Positions 1 to 33,960 of a stretch of DNA of 33,960 bases are shown here, piece by piece (the first letter of the stretch is position 1; every line of letters begins with the position of its first letter). The position numbers and the translations under genes are program-made. Location: the NCBI RefSeq assembly GCF_001194135.2, contig NC_068986.1:78713183-78747142 (forward strand). The letters are read 5' to 3'. The stretch comes from Octopus bimaculoides. Taxonomy: Eukaryota. Under the pieces are notes generated by a model. It worked only from the letters and a program-made list of their open reading frames with translations, did no database searches and was not told the DNA's origin.

Positions 1-13346: not shown

Positions 13347-13760
13347 AAACGTGTCTTTGTAGTAAGAAGCTTGCTTTCCAGCCACATGGCTTAGGGGGTT
13401 CAGTCCCACTGCATGTCACCAAGAGGCAAGTGTTTCCTACTATATCCTCGGGCCGACCAAAACCTTGTGAGTGGATTTGGTACACGGAAACTGAAAGAAG
13501 CCCATCGTATAGGTATATATGTATGTGTTTTTATGTCTGTGTTTGTCTTTCCCATTACCGCTTGACAACTCGTGTTGGTGTGTTACGTCCCACTAACTTA
13601 GCAGTTCGGCAACAGATAACGATAGGATAAATATTAGGCTTAAAAAGAAAATAATTCTTGGGGGTTGATTTGTTCGACTAAAACCCTTCAAGGCGGTGCT
13701 TCAGCATAGCCGCAATTAAATGAATAAAATAAGTAAAAGAATATAAAAATAAAAGAAAAG
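13347..13760 (+). mobile_element. tRNA-derived SINE, full length (best copy in window)
   Basis: Degenerate A box, B-box-like ggttcagtccc (~13397), body accaagaggcaagtg...gggccgaccaaaaccttgtgagtggatttgg, central TATG/TG tract, 3' body ending aaggcggtgcttcagcatagccgc and an A-rich tail (aagtaaaaga). Confidence 0.9.
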
Positions 13761-15206
13761 CGTCCAATGAGGAGGGATCTTCTAAGAGCAATGAATTTAA
13801 TCAAAGCAGTAAAAGGCAAAAAAGTGAATCCACTAACTGATTTTTGGTCTATGATAGAGCTGTTGGTTGGCGAACAACTGAAGGAGCATGTTATACCCGA
13901 AAAAAAAAAATGAATAAAGTAAAACCATGAAAAATTTACGAATTACGTGTATTCTGTATATTCACTCAGCTATTAATTTCATCGTGGAAACAGCTGGTGT
14001 ATTATAAAGGCCATCAGGCTATGAACCAAAATATATGTGTTTCTAGTGAAGATTTTGGCTTACAAAATTTACGATATATTTGCACAAATTTATATATGTA
14101 AAGTCTCATTTTCGACTTTGCAAACAACATTTATAGTTGAAACTGCAATACATTTTGCTTTAGGCGAACTTCTCAGTGATCAAAATGCCTAATGTTTAAC
14201 TTGAACACCAATTAGCCAAACCTAACCAACAAGCAGACAATAGCAGCAACTCTTTAATTGAATGCGTTATGGAAAATAAAACAAACGCAACAAAATATAG
14301 ATAAACAACATCAAAGACATAAAATAGCATTACTGTTTAAATTTATTTAATATTCTAAAGAACAAAGAATGAAATAAAGAATTATACGAAGTACTGTATT
14401 CGTTTCCATATACTTCCAGTAGAAATTCTGTAATATTGATACGAGCTCATTAAAGTTTTGAAGATGTTCTCTCTGAAGACTCGAAGATAATTTCATATAC
14501 ACAAATTGGCGGCGAAAACATCTCTGTTTCATTTAAACGAATTATACATAAAAAGATTATTTTCCTAATTATGAGGCGGAGGGAATACCCTGCAAAACCT
14601 AACGAAGACTGTCTTAGAATATTGTAGTTTTCTTTTTATCATCTATTGAATATTCCAGCAAATTTTATTAACAATATAAGTAGTAGTCGCTGTAGTGACA
14701 TCCTAATACACCTAGAAACAAATGCGCGTCCTACGTATTTCTTTTTTATATTTCCATTTTGGAGAAATAATTTTAATTATATCACCAATTAACATATTCC
14801 GACGTTACAAAAACATGTTCACATTCTTTTGCAAAATATAAAACTGTGACGAATACTAGCAGCCTATGTACAGAATATGTAAAGTACATATTCTGTTGGT
14901 TCGAAGCATTGAGTGTGTCAGTCACAACAGAGCATCGAATAGTTATCGTGTCTCCATTCGATTTCGGATTTTACGAAATTTGTGTATGCTTTTGATACAG
15001 CTTGGCTTCCATGAAATTCCTGATCGATCTCACCTCTGGTCAAAGTTATTTCCACCGTGGCCATCACATTTCTAAGTTTATATAACCCGACCTGTACGTC
15101 TATTTCTTTAAATAACTCGACATAATTCAACCAAAACTGCTAAACAACAACGACGAAACACCAGCGCTACACTTCAAAACTCCTTAAGGTGGCAATAGCC
15201 TGGGAT

Positions 15207-15854
15207 CTTTGTGAGTTACAAGTAATGCTATCTGTTGGAGTCTCAGCTTTTTTAGCTGCTATTTCTGAACTTCGGTATATGGTGGAGCAAATGCTTGCTG
15301 ATCCCTTAATTATGTTTATAAATGTATGGGAACTTTTAAATAAGTTCTCCACCGATAATGGTGCTTACATACCGAAGGGCTTGGTAAAAATTATTAATTG
15401 TTGATTTATTAATAAATTAATAAATTGATAAATCTTTACCCTTTTAATTTGTAATGATTATTCACTCCCTGATAGTAAACGCAAAGCTTTTGCGGTATTG
15501 TTTGTAACGCACATGGTAATTTCTTGAGGAGGATGTAGTGGAATGACTGGCCGAGGTAAGTTCGGTTATGCTTTCAGATTGTGTCGAGGCATGATGTTCA
15601 CTCGTTCATACTTGCGCGGTTTGCTAGCATAGTCGAATGTACTACTGGAATATCATACCGATGACGGAAATTGAATTTTATCATTCATAATCCAGAAACG
15701 CGTCTATGATTAACTTTAAATGGTTAGTTTTCATTGTTTTTTCTTCTGTTTTTGCCTTTGTGAGTTACAAGTAATGCTATCTGTTGGAGTCTCAGTTTTT
15801 TTTAGCTGCTATTTCTGAACTTCGGTATATGGTGAAGCAAATGATTGCTGATCC
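15207..15854 (+). repeat. ~99-bp local direct duplication (15207-15304 and 15756-15854)
   Basis: Three substitutions plus one T insertion between copies; the second copy ends exactly at an N gap. Confidence 0.9.
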
Positions 15855-15918
15855 NNNNNNNNNNNNNNNNNNNNNNNNNNNNNNNNNNNNNNNNNNNNNN
15901 NNNNNNNNNNNNNNNNNN

Positions 15919-15992
<74 letters not shown>

Positions 15993-17419
15993 CTACTTCT
16001 ACAGAAAGCTAACTAGAAGAATAGAAACGGCAAGCATTCCACCTGTAATTAGAAATTTATTCATAGGTATCAAAGGCAACACAATTTGAGGTCTATCAGA
16101 TGAAATACTTCTTTAATGCGGTGACATCTCGCTGTAGTGACGCACTAGCGAGAGATGATTGTCTGATAAGAATATGCATGGGCCCATCCCATTTTATATT
16201 TGAAGAGAGTTAGAAAGACCAAGGCAACTTGGTTTATTCTATCAATCAATAATGATATTTCTACTAATGCCACTTTCTGAGGTTAATTAGACAACATTTT
16301 CCTGAAACTGATACTTAACATAAATATTTTAATTTGCATAACGTGATGCTTAGATGTGGCTTCTATCTGTGTACGCTACAACTGAAACAAAAAATACATG
16401 CATTCACAGACTTTATCCACATCCAACATGTAACTTCCAATTCCACGACAATCACCAACTGGGAGAATCACATCTCTCAATGGCTGCGATCAATAGAACC
16501 ACTGTCACACCATATAATGACTTCACGAAACATTATACAAGTATAACAGGCAATATTTACAAAGGAAAATCTACGTGTCACACGAACTCCTTATGGTGTA
16601 GGGACAGAGAAATGTTCATCTCACTGTCCTGCTCCATCTGGAAACTCTGAGAATAAATAGATTTCACATCATTACATGAGACAGGGCTTCTCCTTACTGA
16701 CCCGGAATTCGAAAGTGCCAATTCTGGCTCTCTCAGAAGCTGCATATATTATAAATGCCTGTATTGTTCATCGATAGCATATCAGATCTATCGTTTGGTT
16801 ATCATCAAAGATACGTCCTGTTAATGAAATGGAAATCACTTGTCACTGATAACTCAGAAATTTCATTCTAGGCTTACGTGGTACACTCACATTTGCACGA
16901 TATATAATTCATTTTACCTGCAGTGACTTAATCTCTCATTAAGCGTACTATAATTGACCCTTACTATCATTCGACTGTATTTCTGCCATGTATTTCCCAA
17001 GAACATATAGATATCATAAACTCTGATATGTAACGTGACGCCACTAAGCGGTATCTTCCAGCGAATTGCCATCTCTGAAATCTCAATATCCATAGAAAGC
17101 TGTGCAACTGACGCCAACATCCTCTTTTCTCCACGACGTGGAACAGACAAGTACTTTCATTAGCTGACTGAAGTATCCTCATTTCTCGCCTTGAAAATGT
17201 TTTAAAATTCCCTTGATATTTTCTCTACTTTGACCATATATCTGAGTACGTAGATGTGTTTTATAAACAAATAGGTATACATGTATGTATACTTAGTTTA
17301 CTGTTTCTTTAAAGCGATATCAGCAAAACAAGTACTCCATCCAGTGAGAGATAAATACAATTCAATGTACACTATATTAAAATGAGAGCTACTAATAGTT
17401 TCTTCTCATAAAGACGAGT

Positions 17420-17632
17420 AGTTAGGCAGGGTTTTTATAACGTGCCTGGTGTCTCTAAGCAATCTTCAGCCTCTAAGCACACGATGTGTTTGTTCTACTT
17501 GAAGATGTAAAGCTGGTACATGAGAAACCATGAGAAAAATCCAGCGTCGTGATTTTCGAATAGAACAAACCATATGCTCAGAGGCAGAGATTGCTTGAAG
17601 ATATAAGGGACGTTATAAAAACCTGTCCAACC
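17420..17632. mobile_element. MITE-like element with ~75-bp imperfect terminal inverted repeats
   Basis: Left arm gtttttataacgtgcctggtgtctctaagcaatcttcagcctctaagcacacgatgtgtttgttcta (to 17497) is the approximate reverse complement of right arm tagaacaaaccatatgctcagaggcagagattgcttgaagatataagggacgttataaaaac (from 17561). TSD not resolved. Confidence 0.65.
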
Positions 17633-17699
17633 ATTTGCATTAATGACAAGAAACTATTTGGAACTTATATTTTGATACATTATATATTAAATGAAATAT

Positions 17700-17704
17700 G
17701 TATG

Positions 17705-17758
<54 letters not shown>

Positions 17759-17786
17759 AATATATATATATGTATATATATATCTA

Positions 17787-17853
<67 letters not shown>

Positions 17854-17856
17854 ATA
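17700..17856. repeat. Compound (TA)n/(TG)n/(TATC)n microsatellite
   Basis: Directly visible. Confidence 0.95.
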
Positions 17857-19613
17857 TGAATGGTACTGCCCAGGTGTCGAAACCATAATGATATCCATGG
17901 GACAGCTGATGATGGAGGTACATTGAATTGTTGGTGTGACTGTGGAATAAAATATCCCGTTGATATATATATATATATATATATATATCGAAAGAGAGAG
18001 AGAAAGAGAGGGAGAGAGTTAAGGAGATATAGATAGATATACGCATATATATATGTGTGTGTATGGTGTATGTATATAGATTGATAGATAGATAGATATA
18101 TAGTTAAATACATAGATAGGTAGCTATACACATAAAAATTTCTGAAAATTATTTTGCTTAGCTGCAGTTTTTCTTTGTTACAGCCAGCAATGTCACTAAA
18201 CATATGTGTGTCCGCTCTTGCATTACTTATTTCCATATAAAACTAAGCGTTTCAACTGTAATCTTACACCCATTCTTCATTCTTTCACATTCTTAGAAAG
18301 ATTAAAAACTAATGAAAGCAATTATCAGCTTAACTTTATTCATAATGCAGCTAATTTATTACCTAGCACTTAGCACTGCAGAGGTAAGATATTCCGAAAC
18401 AAGTGGGTCGACAGAAAAAGATAATTAAATATATATGAAAAATGTCTATTGCCTTGAATTATCTTTTACTTGCTTAAATAATGAGAACAATATTTTGCAT
18501 ACTTCTGATTCCCTTAAGATGAAAGTAAAGGGTATGTACATACATTCATTGATAAATACATACATACATACATACATACATATATGCATACATACATACA
18601 TGCATATATACATATATACATACATAAATGCATATTTAAGCACCCACATATCTATAAATACGTGTATATATATATATATATATNNNNNNNNNNNNNNNNN
18701 NNNNNNNNNNNNNNNNNNNNNNNNNNNNNNNNNNNNNNNNNNNNNNNNNNNNNNNNNNNNNNNNNNNNNNNNNNNNNNNNNNNNNNNNNNNNNNNNNNNN
18801 NNNNNNNNNNNNNNNNNNNNNNNNNNNNNNNNNNNNNNNNNNNNNNNNNNNNGCCCTGCATGCTAACGACTCTGCCAATTAAAATATAAAACAAAATAAA
18901 ATAAACATAAAATAAAAATAAGAAATAAGTTCAAATTTTAACCGTGAGTGTGTTAAATTTTAAGGCAAAATAAGAAAATGACTCTCCCCAGACACAACAG
19001 AATATGCTTCAACACACGAAATCTCATAAAGAGTCTTGCAAACCAAATCCCAAAACGAAATATCTATATATATAATACAAATGATATGTGAGCATATGCA
19101 TGTATATACATACATATATGTACATACCTACATCTACATGTATATATAGATGCATATCCGGGTACAGGACGTAAAAAAAAAACGTGGACATAAACAAAGC
19201 ACAAAGAACGAACTTTTTTTACGGACAACAGAATGAACACATCGGAAAACTGACAACTCACATATGGAACTTTTCCTTCATTAGCTGCCTCTATTCTAAA
19301 CTACGCGTTTCGAAGATGGATACAATCCACGTAATGGCTTTCTACAGAGTCTTTATTTAACCTAATTCACGCAACAAACGTAGGTCAATCCCAATATCTT
19401 TTGCTTGGAAAGCGAGCTCTCTAAGCATTCGGACCCATTGCGTGAATATATATATATTGATATCTATCTATATGTGTGTATGCATGTGTGTGTTTGTGTG
19501 TGTGTGTGTATGTGTGTGTGTGTGTGCATATACATAATCTGACAAACTTCAAAGAGGCTGGTGTTGTTCTGCTTTGGTAAGACTATATTATGTAGGGAAT
19601 TTGATAAAATTCA

Positions 19614-19646
19614 CAGTGAACGTTTCGGACACAGTCCTTCATCAAG
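19614..19646 (-). ncRNA. Hammerhead ribozyme remnant (PLE-type minimal type I), probably inactive
   Basis: Minus strand: UUGAUGA-A-GGAC(ugu)GUCC-GAAACGU-U-cacug. Stem II, GAAAC and palindromic stem III are intact, but C3 is U and there is no stem I partner. Confidence 0.4.
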
Positions 19647-19912
19647 GGAAAATGGAAGTATGTACATATGTGTGGGTGTGTTTCTGTATGCGTATGCGCT
19701 TGTGTGAGTAAGTGTATGCATTTGTGCGTGTATGTATATGCATGCATCTCTCTCTCCCCCTCTCTCTATATATGTGCGTATGTGTGTATGCGTGAGAGAG
19801 AGAAATAGAGGGAGAAAGTGGGAAGAGGAACATTTATTTGTGCGGTTCTTTGTTAATGATTTTACAACAGAGAAAATAGAAATACTTATAAGTCCTTTCA
19901 GCAACTTGTGAG

Positions 19913-20023
19913 ATATCAAGGACTGAGCCCAGCTTATTAATTCAATTAGAGAGTCAGGTGACACTATATGCCTGCAAGATGATTAATGAGATCGATGGTG
20001 CAATGAAATTATTCTTAATCAAG
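19913..20023. repeat. Segmental duplication block X, copy 1 (paralogue 26456-26566)
   Basis: 111-bp ungapped alignment, 88/111 identical (79%), offset 6543. Confidence 0.85.
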
Positions 20024-20258
20024 AACTCGGATGAAAAACACTTTTCTTTTTAAATCAATAACAAGCACCAAATCAATTGAGACTTAATCAGATCTTATGC
20101 ATACATACAACTGCAACAGCTTGATGTACATTTCGTAAATGTTTATAACAATATTTTACACTACTTAATGAAATAGTGTAGTACAAATAATGTTACAAGA
20201 AACTTTCCAAAGAATTTTAGAATGTGACAAGGCTGACACATTTTGAGATAGAGGTAAT

Positions 20259-20396
20259 ACTCATTTTTGCCGGTTGAATGGACAGGAGCAACGTGAAATA
20301 AAGTTTCTTGCTCAAGGACACAACGTGTCGCTGAGAATTGAACTCACCACCTTACGATGATGAGCCAAATGCCTTAAAGACTAAGCCACACGCCTT
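20259..20396 (-). mobile_element. tRNA-derived SINE head plus core of a second family
   Basis: Minus strand aggcgtgtggcttagtct (A box) ...gtgagttcaattctc (B box) ...gttgtgtccttgagcaagaaactttatttcacgttgctcc...ggcaaaaatgagt. Confidence 0.8.
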
Positions 20397-20414
20397 CACA
20401 TACAGACACGCACG

Positions 20415-20432
20415 CACACTCGCACACATATA

Positions 20433-20479
<47 letters not shown>

Positions 20480-20710
20480 GTGTGTGTGTATACCCGTCTG
20501 TCTATATGTGGATATGATTGTGGGTTTGTTCCCCGCACTGCTTAATAACCGGTGTTGCCTTGTTTACACACCTGTAACTTAACGGTTTAACAAAAGTGAA
20601 CTATAGAATAAGAACCGGATTTGAAAACAAAATAAAAACTGAAGTTCGTTTGAGGTGGTGCCCCAGCATGGCGGAAGTCTAATAACTGAAGTAAGCAAAA
20701 GATAGAATGA
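20415..20710 (+). mobile_element. (TG)n tract followed by 3' half of the main SINE family
   Basis: gtttgttccccgcactgcttaataaccggtgttg...taacttaacggtt...gaggtggtgccccagcatggc...aataactgaagtaagcaaaaga. Confidence 0.7.
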
Positions 20711-21055
20711 CTTTAAAAGATTCTACTTACTGCAAGTGAGGCTAATCTAATGAATGACTTTCCCATTGAATATTTTTGCAGCCAGGTTCGCCAGTTTGTG
20801 AAAATTTAGACTGCTCTACGAAGAGATTGGAACAAACAAGCAGGGTCTCCTTCTTCGGATAGAATTTCTATGTCAATTGTGATTATCATTTTTAATACAT
20901 TCTGTATAATCTATATATAATTTCTAGAAATTGTTCAAAGATTCTCGATCCGCAAATCTAAAAATAAAAGAAATTTTGATGCAGTCAACATCGTAAACAT
21001 TTTGGTTGCGTTGGATTGTGATACTGCTACTGTTGCTGCTGCCAGTACTGGTGGC

Positions 21056-21095
<40 letters not shown>

Positions 21096-21450
21096 TTGAT
21101 GATGATGATGAGGATGATGAGGATGATGATGATGATGATTAGGATGATGATTATGATGATTATGACAATGATGATGATGATAATGTTGGTGATAATGATA
21201 ATTAGGATAAAGCTGGAGATGATGAACTATGATTGATGTTGATGATAATGATGTTGAGGAAGAAGAGGAGGCAGAGGACAGGGAGTAGGAAGATGATTAT
21301 TGTGGTAATGATAATGACGGATATTATGATAATGTCGATGCTGAGGTTGACGATGCTGGTTGTAGTGATGGCTACAGTGATGTTAATGAAGATGATGATG
21401 ATGCAGTTTATAAAGATAACACTGACGATGAAGACGACGGTAAAGTCAAT
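21056..21450. repeat. (GAT)n and cryptic GNN trinucleotide array, copy 1
   Basis: Pure (GAT)n grading into GAT/GAC/GAG/GTT triplets; TAG stops interrupt the acidic frame. Confidence 0.9.
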
Positions 21451-21511
21451 GATGATATTGGCCATGATGCTGACACCGAAGAAACGTACTTTTCATCTGA
21501 AAAGTCTGCCT

Positions 21512-21517
21512 TTTATT
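21512..21517 (-). terminator. Candidate polyadenylation signal AATAAA
   Basis: About 40 nt after the candidate TAG stop; conserved at 28434-28439; GU-rich sequence follows. Confidence 0.35.
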
Positions 21518-21556
21518 TCGTTAATCGCGAAACTACAGTGTTGTTGTTTCATTGTT

Positions 21557-21675
21557 CTATAATCCATCCAGTTCTCTCTTACAAAACACCAATTCATTGC
21601 ACTTCAAGTCGACATATTTCCTCTCTTTGTTGACTTCTAATTGGTTGACAATGGCCGAATTTGAGATGTCTTCGG
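21557..21675 (-). CDS. Candidate terminal coding exon, unknown protein, copy 1: xEDISNSAIVNQLEVNKERKYVDLKCNELVFCKRELDGL*
   Basis: Polypyrimidine tract (ttttctgtttttctcctttc) then AAG acceptor, in-frame TAA just upstream, 38 open codons to TAG, AATAAA downstream, inside the 98% core. The AAG acceptor is weak and the product is not recognised. Confidence 0.45.
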
Positions 21676-21789
21676 CTTTTTGTTACGAAAGGAGAAAAAC
21701 AGAAAATCATTATTAGGAAGCTATTCTTTGAGCTTAATTATATTATTCCTTTATATTTTTTAAATATGAAAAGACTTCATCGACCTAAT

Positions 21790-22180
21790 TATATATGCAC
21801 ATCTATATACACATACATATATGTATATATGTGCGTGTACCTTCAGGTATATATATATATATATATATGTATACATATGTATGTATGTATGTATATATGT
21901 ATGTATACATACATACATATGTATGTATGTATGTATGTGTGTGTATGTGTGTTTGTGCGTGTGTGTATAGTTTTTCTTTTTTTTCTTTTATTTGTTTCAG
22001 TTATTTGACTGCAGAAATGCTGGAGCATCGTTTTAGTCGAACAAATCGTCCCCAGGACTTATTCTTTGCATGCCTAGTACTTAGTTTTTAGGTCTCTTTT
22101 TTTACGGGAACATAAACACACCAACATCGGTTGTCAAGCGATGGTGTGGAAAGACTCACAAACATATACACACATATACA
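21790..22180 (-). mobile_element. TATG/TG microsatellite plus 3' half of the main SINE family (21970-22180)
   Basis: tttgtttcagttatttgactgc...tgctggagcatcg...gtcgaacaaatcgtccccaggacttattctt...caccaacatcggttgtcaagcgatgg is the reverse complement of the family 3' body. Confidence 0.8.
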
Positions 22181-22508
22181 TGTATATCTATATATATGTA
22201 CATTTCAATAAGATAAGAAAATAGAGACAATAAATTATTATTTATTAATTAAAAATTGACAACAACGCTTACAGCTGTTTCATTTCTAGACATTCAGAAA
22301 ATTAATTAATAAAATAAAGAATCTTTTGGAAGTCAAATCTCGTCAGACGTAGTTTAAGGTATACAAAATAGGTGTTACAGTTGAATATTAATTGTAATGT
22401 TCAATATTGTTTATATAGGTAACTAACCAGTACATTTATTAGATTTTAGTGAGGTCTGTAAGTGAGCCATTAGTGAGTCCTTAGTGAGGTCTGTAACCTT
22501 TATTTGAA

Positions 22509-22549
<41 letters not shown>

Positions 22550-23453
22550 NNNNNNNNNNNNNNNNNNNNNNNNNNNNNNNNNNNNNNNNNNNNNNNNNNN
22601 NNNNNNNNNNNNNNNNNNNNNNNNNNNNNNNNNNNNNNNNNNNNNNNNNNNNNNNNNNNNNNNNNNNNNNNNNNNNNNNNNNNNNNNNNNNNNNNNNNNN
22701 NNNNNNNNNNNNNNNNNNNNNNNNNNNNNNNNNNNNNNNNNNNNNNNNNNNNNNNNNNNNNNNNNNNNNNNNNNNNNNNNNNNNNNNNNNNNNNNNNNNN
22801 NNNNNNNNNNNNNNNNNNNNNNNNNNNNNNNNNNNNNNNNNNNNNNNNNNNNNNNNNNNNNNNNNNNNNNNNNNNNNNNNNNNNNNNNNNNNNNNNNNNN
22901 NNNNNNNNNNNNNNNNNNNNNNNNNNNNNNNNNNNNNNNNNNNNNNNNNNNNNNNNNNNNNNNNNNNNNNNNNNNNNNNNNNNNNNNNNNNNNNNNNNNN
23001 NNNNNNNNNNNNNNNNNNNNNNNNNNNNNNNNNNNNNNNNNNNNNNNNNNNNNNNNNNNNNNNNNNNNNNNNNNNNNNNNNNNNNNNNNNNNNNNNNNNN
23101 NNNNNNNNNNNNNNNNNNNNNNNNNNNNNNNNNNNNNNNNNNNNNNNNNNNNNNNNNNNNNNNNNNNNNNNNNNNNNNNNNNNNNNNNNNNNNNNNNNNN
23201 NNNNNNNNNNNNNNNNNNNNNNNNNNNNNNNNNNNNNNNNNNNNNNNNNNNNNNNNNNNNNNNNNNNNNNNNNNNNNNNNNNNNNNNNNNNNNNNNNNNN
23301 NNNNNNNNNNNNNNNNNNNNNNNNNNNNNNNNNNNNNNNNNNNNNNNNNNNNNNNNNNNNNNNNNNNNNNNNNNNNNNNNNNNNNNNNNNNNNNNNNNNN
23401 NNNNNNNNNNNNNNNNNNNNNNNNNNNNNNNNNNNNNNNNNNNNNNNNNNNNN

Positions 23454-23484
<31 letters not shown>

Positions 23485-25855
23485 GTATATATGTATGTAT
23501 ATACATGTATGTTTGTATATAGGTCTGTGTATCTATGTGTGTATTTTGGTTGTAAACATTTATATATTTTTCTTCAATGTATATGTCTGTGTATATGTAT
23601 ATGGATGTAGTAATATGTGTATTTGTATATATGTGTATGTATATATACATATATGTATGTGTATGTATGTATGAGCGTATATATATATATATATGTGTGT
23701 GTTTGTATATGTATATCTTTATGTTTTGTCATCTTAATCTGTATAATAATATTGAATTTGGAAAATTAATTCTTTAATGGAGTAATTTGGAATTTTGAAT
23801 ATTTTTAGTGCATATTCTTGTAGTTACTGGAAAATAAATCGTTATATTAGTAATTTAATATTAATTACATATTACAAATAAGATGTCTTCACTATACTAA
23901 ATAACTATATATATAAATACATTCGCTATTTATTAATTGATGATAATCATAACAATAATAGAAATAATGATAATAATTAATGAATAGCTTTATTTCACTT
24001 ACTCAATTTGATAACCACAATAATAATAATTATTATAATATTGTATAGTTTATAACTTGTATTCTTGTTACAACAATATTATTTTGTTACTTGTGAAAGA
24101 ATTAATAAAACTTGGATATATATTATATATAGTAATTTAATTAAAAAAATAATAATATTAATTATATTTATCGAGGAGCAATACTCAAGGCTTGTGTTTG
24201 TTTGCATTACTTAATTTTTATTTACTGATTTCTGCCTTCCAATGATTGACGAATAATCATCCTTATTTAAGTAATTTCACATCTGGTTACTTCTAAAAAA
24301 CTAGTAATATTTTGCCATCCATTATTATAGCCTAACTCTAAATCTATGGAGTATTTAAGTTTGTAGTGTTTGTAGCTCTAAATTTATCTTCATTATTACG
24401 GATTTCTCCCTAGGATAAATTAAGTAAAGAAAGAAATTTTTTGCTAGGTTTCTATTTATATTTATTACGGAATTCTCCCTCCGATAAACAATAAATAAAG
24501 AATATTTTTATTAATTACTTCAAACAATCTTTTCTAAATAAATACATTTATATATTTTTTACACGTTTTACTACAGTTTATAGATTAAGACCCTGATACT
24601 TAATTATATACATTCATATTATTGTTGTATGTTATTATAATAGCGAAAGATTGTCTTCGACATAAACGAGTATTTTCTTTTATTAAATAACTGTTTATGT
24701 TATATTTTATTAATAGTATATTATGTTATATTATAATATAAATAAGTAATTGGATTGTCAAGTATATCTCTATATTAAATTTATTTTTTGTAATTTGAAT
24801 TATACCCATATTTACGTGGTATTCAACTGACGTACCAGAGAATTAAATATTCTACACACCCCTTTGAAAGAAACCCTTTCCTTAGTTTGTTNNNNNNNNN
24901 NNNNNNNNNNNNNNNNNNNNNNNNNNNNNNNNNNNNNNNNNNNNNNNNNNNNNNNNNNNNNNNNNNNNNNNNNNNNNNNNNNNNNNNNNNNNNNNNNNNN
25001 NNNNNNNNNNNNNNNNNNNNNNNNNNNNNNNNNNNNNNNNNNNNNNNNNNNNNNNNNNNNNNNNNNNNNNNNNNNNNNNNNNNNNNNNNNNNNNNNNNNN
25101 NNNNNNNNNNNNNNNNNNNNNNNNNNNNNNNNNNNNNNNNNNNNNNNNNNNNNNNNNNNNNNNNNNNNNNNNNNNNNNNNNNNNNNNNNNNNNNNNNNNN
25201 NNNNNNNNNNNNNNNNNNNNNNNNNNNNNNNNNNNNNNNNNNNNNNNNNNNNNNNNNNNNNNNNNNNNNNNNNNNNNNNNNNNNNNNNNNNNNNNNNNNN
25301 NNNNNNNNNNNNNNNNNNNNNNNNNNNNNNNNNNNNNNNNNNNNNNNNNNNNNNNNNNNNNNNNNNNNNNNNNNNNNNNNNNNNNNNNNNNNNNNNNNNN
25401 NNNNNNNNNNNNNNNNNNNNNNNNNNNNNNNNNNNNNNNNNNNNNNNNNNNNNNNNNNNNNNNNNNNNNNNNNNNNNNNNNNNNNNNNNNNNNNNNNNNN
25501 NNNNNNNNNNNNNNNNNNNNNNNNNNNNNNNNNNNNNNNNNNNNNNNNNNNNNNNNNNNNNNNNNNNNNNNNNNNNNNNNNNNNNNNNNNNNNNNNNNNN
25601 NNNNNNNNNNNNNNNNNNNNNNNNNNNNNNNNNNNNNNNNNNNNNNNNNNNNNNNNNNNNNNNNNNNNNNNNNNNNNNNNNNNNNNNNNNNNNNNNNNNN
25701 NNNNNNNNNNNNNNNNNNNNNNNNNNNNNNNNNNNNNNNNNNNNNNNNNNNNNNNNNNNNNNNNNNNNNNNNNNNNNNNNNNNNNNNNNNNNNNNNNNNN
25801 NNNNNNNNNNNNNNNNNNNNNNNNNNNNNNNNNNNNNNNNNNNNNNNNNNNNNNN

Positions 25856-25909
<54 letters not shown>

Positions 25910-26455
25910 ATGAACGGATGGATTCTTTCATTTCCCTACAACGTAGCGACTGTTGTTTCAGCAAGGCAAATACTCGACGAGACTCGTTAGGAAGTTAGTA
26001 TATCTACAGTGATCAGGCTTAGCGAACATTAGGCTTCCTGAAACGGCGGTAGTCATACTCTAAGGTTGTGAATAAAGAAACCCTTTAGAATAGTGGGTTA
26101 TGGACCAATACAATGGAAATAACGTATTCATCCATTTCGCATATACATATACACAGAGTTACATTTATGCTTTTATAACTGTTTGACACGTATATGTATG
26201 CATATATATGTTTGTATATGTGTTTGTGTGTGTGTGCAAATATATGTATGTATGTGTGTATGTGTTTGTGTGTACGTATATATATATGAATGCATACATA
26301 TACATGTTTTTTATATCACATATATGTGTGTATTCGTGTACGCTTATATAGTTTTACCTATACGCACTTACGTATATAAGCATGAACATGCGCATGTATA
26401 TGAAGACAGATCCATTGCTGCAAGCCATTCCTCAATGCTTTTAGCACGTAGAGAA

Positions 26456-26566
26456 ATATCATGATCTGATCCCAGTTTATTAATTTAGTATGAAATTCAG
26501 GTGTCAGCGTATGCCCGTAACATGATTAAGGAGATCAGTGATGCAATGAAATAATTCTTAATCAAG
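26456..26566. repeat. Segmental duplication block X, copy 2
   Basis: 79% ungapped match to 19913-20023. Confidence 0.85.
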
Positions 26567-26980
26567 CAGTCTAAGAATAAAATCTTCCTTATTGACAAGT
26601 TAATAACACAAGGTAATATCCACCTCAGTTCCTAAACTGATCCTATTCTTCTTATGTAAGTATACAATACCAACGATTCGATAGATAAGTTGTACAATGT
26701 TGATGTAATGACTTAAATTAGTAAGGCAATTAATACTGCATTTATTGCTAGAAGCTTTTCAATCAATTTTATCGAAATAATGTTTATACAGACGGGAGTG
26801 CAGTAAAATTGTTATGCATCATATAATGCATCCCTCTAAGTTTATGATAATTTTCGAGGATTAAGTTGTAAATTCAGATCTTATTGTTTATACAGTTCTA
26901 TATTTAAGAGATGAGAAATTATGTACATTATTTACATTATTTATAATTGACGGATATTTGTCCTCATCTTGTTTGTTGTT

Positions 26981-27026
26981 AACACAACGTTTCGGCTGAT
27001 ATACTCTCCAGGCTTCATCCGGTGTC
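26981..27026 (-). ncRNA. Minimal type I hammerhead ribozyme motif (mutated copy)
   Basis: 5'-GACAC CGGAUGA A GCCUG gagaguauau CAGCC GAAACGU U GUGUU-3'. Stem I GACAC/GUGUU, stem II with one C-C mismatch, palindromic ACGU stem III; core U4 is G in this copy. Confidence 0.7.
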
Positions 27027-27073
27027 TTGGGGAAATTTCGAAACTGGGTTCTCATTCCTAAGGTATTTTTCGA

Positions 27074-27107
<34 letters not shown>

Positions 27108-27112
27108 ATTAC

Positions 27113-27152
<40 letters not shown>
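27074..27152. repeat. (GTT)n(ATT)n microsatellite inside the PLE terminal region
   Basis: Directly visible. Confidence 0.95.
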
Positions 27153-27153
<1 letters not shown>

Positions 27154-27790
27154 GCTCGCGCTCTTAAACACTACGCCATATGCTCGTGGGCAATTATGGA
27201 ATGAATTTTAGGGCTTATAAATCTAATATTCTCCTATCCTTCCTTAATACCGGTTCCCATATGCTGCTCATATCTGCACTTGGTCTGCTTAGGAGGTTGT
27301 TGTGTAATAGCATATGTGCTGCTTCTTTTAGTCTTCGTATTTTCCACTGAGGTTCTCTGTCTATTATTTTAACTTCATCCCACAGGGGGAGACGGTCTCT
27401 ATTTTCCATACATGATCAACTATACCCGATTTATCAATATCTCCTCGTATCATAGCTTTGTGATATTCCTCTACTCTTATTTTGAGGGGGCGACATGTTT
27501 CGCCTTTGTATAATCAACCACAGCTGCATGGGATGGAGTACAGGCAGTTCTTGGTCATATTCTCTTCTATTGGTCGTTTTACTCGAAGGAGATATTTACA
27601 AAGTGTTGTATTACTCTTGAATACTGTCCTGATGTCATATGGGCCGCATATCTTTCGTATATTTGCGGAAAATTGTAAATAATATAAATAATCTTATCGT
27701 TTATGTTGAACAGTAGTCAGAACACGTCTGCTCAAGCTTTAATACAAGACCTACAAACAATAAATGCCAAACTATGATTTTCCTGTTGTA

Positions 27791-27860
27791 GACAGCCATA
27801 TTTTCTTACTGTTACTGTAGTGGACAGCTATATTTTTTACCGTTACTGTAGTGGACAGCC
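27791..27860 (+). repeat. ~31-bp tandem repeat, about 2.2 copies
   Basis: gacagccatattttcttactgttactgtagtg / gacagctatattttttaccgttactgtagtg / gacagcc. Confidence 0.85.
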
Positions 27861-28069
27861 ATTGCCCCTACGAACTGGTTGGGCTTATGTCATCTCTGCT
27901 GGAATCCTCTCCCCATCCCATCATGTTTACAATATCAAACACACCTAGCTCCGTACAAATTACTTTTTTGGTTCAACAGTTTTCATTTTTCTATGTTGAT
28001 AGAAATTCTCGGAAGTAAAAATTAAGTGTCACCACAACACAAACAAAAACGAGAAGAACGAGAGGCAAT

Positions 28070-28372
28070 CATACTGCTAATAACGACGGCAAAGATGTTG
28101 ATAATGAAGATGACGACGTTGACGACAACTACGGCTAGGACTACGAAGATGTCGATGATGATGATGATAAAGACGATGAAGACGATGGTGGAGACGACGA
28201 CGGCGCCGCAAGTGCCAATGACGATGCTGCCGTCGCCGTCGGCAATATCAATGATGGTGTTGATGTAGGCGGCGGCGAGGACAACGCCAAAGACGACAAC
28301 GTAAGCAACGACGGTGGTGATGGTGCTGATGATGTAGTTTATGAAGATAATACTGACGACGGTAACGTCAGT
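28070..28372. repeat. Cryptic GAC/GAT/GGC trinucleotide array, copy 2
   Basis: Directly visible; positionally equivalent to 21056-21450. Confidence 0.9.
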
Positions 28373-28636
28373 GATGATATTGGCCATGATGCTGACACCG
28401 AAGAAACGTACTTTTCATCTGAAAAGTCCGTCTTTTATTTCGTTAATCGAGAAACTACAGTGTTGTTGTTTCATTGTTCTATAATCCATCCAGTTCTCTC
28501 TTACAAAACACCAATTCATTGCACTTCAAGTCGACATATTTCATCTCTTTGTTGACTTCTAATTGGTTGACAATGGCCGAATTTGAGATGTCTTCGGCTT
28601 TTTGTTACGAAAGGAGAAAACCAGAAAATCATTATT
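28373..28636. repeat. Segmental duplication core, copy 2
   Basis: 98.1% identical to 21451-21714. Confidence 0.95.
28479..28597 (-). CDS. Candidate terminal coding exon, unknown protein, copy 2: xEDISNSAIVNQLEVNKEMKYVDLKCNELVFCKRELDGL*
   Basis: Same signals as copy 1; single R/M difference. Confidence 0.45.
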
Positions 28637-28759
28637 GGCAAGATTATTTATTTCGATTTAATTATTTTCTTATTATTATATTTTCCTTCGTTCGAATATT
28701 GTAATATTAAAAATGAGATAATACATTATCGACCTAGATATTGAGGCCTTACAAACATA

Positions 28760-29103
28760 TATACCTACATACATACATACTTACAAACGCGCATGCATAC
28801 ATACATACATACACACATACATACATACATACATACATACGCGCATGCATACATACAGACATACATACATGCATGCACACGTACTAACAGACTGACAGAC
28901 GCACACATGCACAGACTCACGCATACATGTTCAAATATATATATAAATACATACATACATTTATATATACATATATATATATACATATGTATAAATACAT
29001 ATATATATGTAGAGGTATATGTACATATATATATATATATTTATGCATATATGTAAACACACCCAAACACACACCTCGTAATGACATACTTATGCACAAA
29101 CAC

Positions 29104-29142
<39 letters not shown>

Positions 29143-29160
29143 CATGCATAATACAATACA
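28760..29160. repeat. Compound (TACA)n/(TA)n/(CA)n microsatellite
   Basis: Directly visible. Confidence 0.9.
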
Positions 29161-29897
29161 CGCATGGCATCTATAGATGTACATTGTACGAGTAGTAAAC
29201 TCGTGTTTCGTGTGTGCTCATATAATTTATTTGATATNNNNNNNNNNNNNNNNNNNNNNNNNNNNNNNNNNNNNNNNNNNNNNNNNNNNNNNNNNNNNNN
29301 NNNNNNNNNNNNNNNNNNNNNATATATATATATATATATATATAACGAATATAATATTAAATAGGCCACGTCGTATAACTATATATAGTCATACATGTAT
29401 GTATGCATGTATGTATGTATATATATATTTCTGCGTACGCATTCATGATATAATTCTTCCGCCATTATTCTTACTATAAGATTACAAAACTTAGTATTTC
29501 TTAGAAACACAGACAGTGTTCTTTAGTATTTTCTTTCATTTCCTTATCTTGTATATAGGCTCTTTTTTATCTTTCTATTGTCTAAGTGCTTTCCGATTTG
29601 TATTTTTAGCAGTGGTTTAACTCTGTAAATAGATGTGCTATGTCTTCGATGTCGAGCAAGAATACATATTTTTCGATAATCTCTAACACAGACACACATA
29701 CACATACACATACACAAACATAAATTTGTATGGGCGCGCATGTGTATATGTTCTATGAAATCAAGATTCATTTGGATATATATGTAAGTGTTACGTTTCG
29801 AGTAGTTCTTGGTTCCAAAGGACTGTTCAAAGCTTTCAACTATAACGGTAAATGGCTTCTGCAAATAATTTTATCCCAACTAATAATCACACACCTA

Positions 29898-29964
<67 letters not shown>
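29898..29964. repeat. (CT)n microsatellite
   Basis: Directly visible. Confidence 0.95.
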
Positions 29965-29967
<3 letters not shown>

Positions 29968-30181
29968 ACACACACAAGCGCAAACTCATCACATACATAC
30001 ATTGTGGGATAATGTAATATTATCCCACAATGGTTATTATTCCTTATTTACTTTTAGAATACACACTTTGAATAAAGCCACAGCACAGTATTAGGGAAAT
30101 ATCAGGAATAAATCGCTGAGAATCTTTCCCTGACATTTTTCAATAAGTAACAAGTTTTCAATGGGAAGGCAAGAACATGAA

Positions 30182-30213
30182 GACGACGACGACTATAATG
30201 ATGATGTTGATGG

Positions 30214-30259
<46 letters not shown>

Positions 30260-30298
30260 AAATAACAACAACAACAACAACAACAATAATAATAATAA
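30182..30298. repeat. (GAT)n(AAC)n(AAT)n compound microsatellite
   Basis: Directly visible; immediately precedes a LINE 5' truncation point. Confidence 0.95.
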
Positions 30299-31549
30299 AT
30301 CTGAAAAACTCTGAGGACTGGATGCTAAAACTTGTCTTAAAACATGAAAGCAAGAAAGCATCTTACTCAGTAACAAAACAGGCAAAGGAATATCTAAGTG
30401 AATTCCAATTGCAACAAACTCAAGAATTAGACGAACTAGAAACACCTGCAGAAAAAAGCTAAGCGCTTGAAAACCCGTGCAAAAATTGCTGCCTTAGATA
30501 TTATNNNNNNNNNNNNNNNNNNNNNNNNNNNNNNNNNNNNNNNNNNNNNNNNNNNNNNNNNNNNNNNNNNNNNNNNNNNNNNNNNNNNNNNNNNNNNNNN
30601 NNNNNNNNNNNNNNNNNNNNNNNNNNNNNNNNNNNNNNNNNNNNNNNNNNNNNNNNNNNNNNNNNNNNNNNNNNNNNNNNNNNNNNNNNNNNNNNNNNNN
30701 NNNNNNNNNNNNNNNNNNNNNNNNNNNNNNNNNNNNNNNNNNNNNNNNNNNNNNNNNNNNNNNNNNNNNNNNNNNNNNNNNNNNNNNNNNNNNNNNNNNN
30801 NNNNNNNNNNNNNNNNNNNNNNNNNNNNNNNNNNNNNNNNNNNNNNNNNNNNNNNNNNNNNNNNNNNNNNNNNNNNNNNNNNNNNNNNNNNNNNNNNNNN
30901 NNNNNNNNNNNNNNNNNNNNNNNNNNNNNNNNNNNNNNNNNNNNNNNNNNNNNNNNNNNNNNNNNNNNNNNNNNNNNNNNNNNNNNNNNNNNNNNNNNNN
31001 NNNNNNNNNNNNNNNNNNNNNNNNNNNNNNNNNNNNNNNNNNNNNNNNNNNNNNNNNNNNNNNNNNNNNNNNNNNNNNNNNNNNNNNNNNNNNNNNNNNN
31101 NNNNNNNNNNNNNNNNNNNNNNNNNNNNNNNNNNNNNNNNNNNNNNNNNNNNNNNNNNNNNNNNNNNNNNNNNNNNNNNNNNNNNNNNNNNNNNNNNNNN
31201 NNNNNNNNNNNNNNNNNNNNNNNNNNNNNNNNNNNNNNNNNNNNNNNNNNNNNNNGGAAACCCCAAAATGGCTGAATTTCAAAAGATAGTGCTCATGGGA
31301 ACTGCCCATATCCTACGTAAAATACTGTCTATGTGATCTCAAATTTTAAAGCAAACACATAATTTTCTTATGGTTTCTTAAACATTCACTTGAACAGAAC
31401 TGTACAAATCCAAATATATGGTACCCTAGGCGTAACACCTACATGAACTTCTAACTTGTTTTCTCTTCAGGTCTCTGGGTGAGACTTGGATCCAACTTGT
31501 ACAAATGCAAAACAAAAGTCAAACATAAAATAATAATAATAATAATAAT
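30299..31549 (+). mobile_element. 5'-truncated R4/Dong-like RLE LINE with 3' UTR and (TAA)n tail (middle in N gap)
   Basis: Before the gap: LKNSEDWMLKLVLKHESKKASYSVTKQAKEYL (post-RT region). After the gap: GNPKMAEFQKIVLMGTAHILRKILSM*, the typical C-terminus QKxxLLGTAHILR, then ~200 nt of UTR and (TAA)n at 31531-31549. Confidence 0.85.
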
Positions 31550-32100
31550 GCCTTGATGCAGTAAAAGACAGCGGCTCTCATGTCTTCCGATCTTAATTGA
31601 TTGGAAGTGTTATAATGTACATTGTTTTGTCTTGGTATAAAATAGGCTACAACAAATATTCTGCTCAACACCAAAGATTTGCTTGTCAGTTGTTTGACCA
31701 TAAACAGTTGAGCATGTTCCTTGGTGGCTGACGATATGTGCATCTCTGATCATGAGCAGAAGTAGTGGGGGAGCATCGTAACCATGTGTTGAGAGAAATT
31801 CTTTGGGGTTTGGATGATTCACCTTTGGAAACATGGGTGTTTTGTTCAACATCCTTAAAATCCCTTTTTCAGGTACCTTTTGAGTGGGGCGGGCTACTCG
31901 ACCTGACGAAAATTCTAACTGGGCCCCAGCTGAAAGGTCATGCGCTGTTTATCTTGATAGGATATCACCATGTCATACACATATGGCTGTTATGCATGTG
32001 CCTGGTGTAACCTTATCTGACGAGTAGTCATGATGTGTATATTGGGCTTCGTATATTTTACCCTAGTGTCACTTTGATGGCATTTACTGCTCTCTCACTC
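31550..32100 (+). mobile_element. ~550-bp unclassified retroposon-like repeat ending in (AAT)n
   Basis: Starts right after an (AAT)n tail and ends ctgctctctcactc(AAT)n. Its last 106 bp recur at 32851-32956 (7 differences). No A/B box or ORF recognised. Confidence 0.7.
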
Positions 32101-32206
32101 AATAATAATAATAATGATGATGATGATGATGATGATCATGATGATTATGATGATGATGATGATGATCATGATGATCATGATTTTGATGATGATGATGATG
32201 ATGATG

Positions 32207-32261
<55 letters not shown>

Positions 32262-32276
32262 TAATAATAATAATAA
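32101..32276. repeat. (AAT)n(GAT)n(AAT)n compound microsatellite
   Basis: Directly visible. Confidence 0.95.
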
Positions 32277-32845
32277 CCTCATGGAAGGAGAAAAAATGTA
32301 AGGTCAGTTTTGAAGAGATTCGAACGCCAAGATACAAAAGACCGGTTGTTATTGATGATGAGGAGTTATCTGAAGATAGAGACAGAAGCACTTATAAGCG
32401 CAACTCAAGAACAAGATTTAAGGACTATGTGAAGTGCAGAATCGACAACACTACCGACAGTGACAAATGCAGAATGTGTGGTGAAATGGGTGAAATGATA
32501 TGGCACATCGTTAGCGAAAGCCCGAAATTGGCACAACGCGAATACAAAAGACGACATGATGATGTGGTAAGAATGATCCATTGGGAGCTCTGTGGAAATC
32601 ACAGCGCACAATGAGCAAAGCCGTTGTATGAGCACACACCAGACGCTGTCACCTAGAATGAAAATTGCAAAACACTGCAGGATGCAATGAATCAATGCGA
32701 TCATCTGACCAGACATCGGAAACCGGACGTTGTTGTGGTGGAAGAAAAGAAAGAAAGAACATGTATGATAATCGACATAGCATGTGCCGGTGACAACAAG
32801 ATCAAAGAGAAAGAAGAAAGACTGAAAAACTGTGACTATTTGAAG
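32277..32845 (+). mobile_element. R4/Dong-like LINE fragment: CCHC zinc knuckle plus PD-(D/E)xK restriction-like endonuclease
   Basis: WKEKKM*GQF (cf. WxxKxLHGQF), then DKCRMCGEMGEMIWHIVSESPKLAQREYKRRHDDVVRMIHWELC, then RKPDVVVVEEKKERTCMIIDIACAGDNKIKEKEE; stops and frameshifts present. Confidence 0.9.
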
Positions 32846-32850
32846 TTTTT

Positions 32851-32975
32851 CATGTGCCTGGTGTAACCTTATCAGACGAGTAGTCATGATGGGTATACTG
32901 GGCTTCGTATATTTTACCCCAGTGTCCCTTTGACGGCATTCACTGCTCTCTCACTCAATAACGATAATAATGATG
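32851..32975 (+). mobile_element. 3' end of the ~550-bp repeat with a short AAT/GAT tail
   Basis: 99/106 identical to 31995-32100. Confidence 0.9.
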
Positions 32976-33123
32976 TAATTTTCCGAAAACTTTGATCCAA
33001 AGCTTATCCGCTTTGCTGGTTTTTCCGAACCAGTGACGTTTACCTTAGTTAACAAATTCTAAATTACGCAAATATTAGTTACTTTAAATTTAAAATAATT
33101 AAATGAAATACAAGCACCCTTAC

Positions 33124-33335
33124 ATTGGAATAGAAGTTAATTGTAATGATACAAGTTTGCTAGTATTGTACCGTACAAGTACAAATCTGTGTGAGGTCCC
33201 AGCAAACTCGTCTGGTGGCAGGAGGGATTTTGAAGTTCCTGCTCCTAAATTAATGCGGATTATAAGAGATTCCATATCACGAATGTCCGGAAAGTCGGTG
33301 TTGTACATGTAGGCACTGGTGCGAATCAGATACCA
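33124..33335 (-). CDS. Candidate internal coding exon, unknown protein, loosely PEBP-like: WYLIRTSAYMYNTDFPDIRDMESLIIRINLGAGTSKSLLPPDEFAGTSHRFVLVRYNTSKLVSLQLTSIP
   Basis: Strong acceptor (cttaatctattctccag) with an in-frame TAA 15 nt upstream. Only one of three frames is open. Donor AT|GTAAGG at 33124/33123, or stop TAA at 33120. Visibly more GC-rich than its flanks and not repeat-like. Confidence 0.5.
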
Positions 33336-33605
33336 CTGGAGAATAGATTAAGACTTGCAAGAGATTTCGGTTAAAATATGTGAGTTAAAACTAAATCGAT
33401 TTACACGAAATAATAAGATTAAGCATTTTCTATTGATATAGAACCATCACAGATAGGACCACAAAATACCACAACGGGAGATATGCAATTCCAAGCTGTG
33501 GATTGTACAAAATAAACTATACCTCAAACAAACAGATGCATACATGCATACACTCATTCACATATGTATGTATCTATGTATGTAAGCATGTATGTATATA
33601 TATAT

Positions 33606-33930
33606 TCTTTTATTCTTTTATTTGTCTCAGTTATTTGAAAGCGCACCGCCTTTTGGTCGAAGAAATCGACTTCAGGACTTCTTCTATTGTACACTTTTGC
33701 CGAATCACTAAGTTACGGGGACATAAACACACTAACATCGGCTATTAAGCGATGGCGGTGGCACAAACACACACACACACTCATATATATATATGAAGGG
33801 CTTCTTTTAGTTTCTGTCTACCAAATCCACTTACAAAGATCTGGTCGGCCCGAGGTTATAGTCGAAGACACTTGCCGAAGGTGCTACACAGTGGGACTGA
33901 ACTCGAAACCACACAGCCATGCCCGCGCCT
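33606..33930 (-). mobile_element. tRNA-derived SINE, near full length with a deletion between the A and B boxes
   Basis: Minus strand aggcgcgggcatggctgtgtgg (A box) fused to tttcgagttcagtcccactg (B box), then the family body, central TA/TG tract and 3' body. Confidence 0.85.
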
Positions 33931-33960
33931 ATATATGTATATATGAGGAGACTCCCTTCG

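What the first reader, a model, noticed from the sequence alone, without database searches (positions are those of the whole stretch)
21451..28636. Tandem duplicated units with a 98%-identical core that looks like the last exon of an unknown gene
The 264-bp core differs at only 5 sites, while adjacent flanks are clearly diverged and indel-ridden and block X is 79% identical. The conserved span covers a minus-strand polypyrimidine tract/acceptor, a 38-codon frame with two Cys, the stop and AATAAA. This points to strong constraint or recent gene conversion on a functional element in a tandem gene pair. The peptide is not one I recognise, so it may be a lineage-specific family. The rest of copy 1 could lie in the 22.5-23.5 kb or 24.9-25.9 kb gaps.
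Basis: partly seen in the sequence, partly recalled or inferred. Interest (0 to 1): 0.7.

Follow-up and report, generated by a model that had tools for sequence, protein, structure and literature searches.

The report
Gene-conversion patch in an old duplication
Two old, badly diverged copies of a roughly 2.5-kb stretch of repeat-rich DNA share one 265-base patch that is still 98% identical, which is best explained by one copy recently overwriting the other (gene conversion) rather than by a hidden gene, so it is real but ordinary.

Summary
Bases 21450-21714 and 28372-28636 (265 nt, offset 6922) differ at 5 sites (98.1%). A second collinear block is only 77-78% identical, and the immediate flanks fall to about 90% on the left and 65-70% on the right. 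This contrast cannot be chance (P about 1e-20).

The "last exon" reading is not supported:
- A 41-codon open stretch occurs in 79-87% of comparable 265-nt pieces, and the core holds two longer open frames on the other strand.
- The acceptor is weak (AAG) and AATAAA is common here (1.6 per kb per strand).
- No frame matches any protein, Pfam or Rfam family.
- The only significant-looking hits (leucine-rich-repeat proteins) come from summing 5-8 weak repeat matches of 3-11 bits each.
- In the proposed frame the copies show 0 synonymous and 1 non-synonymous difference, so protein-level selection cannot explain the identity.
- No further conserved island lies on the side where upstream exons would be.

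Best explanation: a non-allelic gene-conversion tract of typical length in an old local duplication. Whether it marks a functional element cannot be decided here, because no genome or transcriptome of this organism was searchable.

The two copies sit on different contigs separated by two gaps, so the tandem order and the 6.9-kb spacing rest on scaffolding.

The parts
21450..21714 (.). Core, copy 1 (265 nt, 98.1% identical to copy 2)
28372..28636 (.). Core, copy 2
21396..21449 (.). Left shoulder of copy 1: about 90% identical, one 9-nt indel (partner 28327-28371)
   Evidence: z = 10.9
28327..28371 (.). Left shoulder of copy 2
21715..21800 (.). Right flank of copy 1: weak residual homology (about 65-70%) to 28637-28750, followed by microsatellite
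   Evidence: z = 3.5; second half z = 4.2
28637..28750 (.). Right flank of copy 2
19666..20219 (.). Block X, copy 1: second collinear homology block. Best part 19895-20024 is 77-78% identical. Used here as the background divergence of the duplication.
26216..26771 (.). Block X, copy 2 (best part 26438-26567)
21050..21395 (.). Degenerate (GAT)n-type tract left of core 1. By alignment score it is about as similar to an unrelated GAT tract as to its partner.
28070..28326 (.). Degenerate GAT/GAC-rich tract left of core 2. Its + strand frame is open from 28139 to 28552.
21557..21675 (-). Not supported as coding.
28479..28597 (-). The same putative exon in copy 2 (R to M at codon 18)
21512..21517 (-). 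AATAAA, 39 nt after the TAG (copy 2: 28434-28439). The motif occurs 1.6 times per kb per strand in this window.
22550..23453 (.). Assembly gap 1 between the copies, with (TA)n on both edges
24892..25855 (.). Assembly gap 2 between the copies, with (GT)n on the right edge

Best explanation
An old local duplication left two paralogous segments of about 2.3-2.7 kb (19666-21918 and 26216-28874) in the same orientation. They are placed about 6.9 kb apart on one scaffold, in repeat-rich DNA with no recognisable protein domain. The segments have drifted to about 60-78% identity and have been broken up by copy-specific sequence and microsatellites. Later, a short stretch of one copy was copied over the homologous stretch of the other by non-allelic (interlocus) gene conversion, that is, repair of a break using the paralogue as template. 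This reset 265 bp to identity, and 5 substitutions have accumulated since. The 54-bp shoulder at about 90% may be the remnant of an older, overlapping tract.

Shown: the paralogy, the size and edges of the island, and that identity is blind to reading frame and to the supposed exon/intron/UTR borders.

Inferred: the conversion mechanism itself, and that the island need not be functional.
For: 1. Two collinear homology blocks, each present only twice in the window. Background identity is 77-78% at best against 98.1% in the core; P about 1e-20 under uniform divergence.
2. The right edge is sharp: 100% falls to about 65% at 21714/21715, while the flank beyond is still weakly homologous. This argues for a patch inside older paralogy, not an element inserted into unrelated DNA.
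3. Identity is uniform across the supposed intron end, coding part and 3' flank. Selection on a protein cannot be what keeps the copies alike.
4. At 265 bp the tract matches the mean tract length of non-allelic conversion estimated in humans (250 bp, 10.1101/135152). It is also about the minimal identical segment of roughly 200 bp needed for efficient conversion (PMC3924818).
5. Nothing found points to a gene or known RNA: no protein, Pfam or Rfam match and no overall excess of RNA structure (z = -0.13 and -0.50).
Against: - Conversion is inefficient below about 80% identity (PMC3924818), and the flanks are below that. The core must therefore have stayed similar until the last event, either through repeated conversion or through constraint, which leaves room for a functional element.
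- With only two sequences and no orthologue, conversion cannot be told apart from extreme nucleotide-level constraint.
- Copy number in the rest of the genome is unknown.
- Tandem order and spacing depend on two scaffold gaps.
- In the + strand acidic frame the 4 in-frame core differences split 3 synonymous to 1 non-synonymous. This is a weak hint of coding that does not hold once the shoulder is added (4 to 5 by my count from the mismatches).
Confidence: 0.55

Rival explanations
1. The core is the terminal exon (minus strand, 21675 to 21557, and +6922) of a lineage-specific protein-coding gene present as a tandem pair, kept alike by selection with or without conversion.
For: An AG preceded by a pyrimidine tract, a 38-codon frame, a stop, and AATAAA 39 nt later occur in the right order in both copies. 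Conversion islands in diverged duplicates often coincide with functional sequence (my own knowledge). The protein collections seem to hold nothing close to this organism: the best match to a LINE fragment of the window is 54% identical, so the missing homologues are weak evidence.
Against: - 79% of shuffles and 87% of real 265-nt pieces of this window hold an open stretch of 41 or more codons, and the core has 61- and 63-codon open frames on the other strand.
- The acceptor is AAG, with 10 purine-rich bases between the pyrimidine tract and the AG.
- AATAAA occurs 1.6 times per kb per strand.
- The frame shows 0 synonymous and 1 non-synonymous difference.
- No hit in 5.8 billion clustered proteins, none that survives among 1.84 billion representatives, and none in Pfam.
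- No second conserved island on the upstream side; the other homologous block lies beyond the supposed 3' end.
Confidence: 0.1
2. The core belongs to a dispersed repeat family. For example, it could be the 3' end of a non-LTR retroelement on the minus strand: end of an ORF, stop, AATAAA, then an (ATC)n-type tail. The two copies would then be alike because both are young or share a conserved part of the element.
For: On the minus strand the order ORF end, stop, AATAAA, degenerate ATC-rich tail resembles a LINE 3' end. The window is full of repeats, including several SINE-like copies and a LINE fragment. The right edge of identity is sharp, as at a 5' truncation.
Against: - Only two copies in 34 kb.
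- Homology continues, weakly but significantly, beyond the sharp edge.
- Block X lies collinear on the same side in both copies, which fits a segmental duplication better than two independent insertions.
- No TE protein domain in any frame.
- No terminal inverted repeats or target-site duplication noticed on inspection, and no tRNA-like head.
Confidence: 0.12
3. The core is a non-coding functional element (a regulatory element or a small structured RNA such as a hairpin precursor) held by nucleotide-level constraint in both copies.
For: Frame-blind, uniform conservation is what such an element would show. An 80-nt hairpin at 21625-21704 (+) folds at -22.5 kcal/mol, z = -3.18.
Against: - The whole core has no excess structure (z = -0.13 and -0.50).
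- The hairpin was the best of about 700 windows tried.
- Its z is only -2.15 in copy 2, where the single difference (21699) weakens the basal stem without compensation.
- No Rfam family at gathering score, and only chance-level matches at E up to 10.
Confidence: 0.08
4. The coding strand is the + strand. The GAT-rich tract plus the core would encode the C-terminus of an acidic (Asp/Glu-rich) protein ending ...HCTSSRHISSLC* at 21633/28555.
For: The + frame is open for 138 codons in copy 2 (28139-28552) and keeps triplet phase. The 9-nt indel is in frame. Within the core this frame shows 3 synonymous and 1 non-synonymous difference.
Against: - There is no ATG in the open frame, and an upstream stop in both copies.
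- Copy 1 has in-frame stops and a frame shift in the acidic part.
- Open frames and triplet phase are expected from a decayed GAT repeat.
- With the shoulder added the count is 4 synonymous to 5 non-synonymous (my count).
- No protein or Pfam match.
Confidence: 0.05
5. The core holds an internal 93-nt, phase 1-1 exon (21675 to 21583, donor T|GTAAGA) encoding one unit of a ribonuclease-inhibitor-type leucine-rich repeat. The two copies would be duplicated repeat exons.
For: - The peptide contains MKYVDLKCNEL, which fits LxxLxLxxNxL.
- The only hits in the exhaustive search are NLR-like LRR proteins, and four of the five PDB hits are also LRR proteins.
- A post-hoc model of their repeat scores the two peptides 14.4 and 10.7 bits, against 5.2 for the next ORF of the window and a maximum of 12.5 in 85,414 random ORFs.
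- A GTAAGA donor sits where joining exon to exon would give the family's repeat spacing (my own reading).
Against: - Each single matched stretch scores only 3-11 bits, with independent E-values of 3e4 to 1e9. The whole-protein E-values of 1e-7 to 4e-4 come from summing 5-8 near-identical repeats.
- The model was chosen after the fact from 1.84 billion proteins.
- Pfam LRR_6 and the other LRR models do not match the peptide, nor an artificial four-unit concatenation.
- There is no other LRR-like ORF in the window.
Confidence: 0.05
6. Assembly artefact: the second copy or the near-identity was created by the assembler, by gap filling, or by mis-scaffolding of paralogous or allelic contigs.
For: The scaffold is short-read-like with nine gaps. 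The copies are on separate contigs. Elsewhere, a 99-nt stretch at a gap edge (15756-15854) repeats sequence 549 nt upstream at 96%.
Against: Both cores lie well inside their contigs, 836 nt and 2516 nt from the nearest gap. They differ at 5 sites and have flanks at 65-78% identity, which neither allelic haplotypes nor a pasted duplicate would give.
Confidence: 0.05

Closest known systems
Non-allelic (interlocus) gene-conversion tracts in tandem or segmental duplications, as surveyed in 10.1101/135152 and PMC3924818
   Same: A short patch of near-identity inside paralogues that are otherwise much more diverged. Its length (265 bp) is close to the estimated mean tract (250 bp). The paralogues are in the same orientation and a few kb apart. 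Identity is indifferent to codon position.
   Different: Conversion here is inferred from two sequences only, with no outgroup or population data. The flanks are below the roughly 80% identity at which conversion is normally efficient. The locus has no demonstrable gene.
3' ends of non-LTR retrotransposons (LINEs) with microsatellite-type tails
   Same: On the minus strand: end of an open frame, stop, AATAAA, then a degenerate trinucleotide-repeat tract. A sharp 5' edge of similarity.
   Different: Only two copies seen. Weak homology continues past the edge. There is a collinear second block. No reverse-transcriptase or other TE domain.
Ribonuclease-inhibitor-type leucine-rich repeats (Pfam LRR_6) of NLR-like proteins
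   Same: The minus-strand peptide carries an LxxLxLxxNxL-like motif preceded by A-I-x-x-x-L-x-V-N-K, as in the repeats of P0001-P0003.
   Different: Single-unit scores are at chance level. Pfam LRR models do not match. There is no array of units.

Membership tests
Interlocus gene-conversion tract | Lies within paralogous sequence whose background divergence is much higher than that of the tract | tested here: met
   Core 98.1% against block X 77-78%, left shoulder about 90%, right flank 65-70%. P about 1e-20.
Interlocus gene-conversion tract | Tract length in the range of tens to about a thousand bp | tested here: met
   265 bp, against a mean of 250 bp with CI 63-1000 (10.1101/135152).
Interlocus gene-conversion tract | Homogenisation independent of coding position (silent sites identical too) | tested here: met
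Interlocus gene-conversion tract | Paralogues within a species closer to each other than to their orthologues in a sister species (tree incongruence across the tract) | not testable with these tools
   No genome of this organism or its relatives was searchable. A 24-mer of the core has no match in the JGI metagenome contigs.
Protein-coding terminal exon | Open frame longer than chance allows | tested here: not met
   79% of shuffles and 87% of real 265-nt pieces hold 41 or more open codons; two longer frames lie on the other strand.
Protein-coding terminal exon | Excess of synonymous over non-synonymous change between copies | tested here: not met
   0 synonymous, 1 non-synonymous (R/M). With one difference this is weak either way.
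Protein-coding terminal exon | Homologous protein or domain | tested here: not met
   Caveat: the collections appear to lack close relatives of this genome.
Protein-coding terminal exon | Consensus splice acceptor and polyadenylation signal | tested here: inconclusive
   A pyrimidine tract is present, but the acceptor is AAG after a purine-rich spacer. AATAAA is present but frequent (1.6 per kb per strand). Loosely defined acceptor-like sites occur 2.0 times per kb per strand.
Protein-coding terminal exon | Transcription and splicing | not testable with these tools
   No RNA-seq data available.
Transposable element or dispersed repeat | More than two copies | tested here: inconclusive
   Two copies in the 34-kb window. 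Genome-wide copy number is not testable.
Transposable element or dispersed repeat | TE protein domain, terminal repeats, target-site duplication or pol III head | tested here: not met
   No Pfam domain, no tRNA-like sequence, and no terminal inverted repeat beyond a trivial 7-mer.
Ribonuclease-inhibitor-type leucine-rich repeat (LRR_6) | Significant match of a unit to an LRR profile | tested here: not met
   Pfam finds no LRR family, even for a 4-unit artificial concatenation. Single stretches score 3-11 bits.
Ribonuclease-inhibitor-type leucine-rich repeat (LRR_6) | Tandem array of units | tested here: not met
   No other LRR-like ORF in the six-frame translation of the window.
Known RNA families (Rfam 15) | Match at gathering score | tested here: not met
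   0 matches in the window. Only chance-level matches in 28250-28750.

The most novel reading that the evidence does not exclude
The island is kept alike because it is functional. It could also be a small structured RNA. Conversion plus selection would then maintain it while everything around it decays.
Probability: 0.15. Interest if true: 0.4.

Novelty: new member of a known kind. Interest (0 to 1): 0.15.

Why it matters
It matters little beyond annotation. The finding is a clean small example of how a patch of near-identity inside diverged duplicates can look like an exon under constraint. The silent-site test shows how to tell the two apart from sequence alone. If transcript data later showed the core to be expressed and spliced, it would add a lineage-specific small exon or RNA. 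It would also be a case where conversion and selection together preserve a roughly 265-bp island.

Tried and rejected
1. Word-indexed protein search with the minus-strand peptide found no candidate. A concatenation of the + strand acidic tail, the + frame-3 ORF and the minus MANII ORF gave 8000 word candidates, none at E of 10 or less.

2. Exhaustive phmmer of the peptide against 1.84 billion representatives gave 3 hits, all NLR-like LRR proteins from ENA metagenome assemblies. I followed this as a lead. I built a repeat model, calibrated it on 85,414 random ORFs, checked PDB and Pfam, and recomputed per-stretch scores. I rejected it as unproven: the significance comes from summing repeats, and the generic LRR profiles do not match.

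3. Pfam on 8 chosen ORFs and on all 148 open stretches of 45 or more codons gave nothing beyond chance.

4. Rfam at gathering score for the window, and at E of 10 or less for copy 2, gave nothing real. There are no tRNAs.

5. RNA folding of the core on both strands showed no excess stability. A window scan turned up one 80-nt hairpin of borderline z.

6. I looked for further collinear islands right of the cores and left of block X. Only SINE-like and low-complexity matches appeared.

7. An exact 24-mer of the core had no match in the JGI metagenome contigs.

8. Exact look-ups of the two minus-strand ORFs that start in the core were not on record.

9. The third protein search went to a LINE fragment of the window to gauge database coverage. 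The best hit was 54% identical and all hits were unnamed ENA or Logan proteins. Negative protein results for this organism therefore carry little weight.

10. The haplotype or assembly-duplicate idea was rejected because the flanks are only 65-78% identical.
Full report
**What is there.**
- In a MAFFT alignment with mismatches listed, 21450-21714 aligns to 28372-28636 without indels. There are 5 mismatches (21507, 21509, 21528, 21621, 21699): 98.1% over 265 nt at an offset of 6922.
- nhmmer finds just these two copies in the window.
- To the left, a 54-nt shoulder (21396-21449) carries 5 substitutions and a 9-nt indel. Beyond it, a degenerate GAT-type tract aligns at 40-58%. By alignment score it is about as similar to an unrelated GAT tract at 32.1 kb as to its partner.
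- To the right, identity collapses at 21715 to about 65-70%. The next 85 nt are still more alike than dinucleotide shuffles (z = 3.5; second half z = 4.2, 0 of 500 shuffles). Microsatellites follow.
Its best 108-130 nt are 77-78% identical. It is present only twice in the window.
- The sequence between block X and the core block (20220-21146 vs 26772-28067) does not align.

So there are two paralogous segments of about 2.3-2.7 kb. Their background identity is at most about 78%, and one island is at 98%. Under uniform 21% divergence, 5 or fewer differences in 265 nt has P about 1e-20.

**The gaps.** Neither the cores nor their alignable flanks touch a gap.
- Copy 1 lies in contig 18853-22549, 836 nt from gap 22550-23453.
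- Copy 2 lies in contig 25856-29237, 2516 nt from gap 24892-25855.
- Gap 1 has (TA)n on both edges, so it probably sits in a long TA tract. Gap 2 has unique sequence on one side and (GT)n on the other.
- No feature of the finding has to be read across a gap.
- The tandem order, the orientation and the 6.9-kb spacing rest on scaffolding across two gaps of estimated length.
- ORFs and inverted repeats that span the N runs are artefacts.

None of them discriminates.
- 79% of shuffles of the core and 87% of real 265-nt pieces of this window contain an open stretch of 41 or more codons.
- The core itself has three such stretches, and the two longer ones (61 and 63 codons) are on the + strand.
- AATAAA occurs 1.6 times per kb per strand, and loosely defined acceptor-like sites occur 2.0 times per kb per strand.
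- The acceptor is AAG, separated from the pyrimidine tract by the purine-rich cgtaacaaaa. By general knowledge of metazoan splice sites this is weak.

The pattern of differences speaks against protein-level constraint as the cause of identity. With about 21 synonymous sites and neutral divergence of 21-30%, zero silent differences has P = 0.007-0.0006. Near-identity also runs unchanged through 40 nt of supposed intron and more than 100 nt beyond the stop. Whatever keeps the copies alike acts on the DNA, not on a protein.

**Homology searches.**
- The peptide shares no three 5-residue words with any of 5.8 billion clustered proteins.
- The other open frames give nothing at E of 10 or less.
- Pfam finds nothing in any frame, nor in any of the 148 open stretches of 45 or more codons in the whole window.
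- Rfam has no match at gathering score, and only chance-level matches near copy 2.
- No tRNA-like sequence is present.
- Caveat: a LINE fragment of this window (about 32.3-32.9 kb) finds only unnamed ENA or Logan proteins at 54% identity or less. The collections therefore seem to hold nothing close to this organism, and these negatives are weak.

**The leucine-rich-repeat lead.** The exhaustive phmmer search returned three hits with E = 1e-7 to 4e-4. All are NLR-like proteins with ribonuclease-inhibitor-type leucine-rich repeats from ENA metagenome assemblies. Four of the five weak PDB hits are also LRR proteins.

Points in favour:
- The peptide carries an LxxLxLxxNxL-like motif (MKYVDLKCNEL).
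- A minus-strand donor T|GTAAGA at 21583|21582 would define a 93-nt phase 1-1 exon. Joined head to tail, such exons would reproduce the repeat spacing of those proteins.
- A repeat model built from the hits scores the two peptides 14.4 and 10.7 bits. The next ORF in the window scores 5.2, and the maximum among 85,414 composition-matched random ORFs is 12.5.

Points against:
- That model was picked after the fact from 1.84 billion proteins.
- Recomputing the hits shows each single stretch scores only 3-11 bits (independent E-values 3e4-1e9). The apparent significance comes from adding 5-8 near-identical repeats.
- Pfam's LRR models match neither the peptide nor an artificial four-unit concatenation.
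- There is no other LRR-like ORF in the window.

I keep this as an unproven lead (about 5%).

**Other readings.**
- RNA structure. The core has no excess stability on either strand (z = -0.13 and -0.50). One 80-nt hairpin (21625-21704, +) has z = -3.18 in copy 1 and -2.15 in copy 2. It was the best of about 700 windows, and the single difference in it weakens a stem without compensation.
- The + strand acidic frame. It is open for 138 codons in copy 2, keeps triplet phase, and shows 3 synonymous to 1 non-synonymous differences in the core. It has no ATG, it is broken in copy 1, and the ratio vanishes when the shoulder is added. A decayed GAT repeat would give the same open frame.
- Retroelement 3' end. 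This model fits the minus-strand order of features and the sharp right edge. It does not fit the residual homology beyond that edge or the collinear block X.
- Haplotype or assembly duplicate. This does not fit flanks at 65-78% identity.
- Tandem gene pair. There is no further collinear island on the side where upstream exons would lie.

**Best explanation.** An old local duplication was followed by a recent non-allelic gene conversion that reset about 265 bp to identity.
- The length matches the mean tract estimated for non-allelic conversion in humans (250 bp, CI 63-1000; 10.1101/135152).
- It also matches the roughly 200-bp minimal identical segment for efficient conversion (PMC3924818).
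- The same review notes that conversion is rare below about 80% identity. The island must therefore have stayed similar up to the last event, by repeated conversion or by constraint. This is the main reason a functional element cannot be excluded.

I put conversion without demonstrated function at about 0.55. Together, the readings in which the island is functional in some way come to about 0.25-0.3. A dispersed repeat is at about 0.12 and an artefact at about 0.05.

**Verdict.** This is an ordinary instance of a well-known process in repeat-rich DNA. What would settle it is a blastn of the core against the source genome and sister species, stranded RNA-seq, and long reads across the two gaps.

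Noticed in passing
window 32300-32860 (+): Decayed 3' part of a non-LTR retrotransposon ORF (Cys/His motif CRMCG...HIVSESPKLAQREY), interrupted by stops. The best database relatives are unnamed ENA or Logan proteins at 54% identity or less, some carrying PF13966 (zf-RVT).
   Followed up: partly
window 31989-32119 and 32845-32975: A 131-nt direct repeat, 92% identical and 856 nt apart, brackets that LINE fragment. Each copy is followed by AAT/GAT-type simple repeats. It could be a repeat-element end or a local duplication.
   Followed up: no
window 15207-15304 and 15756-15854: A 99-nt stretch, 96% identical, is repeated 549 nt apart. The second copy ends exactly at the gap 15855-15918. This looks like a gap-edge assembly duplication or a real tandem repeat.
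   Followed up: no
window 9925-10258, 13350-13721, 33651-33911 (-), 21901-22182, 33536-33795: Several copies, at 68-74% identity, of one or two SINE-like repeat families are scattered through the window. One copy lies just right of core copy 1.
   Followed up: no
window 28139-28552 (+): A 138-codon open frame rich in Asp, Gly and Glu runs through the GAT-type tract into core copy 2, with no ATG and no database match. Its antisense frame is open too (121-aa Ile/Val-rich ORF 28022-28387, starting at an ATG inside the core).
   Followed up: partly
window 21625-21704 (+) and 28547-28626 (+): An 80-nt hairpin with -22.5 and -19.9 kcal/mol, z = -3.18 and -2.15. It overlaps the supposed acceptor and depends on G-U pairs, so the minus strand folds much more weakly.
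   Followed up: partly
window 22508-23498: The long 'inverted repeats' I1-I6 reported by the repeat finder are N runs matched to N runs across gap 1, not real sequence.
   Followed up: yes
locus L001 (ENA ERZ25072283, contig of 7.3 kb): P0001 is an uninterrupted 632-aa NLR-like protein with about ten ribonuclease-inhibitor-type leucine-rich repeats (LRR_6, 163 bits), from a metagenome assembly. It is presumably of eukaryotic origin.
   Followed up: no
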